This document shows positions 1 to 55,232 of a stretch of 55,232 nt of DNA, one piece after another (within the stretch, counting starts at the first letter, position 1; the number at the start of each line of letters is the position of its first letter). Below the pieces are notes generated by a model that was given only the letters and a program-made list of their open reading frames with translations, was not told the DNA's origin and did no database searches. Source of the stretch: a virus (lineage: Duplodnaviria; Caudoviricetes). The position numbers and the translations under genes are program-made. The stretch is taken from positions 1 to 55,232 of IMG/VR virus record IMGVR_UViG_3300011440_000024. One strand, 5' to 3'.

Positions 1-477
1 AAGATCGAAGTTTACGGACGTGCCTATAATTGGCAACCTTCCACGGATGAAGATAATCGCTACGCCGTCCAATTTATGAACGGTGGCTCCGTAGCCGCAG
101 TAATTTATCTCAGTCTCCTTCCTGGTGATAGACGGTTCTACGTGTTCAATGCAGATTTTGCAGCGAATCAAGTTTCAACTCTGGACTTCCCTGAAGATCA
201 GTGGGTACGGTTGGAATTTCATCTTGTCTGTCACGCTACTCTCGGAGAAATACATGCCAAGGTCTTTCTTGGCGACTCCACTACGCTCTACGATGAGGCT
301 CGTCTACAAAACACGAACACGTTGAGTCAAATCACCGTTTCACGATTCGGACAAGCTAACACTCGTATTGGGAACTTCTCGATGGATGACATTGAACTCA
401 ACGATATAGGCTGGCCGGGAGCGGCGATATCAGAGAAACAATCATTTTATGCATCACGTCGTAGAGCTTGGCGATAA
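1..477 (+). CDS. Partial beta-rich (lectin/concanavalin-like) accessory virion protein; N-terminus probably the ORF starting at 55159
   Basis: Frame 1 is open from base 1 (KIEVYGRAY...) through the 76..477 ORF; beta-strand pattern WVRLEFHL...MDDIEL; Arg-rich C-terminus. Confidence 0.5.
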   Translation, partial: KIEVYGRAYNWQPSTDEDNRYAVQFMNGGSVAAVIYLSLLPGDRRFYVFNADFAANQVSTLDFPEDQWVRLEFHLVCHATLGEIHAKVFLGDSTTLYDEARLQNTNTLSQITVSRFGQANTRIGNFSMDDIELNDIGWPGAAISEKQSFYASRRRAWR

Positions 478-728
478 TGGTTAAGATAATTTGCGAACAG
501 TATCGCGATGGTGTGAAAGACGATGCTGCGCCTCTTGTTATTCCTAAGTTGAAGAATGAGAAGCCAGAACAGACACTTGAACGTAAATTCAAAGGCGCCG
601 AAAAACGTGGATGGATTGTCGAATGGGTAAGCGACATCGAATTCCATGCTTGGAAATACTATACCGATGGTGATGGTACGCCAGAGCGACCTAACCGAAA
701 AGATCGCTTCTTTAAGGTTATTACATAA
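468..728 (+). CDS. Hypothetical protein
   Basis: ORF coupled to neighbours; true start may be ATG 477. Confidence 0.5.
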   Translation: MAIMVKIICEQYRDGVKDDAAPLVIPKLKNEKPEQTLERKFKGAEKRGWIVEWVSDIEFHAWKYYTDGDGTPERPNRKDRFFKVIT

Positions 729-1444
729 TGGCTGTTACCGACTTAGGCGATGAGGCGGTAACTCGTACTGATACTAGTGATCCGTACAACATGGCAGTAA
801 CTGTGCCGGCGAACTGTCGCGGCATAATTGTAGGACTAAGCCACGGTACATCTAGCACAGATCATGTTGTTTCAGTTGTTTTTGATGGTGTCACGTTTAC
901 TCGTGTTATTCGCGCTACGGATACTGTGACTGAGCCAGGCGATGCAATACTGTACTTCGGTGCGAAAATCGGTGGAACCTTCACTTCAGGTGCGGGTACT
1001 ATTGTTATTCAACTCGCCACAGGTACAACTGATGACATTCATATCAACGTTTGGTATCGTGGTAGTGATACTAGTGCTGATCTAGAAGTCATTGATTCTG
1101 AAGGTATCTCTGAAAACGCAGCTAACCCAACGGTAACACTCACGAAAGGTGGCCGTTCAGGATCGTGTGTCTGTCAGATGTATGGCGGTGGCGCTGCTCC
1201 GGGAGGTACACTTGCAACAGGCAATACACTAGACGGTAATGTTGACCATACCGCTTTTTATTCACAAGCGTGTCATGAAACAACTATTGATACTGCCGAT
1301 CATACAATAGGTTGGTCAACACTATCAACAGACGACTTAGCATTTGTCGCCTGTTGTGTAGCAGAAGTAGTTGCAGCTATACCGGGTTCAATTTATCAGA
1401 CAATACGTAGACGTTCTGGTGACCGTTTTCTTACTCGTAGATAA
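728..1444 (+). CDS. Putative accessory virion protein (Thr/Gly/Ala-rich, beta-rich)
   Basis: Composition, TAATG coupling, position in late operon, Arg-rich C-terminal tail. Confidence 0.5.
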   Translation: MAVTDLGDEAVTRTDTSDPYNMAVTVPANCRGIIVGLSHGTSSTDHVVSVVFDGVTFTRVIRATDTVTEPGDAILYFGAKIGGTFTSGAGTIVIQLATGTTDDIHINVWYRGSDTSADLEVIDSEGISENAANPTVTLTKGGRSGSCVCQMYGGGAAPGGTLATGNTLDGNVDHTAFYSQACHETTIDTADHTIGWSTLSTDDLAFVACCVAEVVAAIPGSIYQTIRRRSGDRFLTRR

Positions 1445-1466
1445 TTCGTAGATACTAGGAGGTAAA

Positions 1467-1946
1467 ATGTCCAGGCTATATACTGTTGAGTTTGAGAATG
1501 TCACTATTACCAATGCAGGTGGCCCTGCCGATATCTTTGAACTTGATGCGGCTGCTGGTAAGCCGATTGAAGTAGTTGGCATGAAGCTCTACACAGTATC
1601 GGAACTTCAGGAAGCACAGGAAGAATGGATAAGGCTGCGATGGATTCGCGGTCATACAACTTCGGGTTCTACACCAAACTCTAGTCCTACGCCTGCTCCG
1701 GTTGCTGTTACAGATCAAGCTGCTGGATTTACTTGTGAAGTCTACAATACTACCGAAGCGTCAGCAGGTACGGCAGTTAACTTAGAATCTCTAGCTTTCA
1801 ATGTACGCGCTGGTTATGAATTCTTCTATCCCGAACTGATGGGGTCAAAAACTTCAGAAGCTAACCTACTAGTTCTACGTATGCTCTCAACTGTAGCTGA
1901 TGACGTTTCCATGACCGGAACTTTGTGGGTTCTTGAACAAGGTTAA
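1467..1946 (+). CDS. Putative virion structural protein
   Basis: AGGAGG RBS; beta-rich sequence in late operon. Confidence 0.5.
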   Translation: MSRLYTVEFENVTITNAGGPADIFELDAAAGKPIEVVGMKLYTVSELQEAQEEWIRLRWIRGHTTSGSTPNSSPTPAPVAVTDQAAGFTCEVYNTTEASAGTAVNLESLAFNVRAGYEFFYPELMGSKTSEANLLVLRMLSTVADDVSMTGTLWVLEQG

Positions 1947-1949
1947 TAA

Positions 1950-3203
1950 GTGCCACGCTATCCTATCAGAGCTAGACAACGACCTCCCCGTAAGGGAATC
2001 TTTCGTTCCATCTTTACTATAGGTGGAGCATATGTTCCTCCTGTCGAATATGTAGATAGTGCTACAGTATATCTCGATCTACAACCAGCTAGTTCTGATG
2101 TTGCTGACTACATTGATAGTGCACAAGTTTATCTTGAATTAACAGCTAGTGGTTCTGATGTTCTAGAAGCTGTAGATAGTGCGGAGGTATATCTTGATCT
2201 TCAATCGTCCGGCGTTGATACAGCACAATTCGATGATGCTGCCACGGTCTATATGGACCTTACCGCCTCTGGCGTTGATATTGCTGAGTTTGTGGATTCT
2301 GCAACGGTGGGGTTACTTCTCACACCTTCGTCTGTCCAGAACTTCGATGCAGTAGATTCTTCTGAGATATATCTAGACCTACAACCTGAATCTACATTTG
2401 AAGAGCATACGACATTCGATGCGGCAGAAGTATATCTTGATCTTCAAGCATCAGGTGTTGATGAACTCACTCGGGAATATCTAGATACGGCGGAAATTTA
2501 TGTTGATCTACAACCAGACAGTTCCGACACAGCCGAATTTGTTGACTCAAGTAATGTGTATCTTGATCTTCAATCAAGTGGTTCCGATATCACAGAGTTT
2601 GCAGATGAAGCTACAGTGTACTTTGACCTTCAACCAACCAGTGACGATGTAGGAGAATTCGTAGATGCTGCTACTACGTATCTTGACATACAGCCTAGTG
2701 GCTCTGATGTTGGAGACTTTATTGATTCTGTTATCGTTCCTCTTGTTCTCTCTGCAAGTGGCGTAGACGAATATACACCTGCAAGTGGTGGCACAGAGTA
2801 TCTTGATTCAGCGGAGGTCTATCTTGACATACAACCTACTAGTGTTGATACAGCCGACTTCATTGATTCAGCAACCGTTGACCTCGACATATCCATCACG
2901 ACACAGGATATCGCGCAGTTCGATGATGCAGCTACAGTATTTTTGGGATTGGTACCTTCAACGACAGATGTAGCAGATTTTGTAGATACCAACCAAGTCT
3001 ATCTTATACTGACACCAACAGGTGTTGAAGAACTTTCATTTGCTTATAGTGATACAGCAATTGTCTATCTCGATCTGCAAGTCCTTGTATTTATTGCTCC
3101 AACGATGGACTTGCAAGTCCTTGGAATATCGCGCAGATGGGTTCTTCAGATTAACAGACGCTTTGAGGTAATAGGAGGGCCAGTTAAACAGTGGATATTT
3201 TAA
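1950..3203 (+). CDS. Acidic tandem-repeat protein (about 17 units of ~20 aa, consensus EFVDSATVYLDLQPSGSDVA); putative fibre/scaffold
   Basis: Repeats directly visible in the translation. Confidence 0.7.
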   Translation: MPRYPIRARQRPPRKGIFRSIFTIGGAYVPPVEYVDSATVYLDLQPASSDVADYIDSAQVYLELTASGSDVLEAVDSAEVYLDLQSSGVDTAQFDDAATVYMDLTASGVDIAEFVDSATVGLLLTPSSVQNFDAVDSSEIYLDLQPESTFEEHTTFDAAEVYLDLQASGVDELTREYLDTAEIYVDLQPDSSDTAEFVDSSNVYLDLQSSGSDITEFADEATVYFDLQPTSDDVGEFVDAATTYLDIQPSGSDVGDFIDSVIVPLVLSASGVDEYTPASGGTEYLDSAEVYLDIQPTSVDTADFIDSATVDLDISITTQDIAQFDDAATVFLGLVPSTTDVADFVDTNQVYLILTPTGVEELSFAYSDTAIVYLDLQVLVFIAPTMDLQVLGISRRWVLQINRRFEVIGGPVKQWIF

Positions 3204-3499
3204 AGAAGAATACAGTTGAGCCTGTTCTTGTAAGTTTGCGAGATAGGCTTCAGAATATAACCGATCTATCTACAGTAACTACTCCACGATTCGATGTAAG
3301 AGATTCAGCCGACGTGCTTAAGATTACTAACGGTATTCCAACCTTTGATGCTGACCACCCTATGACAGCTATCTGTCTCATTGACACTAGTACCGGCGGT
3401 GGATGGGCTTCAGATGAATACCGGCTTTATTTCAAGTACACAGACGGTTCTTCTATGCCTATTCTATTTGCTGGAAAGTTTCGCGTCGAAGATGATTGA
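3191..3499 (+). CDS. Small Ig/BppU-like virion adaptor; paralog of 54409..54726
   Basis: Shared motifs PxFDVxDSAD, CLxDTxxGGxWA, EYRL with 54409..54726. Confidence 0.5.
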   Translation: MDILKKNTVEPVLVSLRDRLQNITDLSTVTTPRFDVRDSADVLKITNGIPTFDADHPMTAICLIDTSTGGGWASDEYRLYFKYTDGSSMPILFAGKFRVEDD

Positions 3500-4895
3500 C
3501 CCTGATAAGCGACGGTTCTTGTTCAAGAAGATTGGCTATGAACCTCATAGTCAGGAACAGTGGGATTGCCATGAATCGACAATGCGGTTCCGTATCTTAT
3601 GCTGTGGGCGCCGTTGGGGTAAAACGACATTCGGTGGAAATGAGCTAACCGTTGCAGCGATGGATCATACCGATCCTGGTTATTATTGGATCGTTGGGCC
3701 AAACTATGTTCAAGGAGAAAAAGAGTTCCGCATTCTTTATCACAACCTCGTCGTTAAGCTCAACCTTGGGTCTAAGATCAAAAAACAGTATAACGTTAAT
3801 CAAGGCCAAATGCGAATTGAAATGCCTTGGGGAACTATCATCGAGGTAAAGTCGGCAGATCGAAAAGATGGACTACTCGGTGAAGGTCTTAGAGGCGTTA
3901 TTATGGCTGAGGCTGCTAGGCATGATAAAGATACATGGGAGATGTTTGTACGACCGGCACTTTCTGATATTACAAAAGGTGAGCGCGGGTGGGCAATCTT
4001 TACATCAACGCCGAAGGGACATAACTGGTTCCAAGGTCTATGGTTGATGGGTCAAATTAGAAGCATCCATCCTGAATACGAATCATGGCGTCTTCCTTCA
4101 TGGGGTAACGAATTTGTTTATCCTGATGGCAGAGCTGATAGCGAAATTAAACTAATTGAACAGACAGTATCACCACAGTTCTTTGCACAGGAAATCGCTG
4201 CTGAGTTTACTTCGTTCGTTGGTCGAATCTACGATGAGTTCATTCCTAAGATTCACGTCCCAGAAAAAAGTATTCCATATAATCCAGCATGGAGAAACTA
4301 TTGGGTATTCGACTATGGTTTCGCTGATCCCTTCGTATGCTTAGATATTATGGTTGATCCTGAAGAGAACGTTTATATATGGAGAGAATATCAAGAGCGA
4401 TATAAAGCGACTTGGGATCATGCTCATATTCTACAGGAAAGACCCAATCCTGAAGGATTCCATGTTGATGCAATGTTTGGTGATCCTCGTGGTGCAGATC
4501 AAGCAGCTACCATTGCATTAGTTCTCGGACAAGTGTTTTCTGAAGACGTTGATCGTTCACAAGGATATGAAGCTGTTAGGCGTTGGATTAAAGTTCAGCC
4601 TAACGGTAAACCTAAATTCTTCATTGATAAAAGTTGTGTAGAACTCATCCGACAAATGGAAATGCTGCATTTGAAGGAAGCTAAGGACGGAAGAAACGCT
4701 CCAGAAGAACAGCACGATTATGACGATCACGGACCTGACGCAGTTAGATATTTCTTCAGTCAATACTTTGTGCTTGGTGCTGGTTCCCGCCTTAGCGACG
4801 TGTACTCTCCACTTGGTTTGACTGGTGAAGCATTAACGTACTTCCAGCAGCATACGCCATTTACGAAACAGACTATCGGCTTCGGTCAGAGGTAA
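3492..4895 (+). CDS. terL: Terminase large subunit
   Basis: Walker A GRRWGKT, Walker B-like VIMAEAA, STPKGHNWF coupling motif, C-terminal nuclease DYG...DHGPDAVRY; ATG 3492 overlaps the upstream stop. Confidence 0.95.
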   Translation: MIDPDKRRFLFKKIGYEPHSQEQWDCHESTMRFRILCCGRRWGKTTFGGNELTVAAMDHTDPGYYWIVGPNYVQGEKEFRILYHNLVVKLNLGSKIKKQYNVNQGQMRIEMPWGTIIEVKSADRKDGLLGEGLRGVIMAEAARHDKDTWEMFVRPALSDITKGERGWAIFTSTPKGHNWFQGLWLMGQIRSIHPEYESWRLPSWGNEFVYPDGRADSEIKLIEQTVSPQFFAQEIAAEFTSFVGRIYDEFIPKIHVPEKSIPYNPAWRNYWVFDYGFADPFVCLDIMVDPEENVYIWREYQERYKATWDHAHILQERPNPEGFHVDAMFGDPRGADQAATIALVLGQVFSEDVDRSQGYEAVRRWIKVQPNGKPKFFIDKSCVELIRQMEMLHLKEAKDGRNAPEEQHDYDDHGPDAVRYFFSQYFVLGAGSRLSDVYSPLGLTGEALTYFQQHTPFTKQTIGFGQR

Positions 4896-4896
4896 T

Positions 4897-6339
4897 ATGG
4901 CAAAGAAGAAAGATAACCGAAACAAACGCAATCTAGTAACTCGTATCTTTCAAGCTGCTCCCGATCCGCGAAAACGGTCAACCGGCACTTCTCTAAATGC
5001 AAGGGGAGCGGTGCCTGTTGATAGTTCAGCCACTAGTGAATTAGGCTCATCGCGTGGTGGAGTTACAAGAGACATTGTTCCTGCATTGGGTCAGGGAGCG
5101 CAAGCAATTCGCATCTATGACCAAATGTCTAACTCTCTTGCTAGTGTCGATGTTTCGCTTCGTGCGGGTAAGATGCCTATTATGGGTGCAATGTTCTTTA
5201 TCGAATCATACGATGATTCACAAGAGAACATTGACATCAAACAGTTCGTTGAATACAATCTTCTTAGAGGAACGGCAGCACCATTTCTTCTCGTACTAGA
5301 AGATATCCTTCGTATGTACGAATACGGTTATACCGTATTCGAGAAGGTATATGAGAATAGAGAATGGGCGCCTAAACGTGGTGGAGCTAATCGTCGTAAG
5401 TACACAATGCTAAAGAAGCTAGCTCCACGTCCTACTCCTACTATCAAGAAGATTAACTACGACGACAATGGTGGTCCCCTTAGTATCGTGCAATCTGCTG
5501 TCGATAGGAATAACAAAGTTAAAGATGTTGAGCTGGATATCTCTAAGCTCATCGTATTCAGCTTTAATAAAAAGGGCGGCAATCTAGAAGGTAAGTCGAT
5601 CCTTCGTACTGCATATCAGCATTGGTACTACGTTGATAACCTTTACAAGATTGATGGTATTCAGAAGGAACGTCATGGTATGGGATTCCCTGTACTTGAA
5701 CTTCCTCCTGGATTTAAAGATGCTGACAAACTTGCAGCAGAGTTGCTAGTTCAGAACATTCGTACTAACGAGCATGGCGGAATGGTTCTACCTCCTGGCT
5801 TTAAATTCCATTTCGCAGAATTGCCAGGGCAACCTGTTAACGTGATGGAATCTATCGACCATCATAACGGGATGATTATGCTTAACGTTATGGTTCAGTT
5901 CCTTATGATGGGTATTCAAGGTAGCGGTAGTGGTGGTAGAGCAACTGCTGGATCGCATCAGGATATGTTCACGAAGTCACTACGCTATGTAGGAAATCTC
6001 ATCTGCGATTGGATGAACTACTATCTCATTCCACAATTGGTTGCATATAACTTTGAAACTGACAAGTTCCCACGATTGCAGATCAAAAATATCGGTGAAA
6101 CGAAAGACTTGCAACAGTGGGGATCAGCAGTTGCAAACCTTGCTGCACAGAATCTTATCACTCTTGATTTGGAGACAGAACAGTGGGTTCGTTCTATTCT
6201 CGATGCGCCACCTAAAATGGGAGGTAAGCAAACTCCTGAAGCTAATGCAGGTAACGCAAGCGAGAAGAAGGGAGATATTGAATCAGGTGTTGGTGATGGA
6301 GGTAATGCAGGAGTTCCTACTGATGATGCGGATACATAA
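4897..6339 (+). CDS. Portal protein (Mu gp29/DUF935-like)
   Basis: Directly after TerL; GKSILRTAY, ERHGMGFP, LIPQLVAYNF motifs typical of DUF935 portals. Confidence 0.85.
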   Translation: MAKKKDNRNKRNLVTRIFQAAPDPRKRSTGTSLNARGAVPVDSSATSELGSSRGGVTRDIVPALGQGAQAIRIYDQMSNSLASVDVSLRAGKMPIMGAMFFIESYDDSQENIDIKQFVEYNLLRGTAAPFLLVLEDILRMYEYGYTVFEKVYENREWAPKRGGANRRKYTMLKKLAPRPTPTIKKINYDDNGGPLSIVQSAVDRNNKVKDVELDISKLIVFSFNKKGGNLEGKSILRTAYQHWYYVDNLYKIDGIQKERHGMGFPVLELPPGFKDADKLAAELLVQNIRTNEHGGMVLPPGFKFHFAELPGQPVNVMESIDHHNGMIMLNVMVQFLMMGIQGSGSGGRATAGSHQDMFTKSLRYVGNLICDWMNYYLIPQLVAYNFETDKFPRLQIKNIGETKDLQQWGSAVANLAAQNLITLDLETEQWVRSILDAPPKMGGKQTPEANAGNASEKKGDIESGVGDGGNAGVPTDDADT

Positions 6340-8036
6340 TGAAAGACTATAGTAAAATCATCACAGGTATGACTTCTACTCCGTGGATGATTACGGAATC
6401 TGCCATGAAGATGATTTGTGAAATTGTGCAAGAGCATATTCATGGAAACGTATCGCAAGAAGATATCCGTATCAGGTATCAGGATTCTCGGCAGGAAAGG
6501 AAGGAACGTCATGCTACTAAGCAAGTTCGTGGACTTGGCGTTCTTGAACTAGCTGGACCCATCTTTCCTAAAGCGAATCTTATGACGGAACTGAGTGGAG
6601 CAACATCTATTGAACAGTTCCGTAGTGACTTTAGAGTAATGCTTGCAGATGAATCTGTTGATGCAATTCTTCTGGACATTGATAGTCCCGGTGGTCATTC
6701 ATCGCAGATTTCTGAAATGGCCGCAGAGATTCGACAGGCTAGAGAAATCAAGCCTATCTGGGCTATCGCAAATACATCAGCAACTTCTGCTGCATATTTT
6801 CTCGGTTCGGCAGCAGACAAGATGTTTGCTTCGCCTTCTTCATTCGTTGCAAACATCGGAACTATCATGGTAGTCAGAGACGATTCCAAACAGAATGAAA
6901 TGTTTGGCATCAAGGAAACTCCTATTGGTTCTAGTAAACTCAAGAAGGTAGGTTATGAGCCTCTTGATGCTGAAGGTGAAGCTTATCTTCAGAGCATTGT
7001 CGATGATACCAATGATGATTTCGTAACTGGCGTTGCTCTAGGTCGTAGAGTAAGTGAAGATACTGTTCGTAACGAATTTGGCGACGGTGCAGTTATGACA
7101 GCAAGACAAGGTTTAGAAGCTGGAGTAGTAGATGGTATTGCTACTTTTGACGAGGTTGTCTCTGAGCTTCTACATTCTACTTCTACCACACAGGGAGGTT
7201 CTATCGGTCGCGCGGAAAAAGTTGCTGCAAACGCTAACGTTAGTAATACAAACGTTAAGCAAACGGACGATATGGATAAAGCACATGGTGAGCCTGGTCC
7301 TACAGGTGAGCCAATTCCACGCGAACCGGCAGATAAAGATGATCCCGCTATTAAGGGAGGTTGGCGAGTTGATACACCACCGCCACCAGCAGGACAACAA
7401 CAGAGCAATCAAGGAGGGAAGGAGCTAATGGATAACGAACAGCTTGTTGCTCTCGCAACTGCACTCGGTGTAGAAATTGCCGAAGGTGATGATGAGGCAA
7501 CAGTGTACGCTAATGTACTTGAAGCTGCTGGCGATATTCAGCCTCTTCTGGTAGCAACATCAGAGGCAAGGGATTTCGCTAAGGACTATCCTGAGCAGGC
7601 TAATCGAATGCTTGAACTTGAAAGAGCGGATCGAGAAAGTCGTGCTATGCAGTTTGCAAAGCAGTTTGAAAGTGTACAGAAAGAAGTTAAGGTTGGAGAA
7701 GATACGAAGATTAAAACATTCGGTTACTCCGCTCTTATGACTTCTAAGATTGAGGAAGCTCATGTAAAGGTTGCAAGTCGTTCTTTCACCCATGATGATC
7801 TTTCCAATCTTCTTACGACAGCATTCGATAGCGTTGTAGATTTTGATGAGGACGGTTCTTCTAGGTCTGTTGAGCGTAAGCCAGTCGATGCTAATGCAAG
7901 TCGTCAGACTGTTCGACAGGAGTTTGCTAATCTCGTTAAGGAGATTCGTCAGGAAGATAATCTATCTCGTAGAGAAGCAATTGCGGAAGCTGCCAAGCGT
8001 GAGCCTGAGCTTGCTGCCGCATATGCGAGCAGGTAG
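6339..8036 (+). CDS. S49 (ClpP/SppA-like) prohead protease fused to scaffold domain
   Basis: LDIDSPGG, SAAYFLGS, IGT motifs; helical, charged C-terminal half. Confidence 0.9.
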   Translation: MKDYSKIITGMTSTPWMITESAMKMICEIVQEHIHGNVSQEDIRIRYQDSRQERKERHATKQVRGLGVLELAGPIFPKANLMTELSGATSIEQFRSDFRVMLADESVDAILLDIDSPGGHSSQISEMAAEIRQAREIKPIWAIANTSATSAAYFLGSAADKMFASPSSFVANIGTIMVVRDDSKQNEMFGIKETPIGSSKLKKVGYEPLDAEGEAYLQSIVDDTNDDFVTGVALGRRVSEDTVRNEFGDGAVMTARQGLEAGVVDGIATFDEVVSELLHSTSTTQGGSIGRAEKVAANANVSNTNVKQTDDMDKAHGEPGPTGEPIPREPADKDDPAIKGGWRVDTPPPPAGQQQSNQGGKELMDNEQLVALATALGVEIAEGDDEATVYANVLEAAGDIQPLLVATSEARDFAKDYPEQANRMLELERADRESRAMQFAKQFESVQKEVKVGEDTKIKTFGYSALMTSKIEEAHVKVASRSFTHDDLSNLLTTAFDSVVDFDEDGSSRSVERKPVDANASRQTVRQEFANLVKEIRQEDNLSRREAIAEAAKREPELAAAYASR

Positions 8037-8056
8037 GAAAGGAGGATTAACGAATA

Positions 8057-8449
8057 ATGCCATCAGCAACTAGCAATCAGGTTGAGAGCAAAGGCTTTAA
8101 TGCTGCTGCTGCTATTACGAAGGGTCGTGCAGTTAAGTCAACAGGTAACCCTGAAGAAGTCACACCAGTAACAGCAGCAACTGATGTTGTTTTCGGTATT
8201 GCAGTATTTGATGTTTCTGCTGGTGAAATTGCAAGAGGAAAAGGCGCGACCGTTGTACTGATTGGTCAGGCAGTAATGGAAGCATCAGAAGCAATCAACG
8301 AAGGTCAGCTTATTTCGCCAACTGCTACTGGTACCGCACAGGTTGCTGCTGCTACCGAACGTGTAATTGGTGTAGCAATGGAAGCAGCTTCAGGTGCAGG
8401 TAAGTATTTCAAGATTCATCTTAGTCTACCTGGCACGATTCTGGCGTAG
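8057..8449 (+). CDS. Capsid decoration/cement protein (DUF2190-like)
   Basis: Ala/Gly-rich small protein just before the capsid gene; IGVAMEAA motif. Confidence 0.7.
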   Translation: MPSATSNQVESKGFNAAAAITKGRAVKSTGNPEEVTPVTAATDVVFGIAVFDVSAGEIARGKGATVVLIGQAVMEASEAINEGQLISPTATGTAQVAAATERVIGVAMEAASGAGKYFKIHLSLPGTILA

Positions 8450-8467
8450 GAAGGGAGGGATATCTAA

Positions 8468-9475
8468 ATGCCAATGTACGATCCAGGCGCAATGTTCACC
8501 GACCCCATCCTTACGGATTTCTCGGTTGGTTATCAGTCGCCTCTATTCTATGGTCTACGAATGCTTCCCGAAACTCCGGTAAATACTGCATCAGGTATTT
8601 ATCGTGTATGGGATCGTTCTAACCGTGTCTACTTCCTCTCTCGTCGTGAACCTGGCACAGTTGCTAATGAGGTTCGTGGTGGGCGTTGGAGCACAGATAC
8701 GTTCAAGACAGTACAGCATGCACTTCAAGCTGCTGTTGCAGATGAAGAGGATATGGAGCTTCAGACACAGGGCGGTTATGCTAATCCCGCATTCGGTGGA
8801 GATTTTGATATTGACCCACACGAAGATGCTGCTGCTCTCGTATTCGATTCACTACAGCTAGAGCATGAGCTTACTGCTGCTGCACTACTTCGCAATACAG
8901 CAACATATCCTGCCGGTCATACTGTTACACTTCTTGCGGCAGATCAGTGGGATAACTATGCAGGTGCAACATCCAATCCGATTGACGTTCTTCGTGCTGC
9001 AATTTTGAAGATTGAATCGAAGATTGGTGTTAAACCCAACCGTCTCCTTATGAGCACGTTTGGACAGAACTGGCTAGAGAATCATCCTGATATGGTTGCA
9101 CGTTTCCAGAACTTCTCACTTACTGATCCAGAAGCCTTCCGTAAGCTAGTTGGTTTCGATGGTGAGCTTGTTCTCGTTCAGGATGACTGGTACAACGCGA
9201 ACGATATTCTGGAAGCTACAGAGTCACTTACTGCCATTTGGGGTAAGGATGTTATCCTTGCGTATGTTAATCCTCAGCTGACACTTCGTGATCTTTCGTT
9301 CGGTAAGACTTTCGCGCAGATTTGGCCAGATGGTTCAACACGACCTACTGACCGTTGGCGTGAAGAGAGTCGTATGTCTGACATGGTGAGAACACATTGG
9401 AAGTGGGACCTTAAGATTACTTCTTCCATTGCTGGTTATCTCATCAAGGACGCATTCGGCTCAACTGCTTGGTAA
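8468..9475 (+). CDS. Major capsid protein
   Basis: Size and position; DPILTDFSVGY, W....SNPI.D, GVKPN, AGYLIKDA motifs of HK97-fold capsids. Confidence 0.9.
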   Translation: MPMYDPGAMFTDPILTDFSVGYQSPLFYGLRMLPETPVNTASGIYRVWDRSNRVYFLSRREPGTVANEVRGGRWSTDTFKTVQHALQAAVADEEDMELQTQGGYANPAFGGDFDIDPHEDAAALVFDSLQLEHELTAAALLRNTATYPAGHTVTLLAADQWDNYAGATSNPIDVLRAAILKIESKIGVKPNRLLMSTFGQNWLENHPDMVARFQNFSLTDPEAFRKLVGFDGELVLVQDDWYNANDILEATESLTAIWGKDVILAYVNPQLTLRDLSFGKTFAQIWPDGSTRPTDRWREESRMSDMVRTHWKWDLKITSSIAGYLIKDAFGSTAW

Positions 9476-9496
9476 ACAGGAGGATGGTAAATTACT

Positions 9497-9955
9497 ATGG
9501 CTAGACCACGTAAAAGGAGAACTGCGAAGAAGGGTGAATTCTTCGCATGGACTGATATTCATAACGGTGGTGAGACTAAAGAAGTTCGTGGTCGCAACAT
9601 CGTTGTTAATAGGAACATGGTTAAGCTTGGTGATCCTGTTAGTCAGTCTGATCTAGATGTAAGTGACGAAGAGTGGCAGGGACTTCTCGATGGAGGCTCT
9701 GTTCGTGATTATCCACTTCCAGATGGAATTGGTGAGAACGAATCTCCTAGTGCATATGTTGCAAGACTACAGGCAGAGCAGCAGGCACTCGATCCCGATA
9801 CTCTTCTTAAGATGAATGCTGCACTTCAGATCGCAGTTCCACAACCGACAGAAGATGCAGAAGTACATGATCCTTCCGGTGCCGAAGAAACTGCTAATAC
9901 AGCAGTTGCAGAAGGTACAGTAGGTACAGGCGAGGAAGGTGATCCAACAGCATAA
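9497..9955 (+). CDS. Hypothetical head-associated protein
   Basis: ORF with RBS after capsid gene. Confidence 0.5.
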   Translation: MARPRKRRTAKKGEFFAWTDIHNGGETKEVRGRNIVVNRNMVKLGDPVSQSDLDVSDEEWQGLLDGGSVRDYPLPDGIGENESPSAYVARLQAEQQALDPDTLLKMNAALQIAVPQPTEDAEVHDPSGAEETANTAVAEGTVGTGEEGDPTA

Positions 9956-10395
9956 TGGCTCTCATTGACGACAATGATATCAATAAGTTCCTCCCTGAAG
10001 ATAAACTCATTGCGGAGTCGGAACCTCTGTATGCAGAGATTCTAGAAGATATCGAGCGCGTCATTAGAGGCTGGCTTGCTGGTTATGTTGCTTCGGGAGT
10101 AATGGCTCTCTGGCTGACCCCTGGTACAACTCCTTCAACAATCAGAGCTATCGGGGGTCGGCTAGGTGCCGCATTTATCTACCGACGCAGATATTCTGAA
10201 GACTCACTAGATGATCCACAGTATGCACAGTTCCTATACAATGAAGCGATGACAATGCTCCAAAGAATCATTGATGGAAGTATGACACTAGATGAAGACC
10301 CAACTGATGTCGGTGGCGGATTAACTACGGATATGTTCTATCCCAATGATCCTAATACTCAGCCACCTAAATTCACAATGGACTCAGTGTTCTAA
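9955..10395 (+). CDS. Head-tail adaptor (Mu gp36/DUF1320-like)
   Basis: Helical protein, LYNEAMTMLQRIIDG pattern, position. Confidence 0.65.
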   Translation: MALIDDNDINKFLPEDKLIAESEPLYAEILEDIERVIRGWLAGYVASGVMALWLTPGTTPSTIRAIGGRLGAAFIYRRRYSEDSLDDPQYAQFLYNEAMTMLQRIIDGSMTLDEDPTDVGGGLTTDMFYPNDPNTQPPKFTMDSVF

Positions 10396-11102
10396 TGGCA
10401 GTAACACGTTCAGGTGCGTTCATTGGTGCTTACGGTACTCAGGCTGCTGGTTCTATTACCTTTGAATGGGTGCCTGATCCTATTGTATTCAGTGAGAAGA
10501 TTCTGGACGTTAAAGACGCACTTGAAGATCGTACTATCCCTCTACTTCTCTCCAAAGGAATCATTCAAAGAGATATCGAATCTAACTTTGAAGGAGAACA
10601 TGATCCACAAGGACAACCGTGGAAACCTTGGACTAGTGGCTTTCAAACCGATTCCGATGGTAGACGTAGAAGGAAAGTATATGAAGACCCGGCAACGGGT
10701 GCAGTAACATCAGAGAGAGGTTATGCAGAGAATCTACCTGATGGACACAGCGGTAAGATTCTCAATTGGAGAGGTATCCTAAAAGAAGCAGCTACGAGTG
10801 ATGCGGCCTTTGTCCAAGTTTCGGGGCAGAGCGTTAATGACGACTCATTATTTTTCGATACAGGTGGACTTCCTCCATATTGGGAATGGCATCAAGAAGG
10901 TGTAGACTATCGTACTCCTGGTGGTGAACTACCTCAACGTAGATTCCTTGGTATGTCTGATGAAGCTGAACTTCAGATTCTTGAAGTGTTTGATGGTTGG
11001 TTCCAAGGTATTGTGGAAGCAGCTACATCGTCAAGAGGAAGAACTTTTGCTCGTTGGCGTGATCCATCTACAGGACGATTCACTAAGAATCCTAATGCGT
11101 AA
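10395..11102 (+). CDS. Virion morphogenesis / tail completion protein (Mu gpG-like)
   Basis: F..E.DP.G.PW.P and HQEG...LPQRRFLG motifs. Confidence 0.75.
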   Translation: MAVTRSGAFIGAYGTQAAGSITFEWVPDPIVFSEKILDVKDALEDRTIPLLLSKGIIQRDIESNFEGEHDPQGQPWKPWTSGFQTDSDGRRRRKVYEDPATGAVTSERGYAENLPDGHSGKILNWRGILKEAATSDAAFVQVSGQSVNDDSLFFDTGGLPPYWEWHQEGVDYRTPGGELPQRRFLGMSDEAELQILEVFDGWFQGIVEAATSSRGRTFARWRDPSTGRFTKNPNA

Positions 11103-11117
11103 GTATGACGTATACTA

Positions 11118-11591
11118 ATGCCACAGGACTATCACGATATCACACAGGTATTAGACTATCTCCATGATCGTATCGACAACAATAAAACCGCACTCTCACT
11201 TAAACATATTACCTATGGAGATGAACAGCTACTACCTGAATATCCCGCACTTGTTCTTACAGCCGAAAGACCAACAAGAACACGACAGCATGCAACTCGA
11301 CAATGGCACAGAGAGTTCTTCTGTGATATGTGGTTGTTCCATGCAAACCTCAGCCGAAGTCGAAGAGTAAGAACAAAAGAAGATATCCAAATGGCGAGGA
11401 AGTTAGAGAGATTCCTCAATGCAGATAGAACTCTTGATGGTCATATCATCTTTGGGTTCGTTACAGATTTACAGCCTATCGTGATTGGTCGAGTTACTTC
11501 AACAAAAGGTAATGCTGTTATTGCAACTCGGCTATCATGGCAAGGAGAGAATCGAGTGTTGTGGTCAGATGAAGAACAATGGAATTCATAG
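11118..11591 (+). CDS. Tail terminator-like protein
   Basis: Position and YPA...DRTLDG pattern. Confidence 0.55.
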   Translation: MPQDYHDITQVLDYLHDRIDNNKTALSLKHITYGDEQLLPEYPALVLTAERPTRTRQHATRQWHREFFCDMWLFHANLSRSRRVRTKEDIQMARKLERFLNADRTLDGHIIFGFVTDLQPIVIGRVTSTKGNAVIATRLSWQGENRVLWSDEEQWNS

Positions 11592-11607
11592 GAGGTAGGA
11601 GGGAGGA

Positions 11608-11910
11608 ATGACTCTAACTGTCGAAATCAAGCATCCTGCTTTTGAGGATGATGTAGATTTAGATGTTGCTGGTATTCTTGTAAAGAACAACAGTTCAGTA
11701 GAACTTACTGAAGATCAGGAGAGACTTCTTGTAGCAAGGCGACAGAAGCCTGCTAGAGAAACTCTTGAAGCAGCTACATTCGTTACAGTAAAAGGTACGT
11801 CTCTTCTTTCAAAGAAGGACATTGATGAGATTCTGCCTACCTTTGCTGATGCTGAATCAGTTGAGGAAACTACTAACGATGATGAGATTGTAGAAGGGAG
11901 TGAAGCCTAA
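11608..11910 (+). CDS. Hypothetical protein (neck/tail region)
   Basis: ORF with strong RBS. Confidence 0.5.
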   Translation: MTLTVEIKHPAFEDDVDLDVAGILVKNNSSVELTEDQERLLVARRQKPARETLEAATFVTVKGTSLLSKKDIDEILPTFADAESVEETTNDDEIVEGSEA

Positions 11911-12899
11911 TGCCAGCAGGTTTGGGCGGTGGTGGTAGTGTAGGACTTGCCTTTGAAACTACAATGGGCACCTACGTCGCACCTGCCGTCTATGTCCCCA
12001 TTCTCGATGAGGACTTTATTTATACGGAATCGAAATACTATTCGGAGCAGATTAGGCAACAGTCGATTGTCTCCGATGTAAAGTCATCGTACTATCATAT
12101 CGAGGGTCCAATTACTATGGAAGCCGATCCTCGATTCCTTCCATACTTCCTCTACGCATCACGTCACGCTATTACCAAAACTGGTGCAGGCCCATTTGAG
12201 TATAAGTTCGTTCCTTCTGCTGCTGGTAGTGCTAGTACAGCAGCATCGGGAGCGGTTCCTAGAACTCTGTCGATTACGATTGTTCGTAACGAAGTTGTAT
12301 TCGGTTATACCGGATGCGTCATGGGTAGCTTTGAATTTACAGTTGAGGAAGGTGTACTAAGAGTCACAATGGATGCTCTTGGTCTAGCTGAAGCTGTCCA
12401 GGCCAATCCCACAGAAACGTGGGTTGCATCCGATCTGCTTGGTGCCGATGCTCATAGAATCTATCTTGCTGCATCTGCTGCTACACCAACGTTTGGTGCC
12501 ATTGATGTTAACTTCAACGGATTTACATTCCGTGCTAATCACAATGCAGAAGCACAGAATAGAATTCACGCACAGCGTTCTGCTAGCTACATCAGTTATG
12601 GAATCACTGAAGCTGAGATTGAGTCGGAACTCGACTTCATTGATCGTACCGACTATGACAACATGGTCGCTAATACAACCAGGGCTATTAAGCTAGAGTC
12701 CACGAATGGAGGCGCAAACTTCGCTGCTGCAACTTCTGCCGTTCGTCTACAAGGTAACCGAGTTAGCTATGATGCATATGAGCCTAACCTAGAAGGAATG
12801 GGTGATCTCATTATGGCTGACTTCACAGGTCGTATTATCGGCGTTGCAGGTGGAGACGCATATCAGATCGAGGTTAAGTCTCCAACGAACGTTTCATAA
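11910..12899 (+). CDS. Major tail tube protein
   Basis: N-terminal GLAFETTMGT, YTGCVMGSFEF; precedes chaperones and tape measure. Confidence 0.85.
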   Translation: MPAGLGGGGSVGLAFETTMGTYVAPAVYVPILDEDFIYTESKYYSEQIRQQSIVSDVKSSYYHIEGPITMEADPRFLPYFLYASRHAITKTGAGPFEYKFVPSAAGSASTAASGAVPRTLSITIVRNEVVFGYTGCVMGSFEFTVEEGVLRVTMDALGLAEAVQANPTETWVASDLLGADAHRIYLAASAATPTFGAIDVNFNGFTFRANHNAEAQNRIHAQRSASYISYGITEAEIESELDFIDRTDYDNMVANTTRAIKLESTNGGANFAAATSAVRLQGNRVSYDAYEPNLEGMGDLIMADFTGRIIGVAGGDAYQIEVKSPTNVS

Positions 12900-12943
12900 T
12901 ACGCTTTTGTTCAAGCAAGACTACAGTTAGACAGGAGATAGAA

Positions 12944-13435
12944 ATGCCAAGAGCTACAATTGATACAGAAGAGACTTTCCGCTACGATCTTAAGACTCTT
13001 CCTGCCAATAATGGTGACATGGGTGGATACGTTATTCTGCGTCGTTTGACTTATCATCAGATGATGCAGCGTCGTGATATCGCTGCCAAGATTGGTTGGG
13101 AAGAACGTCGTGCTAGCAAAGGTAATAAAGGTAGTGGCAAAGAACAAGATACTATTAAGGCTATGATGGAAGTGATGAACGTAGCCACTATGGAGTATGA
13201 GTTCCGGCACAGTGTTGTTAGCCACAATCTTGAGAACGCTAGCGGTAGTCTCATCGACTTCACCAACCCCGAAACATATAAGAGTCTCGATCCTAGAATC
13301 GGTGCAGAGATCAATGGTTATATTGATGATCTGAACCAGGAGCTAAGTGATGACGAACTTGAAAATTTTCCAATTGCACCCAAGCCATCCTTTGGGGACG
13401 AGACGACGCTGATCTCTACTTCGGACGAGAGCTAG
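12944..13435 (+). CDS. Tail assembly chaperone (gpG-like)
   Basis: Between tail tube and tape measure; slippery heptamer near 3' end. Confidence 0.75.
   Translation: MPRATIDTEETFRYDLKTLPANNGDMGGYVILRRLTYHQMMQRRDIAAKIGWEERRASKGNKGSGKEQDTIKAMMEVMNVATMEYEFRHSVVSHNLENASGSLIDFTNPETYKSLDPRIGAEINGYIDDLNQELSDDELENFPIAPKPSFGDETTLISTSDES
13363..13369 (+). other. -1 programmed ribosomal frameshift site A AAT TTT
   Basis: X XXY YYZ heptamer in frame (GAA AAT TTT); -1 frame stays open to 13641. Confidence 0.75.
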
Positions 13436-13641
13436 TTCTCAAATGCATCGACTGGTTGAGAATAGCTCGGTTGTGTAGCGAGCTTCATATTCCACCTAGA
13501 GGTGGTGGGCTATTAGATCAGCCAGCCCACGAAGTTGTGCTGCTTGAAAAAATCTATGAAGCTAGTGACAAGCATCAGAAGAGAACAGAAGAACGCGACG
13601 CAAACCGTAAGAAGAATCGTGAAAGGCACAAGCCAGAGTAA
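13369..13641 (+). CDS. Frameshift extension of tail assembly chaperone (gpGT-like)
   Basis: Open -1 frame SNCTQAILWG...LHIPPRGGGLLDQP; no good RBS of its own. Confidence 0.7.
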   Translation, partial: SNCTQAILWGRDDADLYFGRELVLKCIDWLRIARLCSELHIPPRGGGLLDQPAHEVVLLEKIYEASDKHQKRTEERDANRKKNRERHKPE

Positions 13642-13657
13642 TGGTGAATAGATAGCA

Positions 13658-16600
13658 ATGGCGCTACGATTCGGAGAAATGGTACTTATCATTCGGACGC
13701 AAGATTTTGCGTCTCGTAACCTTGATCGTGTTTCCGCGAACCTGGGTAAACTATCTAAGTTCCAAGAACTGAATCGTCGTAAGTCAACTCTTGATCTGCG
13801 TCAAAGTAGACTTCTCAGCCGTATGGATACTACACGGCAAGAGCTTAGAGGTCTGCAACAGAAACTCAATCTAGAACATGAACTCTCTCGCGTTATTTCC
13901 GATAGAGAGTTAGCATCAAAACGATTAGCTGGATTACAAGCTGCATCTGCTGGTAGTGGTACATTACGTGGTGCCGGAGGTAGATTCACAAGTGCGGCTC
14001 CACAATTAGCTAGTGCAAGTCAATTGTTATCCGGTCTAAAAAGTCGTGAAGCTGATCTGTTAAAACAGCATGAATCGCTGCTTAAATCCTTAGCAGCAAC
14101 TTCGCCTACTCTTGCAAAGATGGGAACTGCACAGGCGACAGCACACGTTAACAAACTAACTAACTCCCTCGGGTTAATGGGGCAAGAGTTACGAATTGTC
14201 CAATCCGATATTGCTCATGTTGACGATGCTCTCAATAGGGTACGTTGGGAGAAAGTACATAGAGCAGGACAAACCGTATCACGTCTCGGTAGAGTTATGC
14301 AGCTTACGGGACTAATCGCCGCAGGGTCATTTGTGGCCGCAGGTAACGCCGCTGCGAACTTTGGACAGTCCGTAACTCTTGCCGCAACTCAGACACGCGA
14401 TCTTAATGCACCGTTGTCACAGGTAGCAGAGCGATCCACAAAACTGCAAGATGCTATTCTTAGCCAGATGCAGAAGTTTCCCGGCTCTGCTGAAAGTATG
14501 TCTAACGCTGCCTATGAGATTTTCTCATCACTTGATCTCGCTGATAAAGGACGTATCAAGTTCTGGCGCGGTTTACAGATTTTGGAGAAAGCTAACAAGG
14601 TTGCTGTCGCAGGTGGTATTGATCTAGACGATGCTATCAAAGGTCTTATTATCACCTTGAACAACTTTGACCCTGACCTTAACAATGTTAATGAGACTCT
14701 TGATACCATGTTCGATATTGTTCGTTTCGGTAACATCCGAGTATCGGACTTCACTCAGCTTATTACTAGAGTTGCAGCTACAGCCAAAGGTGTAGGCCAT
14801 ACACTAGAAGACTTGGCTGCACCTATCGCAATGCTCACAAGAGTCCTACCATCCGAGCGAGTCGGAACAGGACTATTCAGACTTGAAGAAGTATTCGCTA
14901 ATAGAGACTTCCAGCAAGGTTTCAAACTTATCAGCAAGGCTAGAGTTGGAGAAGGTCTAGACTTCCGCAAGGCTGGTGGTGGACTTATTCCGTTCCAACA
15001 GATTCTTGAGGATATCGTAAAGGTCTTCCCTGAACTTGAAGACGGAAGAATGGACGTTGCCGAATTCCTGAAGATGGTATCGTCGGCAGGTAAAACTGCA
15101 AGAACAGGTAAACCATCAGAAGGGCAGCTATTCACATCACAGGCAAGAAACGTTCTACGTCCACTTGTTCAGGATATGGACCAAGTACGAGAAATTCAGG
15201 GTCTGATTGCTGGTAACCAAAACGAGTTTAATAGAGCCTTTGAAGCAATGGCACGAACGCCAGCAGTACAGTGGAAAATTTTCCTCAATCAAATGAAGGC
15301 TGTTGCGCTTGAAATTGGGCGCGACGCACTACCTGCACTACTCTACCTTGCTGGTGGCATTCAGCGATTGATTGAATGGTTCCGTAATCTTGATCCTCAG
15401 TTGAAATCTAACATCATTAAGATCGGTGTATTCGCATCAGTAGCAACTCTTATCGGTGGCATTCTACTTTCCGTTGTCGGCGGACTTGTCTCACTTGTGG
15501 GCGCTATTGCACTTGTAAGCGGTGGTCTAGGAACTGCCGGGGGTGCAGGATTACTCGGACGTATGGCGCTGTTGCTAACTCTGTTGCGGACGTTGAGCCT
15601 CATCGGTGTTGTCACTATTACTATTAAACTGCTTATGGACAAGACTGGACTCAGTGATTTTGTTGAAGGTGCAATGGACAAGTTGGAGAAGTTCAGTGAC
15701 AAACCAGGTATGCGAGGTTTGCATGGAGTCATATCCACACTGAATGCTATTGACGAAGCTCTCGGTCTTGCAGAAGAAGAACCAAAGAAGGGATTGTTCA
15801 ATCCTAACTTCAAGTTGAACATTCCAACTAAGGAACTAAAAGCGTTTGAGAAGCAGTATAAGAGAGCTAGAGAAGGTCCATCTATTCAGGAAGTTCTTGC
15901 AGGCGCAAAGAAAGAGACACTTAAGACTGTTGCCGATGAACTTGGAATGTCTCTAGATGAGATTCGTAAGCAATTCGGTGCAACAGGTGAAGAAGCTGGT
16001 GGCATGGGTGATGCTATTTCACAGGCTGCACAACAAGCTGAACAGTCAATTGACCAAGCTGCTAGCAACATGACTAATATCTGGAATCAGTTTAGAGACG
16101 AGAACGTTAGAACATTTGGAGAGTTGTTCAGCGGTCCATTCTTCCAGTCTGAAACATGGTCACTTGCTAAAGAGTGGGACGTTAAGCCTACTATGGCTGA
16201 AATCAACAAAGACCTTCGGATGCAGATTCAGAATTTCCGAAAGTACCGCAACACACTGAATGCGATTTCTCAGCGCAAAGGTGTCTCTGCTGAACTCATG
16301 GCAGAATTGCGACAACTTGGTCCTGACGCTCTTGACAAACTAGAGGTACTTCGGAAAGCTGCACCTAAACAGTTCAACGCATTCGTTACATTGTGGCGAA
16401 CTAAGCAGGTCGAGATTGAAAGAGCAACGAAGATTGACTTCAACAAGCAGCTTAAGCAATGGTTCTCTTATGGTAAGAACATTGCGAAGAACATCATCCT
16501 CGGTCTACAAAGTTCCGACGTTGAACTCGATGCGGCATTCAAGAGATACATCACTACTAAGTTCCCCGGCATTGTTGAAGAAGCTAAGAAACAGGCAAGA

Positions 16601-16801
16601 GCAGAATTCAATCGTCAGAGTGCCGGTGGTCAAGCTTCCGGCGGTAACAAGACAGGAACAACTACTACAAAGGTTAACTCAGATAACAATACCGTTACAA
16701 TTACCATTACACCCAAGAAAGGTGAATCTAGTAAAGAGGCAGCACGACGAGCAGCATGGGAATTTTCTCGTTCAAAAGGAAGCGCGAGAGATAGGGATTA
16801 A
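13658..16801 (+). CDS. Tape measure protein
   Basis: 1047 aa, helical, Ala/Leu-rich with hydrophobic central segment; position. Confidence 0.9.
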   Translation: MALRFGEMVLIIRTQDFASRNLDRVSANLGKLSKFQELNRRKSTLDLRQSRLLSRMDTTRQELRGLQQKLNLEHELSRVISDRELASKRLAGLQAASAGSGTLRGAGGRFTSAAPQLASASQLLSGLKSREADLLKQHESLLKSLAATSPTLAKMGTAQATAHVNKLTNSLGLMGQELRIVQSDIAHVDDALNRVRWEKVHRAGQTVSRLGRVMQLTGLIAAGSFVAAGNAAANFGQSVTLAATQTRDLNAPLSQVAERSTKLQDAILSQMQKFPGSAESMSNAAYEIFSSLDLADKGRIKFWRGLQILEKANKVAVAGGIDLDDAIKGLIITLNNFDPDLNNVNETLDTMFDIVRFGNIRVSDFTQLITRVAATAKGVGHTLEDLAAPIAMLTRVLPSERVGTGLFRLEEVFANRDFQQGFKLISKARVGEGLDFRKAGGGLIPFQQILEDIVKVFPELEDGRMDVAEFLKMVSSAGKTARTGKPSEGQLFTSQARNVLRPLVQDMDQVREIQGLIAGNQNEFNRAFEAMARTPAVQWKIFLNQMKAVALEIGRDALPALLYLAGGIQRLIEWFRNLDPQLKSNIIKIGVFASVATLIGGILLSVVGGLVSLVGAIALVSGGLGTAGGAGLLGRMALLLTLLRTLSLIGVVTITIKLLMDKTGLSDFVEGAMDKLEKFSDKPGMRGLHGVISTLNAIDEALGLAEEEPKKGLFNPNFKLNIPTKELKAFEKQYKRAREGPSIQEVLAGAKKETLKTVADELGMSLDEIRKQFGATGEEAGGMGDAISQAAQQAEQSIDQAASNMTNIWNQFRDENVRTFGELFSGPFFQSETWSLAKEWDVKPTMAEINKDLRMQIQNFRKYRNTLNAISQRKGVSAELMAELRQLGPDALDKLEVLRKAAPKQFNAFVTLWRTKQVEIERATKIDFNKQLKQWFSYGKNIAKNIILGLQSSDVELDAAFKRYITTKFPGIVEEAKKQARAEFNRQSAGGQASGGNKTGTTTTKVNSDNNTVTITITPKKGESSKEAARRAAWEFSRSKGSARDRD

Positions 16802-16803
16802 TT

Positions 16804-17319
16804 ATGTCGCTTACGCTTGTACAAATTAGACCTGTAACAGGTAGCAATGTAACAATCAATACTGTAGATGGTTCAGGTAATCATCTTTATCCATTGCATG
16901 ATTTTGAGCCTGAGACTGATCTACCTGATACTGTACTTAAGAAGATGCAAGATGCAGGTGTGTGGCCTACCTTTGCTTACCCAGGCGCGATGACTATTAT
17001 TGCGACAGGTGAAGTATTAGGTCTTGGCGCCAGTGATTCAGCTATCTCAATTGATGCGATGACAAAGAGAGAAGCATTGCACGATGCATGTTTACCCGCA
17101 CTTACTGTCCCAGGGACTACTTACACTTCTCGTAAACATGGAACTTTGCGAGTACGCTACGATCACTGGTCACAGGATGGAGACGTAGATTTCCATTGCA
17201 TCTTATGTCGTATTCCTCTAAAAGCTCTAATGCCGGGACGACATCAATATTTCATTAACTTCAAATGCTTCTTACCCTTCTTTGTGGGAGTTACTAACGG
17301 CGCTGTACTACTACCGTAA
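16804..17319 (+). CDS. Distal tail protein
   Basis: Directly after tape measure; ends F.C..PFF. Confidence 0.6.
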   Translation: MSLTLVQIRPVTGSNVTINTVDGSGNHLYPLHDFEPETDLPDTVLKKMQDAGVWPTFAYPGAMTIIATGEVLGLGASDSAISIDAMTKREALHDACLPALTVPGTTYTSRKHGTLRVRYDHWSQDGDVDFHCILCRIPLKALMPGRHQYFINFKCFLPFFVGVTNGAVLLP

Positions 17320-17337
17320 CAAGCACAACAGGAGATC

Positions 17338-18561
17338 ATGGCTTACCAATCAGGAGAATGGGTAATTGAGTTTCGTGAGAATACCGCCGCAGCGAGATTA
17401 ACCGCATGGGTGAAACCTCCGAGACTTAAATGGACCATCCGTAATTCCGAGAAGGGCGAGATGACTTGTGAGTTGCCCATCGGAATGGAAGAGTACGATG
17501 GTTCTCCTATGAGTAGAGACGGTATTGTCCCTTGGCATACCGATTGGTATTTGTATCGAGGCAACACTTTACGTGATGCAGGTATCGTTACATCTATCAA
17601 TCTAGCTGACGATAGAGATAGTGTTCTTGTTGCAGGAATGAACTGGCTTGGCTATCTAGAACATCGGACATATCCGTTCGATCCTGAACAGTATGTCAAT
17701 GACCATGATTGGGCAAGCTGGCCTAAAATTTGGGGCGAAGGTGCTTCCACAGGTGTTGATCTTAGAATCATTGTGGAGGATATCCTAGAAGCAATGATTG
17801 AGGCAACTATCAGTCAGGGAGCTTTCACGATTTCTGCCGCTTTCTTTACTCCCCCATTCATCCTTGCGAATCGTAACACTGGTCTTATGGGTAGATACAA
17901 AATTTTGCCTGGTGACGAGACAACTATTTTCGATCATATCAAGAAGCTATCTGAAAACTCTGACGGATTTGAATTTGACGTTCTGCCACAAAATCTTGAG
18001 TTTAGGATGTACGTTCCTAACCGAGATCAAGGTACACCAGTCTATCGTTTCACTAAGAACGAAAGACTCATTGCTCTGGATTGGACTAACGAAGGACCAC
18101 TGGCAACAGTGACAACTATTCTTGGTACAGGAAGTAGCATAAAGCGCGGAGTAATTCGTACAGACTTTGAGAGTGTGGTTCGTTATAGATGGACGGATCG
18201 TGTTGCTAACGTAGGGCAAGTTGCATCACAAGCTGCGTTGGAGAAAGCAGCACAAGGCGAACAATTTGAAGATCGCTTCCCTCGTAAGAAAGCTGGCTTT
18301 AAGATTCACGATCCTGAACTACTAACTCCGAATTTCTGGACTGGTGGTAGACCACGATCATTACTTGGCAATCGCGTTCGTGTTAATCACGACTTTTTCT
18401 TCCATAGAGTTAATGCTGATTACCGTATTCAAGTAATCAACGTTGAAGTAGACGAGCATGGAAATGAATCAGTTGACTTTGAACCCGAAATGATTAACAC
18501 ACCTGAAACAAATCCCGCTTTTGGTGGTGGCGGTGGCGGTGGAGGATTTGAGTCATCGTGA
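17338..18561 (+). CDS. Minor tail / baseplate hub protein
   Basis: Position; GFEFDV and LGNRVRV patterns of siphovirus hub proteins. Confidence 0.65.
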   Translation: MAYQSGEWVIEFRENTAAARLTAWVKPPRLKWTIRNSEKGEMTCELPIGMEEYDGSPMSRDGIVPWHTDWYLYRGNTLRDAGIVTSINLADDRDSVLVAGMNWLGYLEHRTYPFDPEQYVNDHDWASWPKIWGEGASTGVDLRIIVEDILEAMIEATISQGAFTISAAFFTPPFILANRNTGLMGRYKILPGDETTIFDHIKKLSENSDGFEFDVLPQNLEFRMYVPNRDQGTPVYRFTKNERLIALDWTNEGPLATVTTILGTGSSIKRGVIRTDFESVVRYRWTDRVANVGQVASQAALEKAAQGEQFEDRFPRKKAGFKIHDPELLTPNFWTGGRPRSLLGNRVRVNHDFFFHRVNADYRIQVINVEVDEHGNESVDFEPEMINTPETNPAFGGGGGGGGFESS

Positions 18562-19196
18562 GCACTAGCAAACCTAAGAATATTCCACGCAAACGAAAAT
18601 TCGCTCCTGATCCTCCAACTCCTGAAACATATCTTTTGGAGCGTGTGGAATATCTTGAAAACGAAGTTCGATTGCTACGTCAAAATCTTCAGGTTCCTAC
18701 TGTTCATACATTTGATCGGTCGCAGTACATTGATGCAACGCAAGGTGAAATGTTTTGGGATCATAAGAACCAGCGTAGCTATGTATTCCATCACGATTAT
18801 TACAGACCTACGCAACCTCCTACTTATCATATCAAAGTTTTCCATGATGAGAAAGCTGTTACCGCTGGTGACGGGAAATTCAAATTTAAAATATCGAGAG
18901 ATATGGGTGGGTGGACACCGCCTGTCGGAGAACCATATCCTTCGTTCTATCTCTATGATGCAGAAGCCTATGTTACTACGGCTGGTTCTTGCACTATATC
19001 TCTTACCAATGATACTAAAGGCGTAGATATGTTGTCTAGTCCTTTGGTTATTACTTCTTTGAATGATACCGGAACAAGAGTTATTCATCCAACTAACAGT
19101 CTAGTTGATTGGGAAGATCATGTTTGGATCAATGTAGATTCTGCTGGCGGCATGGGTCTTGGTGTCATTCTAGTATTCAATCCGGTGCTTACCTGA
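18558..19196 (+). CDS. Minor tail protein
   Basis: N-terminal coiled coil LLERVEYLENEVRLL followed by beta domain. Confidence 0.55.
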   Translation: MSTSKPKNIPRKRKFAPDPPTPETYLLERVEYLENEVRLLRQNLQVPTVHTFDRSQYIDATQGEMFWDHKNQRSYVFHHDYYRPTQPPTYHIKVFHDEKAVTAGDGKFKFKISRDMGGWTPPVGEPYPSFYLYDAEAYVTTAGSCTISLTNDTKGVDMLSSPLVITSLNDTGTRVIHPTNSLVDWEDHVWINVDSAGGMGLGVILVFNPVLT

Positions 19197-19217
19197 AATT
19201 TGAAATAGTGAATTATA

Positions 19218-19862
19218 ATGGCTGATATTAGAGTTAGTCCTGCTGTAATTGACGATTTTGAAAGAGCCGACGAAAATCCAATTGCTTTGCCTTGGACAAA
19301 AAATTGGAGTGCCGGTGGTACGATAGCTTGCGAACTCTCTAGTGGCATTCTTCATAGTCCAGCTATCAACCCTGCAACATCAGGACAGAGTTTCTATTCC
19401 GCAGAATCTTATACTCAAGATGGTGGTTCAATTGTAGAAGCATGGGGTTTAGCATCTGGACAAATTCCACAAGCGGAAAGTACCCGTTTTGGCTTATGTG
19501 ATGATGCTGCCGGTATGAATGGTTACATCTGCCGTTGTGAGAATCCCGTTGGTGACAATCCTTGGACTATCCGCAAATATGTAAATGGTACAGCTAGTGA
19601 GATAGCACAAAATTCTAACTTTACTTTGCCCGAAGCAGGTGATTACTGTTTAATGCAGCTTACGGATACAGCAGTAAATTGCTATTACGCGCAGAACGGG
19701 GATACAGAGAATTGGACTCTAGTTGTATCAGCGGCAGACACAACATTTCGATCTAATCTCTTTCTACATTTTGGTGGTAATGGATCAAACCCAGGATGGG
19801 AAGCTGTAGGTGGGGGCAAAGAATTAGAACTGTCACAAATCTATCGTAGACCTGGTGAATAG
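19218..19862 (+). CDS. Putative receptor-binding/lectin-like tail protein
   Basis: DDFERAD...W motif and beta-rich sequence; ends IYRR. Confidence 0.5.
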   Translation: MADIRVSPAVIDDFERADENPIALPWTKNWSAGGTIACELSSGILHSPAINPATSGQSFYSAESYTQDGGSIVEAWGLASGQIPQAESTRFGLCDDAAGMNGYICRCENPVGDNPWTIRKYVNGTASEIAQNSNFTLPEAGDYCLMQLTDTAVNCYYAQNGDTENWTLVVSAADTTFRSNLFLHFGGNGSNPGWEAVGGGKELELSQIYRRPGE

Positions 19863-19865
19863 TGT

Positions 19866-20084
19866 ATGCAGAATAGTACCGATCCCCTCCTACAATGGCT
19901 ATCTAATGCAGGAGCACTCGGTATTCTTGCCGCCGCCTGTGTTGCATTTCTTAAGGGATGGATTGTTCCACGAGCAACATATGAGCGCGCACTTGCCGAG
20001 AAGGATCGTGCGTTGGAACTTGTTTACAAACAAGCTGATGTTGCACAGAAAGCTCTGGAAGCCGCAGAGAAATTCAAGCCATGA
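19866..20084 (+). CDS. Membrane protein (lysis cassette, holin-like)
   Basis: One TM segment then GWIVP and coiled coil. Confidence 0.55.
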   Translation: MQNSTDPLLQWLSNAGALGILAAACVAFLKGWIVPRATYERALAEKDRALELVYKQADVAQKALEAAEKFKP

Positions 20085-20254
20085 GAAATTGGGTGAAACG
20101 ATTACTTGGACGTGAGGGCAAAGAGAACTCAGTACGTATACAGGGGGAACTAGATGCTATGGAAGAAAAAGTTAAACGATACGAAATGCGCGTCGAACAT
20201 CTAAGACGTGAGAGAGCATTGTACGATCAGAGACGTAAGAGGATAGTCGAGTGA
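20081..20254 (+). CDS. Small coiled-coil protein (57 aa, not in ORF track)
   Basis: ATGA/GTGA overlaps with both neighbours; MRNWVKRLLGREGK... Confidence 0.6.
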   Translation: MRNWVKRLLGREGKENSVRIQGELDAMEEKVKRYEMRVEHLRRERALYDQRRKRIVE

Positions 20255-20670
20255 TTGCCTTCCATAACTCTCTAATCGAAATCCCCGAATGGGGTACGAT
20301 TACTCTCATTGAAGTCCTGTGGTTGGCTTCGGGATTAATGGCACTCGCCTTCGCCTCTCTACGCATACGCCCATTGTGGATAGATTATGAACTTACCAAA
20401 CGTCTTGGTGATGCAGACTTGTATATTATCGCGCGAGGTTATTTACGCCGCGAAGCCCTCCGTATAGTGACAGCATTGGCTATTACATTCATCGGTGCCT
20501 ACTCCGTACTAACTAATCCTGCATTTTCTGGCCCTGCGAGAGTCAGCGTAGGAGGCTTACTTGTAACTGCAAGTCTGTTCGTCGTTTCCCTCATAGTCTC
20601 GATGAATAGTATTCTCGATTGGCATGACCGAGTTCGCACTATGGAGATAATTCGGAGGGGTATCAAATGA
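20251..20670 (+). CDS. Multi-pass membrane protein (lysis cassette)
   Basis: Three hydrophobic segments. Confidence 0.55.
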   Translation: MIAFHNSLIEIPEWGTITLIEVLWLASGLMALAFASLRIRPLWIDYELTKRLGDADLYIIARGYLRREALRIVTALAITFIGAYSVLTNPAFSGPARVSVGGLLVTASLFVVSLIVSMNSILDWHDRVRTMEIIRRGIK

Positions 20671-20864
20671 TGGACTTTATAGCTATAATCATTTTGATTG
20701 CAGTATTGATAGTAGTTTGGCGACAGATAGCAGAACAACTTAATAGTATCCATGTTCTTGTCAATTCTAATCTAGCCAAGGTGAGTGCTGATCTAGAAAT
20801 TGCTCTTGATCGTATTCGCATACTAGAAAAGATTTTGACGAATAAGAATACGGAAAATGAATAA
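20667..20864 (+). CDS. Membrane protein (holin-like)
   Basis: N-terminal TM, IHVLVNS motif, coiled coil. Confidence 0.55.
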   Translation: MMDFIAIIILIAVLIVVWRQIAEQLNSIHVLVNSNLAKVSADLEIALDRIRILEKILTNKNTENE

Positions 20865-21450
20865 AGTTCTTATATGGGCAATTACAGTATGCTTCTTTGT
20901 GGTTGCAACCGCGCAGGGTATTAGTGCATATCGTCAGTGGCAGACAGAGCAAGATGTTGAAGTTGTTAACACGATTATTCGTACAGGAGTTTGCGCTGGA
21001 CGTGATCGTGAGGATTGTATCATTGCGCTAGAAAAGAGATTGAAGGGACAAAAAGGTAAACCAGGAGAAGTAGGTATTAGAGGTCCAAAAGGGCCGCAAG
21101 GTGTTCAGGGCGTTCAGGGCGTTCAGGGTGCTAAAGGTGCTAAAGGTAATACTGGCGCAAGAGGTAGAACGGGAGCAACTGGAGCAACAGGCAAACAAGG
21201 AATTGCAGGAGATACATTCACAAGGGAGGAACTATTAGAAGCGATCAGATTGTTCTGCCAAACTAATTCAGCAGTATGTCGAGGTGAGCAAGGGCCACCA
21301 GGTCCAAAAGGTGACAAGGGTGATTCCGGTGATAGTTCTCCACCTGGACCACCTGGGCCACCCGGAGAACCTGGGCCACCTTTACCACAACCACCACCAG
21401 CACCAAAGCCACCACCATGTAAGCCAAAGCCTAATAAACCATGTCCATAA
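20857..21450 (+). CDS. Membrane-anchored collagen-like protein
   Basis: N-terminal TM, Gly-X-Y repeats, Cys pairs, Pro-rich end. Confidence 0.75.
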   Translation: MNKVLIWAITVCFFVVATAQGISAYRQWQTEQDVEVVNTIIRTGVCAGRDREDCIIALEKRLKGQKGKPGEVGIRGPKGPQGVQGVQGVQGAKGAKGNTGARGRTGATGATGKQGIAGDTFTREELLEAIRLFCQTNSAVCRGEQGPPGPKGDKGDSGDSSPPGPPGPPGEPGPPLPQPPPAPKPPPCKPKPNKPCP

Positions 21451-21465
21451 TGACAGGAGATATAG

Positions 21466-21963
21466 ATGAGTGCATTTGATAATGTAGCAGCACGATTGAA
21501 AGAGCATCTACCATTTAAGAAAGATACAACCACGCCTATTACTGCATGGGCAGATCAAGCTAAAGCTCTCAATAAAATGGCTGCCGATGTTGATCGTCTA
21601 ATGGTGCGTGTTGGAAAACTTGAAGGTACTACACCAACACCTGAACCTACTCCAGAACCGGAACCTACACCCGTTGTTAAATATGCACCGCGAGCATATA
21701 ACTCCACACCTAGTGCAGATGCCAGATTCTGTATGCTAACCAAGTATGGTGTGGTAAAAGAAGGCAGCGGATACGTCGATAGCAAAGGTGTTCATTACGA
21801 CGAAGCTGGTCGTGATTTAGGTGGCAGGAGTAAAAATCAAGTGCCAGAGCTTAAAGGTGCCAACTCAATGGATGGTAGAGAACCATGTGATGAGTACGTT
21901 GGCCCTACAGGTAGAACTATCGGAGGAAGTGCAGGCTATCCGGCAGCTAGCTTTGAACAATGA
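21466..21963 (+). CDS. Hypothetical protein with PTPE linker; N-terminal domain shared with endolysin
   Basis: W.....LNK.AAD motif shared with 21960..22580. Confidence 0.5.
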   Translation: MSAFDNVAARLKEHLPFKKDTTTPITAWADQAKALNKMAADVDRLMVRVGKLEGTTPTPEPTPEPEPTPVVKYAPRAYNSTPSADARFCMLTKYGVVKEGSGYVDSKGVHYDEAGRDLGGRSKNQVPELKGANSMDGREPCDEYVGPTGRTIGGSAGYPAASFEQ

Positions 21964-22580
21964 ACGATCAACAACGTCTAACGCTATTGAATGCAGCAAT
22001 CAAAGAGCTTAAGCTCACGAAGGAGGGCTTTCCTAAAAAGCTAGTACCGGGTACGCATTGGGCTAATGCAATGCCTAAGCTCAATAAACTAGCTGCGGAT
22101 TTGAAGCCTGATCCTAAACCTGTTATACCTATTTTTGGGCCAGTATACAACGGTGGGGATTCATTACTTCATTACCAACTTACGCATGAAACTTCTAATA
22201 TTGATTACTACCCTGCATTTGATACAGCATTCTCTGAAGGGATGGCAATCCTTGCACCTGAACCTCTATTAGTTAGTCGCAGTTCTAGTTCCAAGCCAGG
22301 TCTAGCATTCTATGCTATTGGATCATGGAAACTAAAATACTGGTTCGGGCATCTTGATCGTACCCATGCCGCAGGTAAACGATTTAAGAAGGGAGAGCTT
22401 ATTGGAAGAGTATGTCATAACAATGTTGGCGGTGGACCTCATTGCCATATTGGAATAAATGTCGAAGAGTTGATGGGACGTAATCATCAGTTGAAATATG
22501 GTAAAAATGGTAATGGACCTAACTACACTTTCGGTTCGCCTAACATCGGTAAGCAAATAATCGAATTCTTGCAAACTTAG
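21960..22580 (+). CDS. Endolysin, M23-family peptidase
   Basis: YWFGHLD, FKKGELIG and GPHCHIG motifs of M23 peptidases. Confidence 0.75.
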   Translation: MNDQQRLTLLNAAIKELKLTKEGFPKKLVPGTHWANAMPKLNKLAADLKPDPKPVIPIFGPVYNGGDSLLHYQLTHETSNIDYYPAFDTAFSEGMAILAPEPLLVSRSSSSKPGLAFYAIGSWKLKYWFGHLDRTHAAGKRFKKGELIGRVCHNNVGGGPHCHIGINVEELMGRNHQLKYGKNGNGPNYTFGSPNIGKQIIEFLQT

Positions 22581-22592
22581 GAGGAACGGCTA

Positions 22593-22853
22593 GTGAATCC
22601 CATTGTTAACAAGTGGCTCGATCTACTCGATAGAGTAGGATGGACAGCAGTTCAAGCTGCCGCAGCCGCAGGTATTGTTGTTCTATCAGGTACAGGAGTA
22701 GTTGAATGGAAAGGCGCACTTCTATTTGTTGCTACTGCAACGGCAATCGCAGTTCTTAAAGTTGTAGTAGGTCAGAATACAGGCACAGATGATACTGGAT
22801 CACTAATCGGTCAGCCTGTTATCGAACCCTCGCCTGTGGATGCGAACAAATGA
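22593..22853 (+). CDS. Holin (r1t-like)
   Basis: DLLDRVGWTAVQA motif and two TM segments right after endolysin. Confidence 0.75.
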   Translation: MNPIVNKWLDLLDRVGWTAVQAAAAAGIVVLSGTGVVEWKGALLFVATATAIAVLKVVVGQNTGTDDTGSLIGQPVIEPSPVDANK

Positions 22854-22948
22854 GCGGGGAACTTTATCATTTCTTAGTTGTAGTCAGTGTAATTGCAATT
22901 GCAGTAATGCTTTTCATTGCAATGATTTCGGACGACATTACATTTTAA
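22850..22948 (+). CDS. Small membrane peptide (32 aa)
   Basis: ATGA overlap with holin; MSGELYHFLVVVSVIAIAVMLFIAMISDDITF. Confidence 0.45.
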   Translation: MSGELYHFLVVVSVIAIAVMLFIAMISDDITF

Positions 22949-22989
22949 TAGTTTAAGCAACAACAAGGTTGCGCTCACCCGCGCAGCAT

Positions 22990-23041
22990 GGAGCCGGTAG
23001 CTAGTTTTTCTCCTGGGCTACTACCGGCTCCTATTTTATTT
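22990..23041. terminator. Intrinsic terminator between convergent arms
   Basis: 11-bp stem GGAGCCGGTAG/CTACCGGCTCC followed by TATTTTATTT. Confidence 0.7.
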
Positions 23042-23201
23042 CCTTAAGGCTTAGAAAGTACATAGGGTCTTTCCATTCAGTACTTCCAATAGGACGCATC
23101 CAAGCCCTGTAAACTCTTTCCTCTTCCTCGTTCATTTTGATAAACAATTTAGCATATTCAAAATCACCATCACGTTCATATTCGATTCTTGTCTCAATCA
23201 T
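23031..23201 (-). CDS. Hypothetical protein (56 aa, not in ORF track)
   Basis: GAGG RBS, MIETRIEYERDG... Confidence 0.45.
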   Translation of the reverse strand: MIETRIEYERDGDFEYAKLFIKMNEEEERVYRAWMRPIGSTEWKDPMYFLSLKEIK

Positions 23202-23215
23202 TTAATTCATCCTCT

Positions 23216-23419
23216 CTAAACAATCAAGCCTTCTCGGTATAGAATAGCAACTGCATGAGTTTTATTGTTGGCTTCTAGCTTCCTGAGAACCTTCTTAACG
23301 TGAGTCTGAACTGTCTCATAGCTGACATTTAAATATTGTCCTGCTTCTTCGTAAGTTCGACCATGTGCTATCCATTGCATAACTTCAATCTCACGTTCAG
23401 TAATCTTGTCACTTATCAA
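23216..23419 (-). CDS. Stand-alone LuxR/NarL-type HTH regulator
   Basis: ITEREIEVMQWIAHG...TVQTHV...KL..NKTHAV; probable TTG start at 23419 after GAGG. Confidence 0.85.
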   Translation of the reverse strand: MISDKITEREIEVMQWIAHGRTYEEAGQYLNVSYETVQTHVKKVLRKLEANNKTHAVAILYREGLIV

Positions 23420-23882
23420 GTTTAACCTCGTAGTTAGTAAATGGTGTAATCTTATGGATACCAAAGCCGTATTTGAATTGCCACCACTGTAGCATATGGC
23501 GCATTGCATCACGACCATGTTGTAAGCCTGGTACATAAACGCCAAATCTCTTGAGTTGATCGTCAGTCCAGTAACCCATTGCTTCTGACGGCATCTGAGC
23601 AAAGTATTTAATTCCCTCAGTCTGACAGAACAACTCAATTACTCCAATCAGACGAGTCGGTGTTAAGTCCAACCCTGGCCTAGCACGATTACGATAGTGA
23701 AACTTCTCGTATATCAGGTAAAAGTTCTTCTGCCAATGCTCATGCATAAACTTGAACAGTTCGCTCTCATTGAACTTTTGTTGTCCTGGCGTCAATACTA
23801 ATTTGTCACCATCGTACACTCCATGACAATAACCAGTTGTTCCACCAGGATCGAGAGATAGTATATGTTGCGTCTGTGCCAT
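23409..23882 (-). CDS. RuvC-like Holliday junction resolvase
   Basis: LSLDPGGTTG, IYE, HGRDA motifs. Confidence 0.75.
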   Translation of the reverse strand: MAQTQHILSLDPGGTTGYCHGVYDGDKLVLTPGQQKFNESELFKFMHEHWQKNFYLIYEKFHYRNRARPGLDLTPTRLIGVIELFCQTEGIKYFAQMPSEAMGYWTDDQLKRFGVYVPGLQHGRDAMRHMLQWWQFKYGFGIHKITPFTNYEVKLDK

Positions 23883-24045
23883 ATCTATTGAATCTCTCCT
23901 AATCGGTTCCCCTGAGCCGGTGGGCTACCAGTCGCGGAACCCCCCGATTGTCTTCTAAATGAGTTCCTGAGCCGGAATCCTGAGCGATCGGATCGGGCGG
24001 CTACTTCTGCCTGTTCTGAGAAGTTGCGAATTTACATACTAGTCA

Positions 24046-26481
24046 CTATATTGCTTCTCCCCATGATGGGCCGATTTGCATATCAGCTTTGAATGGTAGT
24101 TCCCAACCCAATGCATCTTTAGCTCTTGATTCCATAACCTGTTTACAGATCACTCCGTACTCATCGACGTAGTTATCTTCCACATCACCCAAGATGGAAT
24201 CGTGGACTGTGAGGACGATAACCGCCCTAGCTGAATCAATGTTATCTGCGATGATAATGGCAGATGTGAGTGTGAGGTCGTTAGCAGTTGTTTGAGGATA
24301 GAAGTTAATTCCCTCTCTATAGACCGCTGACTTATTGTAGTCCGTGAGAAGATGGAAACGTCGCTTCCGTCCAAATGGAGAAGTAAGTGTTCCCTTAGTG
24401 TGAATCTCTGTTTCGACAGCTTTTTCCCAGGTGCCAACACCAGTAAATGTTTTCCATACCCAGTCAATATACAGTTGTGCCTCCGACTCGGGGATATCAT
24501 GTTTCTCCTGGAATGTTGCTGCTGTCTGTCTAAAGAATACACCGAAGTTTACGTTCTTAGCAACGTCTCTATTATGCTTCGTGAAATCGGCACCATAAAA
24601 TCGTTCGGCACACTCGGAATGCAGGTCGCGTCCTTCTTGATAGATTGCCCATAGAAGAGGGTCGTGAGAAAATTCAGCAATGCAGCGAAGCTCTGCTTGC
24701 GAAAAGTCTGCATTGACAATACTTCTTCCGGGGCTAGCACGAAACAGAGTTCGGATATTAGGGATGCCCTCTTTTGGTCTTGTGATATTCTGAAGATTTG
24801 GCCTACGGCTTGATAGCCTCCCTGAGTTAGTTCCGAACAAGAGAAGGTCAGTATAAATTCTCCGTTCTTCGTCTGCTTCGGCATTGGCAATTAATCCAAT
24901 CAGATAGGTCGAAGCCTGTTTAGCGAGTTGCTGTGAACGATCATACAGTTCAACAAAACCTTTATAGTGTGCTTTTCTTTCTGCTAGATCAGGAGCTTCT
25001 TTAGCAGTAACCACATTACCCACACGCTCAGTAACAGTAGAACGTCTAACACTAAAACGATCAGCAAGAATTTCTTTTCTTGCCGAGTCATCGACACTGT
25101 TGTCTTTGTCGGGACGCTTTCGCATTTCATGGGTAATGCCCCAATCATCATAAAGGATAGCTGACATTTGTTTCGGAGAGTTAGGATTGAGTTCAGGCTT
25201 GTCAACCCATGTTCTCATCTTATCGGTTAGATCAACAAGTTCCGGCTTTACCTGAAATTCGTATAGATCAGCAGCACGATCCACGTCATAAGTGATACCG
25301 TGCAACTCAGCAGGAATAAGTAGATTATTAGTAGCTGGTATGAGAATCTCGTTGTAGAATCCCAGGACTCCATCAGCAGCGGCCATAGGATAATACAAGT
25401 CAAACAAAGACTTAGTGCCACCCACATCATTACCAGCATAAGTATAAAATTCATCATAATCTTCTACTACCCCTGTTTTCTTTGCTCTAGTAACAGCGGG
25501 AGGCGTGTAGTTGGGCCAACCGAATTCCTCCATGAGTAGATATTCAAGACCGTGAATTCCTATCGCGTCATCCCCACCCGATCTTTCATCCAACGCATAA
25601 GATAGGAGAATCGTGTCGTGATCGACTCTTGCTTTGATTCCATAGGTATGACGGAGGATTTTAGTATCGAACTTTCCATTGTGCCAGATAAAGCTATGAT
25701 GTTCTGATTCAAGTAAGGATCGTAAATGATCTCTAATGAAATTTTCGTCCTCAAACAATCCTTCACGCTCTCCGAGAACATAGGCGTGAGTTCCATCATA
25801 ACTGAATTGAATCGAAATAAGAGTCGCTCGGTGGGTGAGTCCTCCCCGAGATTCAATATCTGCCGCAATCTCTCCTGTCTTATTACTTCGTAGTTCGGCA
25901 ATGAGTTCGATTGCATCCTTCCTACTTTCGACAACTTCAATAGAAGGAAACGGAGCAGGTGGATTAGGATTAAACGCTCTCTTAAAGTCTTTCTTTAAGT
26001 TGGGGAAAACACTATCATCCCTGACGGCGAGTGCAGGATTATTGGTAGCAACAACTGTTCTGCCGTTTTGTTCGATACGATAACCTCGGTAACGATCAAT
26101 TGATCCTCGTCCACATATGAGATTAACTGCTTCCGATCCGGCGGCGATGACAAGACTAATACCGGATAGCTCTTTATGTAACCTTGGAGCGCACGCTTTA
26201 ATCGCAGCCGGCGGTACTTTGTTACCATCAGGTTCACATAGGACAACATTGGTAAGCATCACATCCTTACGAGTCAATCCATTACTCTTTAGAAGACTGT
26301 CGATAATGGCACGACTACCTTTAGGATTGGCAAATGGCTGCTTCGCCATAACATCATAACGTGCAGGTGATCGTGAAACTATGGCGGCTGTAGCCTGTGG
26401 CGGTTTTAGCGTGGGCGCATGCTTCTTCCGTTGAAGAGGACACTTCTCACATTCCGCTAATGGGTGCTTTCGCAAGGGCAT
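24046..26481 (-). CDS. Family A DNA polymerase with 3'-5' exonuclease and N-terminal UDG family-4-like domain
   Basis: CEKCPL...TNVVLC; exonuclease DIE, HNGKFD, YAGND; GRLSS, DFSQAELR, KNVNFG, VHDS. Confidence 0.92.
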   Translation of the reverse strand: MPLRKHPLAECEKCPLQRKKHAPTLKPPQATAAIVSRSPARYDVMAKQPFANPKGSRAIIDSLLKSNGLTRKDVMLTNVVLCEPDGNKVPPAAIKACAPRLHKELSGISLVIAAGSEAVNLICGRGSIDRYRGYRIEQNGRTVVATNNPALAVRDDSVFPNLKKDFKRAFNPNPPAPFPSIEVVESRKDAIELIAELRSNKTGEIAADIESRGGLTHRATLISIQFSYDGTHAYVLGEREGLFEDENFIRDHLRSLLESEHHSFIWHNGKFDTKILRHTYGIKARVDHDTILLSYALDERSGGDDAIGIHGLEYLLMEEFGWPNYTPPAVTRAKKTGVVEDYDEFYTYAGNDVGGTKSLFDLYYPMAAADGVLGFYNEILIPATNNLLIPAELHGITYDVDRAADLYEFQVKPELVDLTDKMRTWVDKPELNPNSPKQMSAILYDDWGITHEMRKRPDKDNSVDDSARKEILADRFSVRRSTVTERVGNVVTAKEAPDLAERKAHYKGFVELYDRSQQLAKQASTYLIGLIANAEADEERRIYTDLLLFGTNSGRLSSRRPNLQNITRPKEGIPNIRTLFRASPGRSIVNADFSQAELRCIAEFSHDPLLWAIYQEGRDLHSECAERFYGADFTKHNRDVAKNVNFGVFFRQTAATFQEKHDIPESEAQLYIDWVWKTFTGVGTWEKAVETEIHTKGTLTSPFGRKRRFHLLTDYNKSAVYREGINFYPQTTANDLTLTSAIIIADNIDSARAVIVLTVHDSILGDVEDNYVDEYGVICKQVMESRAKDALGWELPFKADMQIGPSWGEAI

Positions 26482-26783
26482 TAGTATGGATCATACTCCC
26501 AATAACAAGGATCAACACTTCTAGTCTTACCACAGCGAGCACATCTTGCAACATAACCTGTTACTCCACGCTGCCACTTATGGAATCTTAATCTGCAAAG
26601 CAATTTACCCATGTTACCAAGCTCCTGTTAGTCCAATCAGAAACCAAACGACAGTAAATCCTACTGCAAGAGTAACAAGTAGATTACCCCAAAGACTACG
26701 ATTATCCCAAAACACGTACAATTCAGAAACTAGCAGCACACTGACAATGATTAGAATAGCTGACAGAGCAATGTTCTCAAACA

Positions 26784-26972
26784 TCAGTCCACAAACTCAA
26801 TAGGTACATCGGGGAACATACGCTTGGCTGCTCGTTCGGCATTCCACCTACGGGTGTAACCTTTACTAGTTGTCATAATCTGATTGTTACCAGCACGAAG
26901 CCTAACAAACCATTTATATCTACTGACAGTTCTAAAGAAAACTGCATCCGACTTGAAGATTTCAACTTTCAT
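26784..26972 (-). CDS. DUF1508/YegP-like small protein
   Basis: WFVRLRAGNNQIMTTSKGYTRR.NA motif. Confidence 0.7.
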   Translation of the reverse strand: MKVEIFKSDAVFFRTVSRYKWFVRLRAGNNQIMTTSKGYTRRWNAERAAKRMFPDVPIEFVD

Positions 26973-27289
26973 CGGTTATCTCCTGATCCTTTGAGGACGC
27001 CACGCTTCTTACGAGAACGTAATTTTTCGATGTTAGCAATTGCAATTTCATCTAGATCAAGTTCCCATTCTGAGGCAATTTGTGATACATACCATAGTAC
27101 ATCACCTAACTCTTTGAATAGAAGCTCAACAGTTGTATCACTAGGTTGATCTCCACGAATAAATTTCTTTACTACACCAGCAACTTCACCTGCTTCACTA
27201 GCAAGACCTAGTGCAGTATATTCCACACCTTCCTCAGATGGATAAACTGCCGTCTTTTGCGCTGCGCCTTGATACTCGTTAAAGTCCAC
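26969..27289 (-). CDS. MazG-like NTP pyrophosphohydrolase
   Basis: LGLASEAGEV, KELGDVLWY, NIEKL..R...G.GDNR. Confidence 0.9.
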   Translation of the reverse strand: MDFNEYQGAAQKTAVYPSEEGVEYTALGLASEAGEVAGVVKKFIRGDQPSDTTVELLFKELGDVLWYVSQIASEWELDLDEIAIANIEKLRSRKKRGVLKGSGDNR

Positions 27290-27857
27290 GAATCAACCCC
27301 TGATAGAGTTCCATTACGTCAATTTGCAAATCTTCGATAGTACCATTGTTGTTAATGTCAGCGTCGATAAGAATATTTGGTAATGGTTCTTCTGATACAT
27401 GACCATCTGATTCATAACCAGGTCTAGTTACCCTAACTATTGTACCACCTAAGTCTTGAATCTTTGCAGCTTCGTTCTGAAAGCGAACATCAGTAACTAC
27501 GATGTCATCTTCAACGATTGAATCTCGATATAGACCATCTTCCCATTGATCTACCCAAAAGTTTTTACCGAAAGTATTGCGTCCCATTTCAGTACCGAAT
27601 CGTTGTATAAACTCACGCCACGAATAATCGTATTGTGTCGTTCCTGATACTTCTAGAATAACATGACCTACAGTTTCGGCTACGTTATCGTTTCCTTTTA
27701 ATTTATCGTAAACTATCAAGTCTATATCGAAAAGATTACAGACAGCTTCTTTCAGTATATCAGCGAATGCACGTCGTTGGAACTCATACGTCTCTACTAG
27801 AAAGGCACCACAGGTATCCTTGCCGCTTTGCTTTACTCCTGTAAATCCAATAATCAT
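27279..27857 (-). CDS. Deoxynucleoside monophosphate kinase
   Basis: GVKQSGKDT P-loop, FAD.LK, GTE.GR, VTDVRFQNE, H.SE. Confidence 0.9.
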   Translation of the reverse strand: MIIGFTGVKQSGKDTCGAFLVETYEFQRRAFADILKEAVCNLFDIDLIVYDKLKGNDNVAETVGHVILEVSGTTQYDYSWREFIQRFGTEMGRNTFGKNFWVDQWEDGLYRDSIVEDDIVVTDVRFQNEAAKIQDLGGTIVRVTRPGYESDGHVSEEPLPNILIDADINNNGTIEDLQIDVMELYQGLIRGL

Positions 27858-28054
27858 TTAGGATGCCCATTTGACATAGCTACTACCTTAGCTCTAAGTG
27901 CTGATGTTGTATTAGCATAACGTAATTCGGCTGACTCACGTTCAACTCGTACTGCTTGAACGTCATAACATGGAATGCATACTTGATTCGGATGTTCACC
28001 ATGTATCGGACAGTAGTAACAGAAGTCAAGTTCAGCTTCCATTTCCACGACCAT
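27854..28054 (-). CDS. Small Cys/His (Zn-finger-like) protein
   Basis: CPIH...CIPC; coupled to neighbours. Confidence 0.4.
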   Translation of the reverse strand: MVVEMEAELDFCYYCPIHGEHPNQVCIPCYDVQAVRVERESAELRYANTTSALRAKVVAMSNGHPK

Positions 28055-28493
28055 GATCTTTTGCCCAATTCGGTGCTTTAAGATTTCCGGCCTTTAGTGC
28101 TGCAATCTTCATCTGAGCAAGTTGTGGTTCAAGACTTTCTCTGATAGCTTCCATTGATGTCATAACGCACAACTTCAAATTTAGATTCATATTCTCTTCC
28201 GAGAAATCTCCGTCAAATCCACAGTTGATAAGAGCCTGAAGTTTGCATTGCATATAGAACAGTTCAGTACCAGTGAAAGTCATTTGATTTAGGGTAACAC
28301 CTAGAATATGCCACTTACCTTCTTCCTCTTTAATCTTTGCATCCCAACCCTCAACATCGAAGTCACTCTTCTTGTATTTATCTTCAGGCTTCTCGTCAGT
28401 CATAGCAGCTTCTTCAGCCATTAGATGTTCTTCGACTTCAGCATCCATATCCTTCTGTAACGCTGAATCCTGATCTGCGTATTGATCGCCCAT
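28032..28493 (-). CDS. Hypothetical protein
   Basis: ORF with G-rich RBS in replication operon. Confidence 0.55.
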   Translation of the reverse strand: MGDQYADQDSALQKDMDAEVEEHLMAEEAAMTDEKPEDKYKKSDFDVEGWDAKIKEEEGKWHILGVTLNQMTFTGTELFYMQCKLQALINCGFDGDFSEENMNLNLKLCVMTSMEAIRESLEPQLAQMKIAALKAGNLKAPNWAKDHGRGNGS

Positions 28494-28708
28494 TATGCAA
28501 TACCCCTAATCTTCCGTTCCAGAATAATACCGTGGTCTTTCATAATCTCCTCATTCGTTCGATACACTACTCGGTCACAGGTGATACAAATTTTGAAGTT
28601 CCTATCCTGTATGTCAGTTCTGTAAATACAGATATGACCTACATCTTCTTCCGGCATTGTATCTACTGTTTGATCTTTCAAGAACTGGTCTACCTCCCGA
28701 TTGGCCAA
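28493..28708 (-). CDS. Small Cys-containing hypothetical protein
   Basis: ORF coupled to neighbours. Confidence 0.4.
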   Translation of the reverse strand: MANREVDQFLKDQTVDTMPEEDVGHICIYRTDIQDRNFKICITCDRVVYRTNEEIMKDHGIILERKIRGIA

Positions 28709-30900
28709 TACTTGTACCCCCTTCCCTTCTTCTCAGATCGGACCATCATACGGTCTTCAAGTGTACGTTGTATGATATCCATTACAGGTGCGGATAGATG
28801 ATGCCTTGCCATTATCTCACCACGCAAGATACCTGGGATACGTTCGACTGTTCGATACACGGCGTTCAGTCTAACTTCATCAGTTGATCTACCAGCGTGC
28901 TTAAGTAGGTCAACCATATGCTTACCCCACTTCTGAATAAAGAAGGTAGCCTCGATGATATCAGTTAGCTCAACAGTGATTTTACCGTCGTCCGTAGGTT
29001 CTTGTCGTGCTGCCGCAAACAAGGTAGCTAGCTTCAACATGGAGAATGCCATACGTTGAAACGTTGGTGCTGCTAGGTGTCTATCAGGAGAGTCATAAGC
29101 TGTATGAATTAGTTTCTGCTCAACCTCAACAAACTTCGCCCATGCATCATTAGTTAGCTGTGCTTCAATTTCACGCTCAATCTCCATCGTTCCAACTTCA
29201 AGTTCTACCTCTACAATGCCTTCCGAATAGGTGTTGTGCAGGTGATTAAACAATGCCTTCAATTCATTACGTTTGTCTACGTTCTGATTTCGTGGTGGGC
29301 CGGTTGGTCTTACTTTATCTAAGTCAGCATATCCTGTTACAACAAGGAAACGGGGAATGAATCCTGATGTAACAAACTGTTCAGATATCATACTGTATGA
29401 CTTCTCAAGAATACCACCGCCGAAGAAAATAAACACTGGCTCCTGAAGGATGATAGTCTCACGCTTCAACTGCTTAGGCCAATGTTTAGGTACATCGTAC
29501 ATCTTCGTGAACGTCTCATGTATACCTGCAAGATAATCTCGTTTGTGCATCATTTCAAACAAACCTGCTACCTCATCACGATAGAACACTGAAGTCATCT
29601 TCGGTCTACGAGATACTGCTGTTAAGATACCTTCAGGTGAACCATCAGATGCTACAATAATCTCAGGATCAATTTCGATCAAGAAATCCATAGCCATATC
29701 CATTGCTGTTGTCTTACGAGTTAGCGTCGTGTCACCAAGTATCAATCCCCACAAGTTAGGAATGATTTTACCCCACTCAACCTTAACGTGAAGTCCAGAG
29801 GCCATTAATGCAGATAACAACATCGCACAACTAATCTCATGGTACTCTTCAACTGCGTCAGTAGCTTGGCTAGCCCATGTTAGATAGTCGTGAATGATGG
29901 AGTTACCAACCTTGTTAGATTCTTTAGCGGTCAGCAGTTGCGGCATTTGTAACGGTGCTGTCTTCTCAAAGACGGTTAGCAGTTGCTTCTGTTGAACATC
30001 TGCTTTAAGAACATCCTTCCACAAATGAGAGACAGGGCGTCCATCACGCTTGTACTTATTACACTTGGAATTCAGAGCAACAGCGAAAACTTCTTCTGTG
30101 TTCATTCCTGATTCGACACAAATATTGATGAGTGCCCATAGATCGCTAGACCAATCGTCGCCTGGTTCCTCACCATATAGACGAGGAAAGCTAGTTGCTT
30201 GCAACTTGGTACGATACTCATAGATAACGAACTCAGGATTAGGAAGACCATCGAGACTAGGTACTTCAGGTCCACTTCCGTTATCTGTCTCTATCTCATA
30301 CACTACCTCTATTGCTTCAAACACACTAGGATTGAGTAGTGCAGCAAAGCTAGTAATCAGCTTTACTTCAGGAATACTCTGAAGCCCGTCGTACTTGTAA
30401 TTGATAGTGCCAGGTACACGTAAGAGTTGCGTTAGATCGTGCCCTGTCTTATCTGCACCTAAATCAGCATACTTGTATGCGATCCTCTTACTGTAATCTT
30501 CAGCTCTCTCAGGATCAAGTTTCTTATCGAGACGCCAGATAGCTTGGAATCTTCCAGGTGATGATTCAATGACGCATTGCGGAGGAATGTCCAGCTTATC
30601 AGGTGTGCAAGTATCTAGGTCAGCCCACACTAGATTCTGTGGGATGCAATTCTGCTTAAGCCTCTTAGGTGTGGATAGGACATTGATACCGAACCACACG
30701 TTATGTCCTTCACGCGCGTTGTCAATGAACTTCAGTAGCTTTACCTTTTCAGTAGGCCACTTGAAATAATGCTCATTGAATGTTTCACGCTTGTTAGGTC
30801 TTTGAGTACAGATACATACATACCCAATGTCGTCACTAAATAGGTAGTCAAAGAACTCCAGGCGAAGAGTCATTTCACTACCTACGTCAGTCATTGGCAT
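28690..30900 (-). CDS. Primase-helicase (RepB-like AEP primase + DUF3987/YfjI-like ATPase)
   Basis: WADLD, IESSPGRFQAIW, LLRVPGT.N.KY; C-terminal G..RKTT, SPEG, DE, GFIPRF. Confidence 0.85.
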   Translation of the reverse strand: MPMTDVGSEMTLRLEFFDYLFSDDIGYVCICTQRPNKRETFNEHYFKWPTEKVKLLKFIDNAREGHNVWFGINVLSTPKRLKQNCIPQNLVWADLDTCTPDKLDIPPQCVIESSPGRFQAIWRLDKKLDPERAEDYSKRIAYKYADLGADKTGHDLTQLLRVPGTINYKYDGLQSIPEVKLITSFAALLNPSVFEAIEVVYEIETDNGSGPEVPSLDGLPNPEFVIYEYRTKLQATSFPRLYGEEPGDDWSSDLWALINICVESGMNTEEVFAVALNSKCNKYKRDGRPVSHLWKDVLKADVQQKQLLTVFEKTAPLQMPQLLTAKESNKVGNSIIHDYLTWASQATDAVEEYHEISCAMLLSALMASGLHVKVEWGKIIPNLWGLILGDTTLTRKTTAMDMAMDFLIEIDPEIIVASDGSPEGILTAVSRRPKMTSVFYRDEVAGLFEMMHKRDYLAGIHETFTKMYDVPKHWPKQLKRETIILQEPVFIFFGGGILEKSYSMISEQFVTSGFIPRFLVVTGYADLDKVRPTGPPRNQNVDKRNELKALFNHLHNTYSEGIVEVELEVGTMEIEREIEAQLTNDAWAKFVEVEQKLIHTAYDSPDRHLAAPTFQRMAFSMLKLATLFAAARQEPTDDGKITVELTDIIEATFFIQKWGKHMVDLLKHAGRSTDEVRLNAVYRTVERIPGILRGEIMARHHLSAPVMDIIQRTLEDRMMVRSEKKGRGYKYWPIGR

Positions 30901-31328
30901 TAGAATTGAGGAGAGTTGTAGACTTTGAAAGTTTCAAGATGATCCATTGCGTGAAACAACGAAAGATATTGAGGTATCGTAAATGGTGCTGTCGTGTAAT
31001 ACACTTCTTTTACACCAGCAGAAAAAAGAGCTATAGCACAATCTCTGCAAGGTTTTGCAAGCGTCACGTTTCCACTTTTGTTAGATACAGCAGCAATGTA
31101 GGCAATGGTATTCTCAAGACCAGTATTCCTGGCTCTAGCTATTGCATGAATTTCGGCATGAAGTGAATATAGTCTCCATTCCTTCATTTCAGGAACGTGT
31201 GCCCATCCGTTAGAAACGGTCTTGTTGTCCCTCGTCCTGATAACACAGCCCATTGCATACTTACCGCAGCGGCTACGCTTCGCAATCTTGATAGCTTCCT
31301 CAATCATGGGAATAGGTAAGGGTGCCAC
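30900..31328 (-). CDS. Zn-dependent cytidine/dCMP deaminase-family protein
   Basis: HAE and PCxxC motifs. Confidence 0.85.
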   Translation of the reverse strand: MAPLPIPMIEEAIKIAKRSRCGKYAMGCVIRTRDNKTVSNGWAHVPEMKEWRLYSLHAEIHAIARARNTGLENTIAYIAAVSNKSGNVTLAKPCRDCAIALFSAGVKEVYYTTAPFTIPQYLSLFHAMDHLETFKVYNSPQF

Positions 31329-31469
31329 CGTTAGGTAGCACCCTTACGCATCCTTTCTTGGTTAGAAGCGTACCTGCTCAGAAACCGCCCGAGCATGTCG
31401 CCATAGAAGTCGCACATGGATTCCAGAAACCAGATCACGGACGCTGATCCGTACTGCCCTGATTTCCAC

Positions 31470-32006
31470 TTACAGTACCGAGCCTGCTGTTGCTCTACTA
31501 CCAGTTGTTGCACCTGCTGGCTTAACACCCATAACAGGATTGTCGTACTCTTCGGTCACTTCGTTCATCTTCTTACCGACGACTACGACTAGCTCGTTAC
31601 CGACAATCTCATCCTTCTCGTCATTGAGATTGAACTTCTTATTGCTCAACTTCTCATCGGTAACACCTGCGGCACGAAGGAAGTTAACAAGCGCACCGTT
31701 TAGCTTCTTCTTCTTATCTGCATCGTGATCCTTCGGTGCGATCCAATACGTCTTGAAGAAACACTTGTTAGCCACCTTAATACCCTTACGCTCTGGCTCG
31801 TCAAGACTTACACGAAAACGAACATTGAGTCCTGGCGTGCCCTCGGGAAGTGCGCCACCTGCGTTACCAACGTAAGACCAGTCAGCATCGTCAACAGTAC
31901 AATTGTACGAACCGGACGGTGCTGCTTCAAAACCACCTTGTCCTACTGAATCGTCATAATCGGTAAGATCAACGATACCTTCAAAGTCTACCATTGAATC
32001 GCTCAT
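31470..32006 (-). CDS. Single-stranded DNA-binding protein (DUF669-like)
   Basis: GFEAAPSGSY start, OB-like pattern, next to AAA ATPase. Confidence 0.7.
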   Translation of the reverse strand: MSDSMVDFEGIVDLTDYDDSVGQGGFEAAPSGSYNCTVDDADWSYVGNAGGALPEGTPGLNVRFRVSLDEPERKGIKVANKCFFKTYWIAPKDHDADKKKKLNGALVNFLRAAGVTDEKLSNKKFNLNDEKDEIVGNELVVVVGKKMNEVTEEYDNPVMGVKPAGATTGSRATAGSVL

Positions 32007-32788
32007 GCTGCTTTCCTCTCTTCATCTTGTACGGTTTGTCGTTTAACCCATAGATCGGGAATCGTAACATCTACTTCTACGTTTGCGAAACCACAGTTAC
32101 GTTGTTTTGCTGCAACACGATCTGTCTTGATAAACTGAATACTTCTTACTATGGTATCCCCATCTACCTCCGCTTTCATATAACCAACGAAGTCTAGGAA
32201 CCCTGGAATTTGCTTACGCAGTTTCCCCGATAGCATCGGATAATACTGAATCTTACCTAGTGAGTCTTGCACGTCTGCTACATGAGACGTTAGAATCACG
32301 TTGCAAGGTAGATCACGAAGCATACGAACAACACGACGCATATGGGCACCACTCTTACCATATGCATACTGGTCGGGTACATCTTCGTCCAGACGGGGAT
32401 TGTTCTCTGCTCGTTCTCGCATGATATATGCAATATCAAGACTTGCAAATTCCGAGAACGTATCAATGCCGATGGTCTTGTAGTGTAGGTTACCTTTGCT
32501 GTCGATACTGTCATACAACATGGTGATGTTGTCGATCATTTCATCATAGCTACGAATAGGCTTAACATCAATGTCAGGCTTATTCTTTAGAGTTTCGATT
32601 CCACCATCAATGTCAAAAATTAGCAATGGTGAAGTCATGGGATGATCTTGCGCTGTACCTAATAGGTGTGTCTTACCTGCTCCGTATTCTGCAAAGAGCA
32701 TACCATTCAACCACTTGGTAATCTCCGTCGGAGACTGGACACCCAACTTCTCTCTAATTGGAATAGTTGCGGTCTGTGCCATAATCAC
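32003..32788 (-). CDS. AAA_24 / Sak4-like ssDNA-annealing ATPase
   Basis: GAGKT, DIDGG, IGIDT, ILTSH, DFVGY motifs. Confidence 0.85.
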   Translation of the reverse strand: MIMAQTATIPIREKLGVQSPTEITKWLNGMLFAEYGAGKTHLLGTAQDHPMTSPLLIFDIDGGIETLKNKPDIDVKPIRSYDEMIDNITMLYDSIDSKGNLHYKTIGIDTFSEFASLDIAYIMRERAENNPRLDEDVPDQYAYGKSGAHMRRVVRMLRDLPCNVILTSHVADVQDSLGKIQYYPMLSGKLRKQIPGFLDFVGYMKAEVDGDTIVRSIQFIKTDRVAAKQRNCGFANVEVDVTIPDLWVKRQTVQDEERKAA

Positions 32789-33009
32789 CCCCTCTCACTA
32801 CCGTAGTTTAAAATGATATCAGGATATCTATGGAGAGGACAAGAATCAGGTTTGCCGTCGTTACAAGGACAATTAGTTTCAAAGCAATCATTACACAATC
32901 CCCAATTTACAATTAAATCTTCAATCGGAACACCTACTCGGCACCGTTCGCAAGGTAGTATCGTTCTAGTTAGTTCCATTACCGATTGAAGAACGTACCG
33001 TAAACCCAC
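32785..33009 (-). CDS. Small Cys-rich protein
   Basis: CxxC pairs; start uncertain. Confidence 0.4.
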   Translation of the reverse strand: MGLRYVLQSVMELTRTILPCERCRVGVPIEDLIVNWGLCNDCFETNCPCNDGKPDSCPLHRYPDIILNYGSERG

Positions 33010-33048
33010 AACAGTAAAAAGAAAAGCATAAGAAGACCTGCTAGAAAT

Positions 33049-33225
33049 TCAGCTATCAGAATCATTTGGAACGTCCCCATAATGGTATTCAGGGAAGTAG
33101 TATCCTTTACAGAAATCGCAATAGATCATACCTTCTGTACTCACCTTCTCATACTCGGGCGTAAAGTCTTTAGTCTCTTCTTCTAGTTCTTCTTCAGTTA
33201 GAACTTCAAACGCAAACTCAACCAT
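33049..33225 (-). CDS. Small acidic protein (58 aa, not in ORF track) with FAFEVLTEEEL N-terminal motif
   Basis: MVEFAFEVLTEEELEEETKDF...CDFC. Confidence 0.55.
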   Translation of the reverse strand: MVEFAFEVLTEEELEEETKDFTPEYEKVSTEGMIYCDFCKGYYFPEYHYGDVPNDSDS

Positions 33226-33368
33226 TCTCTAACATCTTTTTGATTACTTGAAGAACATGAGTACCACAGCACAAAACTCCATTGACAGTGTATTTAGCAA
33301 CTGAATTGCAGTATCCATATTTCTCATCACGATGTATACACTTCACGAAACCTTGATATTTGGCAATG

Positions 33369-34625
33369 TCAACGATCACGATTAACCTCGTAACCATCTT
33401 CTAGCATTCCTTGCCAATCTGAACCATCATCCTTAGCGATACATGGTACGCGGAACGCGCAGTTAAGACAACTCTTAGCGCCAGTTGGGTTAGGATAAAT
33501 CTTCAGGTCAACGTCCAACATTTCTGCTGCCATCATCCTGATATGATTACCTGCGTTCTCTATCTCTGCATCATTTCGGAACACCACATCGCGCTGCACA
33601 AATAGATCGTCGCCCTGACGCACGAGATAGTCGTAGTAGGATTGTGCGCGCTCATCGTCTTCATACCAAAGTTCAAGACCATGCTCTCTAATGGATTGCA
33701 TGAATAGTTCAGCAGTTGTCCCTTCATTCTGTCTATCTACTGACAAGAAACCACTCTTTAACACTGTGGGCGGTTTAGGATAGTTCTTCTTCATCGCGTT
33801 AACGATGATACGATCTACTTCATGCGCGTACCAAGGTAGATCATAAGTCTTAGCTTCCTCTTTCGTTGCCCACAAATAATTCGTGAACTGCTCATCCTTC
33901 TCGTTCTTCAAGAAGTAATCTTCATCTATCCTTGCCGCTGTCTTGTAGTCCATAACTCCGAATTTATCTCGGTCTGGATACCAAGCTATTTGATCTCTTT
34001 TTCCTCTGGCGTGGACTTCAATCGACTGTCCATAATTCGGAGAATCTTCACGTCGATCAATCGCCTCAAATCCGAGGGGGATAGAGTAAGTGCTTTCGAC
34101 GGCAACGACTTCAAAGTCATCCTTTCGTTCAGCGTACTCTTTATAGAACGTGAGCATACCAACACCAAGTGCTTTATGCTCCATAAATTCTTCTTCAATA
34201 GGATCAGGCAGAATATCTCTTAGTCCTGCAATCTCCCATTTAAATACTTCACCCTTATTTCCAGTTCCTTCTACCTCAATTAGACGAGGATGAATGTCGT
34301 AAGTAAGATTCAACCACTCTTCACCTACGATACCACCTTCCCATTGATAGTTAAACCAAGTGAGGAAGGTTTCAACAGGATCACGTCGAAGCATCGGATC
34401 ATAATACTTCTCCAATGCATAGTGAATACCAGTACCAAACCAAAGTGGAAAACTAACACCGTAAATATCAACACGGTGTCTTAGGTTAGTTCTAGTAGGT
34501 GATGACCAATCCCAATATCTACGACAGCGGCGATAGTTACCGAGGTCGGATGTATGAATTGGTATAATGTCCCACTTCGACGGAATCTCCGGTTGACGAA
34601 GCTGGACTTCTACACTCGTAGACAT
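33369..34625 (-). CDS. PD-(D/E)XK exonuclease (Cas4/RecB-like, Fe-S cysteines)
   Basis: C.RY, FGTGIH, GKRD, DYKT, Q...Y, C..C.F...C. Confidence 0.85.
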   Translation of the reverse strand: MSTSVEVQLRQPEIPSKWDIIPIHTSDLGNYRRCRRYWDWSSPTRTNLRHRVDIYGVSFPLWFGTGIHYALEKYYDPMLRRDPVETFLTWFNYQWEGGIVGEEWLNLTYDIHPRLIEVEGTGNKGEVFKWEIAGLRDILPDPIEEEFMEHKALGVGMLTFYKEYAERKDDFEVVAVESTYSIPLGFEAIDRREDSPNYGQSIEVHARGKRDQIAWYPDRDKFGVMDYKTAARIDEDYFLKNEKDEQFTNYLWATKEEAKTYDLPWYAHEVDRIIVNAMKKNYPKPPTVLKSGFLSVDRQNEGTTAELFMQSIREHGLELWYEDDERAQSYYDYLVRQGDDLFVQRDVVFRNDAEIENAGNHIRMMAAEMLDVDLKIYPNPTGAKSCLNCAFRVPCIAKDDGSDWQGMLEDGYEVNRDR

Positions 34626-34680
34626 ACTACACTACCCCCGTTTCTGCTCAAAGTCTCTAAATGGACTTTCGAGCCTAGCC

Positions 34681-34709
34681 ACCCTATCACATCTGCTCTT
34701 AAAAGTCAA
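34681..34709 (-). promoter_or_regulatory. Sigma70-type promoter TTGACT-N17-TAGGGT
   Basis: Exact 17-nt spacer, TG before -10, intergenic. Confidence 0.65.
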
Positions 34710-34717
34710 GCACACTT

Positions 34718-35380
34718 CTACGTTTTTGTTTTAGCAACTTCCCCATGATATAGCTTTAAACTGTTTGGGAAGTATTCTATTCTAATTTCGTTCCAACGTT
34801 TCTCAGTGATCTGCTTCAATCTGTATCTATTGCGCCAACGTTCGTAACAACCGCCACAGCCGCGAGTAATGTTTGTCCGTGGAGTTCCACACTTATTACA
34901 TTTATCTAATCCACGTCCGTTGCGGCGTTCTGTCTGCCAGCGTATTCGTTCATCGGTACTGTATTCATTTTTTCGATGTATTGAAATAAGTTCAAGCATC
35001 ACTTTACGAAGACTATTCTTCTGGACATACTTACGTGTAGAACTTACGAAGACTTGCCGAATCTGATACAGAGATAGACCAGTACGAATAGATAGCTCTG
35101 TCATGCCAATACGGTTAACTGCTTCATTATAGTACGGACGTGCAATCCTGATATCAACGTAACCATGATGAGAGCCAGGCTTGGCACTTTTAACTTTATC
35201 CCAAGCATAACATAATCGACACCATGAAGTCAACTTACCAGTACGACGAACGTAATAGTATTTCTCTGTAGCAGGCAACCATTCAGGTTGTTCATGTGCT
35301 GAACCTGAACAGAGCTTATTCCATACACCGTCAATTAAATGGTAACGTCCTGATTTTAATTGTTGTTCGGAAGGAACCAC
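34718..35380 (-). CDS. Hypothetical Cys-containing DNA-binding protein
   Basis: CxxC pairs and possible HTH; basic. Confidence 0.5.
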   Translation of the reverse strand: MVPSEQQLKSGRYHLIDGVWNKLCSGSAHEQPEWLPATEKYYYVRRTGKLTSWCRLCYAWDKVKSAKPGSHHGYVDIRIARPYYNEAVNRIGMTELSIRTGLSLYQIRQVFVSSTRKYVQKNSLRKVMLELISIHRKNEYSTDERIRWQTERRNGRGLDKCNKCGTPRTNITRGCGGCYERWRNRYRLKQITEKRWNEIRIEYFPNSLKLYHGEVAKTKT

Positions 35381-35392
35381 GATGTAAAAGGA

Positions 35393-35608
35393 TCATTCCT
35401 CGTTCTCGTAGCGTAACCGTCGTACTGAATCTAGTTGCGCTTCCGTCCAAGGTTCGGGAAGTTGGCAGGTGCAAACTTCGTCCGACTCGCAAGCCTCATA
35501 CTTACAACTACCCATGATTGATACGAGCGTACCGTGTAATTCACCGTGAGGTAATTGTTGTTTAGTTCCTAGGGAAACCGTAGTTGCCCCTCTCTTAAGT
35601 GCCATCAT
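35393..35608 (-). CDS. Hypothetical protein
   Basis: ORF with GGGGG RBS. Confidence 0.4.
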   Translation of the reverse strand: MMALKRGATTVSLGTKQQLPHGELHGTLVSIMGSCKYEACESDEVCTCQLPEPWTEAQLDSVRRLRYENEE

Positions 35609-35620
35609 TCCCCCTAAACT

Positions 35621-37192
35621 TCATTGACTATCGCCATTCTCATCAACGTCCTTCTTACCGAACACTTGTGTAAACCATTTACCTTTCATGTCAAGAAGAT
35701 TCTTGATCCTACCATCAATGCTATTGATCGCATCAATGTAGATGACTTCAGGAATACCAGTTTGACCAGGGCGATACACTCTACCTACTGCCTGCATCAT
35801 GTTTTTAGGCGACCAGTCCCTATCTAGGAAGATAAGATACTGAGCGCAGGCTAGGTTAATACTCTCTCCACCTAGTTGCAAGGTACTCATCAATACCTTA
35901 TGTTCCTTCTTCGGGAAGGTGTCATGCCACATTCTATAACGCTCTTCCTCATTCAACTTAACTTCAAGATGCAAGTAAGGTACATCAGCTTTCTCTAGTC
36001 TTTTCTCCAACAGAAGCAGCGGTCCTTTGAATGATGAGAACACTACGATCTGACGTTTAATTTCATCGTCCCATCTAATCTCATCAATCAGTTCCATCAC
36101 CTTATCTAGCTTGGACGATGGTTCCTCTAGTTCAATCTCCAACTTCATACGTTCAGCAACTTCATCATAGTGAGTAGCCACAACTTTAGGAGTAGCCACA
36201 CTAATCTGACGGAGACGATTCAATGCAGAAAGAACATTAGGCGAAGTGATCGGAACACCCTGTTGATCTAGAGTATACAGTTCATGCTTAATCTCATCGA
36301 ACATCTTTCTCTGTACTGGACCGAGTGTGACTGTATGTGTATTGAATACAGGTTCACCAATCGTAGGATGTACGTTACTCATAAAGAACCGTGGCCCAAG
36401 AGATTGCTGAAGTCTGATAAGATCATCCAACTTCTCGGGTTTGATACCTAGCACGATGGATGTACCAGCTTGATCGTCAACATACTCTTCACAGTATTCT
36501 CTACGGAATCCCCAATAGCTAGGCCATGCAACAGGATCGAGAAAGTGAAGCAAAGACCACATTTCATCTGGCCTATTGACAAATCCTGTTCCTGTCATAA
36601 TATGCCTGTTATCACCACGAACTCTCTTGATCTGTCGAGTCCATTTGGTATCAGGATTCTTTAGCTTGTGAGCTTCGTCACATACAATGTTGGTCCACTT
36701 GACTTGCTTGCAATACTTTGCATTAATTGATAGCCGAGCCTTCTTCTCCTTGTCACCCTTTTCGACACGCGGGGAGAAGACCTCATAATGTGCCAGAAAG
36801 ACAATATGCTCACCCTCTCTTTTAATGTCAGTGATCTTCTGTGAAATCTCTAGATCACCAATCCTTCGCGTACACTTCTCAACACCCACGTTGTAAACGG
36901 TGGCATTGATCTTAGCTTTCGGCAACGCATCGAAGTATGTACCCTTACCTGCCTTCGATGTAATGATGAGAGTTACCGGAGTTACACCTGTTTCTTTCTT
37001 CTGTCTCTTCGCACGCTCTTGCAATAGCCATAGTGCTGTGGTTGTCTTGTAACAACCCATTTCAGACCAGTCAGCAGAATACTCAGGATGCTCAGGATGG
37101 TCAAGCATATCCTTGATAGCTTTATCCTGCCATTCCGTTGACTCATAGTATTCGGTAACTATGTCTAGTGGTTCATAGATTAGGTCAGTCAT
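35621..37192 (-). CDS. SNF2-type superfamily 2 helicase
   Basis: MGCYKT, DEAH, TGT, GESINL, QAVGRVYRPGQ; start at ATG 37192 after GGGAGG. Confidence 0.9.
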   Translation of the reverse strand: MTDLIYEPLDIVTEYYESTEWQDKAIKDMLDHPEHPEYSADWSEMGCYKTTTALWLLQERAKRQKKETGVTPVTLIITSKAGKGTYFDALPKAKINATVYNVGVEKCTRRIGDLEISQKITDIKREGEHIVFLAHYEVFSPRVEKGDKEKKARLSINAKYCKQVKWTNIVCDEAHKLKNPDTKWTRQIKRVRGDNRHIMTGTGFVNRPDEMWSLLHFLDPVAWPSYWGFRREYCEEYVDDQAGTSIVLGIKPEKLDDLIRLQQSLGPRFFMSNVHPTIGEPVFNTHTVTLGPVQRKMFDEIKHELYTLDQQGVPITSPNVLSALNRLRQISVATPKVVATHYDEVAERMKLEIELEEPSSKLDKVMELIDEIRWDDEIKRQIVVFSSFKGPLLLLEKRLEKADVPYLHLEVKLNEEERYRMWHDTFPKKEHKVLMSTLQLGGESINLACAQYLIFLDRDWSPKNMMQAVGRVYRPGQTGIPEVIYIDAINSIDGRIKNLLDMKGKWFTQVFGKKDVDENGDSQ

Positions 37193-37193
37193 G

Positions 37194-37691
37194 TTATCCT
37201 CCCTTCTTGAGTTCTGACCGTACAACCATTAGCAATCTACCTAGATGATTCTCGCCAACCCAGGTGACATTACCATCACCATCAGTAACAGGTGAACAAC
37301 CCCAATATCTATCGTTCCATGAATTACCTTCGATAAGTTCTGCATCACCCGTTGCTTTAAGTAACCTACCAAAACTAGGAAGAGCAAACTTATATCGCAA
37401 ACCTGCCAACATCACGTCGTTCTTCACTTCTTCCCAATCGGTACGAAGGATTGTATTCTTACCGAGAGTCTTAGCATGACGACAGGTTCTAGCTTTAGAG
37501 ATTGTAACTGCATCTGTGAATCTAATAGCTTTGCTAGCCTGAAAGTAATGCTCAACAGTAGGAAACTTAAGTGAGTACTCATCTTCTGTATTAACAATTT
37601 CCACACCATAAGGTGCAGCTTGAAATAGGCTGCTACTAAAGTTTGAGAGAAACTTATATGCCCCTCGGAATGAGGTTATTTGTTGCGACAT
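37194..37691 (-). CDS. NADAR-family protein
   Basis: FLSNF, TVEHYFQA.K, DWE.VK..VM, LIEGN.W.D.YWG, GEN.LG.LLM. Confidence 0.92.
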   Translation of the reverse strand: MSQQITSFRGAYKFLSNFSSSLFQAAPYGVEIVNTEDEYSLKFPTVEHYFQASKAIRFTDAVTISKARTCRHAKTLGKNTILRTDWEEVKNDVMLAGLRYKFALPSFGRLLKATGDAELIEGNSWNDRYWGCSPVTDGDGNVTWVGENHLGRLLMVVRSELKKGG

Positions 37692-37701
37692 GCTACCCCC
37701 T

Positions 37702-38145
37702 TTATTTCAATGCTTGATTAATAGCACGATTAGGTGCCATGCCTCCATTAAGGAGCCGACGGTATTTATTACGAGCTTGCTTACACTTCAAGGTAATGGA
37801 ACAAAATAGTGATTCACCGGGAGTGCCACCCTTTATCGGACCTCCACAAACAACACACAAAGGTCTAACTGCATCAGCTACCATTACCCGCGCTTTGTTG
37901 AAACTCATGCCGGACAACATAAGGAACTCTATTACATCACCGTACTTCTTAAGCCACCGTTCCTCTTTGCAAGACCAGCATAACTTTCGTTGTGATTGTG
38001 GTGGTACTTCTATGCCACAGTCAATGCATAGTCCATTGCTTTTAGTACAAGCAACACACCAGCCACTCGATTCAACGAGTTTGCTAAGATCGCCACAACT
38101 AGGGCAAACATCTTCCTCTAGTGTATAATCTAAGCAGGCACTCAA
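37702..38145 (-). CDS. Cys-rich (multi-CxxC) Zn-binding protein
   Basis: Five CxxC motifs; TTG start. Confidence 0.55.
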   Translation of the reverse strand: MSACLDYTLEEDVCPSCGDLSKLVESSGWCVACTKSNGLCIDCGIEVPPQSQRKLCWSCKEERWLKKYGDVIEFLMLSGMSFNKARVMVADAVRPLCVVCGGPIKGGTPGESLFCSITLKCKQARNKYRRLLNGGMAPNRAINQALK

Positions 38146-38150
38146 CTACT

Positions 38151-38253
38151 AGGTCAGGGATACTCTAGGCATTTCAGGTAGCCGATATAATCGGGCCTGA
38201 CTATCCAATAGGCATCGTCACCGTATTACCCTCGTTACCTGATGCTACGACCT
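38151..38253 (-). ncRNA. Candidate structured RNA
   Basis: Closing AGGUC/GACCU stem, CCGAU-UAU-AUCGG hairpin, 14-bp partner at 39476-39489. Confidence 0.4.
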
Positions 38254-38258
38254 TAACA

Positions 38259-38384
38259 TGGGGGAGGGAATCGAACCCTATTATCCGTGGAGAACTTTGT
38301 GGCTTTCGCCTAACCACGCAAATACAACGGCCACTACTAACATATGCAGAGCTTAAGTACATATGCTTTCATTCCGTTCCCCCA
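38259..38384 (-). ncRNA. Candidate multi-stem RNA with tRNA-like T-loop
   Basis: UGGGGGA/UCCCCCA closing stem, 10-bp hairpin, GGC-GAAA-GCC tetraloop, GGG-UUCGAUU-CCC. Confidence 0.55.
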
Positions 38385-38402
38385 AGCTGTTGTTACTTCA
38401 GT

Positions 38403-38477
38403 TTACGCACCATCTTCTCCATCACCACTACCACCATCATCGGGTGCTGGCTCAGTAGGCTCATCTTCCCAACGCAT
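38403..38477 (-). CDS. 24-aa acidic micropeptide MRWEDEPTEPAPDDGGSGDGEDGA
   Basis: GGGGAGG RBS and TAATG coupling to the upstream gene. Confidence 0.45.
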   Translation of the reverse strand: MRWEDEPTEPAPDDGGSGDGEDGA

Positions 38478-38719
38478 TATAACCTCCCCTCCAATGCATA
38501 GTAGAGTCTTGATTTAGCAACTACATCTAATGCATCTGAGATATCTACTGTGCGCGGTAAGTTGTTCTGCCTACTTTGTATTCCCGAATCGGATTCATTT
38601 TCTTGCCATATTCTGTGATCGGATTCGGCTTTACCCACTGAGCTTGTGCTGTCGATGCTGTCATCAACACTACTAGTACGATCATCGCTAGAACGATCGT
38701 TGTAATTCTCATTGCTCAC
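38477..38719 (-). CDS. Ser/Asp-rich hypothetical protein
   Basis: AAGGGG RBS, GTG start. Confidence 0.5.
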   Translation of the reverse strand: MSNENYNDRSSDDRTSSVDDSIDSTSSVGKAESDHRIWQENESDSGIQSRQNNLPRTVDISDALDVVAKSRLYYALEGRL

Positions 38720-38731
38720 TTCATCCCCTTA

Positions 38732-39361
38732 TTAATATGGTTTGCAAGACCAGGGCGACCAATCTTTCCCTGATGCTACAAAGTATTCATACGCTGCTAC
38801 TGCTTGTTCGAGCGGCGTGTTACCATGTCCATATGTTGAACGTGCGAAGTTGCCCATCTGGAACATACCTAGATACTGTCCATTGTGTGCCCGGACACTA
38901 TAACTTGACCCTGATTCACAACGAGATACAGCAAGTGCCTGATCGCAGTAAGCTCCAAAGACGTGACAAATTGCCTCTCGTGGGTCTTGTAACTCAACGT
39001 ATGTTCTGAACGTATCATCTGCACGACCTGCCCACTTCTTTCCATTGAACTTAAGATAATGGCAACCGTGTGTTCTACGTTCTGCGTAACTTGTTCGTGT
39101 GCGGGGAACTAAAATCTTTTCTTGCCAACTCCATGTAGCAGTTCTTTTGGTACTAATATACTTCCTAGCACGATTGAGATTGCAAGTCTGCTTGTGACTA
39201 GACTTACTAAGCACTCTTGCATTTCTCTCTACAGCATTATCGTACTTACTTATGAGTACCGACTTGCTCTCCTGCGGTACTTGCTGTTGGCTAGTTGCCA
39301 CTGTTGCACCAACTAATACAAACGCAACAGTTATGGCTAGTATGGCAGCAACTCCCTTCAG
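38732..39361 (-). CDS. Secreted lysozyme-like lytic transglycosylase, probable CTG start
   Basis: RCESG, GMFQ, W.PW motifs; AGGAGG 8 nt before in-frame CTG 39361 gives signal peptide MKGVAAILAITVAFVLVG. Confidence 0.75.
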   Translation of the reverse strand: MKGVAAILAITVAFVLVGATVATSQQQVPQESKSVLISKYDNAVERNARVLSKSSHKQTCNLNRARKYISTKRTATWSWQEKILVPRTRTSYAERRTHGCHYLKFNGKKWAGRADDTFRTYVELQDPREAICHVFGAYCDQALAVSRCESGSSYSVRAHNGQYLGMFQMGNFARSTYGHGNTPLEQAVAAYEYFVASGKDWSPWSCKPY

Positions 39362-39790
39362 GACTTGTACCTCCTAGTAGATTACAGAATTGTGCCTCCT
39401 AATCCCCTTCGGTTGTAACTCGGCACCCAAGCCTTACCAACGCTAGTGTGATTTGCAACCATCACTAGTGGACTAGGTAATACGATGACCTCTGCAAAAG
39501 TCTCGTACCCTCTGGGGTCATTACGTTGCAGCGCACCCCATATATTGTGGAGTTAACGGAGGGGGGTCATATTGTGGTTATTAACCTATGCGTTGGGAAG
39601 CGCAACAATATGAACGGGGCGTTAACTCCACACTTAAGCTACTACGAATAGTAGCAATCTTTATACCTGCTTAGATTATCAAAGTACGGAAGTGCAGAAT
39701 AATGAGAATGGAGAAGCTACTAAGTTACGGCTTGTGCGGTAACTGTTCACTTCTCCATCTCAGAGTAACTACGTGGGGGTAGCAACTCAT
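39362..39790 (-). ncRNA. Hairpin-chain leader / sRNA cluster with segments antisense to downstream start sites
   Basis: No long ORF; five or more stem-loops; inverted matches of 10-14 nt to downstream translation-start regions; promoter immediately upstream. Confidence 0.65.
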
Positions 39791-39796
39791 TGCTGG

Positions 39797-39825
39797 ACAC
39801 TAGCAGAAAACTACTGTTGTGTCAA
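39797..39825 (-). promoter_or_regulatory. Sigma70-type promoter TTGACA-N17-TAGTGT driving the RNA locus
   Basis: Perfect -35, 17-nt spacer, TG extension. Confidence 0.7.
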
Positions 39826-40038
39826 GCCCCCAACTGCACTATCTGATAGTTCTTCCATACTTAGGAGAATCCCGAAGTTGGCATAAATTAGCCAGATAAA
39901 CATATGGTCAACGAAGTCCTGCTCACTTAGGAAGTAAGCAGTAAATTCAATTGGCATATGATACTTGACATTCCAACTGTTGTATGTATGGAAGTTCTCC
40001 ATACTAAACGTCATCATATTGAAGGGTGTACTTCTCAT
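39811..40038 (-). CDS. Hypothetical protein
   Basis: ORF only; weak RBS. Confidence 0.3.
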   Translation of the reverse strand: MRSTPFNMMTFSMENFHTYNSWNVKYHMPIEFTAYFLSEQDFVDHMFIWLIYANFGILLSMEELSDSAVGGLTQQ

Positions 40039-40049
40039 ATGACGTTTAG

Positions 40050-40092
40050 TATAGAGGGGGCAGCTACGTTACTGGTAACTACCCCACTCCAT
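40050..40092 (-). terminator. GC-rich hairpin after 40105..40446 (terminator or processing stem)
   Basis: GGAGUGGGGUAGUUAC / GUAGCUGCCCCCUCU stem; no clear U tract. Confidence 0.35.
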
Positions 40093-40104
40093 ACAGTTAC
40101 TTAC

Positions 40105-40446
40105 TTAACCTGTAACCGCCTGATTGACGATATACACGTTACCCTTCTTGCTGGACACCTTAAGCTGCTTGAACTCTTCAGGCGCATCGTCAGCCTTACG
40201 AGCATTCTCAAATCCCGTCTTGACTGTAGATGCCTTACGTCCCTCAAAGTGTCCCTTATCCGTAGGAATCCTAGCTGCACGAACTCCGTTATCAACGATC
40301 TGCTGAAGGATAGACTTATACTCACCCTTCGACCTAACGGAACTAAGTGCCTCACCAATCTCTTCATCACTAAGCGGCTCGAACATTAGATCAGTCATAT
40401 TCTCTCCTGTGGTTTGTGTGTTTTGTGTATTACGTGGTCTTGCCAT
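40105..40446 (-). CDS. Hypothetical protein, paralog of 47777..48175; second in-frame start at 40398
   Basis: LMFEP...KGE...F.G pattern shared. Confidence 0.6.
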   Translation of the reverse strand: MARPRNTQNTQTTGENMTDLMFEPLSDEEIGEALSSVRSKGEYKSILQQIVDNGVRAARIPTDKGHFEGRKASTVKTGFENARKADDAPEEFKQLKVSSKKGNVYIVNQAVTG

Positions 40447-40449
40447 AAT

Positions 40450-40917
40450 TTATGTGCTACCCCCTTTCTCCTTCTCTAGTCTTACTAGACGTTCTTCGTG
40501 ATTTACTACAACTGCTTTGATATCTAATCCCTTTAACCTCCCTTCTAGATTAGTAATCCTTTGCTCTAACTCATCGAGAGGAATCGTAGCAGGTTTCGCA
40601 CCACCTGTCAAGGTCTTATCACCTTTGACATAGCGTGCGTCGTATGCGTCCTCAGTGGGAGCACCATGCAGGCGATACCGTGTAGGTCTGCCGCGTGCCC
40701 CTCTGTCGATGAGTTCTATGCAACCAAGTTCCTTAAGAGCATTGAATAATACAGTATAGTGAGCCATAGATATACCAAGTGAATGGAATGTAGTAACTAC
40801 CTTACCTTCGTATGTCGTGGTACTCTTGGCACCTTTCTTCTTGATGACAGTAGACTCTTTCTCCATAGCTTCGTATAGCTGGAGGAGATAGCTAAACTTT
40901 CTAGCTTCAGGTGGCAT
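40450..40917 (-). CDS. Winged-helix DNA-binding protein with C-terminal coiled coil
   Basis: LKELGCIE...GRPTRYRL wing; leucine-zipper end. Confidence 0.55.
   Translation of the reverse strand: MPPEARKFSYLLQLYEAMEKESTVIKKKGAKSTTTYEGKVVTTFHSLGISMAHYTVLFNALKELGCIELIDRGARGRPTRYRLHGAPTEDAYDARYVKGDKTLTGGAKPATIPLDELEQRITNLEGRLKGLDIKAVVVNHEERLVRLEKEKGGST
40583..40611 (-). promoter_or_regulatory. Sigma70-type promoter TTGACA-N17-TACGAT (intragenic)
   Basis: Near-consensus with TG extension. Confidence 0.6.
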
Positions 40918-41296
40918 TAGTAGTTCCCGATGCTACATCAGAAGAAAATGTCAATGGTGGTTGCTCCTTATCTCGACATTCAATGTCTGCTTCAGCTATG
41001 TAGCAATCACGACATACAGTGTATGGATGAATTAGATAAGTCATACGGTTCGGATACTTCTGAGTACGCCAATGCTTTGCATCCTCAGAAGATTCACAAA
41101 CCAACTGTTGTACTTCATCGTGCATTGGAACAGTACAAAAACCCATGACATGAGGAAGTCTGAACCATCCTGTCTGTGTCCTATCTGTATCATCATACTT
41201 GTTCTTCTTACCTCTAGTTGACGGAGCAGCAGTAAGTTCCTTCTTCAACTCATCTTCAGTAATTTCCTCAAAGGCAAAAGGCTCAGTCATGGTCAT
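40907..41296 (-). CDS. Hypothetical protein with FAFEEITEDEL N-terminal motif
   Basis: ORF; Cys/His cluster; start at 41296 or 41290. Confidence 0.55.
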   Translation of the reverse strand: MTMTEPFAFEEITEDELKKELTAAPSTRGKKNKYDDTDRTQTGWFRLPHVMGFCTVPMHDEVQQLVCESSEDAKHWRTQKYPNRMTYLIHPYTVCRDCYIAEADIECRDKEQPPLTFSSDVASGTTNAT

Positions 41297-41495
41297 CAGC
41301 ACAAGGATAGATTGTCACTTCAATTTTTAGAGGACTCCCCAAATCTCTCCATTGTCTGTATGTCATAGGAACAGATGTATCCATTGATGATGGAACATGA
41401 TTAGGTTGTCTAAATACGACTTCATCATCAACAACGTTGAAACTATAGATTGGTAGTTCAAAGATTACCTTACTAATGATATCCGAATCAGCCAT
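41283..41495 (-). CDS. Hypothetical protein
   Basis: Coupled ORF. Confidence 0.5.
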   Translation of the reverse strand: MADSDIISKVIFELPIYSFNVVDDEVVFRQPNHVPSSMDTSVPMTYRQWRDLGSPLKIEVTIYPCADDHD

Positions 41496-42016
41496 TAGTT
41501 GACCACCTTCTCACGGAACCTAGACTCCAAGATTTCACGGTTGATTACTACTGTTTGATCTAGTATCGTTACGCTACCCTCCGGCAAGGATAGTCCTTTC
41601 TCAATCTTATCCTTCAAGTCTTTAGTCGCACGTTCTTTTATTCTCAATTGCTCCAGACGGGCAGCTTCTCTATCACGACGCTCAATCTCTAGCTTCTCCA
41701 TCTGACGGAGTTGCTCACCATACAAGTGCTCGCGCTCCTGTTCATACCGATCCCAAAAGTCAATGACTACATATGCGTCAATCCAAATTTCTTCTGTCTC
41801 AGTTTCATGCGTAACAGTTTTACCATAGCGGTAGTCATAACTTTCAGCAGGTACTTCAACGAGTAGCTGACCTGTCATACTTTTATTCTGCCACCGTTTA
41901 ACTTTACGCTTGTCGAGAACTAATCCTTTCCTTGCGTGCATAGGATAAGGACCGCCCCGACTACGCTGATTGACGAATGCAATCTCTTCGTCAATATCTA
42001 TTGCGTTATAGTTCAC
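41495..42016 (-). CDS. Hypothetical protein with coiled coil
   Basis: GAAGGTG RBS. Confidence 0.55.
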   Translation of the reverse strand: MNYNAIDIDEEIAFVNQRSRGGPYPMHARKGLVLDKRKVKRWQNKSMTGQLLVEVPAESYDYRYGKTVTHETETEEIWIDAYVVIDFWDRYEQEREHLYGEQLRQMEKLEIERRDREAARLEQLRIKERATKDLKDKIEKGLSLPEGSVTILDQTVVINREILESRFREKVVN

Positions 42017-42028
42017 TATATCACCTTC

Positions 42029-42292
42029 TCACAAATGCTTGTCGTGATCGCCTTCAAAGTCGTATTGTTCTAGCTCTTGATAACTAAACCAACCGCAAGG
42101 TGCGAAGTTATCTGTAACTTTAACGAACACCTTACCTTGATCGTCATGGTATCTAAGTCGATACATGCGACCATCAAGTGTTATTGAAACATCTCGCTTT
42201 GCGACGGCTGCTTTTAGTTCTAGAACATTGATAGGACTCAGCCAATCCTTACCATCTAGATTGGTGTAATCAAAATCACTCTGTTGTTTCAT
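42029..42292 (-). CDS. Hypothetical protein
   Basis: ORF; ATG start after AGGTG. Confidence 0.45.
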   Translation of the reverse strand: MKQQSDFDYTNLDGKDWLSPINVLELKAAVAKRDVSITLDGRMYRLRYHDDQGKVFVKVTDNFAPCGWFSYQELEQYDFEGDHDKHL

Positions 42293-42470
42293 ACTATCAC
42301 CTGTTAACAATAATGTTGGCAGCTTTAAACAGCGTCTCGATGTTCTTCAAAGAATCTTCAATGCTATACCCAATACGTTTGGTTGCTTCATCTTCTTTCA
42401 TCTTCTCAACTAACTTAAATCCCTGACGTTGTACTGCTTGATGATTTCGTAGGCCGATATCTTTATACAT

Positions 42471-42734
42471 CTAATAGATACCCAATTGTTGGGCTTGGCG
42501 AGCTAGACGATTAACTAGTTTCTTCTGACGATTCTTCTCTTGCGTTTCAATGTCAACTGTGGCGGTTCTCGGACGCAACTCTGTTACATCATCAAGTGAT
42601 ACCTCTAGTACCTCACGATCTTTACACTTGACCTGTATGAACACAGTGTTCGATTTAGTGCGGTTGAGTACATCAATCCTAGTACCACCGCTGTAACTAC
42701 CAACAGTTCTAGTAAGTACATAGCTACTCTCCAT
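42471..42734 (-). CDS. Hypothetical (SH3-like) protein
   Basis: ORF with RBS. Confidence 0.45.
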   Translation of the reverse strand: MESSYVLTRTVGSYSGGTRIDVLNRTKSNTVFIQVKCKDREVLEVSLDDVTELRPRTATVDIETQEKNRQKKLVNRLARQAQQLGIY

Positions 42735-42873
42735 TATACTTTCTTCACCTCAATCTTTCTAATATGTGGTTGCTTCAGGTTTGTAACTAGGAACTCTAGA
42801 AGCTGATAACCTGGAACTCTTGTTATTTCAGATCGCTTACCATGACGATGAAAGAAAACTCTACAGTCATAAA

Positions 42874-43302
42874 TCATGCAATACAACTCCCATCAGGCCA
42901 AATTATAATGGTATGTTTCTTCTTCCTATCTCTACTGAATCTAACGCACGACCATGTACCCTGTCCTCTTGCGGGTTCAGGTTCAACAAACTCTTTAGGA
43001 GTAGCTATCATAATGTCTACCCCTCTCACAATAACTTCGTTCCTCTTTAATGGAGGCTTACGAGGTAGAGTACGATCCGACTTAAAGTTACCAGTGTACT
43101 CAATCAGGGTAGACGGATGAGCTACAGTAATGTAGTGAATGTTATCCGCTATCTGTGCGGCCTGTTCATCAGCACCTATACAGTTACCATGATGGAATTC
43201 TTCTGCATTATTGTGCGCCCGGTAGTATGAGAGCAAAGATGCAAGAGTACGCTTCTGCTCATAACTCATACCTTCACGAGTTCCGGTAAATCCGATCTTC
43301 AA
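42874..43302 (-). CDS. SLOG/YspA-like nucleotide-binding protein
   Basis: IGFTGTR, HGNCIGAD, RN..IV, GTW motifs. Confidence 0.75.
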   Translation of the reverse strand: MKIGFTGTREGMSYEQKRTLASLLSYYRAHNNAEEFHHGNCIGADEQAAQIADNIHYITVAHPSTLIEYTGNFKSDRTLPRKPPLKRNEVIVRGVDIMIATPKEFVEPEPARGQGTWSCVRFSRDRKKKHTIIIWPDGSCIA

Positions 43303-43349
43303 CGGCTACCCCCTGTAGATACTGAAGTCTTTAGAACAGATTACATTCC

Positions 43350-43378
43350 ATCCTAGCACAAATCGCAGCGTAAGTCAA
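43350..43378 (-). promoter_or_regulatory. Sigma70-type promoter TTGACT-N17-TAGGAT
   Basis: 17-nt spacer, TG extension, intergenic. Confidence 0.7.
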
Positions 43379-43386
43379 GGGTGTAC

Positions 43387-43674
43387 TTAACTTTGTTCGC
43401 TTTCCCATAGTTCAGAGAACGGGTACAAATCTGTATCAGGAGAACATGCATCAAGAAACTTAATTGGATCAAAGCGTTCATTGTCCTTTAGGAAATGCCT
43501 AGCGAATGACATAGCCAGGTCCGTTAGTGTAGCATTGTGTGCTAGTTGTATTACTGCACTCATGTTACCGGGATAATCCCGAGTAGTGTCATACTCTTCG
43601 CGCAATCTCTTAGCTACGAAGTTATAGTGTAGCTTATGGAATTTAGGTGATGGTTTTGATTTATCAATCATCAT
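43387..43674 (-). CDS. Hypothetical protein
   Basis: DNERFDPIKFLDAC motif; ATG start after AGGAG. Confidence 0.5.
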   Translation of the reverse strand: MMIDKSKPSPKFHKLHYNFVAKRLREEYDTTRDYPGNMSAVIQLAHNATLTDLAMSFARHFLKDNERFDPIKFLDACSPDTDLYPFSELWESEQS

Positions 43675-43895
43675 GCACCAACTCCTTGAACATAGTGCCA
43701 CTCACGATCCTTAACGTATGCTGTTACTGAAATACCAGCAGACATAGGATACACGGTGAATTCCATTGGAGATAGCATTGCTCCGAAAGGTAGCTTTGCG
43801 AGCATGGCTGAAGCTACCATTTCAGGACTAGTACCTGTAACTTTTTTCCCTTCAATGATTCCAAAATACAATTCTTGTTTAATCCGCTCCGGCAT
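43671..43895 (-). CDS. Hypothetical protein
   Basis: Coupled ORF. Confidence 0.45.
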   Translation of the reverse strand: MPERIKQELYFGIIEGKKVTGTSPEMVASAMLAKLPFGAMLSPMEFTVYPMSAGISVTAYVKDREWHYVQGVGA

Positions 43896-44032
43896 CTTGT
43901 TCCCTATCGTGAGTTGATTTACGATTTATTGCTTGTGCCCATGTTTTTTGAACCCCGGAAAGACGACCACATATAGAACAGTAAACGCTGTACCCTTGAC
44001 GCAATCCATTGAACTTGATTGTAACCTTATGC

Positions 44033-44437
44033 TTAGGCTGCGTAACCAAAGATGTTCACCCTAACCTCTCTATTCTGTAGGTAGGTTGGTAGATCATGTA
44101 CGTCACGCGGTAGCTGTACTATACGCGGGTTCTTATTGTTCCTAGCATAGTACCACGGTAGACCAAGTGCAATAAAGATTCTATTCATACCTTTCTGATC
44201 TGACTTGGAACCATGACCTATATCAACGTGTTGTACGTTCCGTACTGGAATCGGTAGCCACGGTTGTCTGCTTTTAATTTTGAACTGTAGCATCTGAGTC
44301 CAGTGATGATTTACATTTACTATTAGTTGGTCTTCATCCAACCAGCAGTAACTATTCCAGTTGTGTGCCCGAAGTGTAGATTGTGGTGTCCTGTTATGTA
44401 GTATATCTTCAAGTCTCATCGTATCATGCGTCCTCAT
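44033..44437 (-). CDS. Hypothetical protein
   Basis: ORF in early cluster. Confidence 0.5.
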   Translation of the reverse strand: MRTHDTMRLEDILHNRTPQSTLRAHNWNSYCWLDEDQLIVNVNHHWTQMLQFKIKSRQPWLPIPVRNVQHVDIGHGSKSDQKGMNRIFIALGLPWYYARNNKNPRIVQLPRDVHDLPTYLQNREVRVNIFGYAA

Positions 44438-44720
44438 TTCCGAACATACAATCGTTGTATTTCATTTCACCATCTTCGGTACGCCAATCAATAACGATAT
44501 CCTCACCATCATCTGTAGATATATCTGCCCTCCAATCATAGATGGATTGAAAGTCTCCTGAAATCATACAAACGTGGTTGTCGATAGACTCACGAGTGAT
44601 CTTACCATTACCATCTCTAAGATCATCAGGTCTGACAGTATAATCCATAGCTGCTGTAATAGCAGGCATCCAAATCTTTCCGACAACCTGTATAACAGAC
44701 GCTACTGTTGTATATCTCAT
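44424..44720 (-). CDS. Hypothetical protein
   Basis: AAGGAG RBS. Confidence 0.55.
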   Translation of the reverse strand: MRYTTVASVIQVVGKIWMPAITAAMDYTVRPDDLRDGNGKITRESIDNHVCMISGDFQSIYDWRADISTDDGEDIVIDWRTEDGEMKYNDCMFGNEDA

Positions 44721-44884
44721 TCGTCAAGCTCCTTCACTAGTTCATATGTATCTAGACTGATAAGCCAGAAGGCAAAGGTGAAGAAGCTAATAGCTAGCGC
44801 ACTTATGTAATCACCTCTAGCTACAGCAAACCAGGCAGTTACATTACCTGCTATCCAAATAGCTATTCCAGTATAGATCATTAA

Positions 44885-45121
44885 TCAGTCACCTCTACTA
44901 ATTTCATCGCAGATATAATTGCCTGCCAGTTGGTAAAAGTCACTCTCGGTTAGGGCATCGTAAGTATAGAGTCCATGCTTCAGTGGCACTCTAATTCTAT
45001 GCTGGTTCTTAGGTAGTTTCCAAGTCTTAACTTCACCATTAACCTTCCATCTTTTGCCTCGTACATCAATCAAGATATCACCAGGTTTCAACTGTTTAGC
45101 TTCGTGAAGTGTTAGCATCAT
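44885..45121 (-). CDS. Hypothetical SH3-like protein
   Basis: WKVNGEVKTWK...PLKHGLY. Confidence 0.55.
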   Translation of the reverse strand: MMLTLHEAKQLKPGDILIDVRGKRWKVNGEVKTWKLPKNQHRIRVPLKHGLYTYDALTESDFYQLAGNYICDEISRGD

Positions 45122-45354
45122 TTCTCCTTATCTACTGGTGCAGTTGCTACTCTGTCCCAATGATATGCTCTTGCAATGAACTGATACATTTCATCGTCCT
45201 GATTACTAGTCTCGTCCATTGACTGCGCCAAGTCCTCAGCTAGATGTTCTACTTGAAGAGGAAGATCAGGCTCAAACTCTTGAACGTATCTATATAGTGT
45301 AGTTAGCAAGAGTCTTGAATCTACATCTGTCCATTCACTCTTCGGTGTATCCAT
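45118..45354 (-). CDS. Hypothetical protein
   Basis: Coupled ORF. Confidence 0.5.
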   Translation of the reverse strand: MDTPKSEWTDVDSRLLLTTLYRYVQEFEPDLPLQVEHLAEDLAQSMDETSNQDDEMYQFIARAYHWDRVATAPVDKEK

Positions 45355-45565
45355 CGAACCATCCTTCTTTAGTATCGTGAGTGTCCTCTCTTGAACAGTG
45401 TGCTTGTGCTTCTTCCAATGTCAATCCATCTAGGACAGTATAGCTATCCTTATCTGGGTCACGAAAGAAACGAACAATTTTATACAGCTTACCTGGGTCT
45501 TCATCAACCCAATCGGGTTCAGCACCCAATTCACCTACGCTATAGGTATCATCAGTCATTAGCAT
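45335..45565 (-). CDS. Hypothetical protein (YKIVRFF...GLTLEEAQAHC...WFDGY)
   Basis: Coupled ORF; start uncertain. Confidence 0.55.
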   Translation of the reverse strand: MLMTDDTYSVGELGAEPDWVDEDPGKLYKIVRFFRDPDKDSYTVLDGLTLEEAQAHCSREDTHDTKEGWFDGYTEE

Positions 45566-45734
45566 TCCATCTTTCAATGTGTGCTTTCAACTCAGCATTC
45601 TTTTCATGCGACATATATCCAGTGATCTCGAAGTACCACATACTATCCATGTTCCAAAGCATTTGGTATTGGTAACCTCTACGTTCACAGAAGTTCATAG
45701 CTTCGTGTATCTCTAGCCTACGTCTGATGTTCAT
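45552..45734 (-). CDS. Hypothetical protein
   Basis: Coupled ORF. Confidence 0.45.
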   Translation of the reverse strand: MNIRRRLEIHEAMNFCERRGYQYQMLWNMDSMWYFEITGYMSHEKNAELKAHIERWNAND

Positions 45735-45964
45735 GTACTTATCCGTCCATCAGGTGCAATTCCACCATAGACTGATTGCCCAGAAGGTACGTGTTCACTA
45801 CGAAATGCAAGGTACCCTTCAGGAAGATCAAACGGATTTGCTAGCGTAACATGAATCTTATGCTTGTTACAGACTAGACCCTTAATTGCAGATAGCTGTT
45901 CAGTTGACATCTCCTTTAGAGCAGCATCGTTAATACGAAGTTCACTAACTCCATCAGTCTCCAT
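45731..45964 (-). CDS. Hypothetical protein
   Basis: GGAGG RBS, coupled. Confidence 0.5.
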   Translation of the reverse strand: METDGVSELRINDAALKEMSTEQLSAIKGLVCNKHKIHVTLANPFDLPEGYLAFRSEHVPSGQSVYGGIAPDGRIST

Positions 45965-46233
45965 TAACTACTTACCTCCTCTCTTTCATAGACATCAATT
46001 CGATCACCGGAATAACCTAGGATTGATCGCCAAGTATAGTTAGGTCTATCATCTGATGTACTTACGATTTCAAATTGGACTACCCATCTACGCCGGCGTG
46101 TCATAAATCCAGGTTCAGTTTCATTAGCATCACCTGTTGCTCTAGCTCTGATGATTTGTGTAGGATAACGAGTACCATCCCTCAACTGAAACTCTTCACC
46201 CTTCTTGAGATTGCGTATCAATTTGCTTTTCAT
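45964..46233 (-). CDS. Hypothetical protein
   Basis: TAATG coupling. Confidence 0.5.
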   Translation of the reverse strand: MKSKLIRNLKKGEEFQLRDGTRYPTQIIRARATGDANETEPGFMTRRRRWVVQFEIVSTSDDRPNYTWRSILGYSGDRIDVYEREEVSS

Positions 46234-46466
46234 TACTTGTACCAGGGTGAATTCTTAGCGGCGGTGATACCTTCTTCAAAGGCCACCACAGCTAGTCTTT
46301 GTTCAGGATCGCTCAACCAACTAAGACCGGCGCAATCTTTGATAATCTCATACAGTTGCTCATGCTCATAATCAGAAGGGTTTAGACCTCCACCAACTGC
46401 ATAATCAAGTCTGATTTGATTTGCAACTGTGATGATATCGTAGAGAGTACGTCTTCTAGCTCTCAT
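46233..46466 (-). CDS. Hypothetical protein
   Basis: GGGAGG RBS, coupling. Confidence 0.5.
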   Translation of the reverse strand: MRARRRTLYDIITVANQIRLDYAVGGGLNPSDYEHEQLYEIIKDCAGLSWLSDPEQRLAVVAFEEGITAAKNSPWYK

Positions 46467-46623
46467 CTACTTCATCCTCCCATTCATCATCGTAATGCGG
46501 GTCATAATCATCATCGAATCTATCTGGATCGTACTCAGGTTCCGTATCTTGATGCTTACCTTCTTCCTGCCACCAAATCATTGCTGCTTCTTCATTGTGG
46601 TGTGAGTAGTCTGCAAGTGCCAT
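46456..46623 (-). CDS. Very acidic small protein (55 aa, not in ORF track)
   Basis: MALADYSHHNEEAAMIWWQEEG...DDEWEDEVDES; TAATG coupling. Confidence 0.55.
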   Translation of the reverse strand: MALADYSHHNEEAAMIWWQEEGKHQDTEPEYDPDRFDDDYDPHYDDEWEDEVDES

Positions 46624-46817
46624 TATGCCTGCTTAACTGTGGTATGCAAGGTGATACCACTACCACGATGATTCATGTTCCAATACTTATCTCGCATTTC
46701 CTGTTCTAGATTGACGATTACATCGGCAGAAGGATGCGTGTCCGCACAACTGAATGATTCTGTGTAGCTATGACTCTTATCATCATAGCCAATCTTAATC
46801 GTAACTACGCTAGCCAT
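46623..46817 (-). CDS. Hypothetical protein
   Basis: AGGAGG RBS, coupling. Confidence 0.5.
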   Translation of the reverse strand: MASVVTIKIGYDDKSHSYTESFSCADTHPSADVIVNLEQEMRDKYWNMNHRGSGITLHTTVKQA

Positions 46818-47335
46818 TATCTATCCCTACCTCCTTTGCACAGTAGATGATTTGTGTTACGTTCGGCGGCTATCTTGTTAGCCTCAATCTCCATGAGATT
46901 ACCTTCGTAAGTGCGACCCCATTCACCATCCGTTTTCTTGTATTCATACTCATGGAACAGATTGATTGACTGTCCAGTTTTCTCAGCAAATCTCTCTGCT
47001 TGCATACAGTGGACTAACTCATGCCATAGAGTTTCACTGGCACTAGACGCTTTCTTATAACGCTGGTTTATCGTTACCCTGTGCCAAGTCTGTCTACTGT
47101 AATGAGTACCTCCAGACCAATTCTTCTTTACTTTCTCACCCTCATCATTGCACTTGTACGCATAGCTAGACATAAACCTGATTCGTACAGGTAGCTTGAT
47201 GCCGAGATAATCTATAGCTGCAAGGATTGCTTCCTCATCTAAACTCCATCCCGCTGCTGCGTCAGTAGGTGGTAGTTGTAGTCTTAAGTGGTCAGCTAAT
47301 TCCTTATCATCTAATGGTTCAAAGTATGACTCCAT
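46817..47335 (-). CDS. Zincin-like metallopeptidase (HExxH)
   Basis: TLWHELVHCMQ ... MEIEA. Confidence 0.7.
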   Translation of the reverse strand: MESYFEPLDDKELADHLRLQLPPTDAAAGWSLDEEAILAAIDYLGIKLPVRIRFMSSYAYKCNDEGEKVKKNWSGGTHYSRQTWHRVTINQRYKKASSASETLWHELVHCMQAERFAEKTGQSINLFHEYEYKKTDGEWGRTYEGNLMEIEANKIAAERNTNHLLCKGGRDR

Positions 47336-47344
47336 CTTACTTAC

Positions 47345-47553
47345 CTATGGTCGTGGAGGATCGTGGGTATCAGTTTCGTAGTCTTTGTCAATCCGAATTA
47401 TTTCAAAGAAGTTAGGCCAGTTTTCAGCGTTGTTCTTTGCTAGAACGTCGATGGTAAGAGACTCTGCTTCTCTGAAGTTAGTGCAACTCCAAAACATAGT
47501 CCATCTATTACCATCTTCCTTAGTTCTGATGGTTACTTCAAAGTTGTGCATAT
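47345..47553 (-). CDS. Hypothetical protein
   Basis: AGGAGG RBS before MHNFEV. Confidence 0.5.
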
Positions 47554-47776
47554 GGTCTTTACCTCCTTTCCAAATTGTTCTAAGTGGTATGTCAAATTCA
47601 AGTTGCATAATAACAACGGAAGCTAGCTACAGTGACCGATTGACGAGGGATTGCTTTAGGCATAAAACTTACAGTGTGACAATGCCAAGTTACTAGCGAA
47701 TGCCTGTCTGCTTAGTCGTATGCACCCTTCAATTGTCAATTCAAAATCAGTTTATAACTAGCCTCCATTCTTACTA

Positions 47777-48175
47777 CTACAGCTTGACGATGCGAAGAAA
47801 GGTATCGTCGTCCTTCTTAACTCGGACGAGCCTCCATTCAGTGTTCAAATTCTGCTTCTTCAAAACACCATGCAAAGTTGCATAGAGACTATCCGTAGAC
47901 TTGCCGAAGAACTTAGTACCCTCACGCTCATTAAGAGGGACGATGAATGCCGGAGTATCTGGATTCTTCTTCATGTACTCAGCATATGCCGAAGTAAGAC
48001 CATTGAGAAAAAGTGCTGTCTCACCCTTAGCACTACGACCTGAAAGAGTATCCTGAATTTCCTGTTCATCGGTAATCGGCTCAAACATAAGTGCGCTCAT
48101 TTCAACCCTCCTTTCTGTTTCTGCGCGGTCGGTGTAAGTATGCTCCATTCGGAGCAACTTTGATACATCAGCCAT
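47777..48175 (-). CDS. Hypothetical protein, paralog of 40105..40446; second in-frame start at 48100
   Basis: MSALMFEPITDEQEI...KGE; both starts have an RBS. Confidence 0.6.
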   Translation of the reverse strand: MADVSKLLRMEHTYTDRAETERRVEMSALMFEPITDEQEIQDTLSGRSAKGETALFLNGLTSAYAEYMKKNPDTPAFIVPLNEREGTKFFGKSTDSLYATLHGVLKKQNLNTEWRLVRVKKDDDTFLRIVKL

Positions 48176-48198
48176 TGATTTATCTTACTCCTTTCCAA

Positions 48199-48300
48199 TA
48201 GACTGAATTAGCCGTAGCGTAGGATTCGCCAGTTGCCATACACCTAGAATCATAATATAGCGAGCGCAGCTAGTACCTGATCTACGGCTAATTCAGTCTA
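48199..48300 (-). repeat. 19-bp perfect inverted repeat enclosing 64 nt
   Basis: TAGACTGAATTAGCCGTAG (48199-48217) / CTACGGCTAATTCAGTCTA (48282-48300). Confidence 0.9.
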
Positions 48301-48513
48301 CCGATTGGTTGTATAAGTCCCATCTGGATTTATGCTGAAGTATTCCATACCTGAAGGATTGTCAACCAGTACATAATATCCTGTTACCTCAGTGTTATCA
48401 GCACAATCACTTGTGAACTCTACTCCTGAAAGTGCATCCAAAGACAATGCTGCTAGTCTCTGAATTTGCTCAGTCGTCAGATACATCTGTCCTTTGCCTT
48501 GCATCTTCTTCAC
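48298..48513 (-). CDS. Hypothetical protein
   Basis: AAGGAG RBS downstream of promoter. Confidence 0.5.
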   Translation of the reverse strand: MKKMQGKGQMYLTTEQIQRLAALSLDALSGVEFTSDCADNTEVTGYYVLVDNPSGMEYFSINPDGTYTTNR

Positions 48514-48534
48514 GCTCCTTACTCGACTAAGTAG

Positions 48535-48563
48535 AGAGTACCATCTTTCGCTCGTTGTGTCAA
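48535..48563 (-). promoter_or_regulatory. Sigma70-type promoter TTGACA-N17-TACTCT
   Basis: Perfect -35, 17-nt spacer, TG extension. Confidence 0.65.
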
Positions 48564-48760
48564 GTGCGTACTGCTGTAAGTTGAAGGTCTGTCAACCAGG
48601 GGTGCCGATACAATTGTGATGCTTCGTACCTATCTTTGCACTCAATCCTATATTGACCATTCTCGTTTACGATAACGATTTCTGATTTGTCTGTGTCAGG
48701 ATTCCAGAATAGTTCTACAATTGAATCCTGCCAGACTCTAGAAGAAAGGGTCTGTAGCAT
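48560..48760 (-). CDS. Hypothetical protein
   Basis: VELFW...YRHP pattern. Confidence 0.45.
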   Translation of the reverse strand: MLQTLSSRVWQDSIVELFWNPDTDKSEIVIVNENGQYRIECKDRYEASQLYRHPWLTDLQLTAVRT

Positions 48761-48769
48761 TGGTTATCA

Positions 48770-49003
48770 CTAGTCCATTCTACGATCATAGTTCTTGAAG
48801 GTAGCATACATCGTGAAATCTACATCGTCCAATGTTGCTAGAAGGTCTTGTCTAAGACTTTCGTGGAGGCGTCTCTCTTCCTCCCATATCGAAAGTATCT
48901 TAGGTGCGAGTCTTGCAACCGCGATTACTTCGTCAGTACCTTTGCAACGTCCAAAGTCTACTGATTCGTACAGATCGGTCGCGGATCGCAAAGTTATCAT
49001 CAA
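48770..49003 (-). CDS. Hypothetical protein
   Basis: GGGAG RBS. Confidence 0.45.
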   Translation of the reverse strand: MMITLRSATDLYESVDFGRCKGTDEVIAVARLAPKILSIWEEERRLHESLRQDLLATLDDVDFTMYATFKNYDRRMD

Positions 49004-49293
49004 ATCACTCCCATATGTGAGATATACGACAATTACGACAATAGATGATTGGGCTTTTCTGTAAATCTACGAATATCTAGAATTATCACTTTTTATCTAT
49101 ACATACTTAGTAGTAGTAGGTAGTAGTTACTAGTAGTAATTAGTTCACTGAATTTAGTGCGAGTGTTTACAAGGATGCATAGAAAAGTGGTACTGACCAC
49201 TCATGGATATTCGCGATTTCTAAAAGAGCGTTACAATGTACATTAGCGCGAGGAAACCAGCTACGCTAAACAGGATATTTCCGATTGTCATTG

Positions 49294-49569
49294 TTATCTC
49301 ACTTTCGCATGGTTGATTTCTAGAATGGCTGCGTAATCTACTAGGGTGGTATACGGTCGTCCGGCTGCTATCACTACGTCAGGGATGGATGCTATTTCAC
49401 GCTCTGCATGAACGTGTTCAATACAACGAAACTCTACTTTGACGCCACCGGATGGAGGATCATTACGATAACTAACGATTCCATACTCGGCGCAACCGGA
49501 GTGGTTGCATTGGCGTAGTCTCTTATACTCGCCTATATTCTTGCACTTGTACTTGGCTCGCTTCATCAT
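49294..49569 (-). CDS. Hypothetical Cys-containing protein
   Basis: AAAGGT RBS right after the inverted repeat; start MMKRAK. Confidence 0.45.
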   Translation of the reverse strand: MMKRAKYKCKNIGEYKRLRQCNHSGCAEYGIVSYRNDPPSGGVKVEFRCIEHVHAEREIASIPDVVIAAGRPYTTLVDYAAILEINHAKVR

Positions 49570-49582
49570 TACCTTTCTGGCG

Positions 49583-49660
49583 TAGGGATAACTAAGCCTA
49601 GTGCAGTATGCCCGTGTTGACTCTATTGAATCCACGGTGGACTAGGCTTAGTTATCCCTA
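49583..49660 (-). repeat. 20-bp perfect inverted repeat enclosing 38 nt
   Basis: TAGGGATAACTAAGCCTAGT (49583-49602) / ACTAGGCTTAGTTATCCCTA (49641-49660). Confidence 0.9.
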
Positions 49661-49852
49661 GTCCTTGAACCTGAGCCTTGCACCTCTTGCGAGTGCGGCG
49701 TCGCGCATTGAGGCTGTATCATCGAGGGTAAGTTTCACACTTCGTTCTCTAGGTGTAGTCGGCTGCTTATATCGGCTTGATTGCCACCGGCGAGATACTC
49801 TCACCGCTCCCGCGTATGGGATCATACCGTCGCGATCATATTGATGTCTCAT
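49658..49852 (-). CDS. Basic hypothetical protein, first gene of leftward arm
   Basis: AAAGGAG RBS. Confidence 0.5.
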   Translation of the reverse strand: MRHQYDRDGMIPYAGAVRVSRRWQSSRYKQPTTPRERSVKLTLDDTASMRDAALARGARLRFKD

Positions 49853-49964
49853 AGCTACTCTCCTTTATCGACTTCTTTCTCATACCCAACACTAGGTACT
49901 CTAATCGACGAATCGCAAATAATGGGCGACCGTTTCCTAATATCTCCAAGAGTGATTTTTGGTT

Positions 49965-49993
49965 TTTACAATTACGCTACTTATACGTAATGT
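49965..49993 (+). promoter_or_regulatory. Candidate rightward promoter TTTACA-N17-TAATGT
   Basis: In the divergent intergenic region before the late arm. Confidence 0.45.
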
Positions 49994-50026
49994 GCATCAC
50001 GCCCGGTACTCGGGTACGATCTCACC

Positions 50027-50425
50027 ATGAGCGAAAAAGCGAAAGACCCCAATAACGATGCAGAACCACTTTTCGAGTCGATTGACCTTTCAGCAGAAGT
50101 CGCAGAAGATGAATCGCTGAAAGCATATCGTCTCGCATTGCAACAAGAATGGGAAGAAAAGACCAATCCTAGTAATGCACGTGAAGCCGCTAAAATTGCT
50201 AAAGAGCAGATTAGAAAGGATGCTCCCCATTACCTTGCAAATATGCGAGGTCTAGCAATGGGTGCAATTTCAGAGAGTGTTAAATACCAGGCTAATAAGT
50301 ATCTGCTCGATGCTGTTCTATTGCCTGGTGGCGCAGGAGCTAAGGATACTCTTAGTGAACTACTCGAAGAACTCGATGATGCAAGCAACAGCCAAAGTAA
50401 AGATAAAGACCCCACAAATTCATAG
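50027..50425 (+). CDS. Putative terminase small subunit
   Basis: First gene of the virion arm; helical SESVKYQANKYLLD pattern; function inferred from position. Confidence 0.4.
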   Translation: MSEKAKDPNNDAEPLFESIDLSAEVAEDESLKAYRLALQQEWEEKTNPSNAREAAKIAKEQIRKDAPHYLANMRGLAMGAISESVKYQANKYLLDAVLLPGGAGAKDTLSELLEELDDASNSQSKDKDPTNS

Positions 50426-50442
50426 ATAGCTAGGAGCAATTA

Positions 50443-50838
50443 ATGCCCAGATTGCATTTAGTAGTTGGTCCCGTTGGTATCGGTCCTACCAATAACTTCA
50501 CCTTTGATATGACACGACCAGCTAGGCATTGTGGCATTTGCGGAGACAGCTTCCAACCTTGGCTTGCTCGCACAGACGAGTATTTAACCGACGGTGAAGT
50601 TCAGCTAGCCGTCCAAATTGAGATTGAAGAGTGGAGGCGTAATCATCGCAAAAAGCATACTGAGGCTGAACAAAAAGCACTAACAGATTCAGGTAATATG
50701 ATGACACCTGAAGCTGCACTAAGATTGATCCCTCTAGGAATCTATCCTATTGGCGATATGCTTGTAGATGAGGATATTGCTCAGGCAGGACGAGAAGCAC
50801 CTAGAGGACCTTTTAATGACGTTCCGGATTTTCTATAA
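50443..50838 (+). CDS. Hypothetical protein (CxxC...H)
   Basis: AGGAG RBS. Confidence 0.55.
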   Translation: MPRLHLVVGPVGIGPTNNFTFDMTRPARHCGICGDSFQPWLARTDEYLTDGEVQLAVQIEIEEWRRNHRKKHTEAEQKALTDSGNMMTPEAALRLIPLGIYPIGDMLVDEDIAQAGREAPRGPFNDVPDFL

Positions 50839-50873
50839 CAGTTGTAATCACAAGATTACTAAGGAGGGCTGCA

Positions 50874-51338
50874 TTGTTTTACGAAGTGGTGTATGAGACA
50901 GGAGTTAACTCTATTATGCAAGTCGATAGCGAAGAGGAAGCTCTCAACGCAATCGCAGAACAACATCGACGTGCAAAAGTAGGAGAACTAGCAGGACCGC
51001 AGGGAGGGCCAGCAACAAGAGTAGTTAAGGCTTTCAAGTATTCACAGCATCCTAATGAGTGGAACCCTGGCGATACTCTTACCAAGGATGAACTTAAGAA
51101 AACTCTACCTAAGCTCATTGATGCGTTGAGTGATGAAAACGGCGTCGTACCTGTGGGGGTCTTGGCAGTAGAGGTACGCGGTTTAACTCATCCAATGCTA
51201 AATGCGTCAGAAGTACATGGATCGAACTTCCGTATGGAAGAAGAGGGTGTAGTTACTAGTGGCGACATTGAAGTTAAGGCCGACGAACTTCAAGCTGCTA
51301 AACAGCCGCCTAAGCGAACTGACGAGCTAGGACAGTAG
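50874..51338 (+). CDS. Hypothetical protein
   Basis: AAGGAGG RBS, TTG start. Confidence 0.55.
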   Translation: MFYEVVYETGVNSIMQVDSEEEALNAIAEQHRRAKVGELAGPQGGPATRVVKAFKYSQHPNEWNPGDTLTKDELKKTLPKLIDALSDENGVVPVGVLAVEVRGLTHPMLNASEVHGSNFRMEEEGVVTSGDIEVKADELQAAKQPPKRTDELGQ

Positions 51339-51347
51339 AGGAATTAT

Positions 51348-51842
51348 ATGGCAACTATCGTATTTCAGCCAATGTCACAATTGGTTACCGATTTTGTTCT
51401 CGGTAACTCAGGAACGGAAACGCCTCCAGCATCATGGACAATGGGACTAAGTACAACTGTAGTTGGTTCAGGTTCAAACATGATGCGAAACAGTGTTTGG
51501 TCTGTAACAATTTCAGGATCAAACGTTAATGAGATCGGTTCGGGTACGGCAAACGGTTATGCACGTCAGACAATTGCACGAACTATCGCACAGGGTGGAA
51601 TTGACTGGGGAACGTCAACGTTCGATAACACGTTCTCTACAGGTGGTCAATCTACTTCTGCCGATCAGGTAACCTTTACATTCTCAGGAGCACCATCACC
51701 TAACGGTGCAAACTCTTGGGCACTTACACAAGGTTCTACAATTAACGCCGGCGATCTATTCTTTGCTGCTGACACGGCAGCTCTAAGAACATTCGCAACA
51801 GGCGATACTGAAAAAGTAGTGGCAACACTCAAGGCAGGTTAG
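51348..51842 (+). CDS. Virion fibre/collar-type structural protein
   Basis: E.......GYARQ, VTFT, RT...GDT pattern of phage fibre-associated proteins. Confidence 0.6.
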   Translation: MATIVFQPMSQLVTDFVLGNSGTETPPASWTMGLSTTVVGSGSNMMRNSVWSVTISGSNVNEIGSGTANGYARQTIARTIAQGGIDWGTSTFDNTFSTGGQSTSADQVTFTFSGAPSPNGANSWALTQGSTINAGDLFFAADTAALRTFATGDTEKVVATLKAG

Positions 51843-51846
51843 TTAA

Positions 51847-52038
51847 ATGGCAAATTTCGATTTCTTTAGTACAGGGTCATATACAGGATCAGGAACTAAT
51901 CCATTTCATTGGGGTAATAGTTATGATTACAATACGCCGATTAGACAGGTTGATAAACCTCTATCACGTAAGCAAGTCCAACAAGAGAACCTACAAACGA
52001 TCCGTCAACGTGAAGTAATGAAGAGGGGTCGTAAGTAA
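51847..52038 (+). CDS. Hypothetical protein
   Basis: Coupled ORF. Confidence 0.4.
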   Translation: MANFDFFSTGSYTGSGTNPFHWGNSYDYNTPIRQVDKPLSRKQVQQENLQTIRQREVMKRGRK

Positions 52039-52589
52039 TGGCACATGGCCCATTTAAGCAGATTATTGATGGTTCAATCCTTTCGGACAACCTTGCAGAT
52101 ATTGCACCGACTGCGGAAGCTGCACTATGGCCTGTTGCCGATTATTCTGGTATTGGGCCAAACGTACTAAGATCAGGACAAATTCTCCATGTGAAGGCAT
52201 GGGGAGTAATGGATACGCCTGCTGCTTCACAGGGCAACATTACTATTACACCTAGATGGGGAACTACTACAGGTGGTGTTACTCTAGGAGCATCGGCTGC
52301 TACCGCACTTGCAGCATCGGCAACCAATCAACCTTGGCGTCTTGAATACACGCTGATGGTTCGTAAGGTTGGTCTGTCAGGACTCAATACAAAAGTAGTT
52401 GGCAATGGTTTCTTCGTTGGTGCAGTTGCACTAATTGCAGCATCCACAGGTAATACCATTGTGTTCGGCTCAACAGCAGAAGCGTCTATTGATGCTCATT
52501 CTGCTGGTGGTATCTTTATGGGTGTTACCGTTGGTATCTCCACTGACCTTATCACGGTCATGGGAGTTATCATGGAAACGTGGAACTAA
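52038..52589 (+). CDS. Putative accessory virion protein
   Basis: Gly/Ala/Thr-rich beta protein. Confidence 0.5.
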   Translation: MAHGPFKQIIDGSILSDNLADIAPTAEAALWPVADYSGIGPNVLRSGQILHVKAWGVMDTPAASQGNITITPRWGTTTGGVTLGASAATALAASATNQPWRLEYTLMVRKVGLSGLNTKVVGNGFFVGAVALIAASTGNTIVFGSTAEASIDAHSAGGIFMGVTVGISTDLITVMGVIMETWN

Positions 52590-52603
52590 GGCTAAGGTAG
52601 AGT

Positions 52604-53104
52604 ATGAGTGGTGGATTGCATGGTGTTTCATTCGTAAAGGATGGACTGTTTTCTGCCTATGCAGTTATTCAGGATGAGAAATCGAGTGGTACTGGCGGTG
52701 GAACATTTACTTCAGGGGCGTGGCAGACTCGTGATTTGAATACAGAACATTTCGATCCTTTTGATCTTGTAACCATTGCATCTAACAGGTTTACAATACA
52801 GGCCGGACGCTATTTTATTAAAGCTAAAGCTCCTGCTTGGAATGTTAACTCTCATGTAGCCAAATTATTTAACTTTACAGATACGGTTGATGTAGAGATA
52901 GGTAGTGTTCAACAGGCTACTGCAAGTGCAAACTCAGCACAGACTTACTCAGAAGTATTAGCTAGAATTGATATCTCAACAGCCAAAGCATACGAAATTC
53001 GTCATCAATGTGATACTACTAAAACAAATGATGGCTTTGGTGTCTCAATGGCTATAGGCGCAGTAGAGATTTACACTGTTATTGAGATATGGAAAGAAGC
53101 ATAA
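52604..53104 (+). CDS. C1q/TNF-like beta-sandwich fibre domain protein
   Basis: D.KSSGT.GGTFTSGAWQTRDLNT...FTIQAGRY motif seen in phage tail fibres. Confidence 0.6.
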   Translation: MSGGLHGVSFVKDGLFSAYAVIQDEKSSGTGGGTFTSGAWQTRDLNTEHFDPFDLVTIASNRFTIQAGRYFIKAKAPAWNVNSHVAKLFNFTDTVDVEIGSVQQATASANSAQTYSEVLARIDISTAKAYEIRHQCDTTKTNDGFGVSMAIGAVEIYTVIEIWKEA

Positions 53105-53136
53105 AATGCCACAGAACAAACGGTTGCTAAGATACT

Positions 53137-53583
53137 ATGCCTGCTGAGTCACAATACTCATACGAACCATCTGCTCGTAAGATCGACTACGTAGAAAAAA
53201 CATCCGATACTACAATTTCTGCAACTAGCGCTGCAACTGCTGATACTTGTATTACTAGTAGTCCAATTGTTTACCCCGGCGGTATGGAAATTTGCATTGA
53301 AATATATTCTCCTTCGCTCGTTCCTTCCGGGAGCAACAGCGCCGACCTTATTGTAACCTTATGGGAAGATTCTACCGATCTAGGAATCATTGGTCAGACT
53401 GGTACAACGGCTGCATCACCGCCGTCATTTTCAAGCATGTTTGCTCGTATGTTTCGGACTCCATCTGCGGGTTCACATACTTATATTGTTAAAGCGTGGC
53501 GTACTGTAGGTAATGGGACTTTCTCTGGTGGAACTGGTGGAGCAGGATATATAGCTGCCTATATGAGAATTACGAAAGCATAG
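53137..53583 (+). CDS. Beta-sandwich fibre-tip-like protein
   Basis: TPSAGSHTY motif. Confidence 0.55.
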   Translation: MPAESQYSYEPSARKIDYVEKTSDTTISATSAATADTCITSSPIVYPGGMEICIEIYSPSLVPSGSNSADLIVTLWEDSTDLGIIGQTGTTAASPPSFSSMFARMFRTPSAGSHTYIVKAWRTVGNGTFSGGTGGAGYIAAYMRITKA

Positions 53584-53593
53584 TAGGTCACTA

Positions 53594-54058
53594 ATGCCAG
53601 GACATTCATATGTAGACCCAAGCGGTTGGACAGATCGAATTATTCGTACTGCCGATAAAACAATATCAGCGTCTACTACTCTTGTTGACGACGGTGTACT
53701 TCAACTACCTGTTCAAGCTAGTGCAGCTTATTTTGTTCGACTTCTTCTAACTGTATCTGCTGCAAACTCAACACCGGATATTAAATATACATTTGTAGTT
53801 GCAGCGGGAACATTTGAGGGAGATTTACTCATCAATCGACGTGATACGGCTGGAGCACTTGTAGCCATAGGCATTATTGAAATGAGCGTTACGTCAATTC
53901 ATGGTCTTGGAAATGTAAAACGCTTGATTCATGCTCAGGGTACTTTTAGAGGAGATACCGATACTTTACTAAAACTACAATGGGCACAAAATGCTTCTGA
54001 TGCTGGCGTAACTACAGTTCATGCCGGATCAGAATTGGCAATTAAGAGGATGGGTTAA
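53594..54058 (+). CDS. Beta-sandwich fibre-tip-like protein
   Basis: TAD....STTL.DD..L.LPV and LQWAQNAS....T.V.AGS motifs. Confidence 0.55.
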   Translation: MPGHSYVDPSGWTDRIIRTADKTISASTTLVDDGVLQLPVQASAAYFVRLLLTVSAANSTPDIKYTFVVAAGTFEGDLLINRRDTAGALVAIGIIEMSVTSIHGLGNVKRLIHAQGTFRGDTDTLLKLQWAQNASDAGVTTVHAGSELAIKRMG

Positions 54059-54088
54059 ATGTCACAAGCAGGTTTTGGTAGATAGAAG

Positions 54089-54373
54089 ATGCCTAGTGAA
54101 CTCGGCCCTATTGGGCCAACTATTCCCTGGAACCCAGGTTCAGAATATCTTACTGTTCTTTCGCCTGCTATTCCTGGCTTCGTTGACTCGGCAGAAGTCT
54201 ACCTCAAGCTTACAATAACAGGTAGTGACATATATGATCCAGGCTGTCTAATTATTGGTGAAGGTGAAGCACAACTACGATGGTTCGCAGGCGATCAACA
54301 ATTACGTTGGCTAGGTTATGATGCTAATGCTAGATGGGAAGCAGCTTTAAGATTAGGAACAGGTCAATGCTGA
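54089..54373 (+). CDS. Short paralog of the repeat protein 1950..3203
   Basis: Single unit FVDSAEVYLKLTITGSD plus RW repeats at the C-terminus. Confidence 0.55.
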   Translation: MPSELGPIGPTIPWNPGSEYLTVLSPAIPGFVDSAEVYLKLTITGSDIYDPGCLIIGEGEAQLRWFAGDQQLRWLGYDANARWEAALRLGTGQC

Positions 54374-54408
54374 TGTTACTAACTACAAATATGACGAGTA
54401 GGTGATCT

Positions 54409-54726
54409 ATGCCAATCGGTGTAGTATCGCAAGGTACGAAAGAGAACTTTCAGGTAATCATTACTGATCGGGAAGGTTCTATTACAACACTGGCATCTTC
54501 TGTTCCTAAATTTGATGTTATGGATTCAGCCGATGCATTTAAATACGGTGATGGAACCTATGCAAATGCACAAGCAGCTACAGCACTTGTCATGGTTATC
54601 AATTGCCTAGTAGATACCAACTTCGGTGGTATATGGGCAGAAGGTGAATATCGCTTATTTGTATGGTTCGTGGTAGGTTCAGAAACTGTACGGAAAGGTC
54701 CATTCTTTTTTGACGTAGTTGAATAA
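54409..54726 (+). CDS. Small Ig/BppU-like adaptor; paralog of 3191..3499
   Basis: PKFDVMDSAD, CLVDTNFGGIWA, EYRL. Confidence 0.55.
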   Translation: MPIGVVSQGTKENFQVIITDREGSITTLASSVPKFDVMDSADAFKYGDGTYANAQAATALVMVINCLVDTNFGGIWAEGEYRLFVWFVVGSETVRKGPFFFDVVE

Positions 54727-55049
54727 TGCCTAGAGGAATCCAAATTTCTTCTGGTATTGGGCCTACCGGAAATCTATCGGAGAGAGAATGGCACGTTCTA
54801 GATTTGATGGCCTTGGGTCTCACCAATACAGAAATCGCAAAGATGTTACATCTATCGCAAGAGACAATCAAATCTCACGTGAAACACATTCTCTTCAAAT
54901 TGAACGTTCGGAACAGGACATATGCAGTAAGTCTCGCATGGGAGAGAGGTTATGTTACAACCCATTCACAAAATCGTACGAGAGTCCTTTTCGATCAATT
55001 TCATCAGAAGTCCGTAACAGAGCAAAAGAGACCACAGGAAGGTCGATAG
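54726..55049 (+). CDS. Stand-alone LuxR/NarL-type HTH regulator
   Basis: LSERE..VL.LMA.GLTN.EIA..L.LS.ETIKSHV..IL.KL.VRNRT.AV. Confidence 0.9.
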   Translation: MPRGIQISSGIGPTGNLSEREWHVLDLMALGLTNTEIAKMLHLSQETIKSHVKHILFKLNVRNRTYAVSLAWERGYVTTHSQNRTRVLFDQFHQKSVTEQKRPQEGR

Positions 55050-55158
55050 AAGAAAGTTATGAAGATTTCCTAATGGCACTATACGATTCAAGTACGCGTC
55101 CGCCGAAAGTACCATTTGGACTTGGTAAACAACGAATGCGTCAATTTAAAGTTCTGTA

Positions 55159-55232
55159 ATGATCCTCAGAAACAACTTTGAGACAGGTCTTGCCGACGAG
55201 ACAGCGATAACGGTCGCTAACTCTGATGATGG
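55159..55232 (+). CDS. Partial ORF running off the window end (MILRNNFETG...)
   Basis: TAATG coupling; open to the end of the window. Confidence 0.45.
   Translation, partial: MILRNNFETGLADETAITVANSDD

What the first reader, a model, noticed from the sequence alone, without database searches (positions are those of the whole stretch)
37691..39825. Candidate multi-target antisense RNA system: one promoter-driven hairpin chain complementary to the start sites of four consecutive downstream genes and two ncRNAs
Seen: a promoter at 39797-39825 (-) reads into ~430 nt with no ORF but stacked hairpins. Separate segments are inverted matches to 37691-37700 (NADAR RBS, 10 nt), 38705-38722 (start of 38477..38719, 9+6 nt), 38125-38141 (first codons of 37702..38145, 14 nt + 3 incl. 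G:U), 38465-38492 (micropeptide RBS/start, 13+6+7 nt), 38217-38230 (14 bp incl. one G:U) and 38350-38358 (loop of the T-loop RNA). Mismatches in the 38217 and 38125 helices become G:U pairs on the minus-strand RNA, supporting RNA-level selection. Rough expectation for one exact 14-mer between a 430-nt and an 1100-nt window at equal base use is about 0.002, and several such matches occur, mostly on start sites. The partner order is not nested, so this is not one simple fold-back. Inference: a polycistronic sRNA cluster or switchable leader coordinating translation of an operon that includes a secreted muralytic enzyme and an anti-ADP-ribosylation gene. I know of no named family with this layout.
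Basis: partly seen in the sequence, partly recalled or inferred. Interest (0 to 1): 0.92.

Follow-up and report, generated by a model that had tools for sequence, protein, structure and literature searches.

The report
Phage leader RNA with anti-ribosome-site hairpin
An uncultivated phage carries a conserved, promoter-driven, hairpin-rich non-coding leader RNA whose first hairpin is the mirror image of the ribosome-binding sites of a few phage genes, so it probably acts as an antisense brake on their translation, although only part of the proposed six-target network holds up in relatives.

Summary
All six inverted matches exist at the stated coordinates. As a set they exceed chance. There are 7 matches of 9 nt or more against 1.4 in shuffles, and two of 13 nt or more against 0.003. 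This is also the only place in the genome with two matches of 12 nt or more.

The 430-nt ORF-free stretch is a real element:
- Its promoter belongs to a six-member motif family.
- It folds far better than shuffles, as do its counterparts in relatives.
- Its hairpins covary.
- No Rfam family, tRNA or terminator explains it.

In relatives the best-supported pairing is the shortest one. Hairpin H1, with a C-rich anti-Shine-Dalgarno loop, matches the ribosome site of the gene after the Cys-rich gene (NADAR here, helicase elsewhere). Matched pairs average 10.4 nt and cross-clade pairs 5.6 nt, and the true pairing is the best of 120 permutations.

The 14-mer on the Cys-rich gene start is conserved in two close relatives, without covariation. 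The 13-mer and the other three matches occur only in this window.

There is no transcript evidence. Verdict: a new antisense-type phage leader RNA, with the multi-target claim partly supported.

The parts
39797..39825 (-). Leader promoter: TTGACA, a 17-nt spacer ending in TGc, then TAGTGT (extended -10 type).
   Evidence: One of 6 hits of TTGAC-N14-16-TGnTAnnnT, all on the minus strand, against 0.5 expected. The -35 and TGcTA are conserved in L002 and L073. The same motif precedes the leader in L003, L004, L077, L081, L084 and L085. The TATAAT-based scan does not call it.
39763..39788 (-). H1, the first hairpin of the RNA (GAGUUGCUAC-CCCCAC-GUAGUUACUC). It has a C-rich, anti-Shine-Dalgarno-like loop. 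UGCUACCCCC is the complement of three ribosome sites.
   Evidence: Hairpin covariation over 7 lineages: 83.9% of cells paired against 54.1% in shuffles, 7 of 8 pairs changed on both sides, 0 of 500 shuffles reach the score. Complementarity to ribosome sites.
39704..39761 (-). H2, a long hairpin.
   Evidence: Folded. The stem sequence differs in L002 and L073 but still pairs: GAGAUGGAGAAG, GAAAUGCGGGGAG and AGUGUGGGAAG each face a matching 3' arm. Read.
39665..39684 (-). seg1, a conserved block CUUUGAUAAUCUAAGCAGGU between H2 and H3. It contains the 14-mer complementary to the start of the Cys-rich gene.
   Evidence: 14-nt exact match. 17 of 20 positions are invariant in WIN, L002 and L073. It is unpaired in the centroid fold.
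39638..39655 (-). H3, a small hairpin (GCUACUA-UUCG-UAGUAGC).
   Evidence: L002 has a different hairpin at the same place (UUGCCC-AUAU-AGGGCAA).
39546..39632 (-). H4, a 13-bp perfect stem enclosing C-rich sub-hairpins. Its interior holds the 13-mer (39588-39600) and CCCCCCUCC (39560-39568), which are complementary to the micropeptide start and Shine-Dalgarno site.
   Evidence: (I11). The stem covaries in L002 (C-G to U-A) and in L073 (two A-U to G-C changes); read. The interior is not conserved.
39476..39489 (-). Segment complementary to 38217-38230 (14 bp with one G.U).
   Evidence: I9. It has no counterpart in L002 or L073.
39359..39377 (-). AGGAGGU ribosome site and probable CUG start of the membrane-anchored lysozyme-like gene (38732..39361).
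   Evidence: An in-frame stop lies 5 codons upstream, and the conserved hydrophobic N-terminus precedes the first GTG. CTG stands at the same place in L002 and L073. Weak SLT_3 domain, E = 8.7e-4, below the Pfam cut-off.
37691..37700 (-). NADAR ribosome site GGGGGUAGCA (the last A is the A of the AUG). It is a target of H1.
   Evidence: Second best of 18,374 windows on the minus strand for H1. NADAR domain E = 8.8e-29. The homologous site precedes NADAR in L073 and the helicase in L002.
38125..38145 (-). First 21 nt of the Cys-rich gene (UUG start). It is a target of seg1.
   Evidence: Longest invariant run in the three-genome alignment of the gene, whose mean column identity is 79%. No Shine-Dalgarno site lies directly upstream (read).
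38465..38492 (-). Ribosome site and start of the acidic 24-aa micropeptide (MRWEDEP...).
   Evidence: 13-nt match. Best of 5,228 windows in a whole-leader duplex scan. The peptide is conserved in L002 and L073. The pairing is not.
40455..40464 (-). GGGGGUAGCA upstream of gene 40105..40446.
   Evidence: (D17). Duplex z = -3.45 (WIN), -5.1 (L002) and -3.9 (L073), with 0 shuffles reaching the observed value in each.
38259..38384 (-). tRNA-like element in the second non-coding stretch. It has a 7-bp acceptor-like stem and a T-arm with GGUUCGAUUCC.
   Evidence: Only sub-threshold Rfam hits, for a tmRNA T-arm and a Tymo tRNA-like element. ARAGORN finds nothing. The T-arm is kept and the acceptor stems differ but still pair in L002 and L073 (read).

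Best explanation
Window 39362-39825 (minus strand) encodes a long structured leader RNA of about 430 nt. It is transcribed from a conserved extended -10 promoter and runs into a membrane-anchored lysozyme-like gene.

I infer that its 5'-terminal hairpin H1, which presents a C-rich anti-Shine-Dalgarno-like loop, base-pairs with the ribosome-binding sites of a small set of phage genes and blocks ribosome access. In this window the set is NADAR at 37691-37700, the gene at 40446, and probably the gene at 43302. In relatives it includes the SNF2 helicase. In distant relatives the helicase has its own promoter, so there the pairing would act in trans, as a kissing-hairpin antisense pair. In this window it could act in trans or within one long transcript.

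A second exposed segment, seg1, probably does the same at the UUG start of the Cys-rich gene in this clade.

The window-only matches (the 13-mer on the micropeptide start and the 38217 helix) are either young lineage-specific targets, perhaps born as inverted copies of the target, or by-products.

Shown: the sequence complementarity, its excess over chance, structural conservation with covariation, and co-variation between H1 and the ribosome site across clades.

Inferred: transcription, the strand, and the pairing and its effect on translation in cells.
For: 1. The element is real.
- The promoter motif occurs 6 times on the minus strand against 0.5 expected.
- Fold z = -5.3 in the window, -11.7 in L002, -7.3 in L003 and -8.5 in L004.
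- The H1 hairpin covaries over 7 lineages; 0 of 500 shuffles reach the score.
- The gene strand folds better than the opposite strand in 8 of 10 leader segments.

2. H1 matches the ribosome site of the first gene after the Cys-rich gene.
- Exact complements are 10 nt (WIN), 8 (L002), 9 (L073), 8 plus 6 across one bulge (L004), 8 (L078), 10 (L077), 16 (L081), 15 (L084), 12 (L085) and 8 (L003).
- The matched mean is 10.4 nt. The cross-clade mean is 5.61 nt (sd 1.38, max 9, n = 72).
- With one representative per clade, the true pairing is the single best of 120 permutations, in two choices of representatives.

3. In an open search of the 2 kb upstream for the best complement of the helicase start region, H1 ranks first in L081, L084 and L085. 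It is the longest match listed in L077. It ties at 8 nt in L004 and ranks second in L078.

4. In the window clade the shared site GGGGGUAGC(A) extends 4-5 nt past what 16S pairing would explain. The 16S tail used for this comparison is recalled, not from a call.

5. Duplex energies against shuffled leaders:
- Gene 40446 site: z = -3.45, -5.1 and -3.9, with 0 shuffles reaching the observed value in each genome.
- NADAR or helicase site: -1.8, -1.2 and -3.85.
- Cys-rich start: -3.0 and -2.5 in WIN and L002.

6. The Cys-rich gene start is the longest invariant run (21 nt) in the three-genome alignment. seg1 is a conserved island in otherwise unalignable sequence.

7. L002 and L073 carry a second loop (CAGGCrCUCA) complementary to the same start. 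The one substitution in it gives G.U on the gene strand.
Against: - There is no transcript evidence of any kind.
- The window's leader folds slightly better on the opposite strand (-150.3 against -146.1 kcal/mol).
- Within the close clade both arms of every long-range pair are simply conserved.
- In seg1 only 1 of 3 substitutions keeps pairing, which is what chance gives (read). In L073 the Cys-start duplex is no better than shuffles (z = -0.1 and -0.3).
- The micropeptide pairing is absent in L002 and L073.
- L003, L004 and L005 show no excess of leader-to-downstream complementarity. L002 shows only a marginal one.
- H1 resembles the 16S anti-Shine-Dalgarno tail, and 2-3 ribosome sites per genome share a long consensus. 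Part of the H1 complementarity may therefore follow from mimicry of the ribosome rather than from gene-specific targeting.
- Control ribosome sites sometimes match as well as the helicase site, for example 12 against 12 nt in L085 and 11 against 8 nt in L002.
- No H1-type complement was found in L076, L079, L080, L083 or L088.
- The start sites of L003 (ORF 5037) and L078 were fixed after I had seen the matches.
Confidence: 0.5

Rival explanations
1. The leader acts only in cis. The hairpin chain controls the stability, termination or translation of its own lysozyme-like gene. A 5'-terminal hairpin, for example, protects against decay, and the C-rich loops pair with the gene's own ribosome site. 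Complementarity to other genes' start sites is then a side effect of anti-Shine-Dalgarno-like loops meeting G-rich ribosome sites.
For: - In every lineage the leader lies directly upstream of the lysozyme-like gene or its N-terminal homologue.
- H1 starts about 8 nt after the -10 element, so it sits at the extreme 5' end of the RNA.
- No terminator separates the leader from the gene.
- The gene uses a rare CUG start after a strong AGGAGGU site.
- Several ribosome sites per genome match H1 about equally well.
- In the window's minimum-energy fold the H1 region pairs with the 3' end of the leader, which includes that ribosome site.
Against: - The leader is no more complementary to its own gene's start site than shuffles are: z = +0.75 (WIN), +0.17 (L002), -0.2 and +1.7 (L073).
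- The H1 match reaches 12-16 nt, into lineage-specific flanks of the helicase site.
- H1 and that site change together between clades.
- This reading explains neither the 21-nt invariant start of the Cys-rich gene nor the conserved seg1.
Confidence: 0.25
2. The feature works at the DNA level. The inverted copies are operator sites for a phage DNA-binding protein placed just downstream of two promoters, or they are neutral products of template-switch mutation in a hairpin-rich region. Either way no RNA pairing is involved.
For: - Stems are mostly perfect Watson-Crick, and the window's leader folds equally well on both strands.
- In L004, L081, L084 and L085 both H1 and its complement lie 0-12 nt after a promoter -10 element.
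- Each close relative has its own private long matches: 13 nt in WIN; 10 nt in L002; 12 and 11 nt in L073. That pattern fits a mutational source.
Against: - In every lineage the complement is centred on the Shine-Dalgarno site of a gene. An operator has no reason to be there.
- In the window clade the NADAR or helicase site has no promoter beside it (read; one search lists none there).
- The gene strand folds better in 8 of 10 leader segments.
- The few imperfect positions are G.U on the gene strand.
Confidence: 0.15
3. Chance plus shared composition: a C-rich non-coding stretch meets G-rich start regions, with no selection on the matches.
For: - The three 9-mers are at genome-wide background density of about 1.7 per kb.
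- Whole-leader duplex scans are noisy: mean -23.7, sd 3.9 kcal/mol.
- One other place in the genome holds a 16-mer by the same test.
Against: - 0 of 300 shuffles give two matches of 12 nt or more.
- This is the only place among 351 windows with two such matches.
- The 14-mer pair and the H1 pair are conserved or co-varying in relatives.
Confidence: 0.05

Closest known systems
c4 antisense RNA of phages P1 and P7 (immI operon)
   Same: Both are phage-encoded RNAs made from a promoter upstream of their targets. Both have short complementarities to a downstream gene region in the same operon, and both control the expression of that gene. For c4, passages of PMC8201110 state that Ant expression is regulated by the C4 antisense RNA and name a 'C4-antisense-RNA binding site'. 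The two-segment pairing over the icd ribosome site and the RNase P processing are recalled. The search listing only shows that two RNase P papers mention c4.
   Different: - No Rfam family, c4 included, matches the window or eight relatives.
- This RNA is about 430 nt with many hairpins, not about 77 nt (the c4 length is recalled).
- No processing site is known here.
- Its lead element is an anti-Shine-Dalgarno hairpin at the 5' end.
- The targets are replication and anti-defence genes, not an antirepressor.
C-rich-loop small RNAs of Gram-positive bacteria (6C/B11 of Actinobacteria; RoxS/RsaE of Firmicutes)
   Same: Both have hairpin loops rich in C that pair with G-rich ribosome-site regions of several mRNAs. 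For 6C I saw the title and the start of the abstract of PMC6486639. For RoxS I saw only the listing of PMC8216469.
   Different: - Those are short chromosomal RNAs with their own terminators.
- This is a phage leader with no terminator found, continuous with a coding gene.
- No sequence or structure match to any Rfam family was found.
Kissing-hairpin antisense pairs of plasmids (CopA/CopT, RNAI/RNAII, Sok/hok)
   Same: In L084 and L081 both H1 and the helicase start region can form hairpins with fully complementary 6-nt loops (UCCCUU and AAGGGA) and complementary stems (read). That is the layout of loop-loop initiated antisense control. The plasmid systems are recalled.
   Different: - Those antisense RNAs are read from the opposite strand of their target and are fully complementary to it.
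- Here the two partners are encoded 1.3-2.2 kb apart on the same strand and share 8-16 nt.

Membership tests
Any Rfam family (including C4 antisense RNA, 6C, riboswitches, ribozymes, ROOL/GOLLD/HEARO) | A covariance-model match at the family's gathering score. | tested here: not met
   0 matches in the whole window and 0 in eight related loci. With E up to 10 on 37600-40100 there were only five sub-threshold hits, none in those families.
c4-type co-transcribed antisense RNA | An RNA encoded upstream of its target in the same transcription unit, with short complementarity over the target's ribosome site. | tested here: inconclusive
   The layout and the complementarity are present. Transcription, processing and effect were not tested. 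In distant relatives the target has its own promoter.
c4-type co-transcribed antisense RNA | Release of a discrete small RNA by processing (RNase P for c4; recalled). | not testable with these tools
   No RNA run is listed for this sequence. A tRNA-like element lies 1 kb downstream (38259-38384), but nothing links it to processing of the leader.
C-rich-loop multi-target sRNA (6C, RoxS type) | Two or more C-rich hairpin loops. | tested here: met
   H1 loop CCCCAC, and H4 interior CGCCCCG and CCCCCCUCC in the window. Loops CUCCCAAAC, UUCCU and CUAUCUCCCCUA in L003. CUCCC, UGCCC and CCCUCCCC in L004.
C-rich-loop multi-target sRNA (6C, RoxS type) | A discrete short transcript ended by its own terminator. 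| tested here: not met
   No terminator-like site on the gene strand of the leader in the window, L002, L003 or L004. The scan only accepts loops of 3-8 nt.
Sigma-70-type promoter | -35 TTGACA and -10 TATAAT, each at 4 of 6 or better, with a 16-18 nt spacer. | tested here: inconclusive
   The -35 is perfect, but the -10 TAGTGT scores 3 of 6, so the scan does not list it. It does fit the extended -10 form TGnTAnnnT, which is enriched 6 against 0.5 and conserved in relatives.
tRNA (for the element at 38259-38384) | A cloverleaf with an anticodon arm recognised by a tRNA finder. | tested here: not met
   ARAGORN finds 0 genes in the window and in 8 relatives. Only the T-arm and the acceptor-like stem are present.

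The most novel reading that the evidence does not exclude
These uncultivated phages carry an undescribed class of riboregulator. It is a strong-promoter leader RNA whose 5'-terminal anti-Shine-Dalgarno hairpin forms kissing complexes with the start sites of replication (helicase) and anti-defence (NADAR) genes. It gains new targets quickly by copying target start sites in inverted form into its own hairpin loops, as the window's 13+6+7 match to the micropeptide start suggests. One RNA would then time the translation of a whole middle-gene block.
Probability: 0.25. Interest if true: 0.78.

Novelty: new variant of a known kind. Interest (0 to 1): 0.6.

Why it matters
If the pairing is real, this is a family of phage regulatory RNAs absent from Rfam. 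It occurs in a group of freshwater-sediment and groundwater phages that have no cultured relative. Their helicase is at most 26% identical to any deposited phage, and the Cys-rich protein has no match.

It would show how such phages shut off or time a replication helicase and an anti-defence NADAR gene at the level of translation. It would also be a natural example of a ribosome-site mimic used as an antisense seed.

In practice it turns a 430-nt unannotated gap into an annotatable element. It also offers compact hairpin and ribosome-site pairs that co-vary and could serve as orthogonal translational switches.

Even if the antisense reading fails, three results stand as annotation: the conserved leader, the six-member promoter family, and the tRNA-like element.

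Tried and rejected
- Known RNA families: none in the window or in 8 relatives. tRNA or tmRNA: none.
- Intrinsic terminators inside the leaders: none on the gene strand. My eye-read 'long last hairpin plus U-rich tail' in L003 and L004 is therefore not claimed.
- A plus-strand micro-ORF (39588..39674, MRWE..., 28 aa) as the reason for the 13-mer: rejected. The L002 counterpart has no similar ORF (read) and the Shine-Dalgarno spacing is 20 nt.
- Sequestration of the lysozyme gene's own ribosome site by the leader: no better than shuffles.
- Group I intron, HEARO/omega RNA, retron RNA, riboswitch and put-type antiterminator: considered from recall. No Rfam support, and no split gene or reverse transcriptase nearby.
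- More relatives:
  - blastn against deposited phages found nothing.
  - A 16-mer scan of viral contigs gave 50 stretches, of which only L046 is the known relative.
  - H1 and Cys-start patterns found only the two known close relatives.
  - The metagenome scan found only the L002 contig again.
  - The genome collection gave 0 hits by pattern and 0 by protein.
- Whole-leader duplex scans are noisy. In L002 the top hits were unrelated places.
- L003, L004 and L005: no excess of leader-to-downstream complementarity.
- No RNA holder is listed for this stretch.
- Contigs of four DNA runs laid on 37600-39900 showed no variant in either non-coding stretch, and parts were without cover. They gave no micro-diversity test.
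- Supplementary files of papers were not opened.

Full report
**Setting.** The window is a complete virus record of 55,232 bases. Structural genes lie on the plus strand. A long minus-strand block runs from about 49.6 kb down to 23 kb.

On the minus strand the finding covers, in order:
- a conserved 75-aa ORF (39811..40038);
- a non-coding stretch (39362-39810, here NC2);
- a membrane-anchored lysozyme-like gene (38732..39361; weak SLT_3 hit; probable CUG start);
- two overlapping small frames;
- an acidic 24-aa micropeptide;
- a second non-coding stretch (38146-38402, NC1);
- a Cys-rich 147-aa gene (37702..38145; weak similarity to a PHROG annotated as HNH endonuclease);
- a NADAR gene (37194..37691);
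- an SNF2 helicase.

Against dinucleotide shuffles of NC2, the region 37691-38722 holds 7 matches of 9 nt or more (mean 1.44) and 2 of 13 nt or more (mean 0.003). No shuffle among 300 reached two matches of 12 nt or more.

I also slid the same geometry along the real genome as an empirical null. Of 351 overlapping windows, only this place has two matches of 12 nt or more. Genome-wide, NC2 has 93 inverted matches of 9 nt or more, about 1.7 per kb. The three 9-mers are therefore individually unremarkable. The signal rests on the 14-mer, the 13-mer and the clustering.

**NC2 is a real, conserved element.**
- The tool's TATAAT rule does not call the promoter.
- The promoter fits TTGAC-N14-16-TGnTAnnnT. 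That motif occurs six times, always on the minus strand inside the minus-strand gene block, against 0.5 expected.
- NC2 folds with z = -5.3. The opposite strand folds equally well (z = -5.9).
- No Rfam family, tRNA or terminator explains it.

**Relatives.**
- Two close relatives exist, each about 70% identical in DNA: L002 and L073.
- Further scans found no other close relative.
- More distant phages share the module of leader promoter, lysozyme-like gene, Cys-rich gene and helicase: L003, L004 (about the same as L005), L077, L078, L081 (same as L082), L084 and L085.
- L076, L079, L080, L083 and L088 share only the Cys-rich gene and the helicase.
- In L003 and L004 the leader is shorter and folds at z = -7.3 and -8.5. 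L002 gives z = -11.7.
- The gene strand folds better than its complement in 8 of 10 leader segments. The window and L077 are the exceptions.
- Among WIN, L002 and L073 the promoter, H1, the 3' arm of H2, seg1 and the 3' arm of H4 are conserved islands. The stems of H2, H3 and H4 differ in sequence yet still pair (read).
- For H1, a gap-free alignment of seven lineages gives 83.9% paired cells against 54.1% in shuffles. 7 of 8 pairs are changed on both sides. 0 of 500 shuffles reach the covariation score, and all slid controls are far lower.

**The shortest claimed match is the best supported.** H1 is the first hairpin after the promoter in all ten lineages that have it. Its C-rich loop resembles the anti-Shine-Dalgarno sequence. 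H1 is the exact complement of the ribosome site of the first gene after the Cys-rich gene:

| Lineage | Exact complement | Target gene |
|---|---|---|
| Window | 10 nt | NADAR |
| L073 | 9 nt | NADAR |
| L002 | 8 nt | helicase (no NADAR gene) |
| L004 | 8 nt plus 6 across one bulge | helicase |
| L078 | 8 nt | helicase |
| L077 | 10 nt | helicase |
| L081 | 16 nt | helicase |
| L084 | 15 nt | helicase |
| L085 | 12 nt | helicase |
| L003 | 8 nt | ORF 5037 |

- The paired sequences differ between clades: GGGGGUAGCA, CAGGGAGG-AUCUAG and ACCAAGGGAGGUAAGG.
- Matched pairs average 10.4 nt. Cross-clade pairs average 5.61 nt (sd 1.38, max 9, n = 72).
- With one representative per clade, the true assignment is the single best of 120 permutations, for two choices of representatives.
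- I searched the 2 kb upstream for the best complement of the 82-nt helicase start region, without pointing at H1. H1 came first in L081, L084 and L085. It was the longest match listed in L077. It tied at 8 nt in L004 and came second in L078. Nothing was found in L003, L076, L079, L080, L083 or L088, nor for the helicase site in WIN and L073, where NADAR holds that position.
- In the distant relatives the helicase has its own promoter at the end of the Cys-rich gene. The two RNAs would therefore meet in trans.
- In L084 and L081 both partners can form hairpins with complementary 6-nt loops, a kissing-pair layout (read).

**Caveats on H1.**
- Each H1 also matches one or two other ribosome sites almost as well. 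In the window these are the site at 40455-40464 (10 nt) and 43305-43313 (9 nt). L002 and L073 have an 11-nt match at the homologue of gene 40446. L081 and L085 have a second 12-nt site.
- By duplex energy, the gene-40446 site is the most consistent target in this clade: z = -3.45, -5.1 and -3.9, with no shuffle reaching the observed value. The NADAR or helicase site gives -1.8, -1.2 and -3.85.
- Part of this is expected if H1 simply mimics the 16S tail and these genes have long Shine-Dalgarno sites. The 16S sequence is recalled.
- In the window clade the shared UAGC(A) extension is not explained in that way.
- The 40455 site also encodes the C-terminus of the upstream protein (read), which could by itself keep it constant.

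**The 14-mer.**
- seg1 (39665-39684) lies between H2 and H3 and is unpaired in the centroid fold.
- Its partner is the first 21 nt of the Cys-rich gene. That stretch is the longest invariant run in the three-genome alignment, whose mean column identity is 79%. It has a UUG start and no nearby Shine-Dalgarno site.
- The pairing is 14 bp plus 3 in the window, two of the three being G.U.
- It is 12 bp plus 3 in L002, where one G.U has become G-C.
- In L073, 13 of 14 positions pair, with one U.U mismatch and one G.U (read).
- Only 1 of the 3 substitutions in seg1 keeps pairing, so covariation gives no support.
- Energy tests give z = -3.0 (WIN), -2.5 (L002) and -0.1 or -0.3 (L073).
- L002 and L073 have a second loop, in the last hairpin of the leader, complementary to the same start. 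Its one substitution gives G.U on the gene strand.
- I rate this pair as probable in the window clade but unproven.

**The other four matches.**
- In the window, the 13-mer plus the anti-Shine-Dalgarno run inside H4 covers the micropeptide's ribosome site and start codon. It gives the best window of 5,228 in the whole-leader scan.
- The micropeptide and its start region are conserved (88% over 130 nt with L002). The H4 interior is not, and the pairing is absent in L002 and L073.
- The 38217 helix and the 38350 and 38705 9-mers have no counterparts.
- Each close relative has its own private long matches: a 10-mer in L002; a 12-mer and an 11-mer to adjacent sites near the 3' end of the Cys-rich gene in L073. 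L073 also has 5 matches of 9 nt or more against 1.14 expected, reached by 0 of 200 shuffles.
- This recurring lineage-specific excess fits either rapid turnover of antisense targets or a mutational process that writes inverted copies into hairpin loops. I cannot tell which.

**Mechanism.** The reading I commit to is an antisense, anti-ribosome-site leader RNA, at confidence 0.5.
- Shown: the sequence facts above.
- Inferred: transcription from 39797-39825, use of the minus strand, pairing in the cell, and repression of translation.
- Whether the RNA acts as a whole leader, as a processed 5' fragment, in trans or within one long transcript is open.
- Rivals: a purely cis-acting leader (0.25), a DNA-level reading (0.15) and chance (0.05).
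- The cis reading is weakened because the leader is no more complementary to its own gene's start than shuffles are.
- The DNA reading is weakened because the complement always sits on a Shine-Dalgarno site, and because in this clade it has no promoter beside it.

**Comparison with known systems.**
- The closest known system is the c4 antisense RNA of P1 and P7. I saw passages of PMC8201110; further details are recalled.
- Also close are the C-rich-loop small RNAs such as 6C. I saw the title and the start of the abstract of PMC6486639.
- This element works like those but is not a member of either family, because no covariance model matches. It also differs in size, in having no terminator, and in being the leader of a coding gene.
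- My literature searches were for comparators. They do not establish that nothing similar is in print.

**Host.** The host is unknown. Weak hints point to Actinobacteria:
- The helicase's distant relatives (at most 26% identical) are mostly actinobacteriophages.
- The TGnTAnnnT promoter form is typical of that phylum (recalled).

DNA runs that hold the sequence are labelled freshwater sediment and groundwater.

**Verdict.** The feature is a new variant of a known kind of regulator. It is interesting mainly for the co-varying pair of anti-ribosome-site hairpin and start site. Interest is 0.6.

Noticed in passing
window 38259-38384 (-); L002 about 4975-5062; L073 about 3152-3238: A tRNA-like element sits in the second non-coding stretch. 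All three close relatives keep the T-arm GGUUCGAUUCC. Their 7-bp acceptor-like stems differ but still pair (UGGGGGA/UCCCCCA, UAACGGU/ACCGUUA, GCCGGAU/GUCCGGC). There is no normal anticodon arm and no CCA end. ARAGORN and Rfam do not call it. It could be a processing signal or a decoy.
   Followed up: partly
window 39359-39361 (-): The lysozyme-like gene seems to start at CUG, 8 nt after AGGAGG. A stop lies 5 codons upstream, and the conserved membrane segment lies before the first GTG. L002 and L073 have CTG at the same place. L004 uses TTG.
   Followed up: partly
window 38477-38719 (-); L073 2055-2222: Two overlapping frames may both be coding. One is a 55-aa signal-peptide protein (38545..38712), conserved in L002 and L073. 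The other is an 80-aa acidic frame whose last 26 residues are conserved. In L073 the signal-peptide ORF has moved into the middle of the leader, upstream of the lysozyme-like gene.
   Followed up: partly
window 38403-38477 (-): An acidic 24-aa micropeptide (MRWEDEPTEPAPDD...) follows a strong GGAGGGGAGG site. Its start overlaps the stop of the preceding frame. It is conserved in L002 and L073.
   Followed up: partly
window 34681-34709, 35204-35233, 39797-39825, 40583-40611, 43350-43378, 48535-48563 (all -): A family of six promoter-like sites, TTGAC-N14-16-TGnTAnnnT, against 0.5 expected. All lie in the minus-strand gene block. The same motif recurs in all relatives.
   Followed up: partly
window 37194-37691 (-): The NADAR gene is present in the window and in L073 but absent in L002. 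In L002 the same upstream ribosome-site sequence serves the helicase directly. This looks like insertion or loss of an accessory gene between a start site and the helicase.
   Followed up: partly
window 39997-40056: An 18-nt inverted repeat, 94% complementary with 24 nt between the arms, lies around the start of ORF 39811..40038. Just upstream, near 40080-40103, a GGGGUAGUUAC stretch also scores as a good H1 partner.
   Followed up: no
window 19750-20500 and about 18080-19400: The sliding control scan found a 16-nt inverted match between these two stretches, the longest of the scan. I did not examine it.
   Followed up: no
window 37966-37978 and 38741-38753: A 13-nt exact direct repeat, TTTGCAAGACCAG on the plus strand, occurs inside the Cys-rich gene and at the end of the lysozyme-like gene.
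   Followed up: no

Follow-up and report, generated by a model that had tools for sequence, protein, structure and literature searches.

A rod-shaped RNA hairpin of 87 nt (39546-39632, minus strand) lies in the putative leader of an early phage operon, and comparison with related phages indicates that a conserved hairpin with exposed C-rich stretches is real at this place. The DNA analysed is a complete virus record of 55,232 bases (the window), whose phage we call W. In W, the rod carries three collinear blocks antisense to the ribosome-binding region of a micropeptide gene, MRWE. The rod and this three-block complementarity are both far beyond chance, and calculated energies indicate that pairing between the rod and the MRWE start is thermodynamically favourable in W. 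We tentatively favour, at somewhat below an even chance, a reading in which the rod is an anti-Shine-Dalgarno leader module with a logic like that of P1 c4 and P4 CI, and in which the extended match can occlude the MRWE start.

Genomic setting of the leader

Relatives of W were sought in viral, metagenome and genome contig collections. We found L006 (complete, 54,264 bases) and the 12-kb fragment L007, whose near-twin is L011, both syntenic with W at about 75% DNA identity, as well as the partial L012 and the distant L002/L004/L023/L024, L003, L005 and L025. The last of these has 35% identity in its homologue of a 147-aa protein of W, and its promoter-like site, leader and CUG-start SLT gene are arranged as described below for W. 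The genome contigs scanned yielded no relative, and GenBank phages gave no DNA match to the window.

The plus strand of W carries the structural genes, and its minus strand, from about 23 to 49.6 kb, forms a replication/early block that includes a family A DNA polymerase, a primase-helicase, a PD-(D/E)XK nuclease and a SNF2-type helicase. In the polymerase (24046-26481, minus), the exonuclease and polymerase domains are preceded by a fused domain of the uracil-DNA-glycosylase superfamily at the N-terminus (Pfam UDG, E 1.6e-14). The rod sits in the largest non-coding gap of this block, with a conserved 75-codon gene (39811-40038) upstream and an SLT (lysozyme-like) gene (38732-39361, minus; Pfam SLT_3, E 0.00095, below the curated cut-off) downstream. 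The start codon of the 75-codon gene is flanked by an 18-nt inverted repeat (39997-40014 and 40039-40056, minus), which is kept in all three close phages, 94% complementary in W and perfect over 18-19 bp in L006 and L007. The SLT gene probably starts at a conserved CUG (39361), 3' of AGGAGG at 39370-39375, and this AGGAGG-N7-8-CUG context (39359-39375 in W, minus) is kept in L006, L007 and L025, with the CUG start at 5318, 2449 and 4326. Such a start would give the SLT protein a hydrophobic N-terminal segment, which ATG/GTG/TTG ORF calling misses.

Downstream of the SLT gene come, in order, a membrane peptide overlapping an 80-codon ORF, MRWE, a tRNA-like stretch, the 147-aa protein, which is zinc-finger-like, and a NADAR protein. 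The overlapping frames (38477-38719, minus), a 55-codon membrane-type peptide (38545-38712) and the 80-codon ORF, are both kept in L006; the C-terminus of the longer one, ..DVVAK.RLYYALEGR, is retained. They could represent a frameshift product or two nested genes, and in L007 the module follows the rod directly, not the SLT gene. The tRNA-like element between the MRWE and 147-aa genes (38240-38390 in W, minus; 6290-6377 in L006; 3152-3227 in L007) has a GGTTCGATTCC-type T-arm and a 6-7-bp acceptor-like stem in all three phages. ARAGORN called no tRNA at this element; Rfam offered only a tRNA-Sec match for L007 (22 bits, E 1.5) and, for the window, weak matches to Tymo_tRNA-like and the tmRNA T-arm. 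The element may be an aberrant tRNA or serve as a signal for processing.

A promoter-like site upstream of the rod (39797-39825, minus) was recognized from a motif family and by alignment. It consists of TTGACA (39820-39825), a 17-nt spacer and TG-n-TAGTGT (39797-39805), and it overlaps the end of the 75-codon gene. The motif TTGAC-N14-16-TGnTAnnnT matches the window six times, always on the minus strand within the early block, against 0.53 matches expected, and none of 100 shuffles reached six. The family is of the extended -10 type (34681-34709, 35204-35233, 39797-39825, 40583-40611, 43350-43378 and 48535-48563, all minus), and similar sites also occur in L006, L007, L002 and L025. Across the five phage leaders that could be aligned, CTTGAC..TTTTnTGnTA is invariant. 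The leader promoter escaped a standard sigma-70 scan, since only three of the six positions of its -10 element match. We infer a transcription start near 39790, and the promoter-like site would therefore place the rod about 160 nt into a gene-sense leader of about 430 nt. This structured leader would be transcribed in the minus sense from the 39797-39825 site towards the block of SLT, TM-peptide, MRWE, 147-aa and NADAR genes. The rod and the MRWE gene lie on the same strand, with the promoter-like site upstream and no terminator-like site between them.

The rod and its conservation

In the minus-sense fold, the rod is closed by a 13-bp stem (39620-39632 with 39546-39558); both sequence reading and an inverted-match search show that TGTGGAGTTAACG, at 39546-39558, is complemented exactly by 39620-39632. 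Next come a bubble of unpaired CCCCGU (39614-39619) and CCCCCCUC (39559-39566), a 9-bp inner stem (39605-39613 with 39567-39575) and two apical hairpins, A (UGCG-CUUCCCAA-CGCA, 39589-39604) and B (GGUU-AAU-AACC, 39576-39586). Across the 6/8-nt bubble, the two helices amount to about two helical turns. The original prediction had described this stem, bubble, inner stem and pair of apical hairpins; the coordinates that it gives are exact, and the fold bears it out: the minimum free energy is -31.3 kcal/mol (z = -6.99), none of 200 shuffles folds as well, and the rod forms an independent domain when the whole leader is folded. The plus-sense sequence reaches -36.8 kcal/mol (z = -6.25), again with none of 200 shuffles as good.

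On the sense strand, the terminator scan found no terminator-like site in 38000-40600, including the interval between the rod and the SLT gene, and a discrete small RNA is therefore not indicated. The sense sequence after the rod stem is AAUAUAUGGGG, and the scan result rules out the rod as an intrinsic terminator. We also considered a repeated, MITE-like mobile mini-element. The 12-nt stem arm has six matches in the genome with at most two mismatches, against 4.67 expected, and its only exact matches are the two arms; the stem sequence thus occurs once, which rules this candidate out. Rfam gave only sub-threshold, chance-level matches for 37500-41000 (E up to 10) and for L006 and L007 (E up to 5).

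The closing helix is homologous in W, L006 and L007. It is formed by TGTGGAGTTAATGGT and ACCATTAACTCCACA round a different 75-nt interior in L006, and by GTGGGGTTAG and CTAACCCCAC round 55 nt in L007. In the three-sequence alignment, 35 of 36 cells are paired and 3 of 12 pairs are compensatory; the covariation score was matched by 32 of 500 column shuffles and is thin, because there are only three full relatives. Contigs from four DNA runs are identical to the window at the rod and at its MRWE target wherever they cover them, so no micro-covariation can be read from them; the one divergent contig spans only about 39665-39790. L025 has a rod of 96 nt in the same place, with the bubble CCCCCCUCCCCUCC and an apical loop CCCCCA, and the more distant L002 leader holds three hairpins with C/U-rich loops. 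In L012, the leader ends in ACTATAACG-CCCCCC-GTTATAGT (1097-1119, where the contig stops), perhaps the rod in a minimal, C-loop form.

The strand and the exposed C-rich stretches of the original prediction also hold up. The minus sense is the gene-sense strand downstream of a conserved promoter-like site, and its z-score is the more extreme in all four rods (sense/antisense -6.99/-6.25, -7.64/-5.46, -6.01/-3.20 and -6.12/-3.05). Sense-strand G.U pairs occur in the inner stem of L006, in the closing-stem extension of L007 and in a neighbouring hairpin, H2 (39705-39761, minus), which covaries with double changes in 8 of 23 predicted leader-alignment pairs. C-runs are 3.5 times denser in the W leader than in the sense gene block (11.7 vs 3.3 per kb). 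Of the C-run nucleotides in this leader, 14 of 22 are unpaired, compared with 35% of the leader overall, and the three C-runs within the rod are all unpaired. The tendency is also seen in L007 and L002 but not in L006, where 9 of 33 C-run nucleotides are unpaired. Unpaired CCUCC-type stretches recur in the rods of W, L006, L007 and L025. Taken together, the rod, strand and C-run comparisons indicate that what is conserved is a sense-strand RNA rod exposing CCUCC-type single strands.

Antisense segments of the leader and their possible readings

The three antisense blocks of W fall in the loops and the bubble of the rod. Block 1, CUUCCCAACGCAU (39588-39600, minus), is an exact 13-nt inverted match to 38465-38477 and covers the 8-nt loop and 3' arm of apical hairpin A plus one junction nucleotide. 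Block 2, AUAACC (39576-39581, minus; GGTTAT on the plus strand), complements 38479-38484 within the predicted dimer; in apical hairpin B it occupies the 3' arm and some of the loop. Block 3, CCCCUCC (39558-39564, minus; GGAGGGG on the plus strand), is complementary by sequence to 38486-38492; it lies on the 3' side within the bubble, has CCUCC as its anti-Shine-Dalgarno core and is unpaired in both the rod and the whole-leader folds. The blocks are collinear with their target and each is perfect (13/13, 6/6 and 7/7), and the minimum-free-energy fold leaves 16 of their 26 nucleotides unpaired.

Their candidate target, GGAGGGG-A-GGUUAU-A-AUGCGUUGGGAAG (38465-38492, minus), spans the ribosome-binding region and first four codons of MRWE. 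This 24-codon gene (38403-38477, minus) begins with an AUG that overlaps by one base the UAA stop of the 80-codon ORF (38477-38719). Its short acidic ORF is kept in the three close phages (24 codons in W, 28 in L006 and 27 in L007), with indel lengths that are multiples of three, a pattern by which the micropeptide gene is judged real. When the rod interior was compared with 36-nt windows over 14 kb of sense strand, the MRWE start was the top duplex partner, ranking 1 of 2308 (-43.5 vs a mean of -13.3, sd 4.1). The dimer gains -15.8 kcal/mol after the cost of unfolding, a value reached by none of 100 shuffled targets.

This extended match is not shared by the relatives. In L007, the MRWE start ranks 2 of 2011 (duplex -32.2) through short collinear pieces, CCCAA, CAUU and CCUCCC, and in L006 it ranks 21 of 2304 (-26.9) through what is essentially CCUCCCC plus GCAU; in both, the dimer gain after unfolding is 0. 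The MRWE start region is almost identical across the three phages, so it is the guide side that varies and not the target side. The original prediction had staked itself on complementarity being kept in close relatives that retain both elements. Predicted antisense pairing with the MRWE ribosome-binding region stands for W (ddG -15.8) but is lost in L006 and L007 (ddG 0), and as a family property it fails. The covariation in homologs that the prediction had also called for is seen in the closing helix, at the 3 of 12 compensated pairs given above, but not between guide and target. Judged from the relatives at hand, the extended MRWE match is confined to W, statistically strong and lineage-specific, and not a property of the family. 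The MRWE gene is absent from L025, which has a rod. For the L006 rod, we found no alternative sense-strand target of at least 12 nt in the whole 54-kb genome; the longest complement, 11 nt, is by our estimate at about chance level. Whole-leader folds of W, L006 and L007 predict no pairing in cis between the C-rich stretch of the rod and the SLT ribosome-binding site, and in L025 that site ranks 414 of 1710 as a rod partner.

Other parts of the leader are antisense to starts of genes as well. Block B, AUAAUCUAAGCAGG (39666-39679, minus), matches codons 3-7 (38125-38138) of the 147-aa gene exactly, in antisense, over 14 nt. The match is 12 nt in L006 and has one mismatch and one wobble in L007, where the duplex extends through the gene's own codons 8-9; an A/G difference between L011 and L007 stands opposite a U and so pairs either way. 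Predicted ddG values are -17.0 kcal/mol for W, -8.8 for L006 and -23.8 for L007, and in each case none of 100 shuffles did as well. The first 21 nt of the 147-aa gene (38125-38145, minus; UUG start), in which the block B partner lies, are identical in the three phages, synonymous positions included; third-position identity over the gene is 0.56 (W vs L006).

At the predicted 5' end of the leader, the consensus fold forms a hairpin with a C-rich loop, H1 (GCUAC-CCCCAC-GUAGU, 39763-39788, minus). Its 5' half, UGCUACCCCC, is complementary to a ribosome-binding motif, GGGGGUAGCA, of three minus-strand genes (37691-37700, 40455-40464 and, with one mismatch, 43304-43313). A ribosome-binding motif GGGGGTAGCA precedes the 113-aa, NADAR and 142-aa genes, and the sense RNA carries its exact complement in the loop and 5' arm of H1 (39775-39784, plus-strand numbering). 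All five aligned phages have a C-rich-loop hairpin at this position, and UGCUACCCCC is kept in W, L006, L007 and L012. In L002 the hairpin reads GUUAC-CUCCCAAAC-GUAAC, and we found no long antisense match between that leader and downstream genes (maximum 9 nt). When the W leader was shuffled 300 times, a second exact match of at least 12 nt never arose; the window itself contains two, of 14 and 13 nt. Block B, H1 and the shuffled leaders together raise the prior for a leader that works by base pairing. One further pattern, the collinear order of leader and downstream matches (39588, 39632, 39666 and 39775 against 38477, 38358, 38138 and 37700), was dropped as evidence, because it takes in four of seven matches of at least 9 nt and was judged not beyond random order.

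In the anti-Shine-Dalgarno module that we favour, the rod would be one domain of the leader, and its long closing helix would keep the C-rich, CCUCC-containing single strands open. W would have gained, or kept, a display extended to 26 nt in three blocks, and these would pair with the ribosome-binding site and first codons of MRWE, 1.1 kb downstream. Pairing would nucleate at the exposed CUUCCCAA loop and the C-rich bubble, with UUGGGAAG as the partner on the target side, and the resulting duplex would block 30S binding and turn MRWE translation off. The rod may act in cis on its own transcript, or in trans if the stable hairpin outlives the mRNA or is cut from it. An intramolecular contact over 1.1 kb is unusual and counts against this reading. 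A wider version, in which the leader is a multi-guide RNA directed at distal cistrons of its own transcript (H1 at the GGGGGUAGCA sites, block B at the 147-aa gene and the rod at MRWE), with rod loops rewritten in each lineage so that related phages silence different genes on one scaffold, seems to us fairly unlikely.

The rod may instead be a leader element that matters only for its structure, whether as a processing or stability signal (a T7-type site for a double-strand-specific RNase) or for antitermination or protein binding, with an MRWE match that has no regulatory role. We regard this as possible, if on balance unlikely. Relatives keep the helix and general shape and not the guide-like sequence, the 13-bp and 9-bp helices stacked across the bubble span about two helical turns, the rod stands among several other covarying hairpins in a promoter-proximal leader, and net target pairing is not predicted in L006 or L007. 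What such a role leaves unexplained is the 26-nt three-block match on a start region at rank 1 of 2308, the recurrence of unpaired CCUCC-type stretches in all rods, and the second leader block antisense to another start in all three phages. The unpaired C-rich loop motifs in several leader hairpins of W, L007, L002 and L025 would equally suit a trans-acting small RNA of the RsaE, RNAIII or LhrC type, aimed at Shine-Dalgarno sites of the host or of other phages, with MRWE as one lineage-specific target; the predicted 5'-terminal hairpin is a trait that PMC2790875 describes in stable Gram-positive small RNAs. However, the sense strand lacks a terminator-like site between the rod and the SLT gene, no Rfam family is matched, and the genome contigs hold no relative that would identify a host, and we consider this reading improbable.

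Two further readings look to the DNA. That the plus strand of the rod derives from the MRWE start, as an inverted partial duplication now decayed or as a conversion patch, and that the complementarity has no function, appears quite improbable. The long match is private to W, its three blocks are each perfect as in a recent copy, the rod plus strand opens a 28-codon ORF beginning MRWE, and gene order in the region is rearranged between phages. Yet the blocks are separated by inserts that form hairpin arms and fall in loops and bubble, the L007 interior has a weaker collinear version (rank 2 of 2011) that suggests an older relationship, and the plus-strand MRWE ORF is not kept in L006 or L007. 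Very improbable, in our view, is a rod that acts as DNA (a cruciform, a protein-binding palindrome, or a replication or priming signal) or as a plus-strand RNA mimicking the start region. The closing arms do form a perfect palindrome, and the plus strand folds well in W (z = -6.25) and is followed by a terminator-like hairpin at 39638-39655. Against this, the sense G.U pairs become A.C mismatches on the opposite strand, z-scores favour the sense strand in four of four rods, the stem sequence is present once in the genome, neither the L006 nor the L007 sequence shows the terminator-like tail of the plus strand, and the replication genes are about 9 kb away.

If the pairing is real, a lytic-type environmental phage would use antisense segments of its own leader to time or limit the translation of internal cistrons, including a 24-codon micropeptide, and the rod would be a natural scaffold, compact in form, whose loops and bubble display split guides. 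If it is not, the region is still a structured leader that is well conserved and has a clear promoter family.

Comparison with known systems

The RNase III processing hairpins of phage T7 consist of a lower stem, an internal loop and an upper stem, and extend over about two helix turns with the internal loop. The W rod resembles them as an intergenic lower stem, loop and upper stem in a polycistronic phage transcript, and its predicted fold likewise comes to about two helix turns with an internal loop; cleavage would be hypothetical. It differs at the apex, a three-way junction with two small hairpins, and in a bubble that is conserved as C-rich. In early read-through transcripts of phage T4 (genes e and soc), a start region is silenced by pairing with a segment upstream on the mRNA, and a promoter within the structure lifts this block. 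The proposal for W is similar in that an upstream segment of one mRNA would pair with a downstream start. However, the T4 partners lie within tens of nucleotides and those of W are 1.1-1.5 kb apart, and none of the six promoter-motif matches of W falls in 38146-39796.

In logic, the nearest known systems are P1/P7 c4 and P4 CI, which are placed in the Rfam C4 family. RNAs of this family are released from the primary transcript by RNase P processing, a step that would be hypothetical for the rod. In P1 and P7, c4, icd and ant1/2 share one operon, as PMC8198154 describes it. According to PMC4825925, processing of an untranslated transcript yields the P4 CI RNA, which base-pairs with two sites of that transcript, seqA and seqC. 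The likeness to the rod lies in a phage-encoded structured RNA upstream of its target in one transcription unit (putative in W), in short, separate complementary segments carried on a stem-loop scaffold, and in a target that includes the ribosome-binding region of a small ORF preceding further genes. Separate loop segments facing a ribosome-binding region are found in W, but not in L006 or L007 once folding costs are counted. In contrast to c4 and CI, the rod has no Rfam C4 model match (E limits of 10 for 37500-41000 and of 5 for L006 and L007), its target is 1.1 kb away and not nearby, it shows no sign of an immunity or lysogeny context, and relatives show no co-variation of guide with target, the target staying as it is where the guide decays.

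In chemistry, RsaE and RNAIII come nearest: their unpaired UCCC motifs bind Shine-Dalgarno sites, as described in PMC2790875 and PMC2837412. The leader resembles RsaE/RoxS, the RNAIII hairpins and LhrC of low-GC Gram-positive bacteria in its unpaired C-rich, Shine-Dalgarno-complementary motifs, their several copies and a 5' hairpin, as far as those two accounts go. A conserved unpaired C-rich motif is present in the rods of W, L006, L007 and L025, more weakly in L006, and a discrete transcript with its own terminator is not seen. Small RNAs of the RsaE type bind Shine-Dalgarno regions and thereby block initiation complexes; for the rod, such binding is a prediction from calculated energies. 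The rod differs from such RNAs in lying inside a long operon leader with no terminator-like end, in being phage-borne and in having no Rfam match, and the W match is much longer (26 nt), reaching into the coding region. Membership in the c4/CI family or in the UCCC small-RNA family is not supported; if the pairing is real, W would combine the logic of P1 c4 and P4 CI with the C-rich anti-Shine-Dalgarno chemistry of Gram-positive small RNAs.
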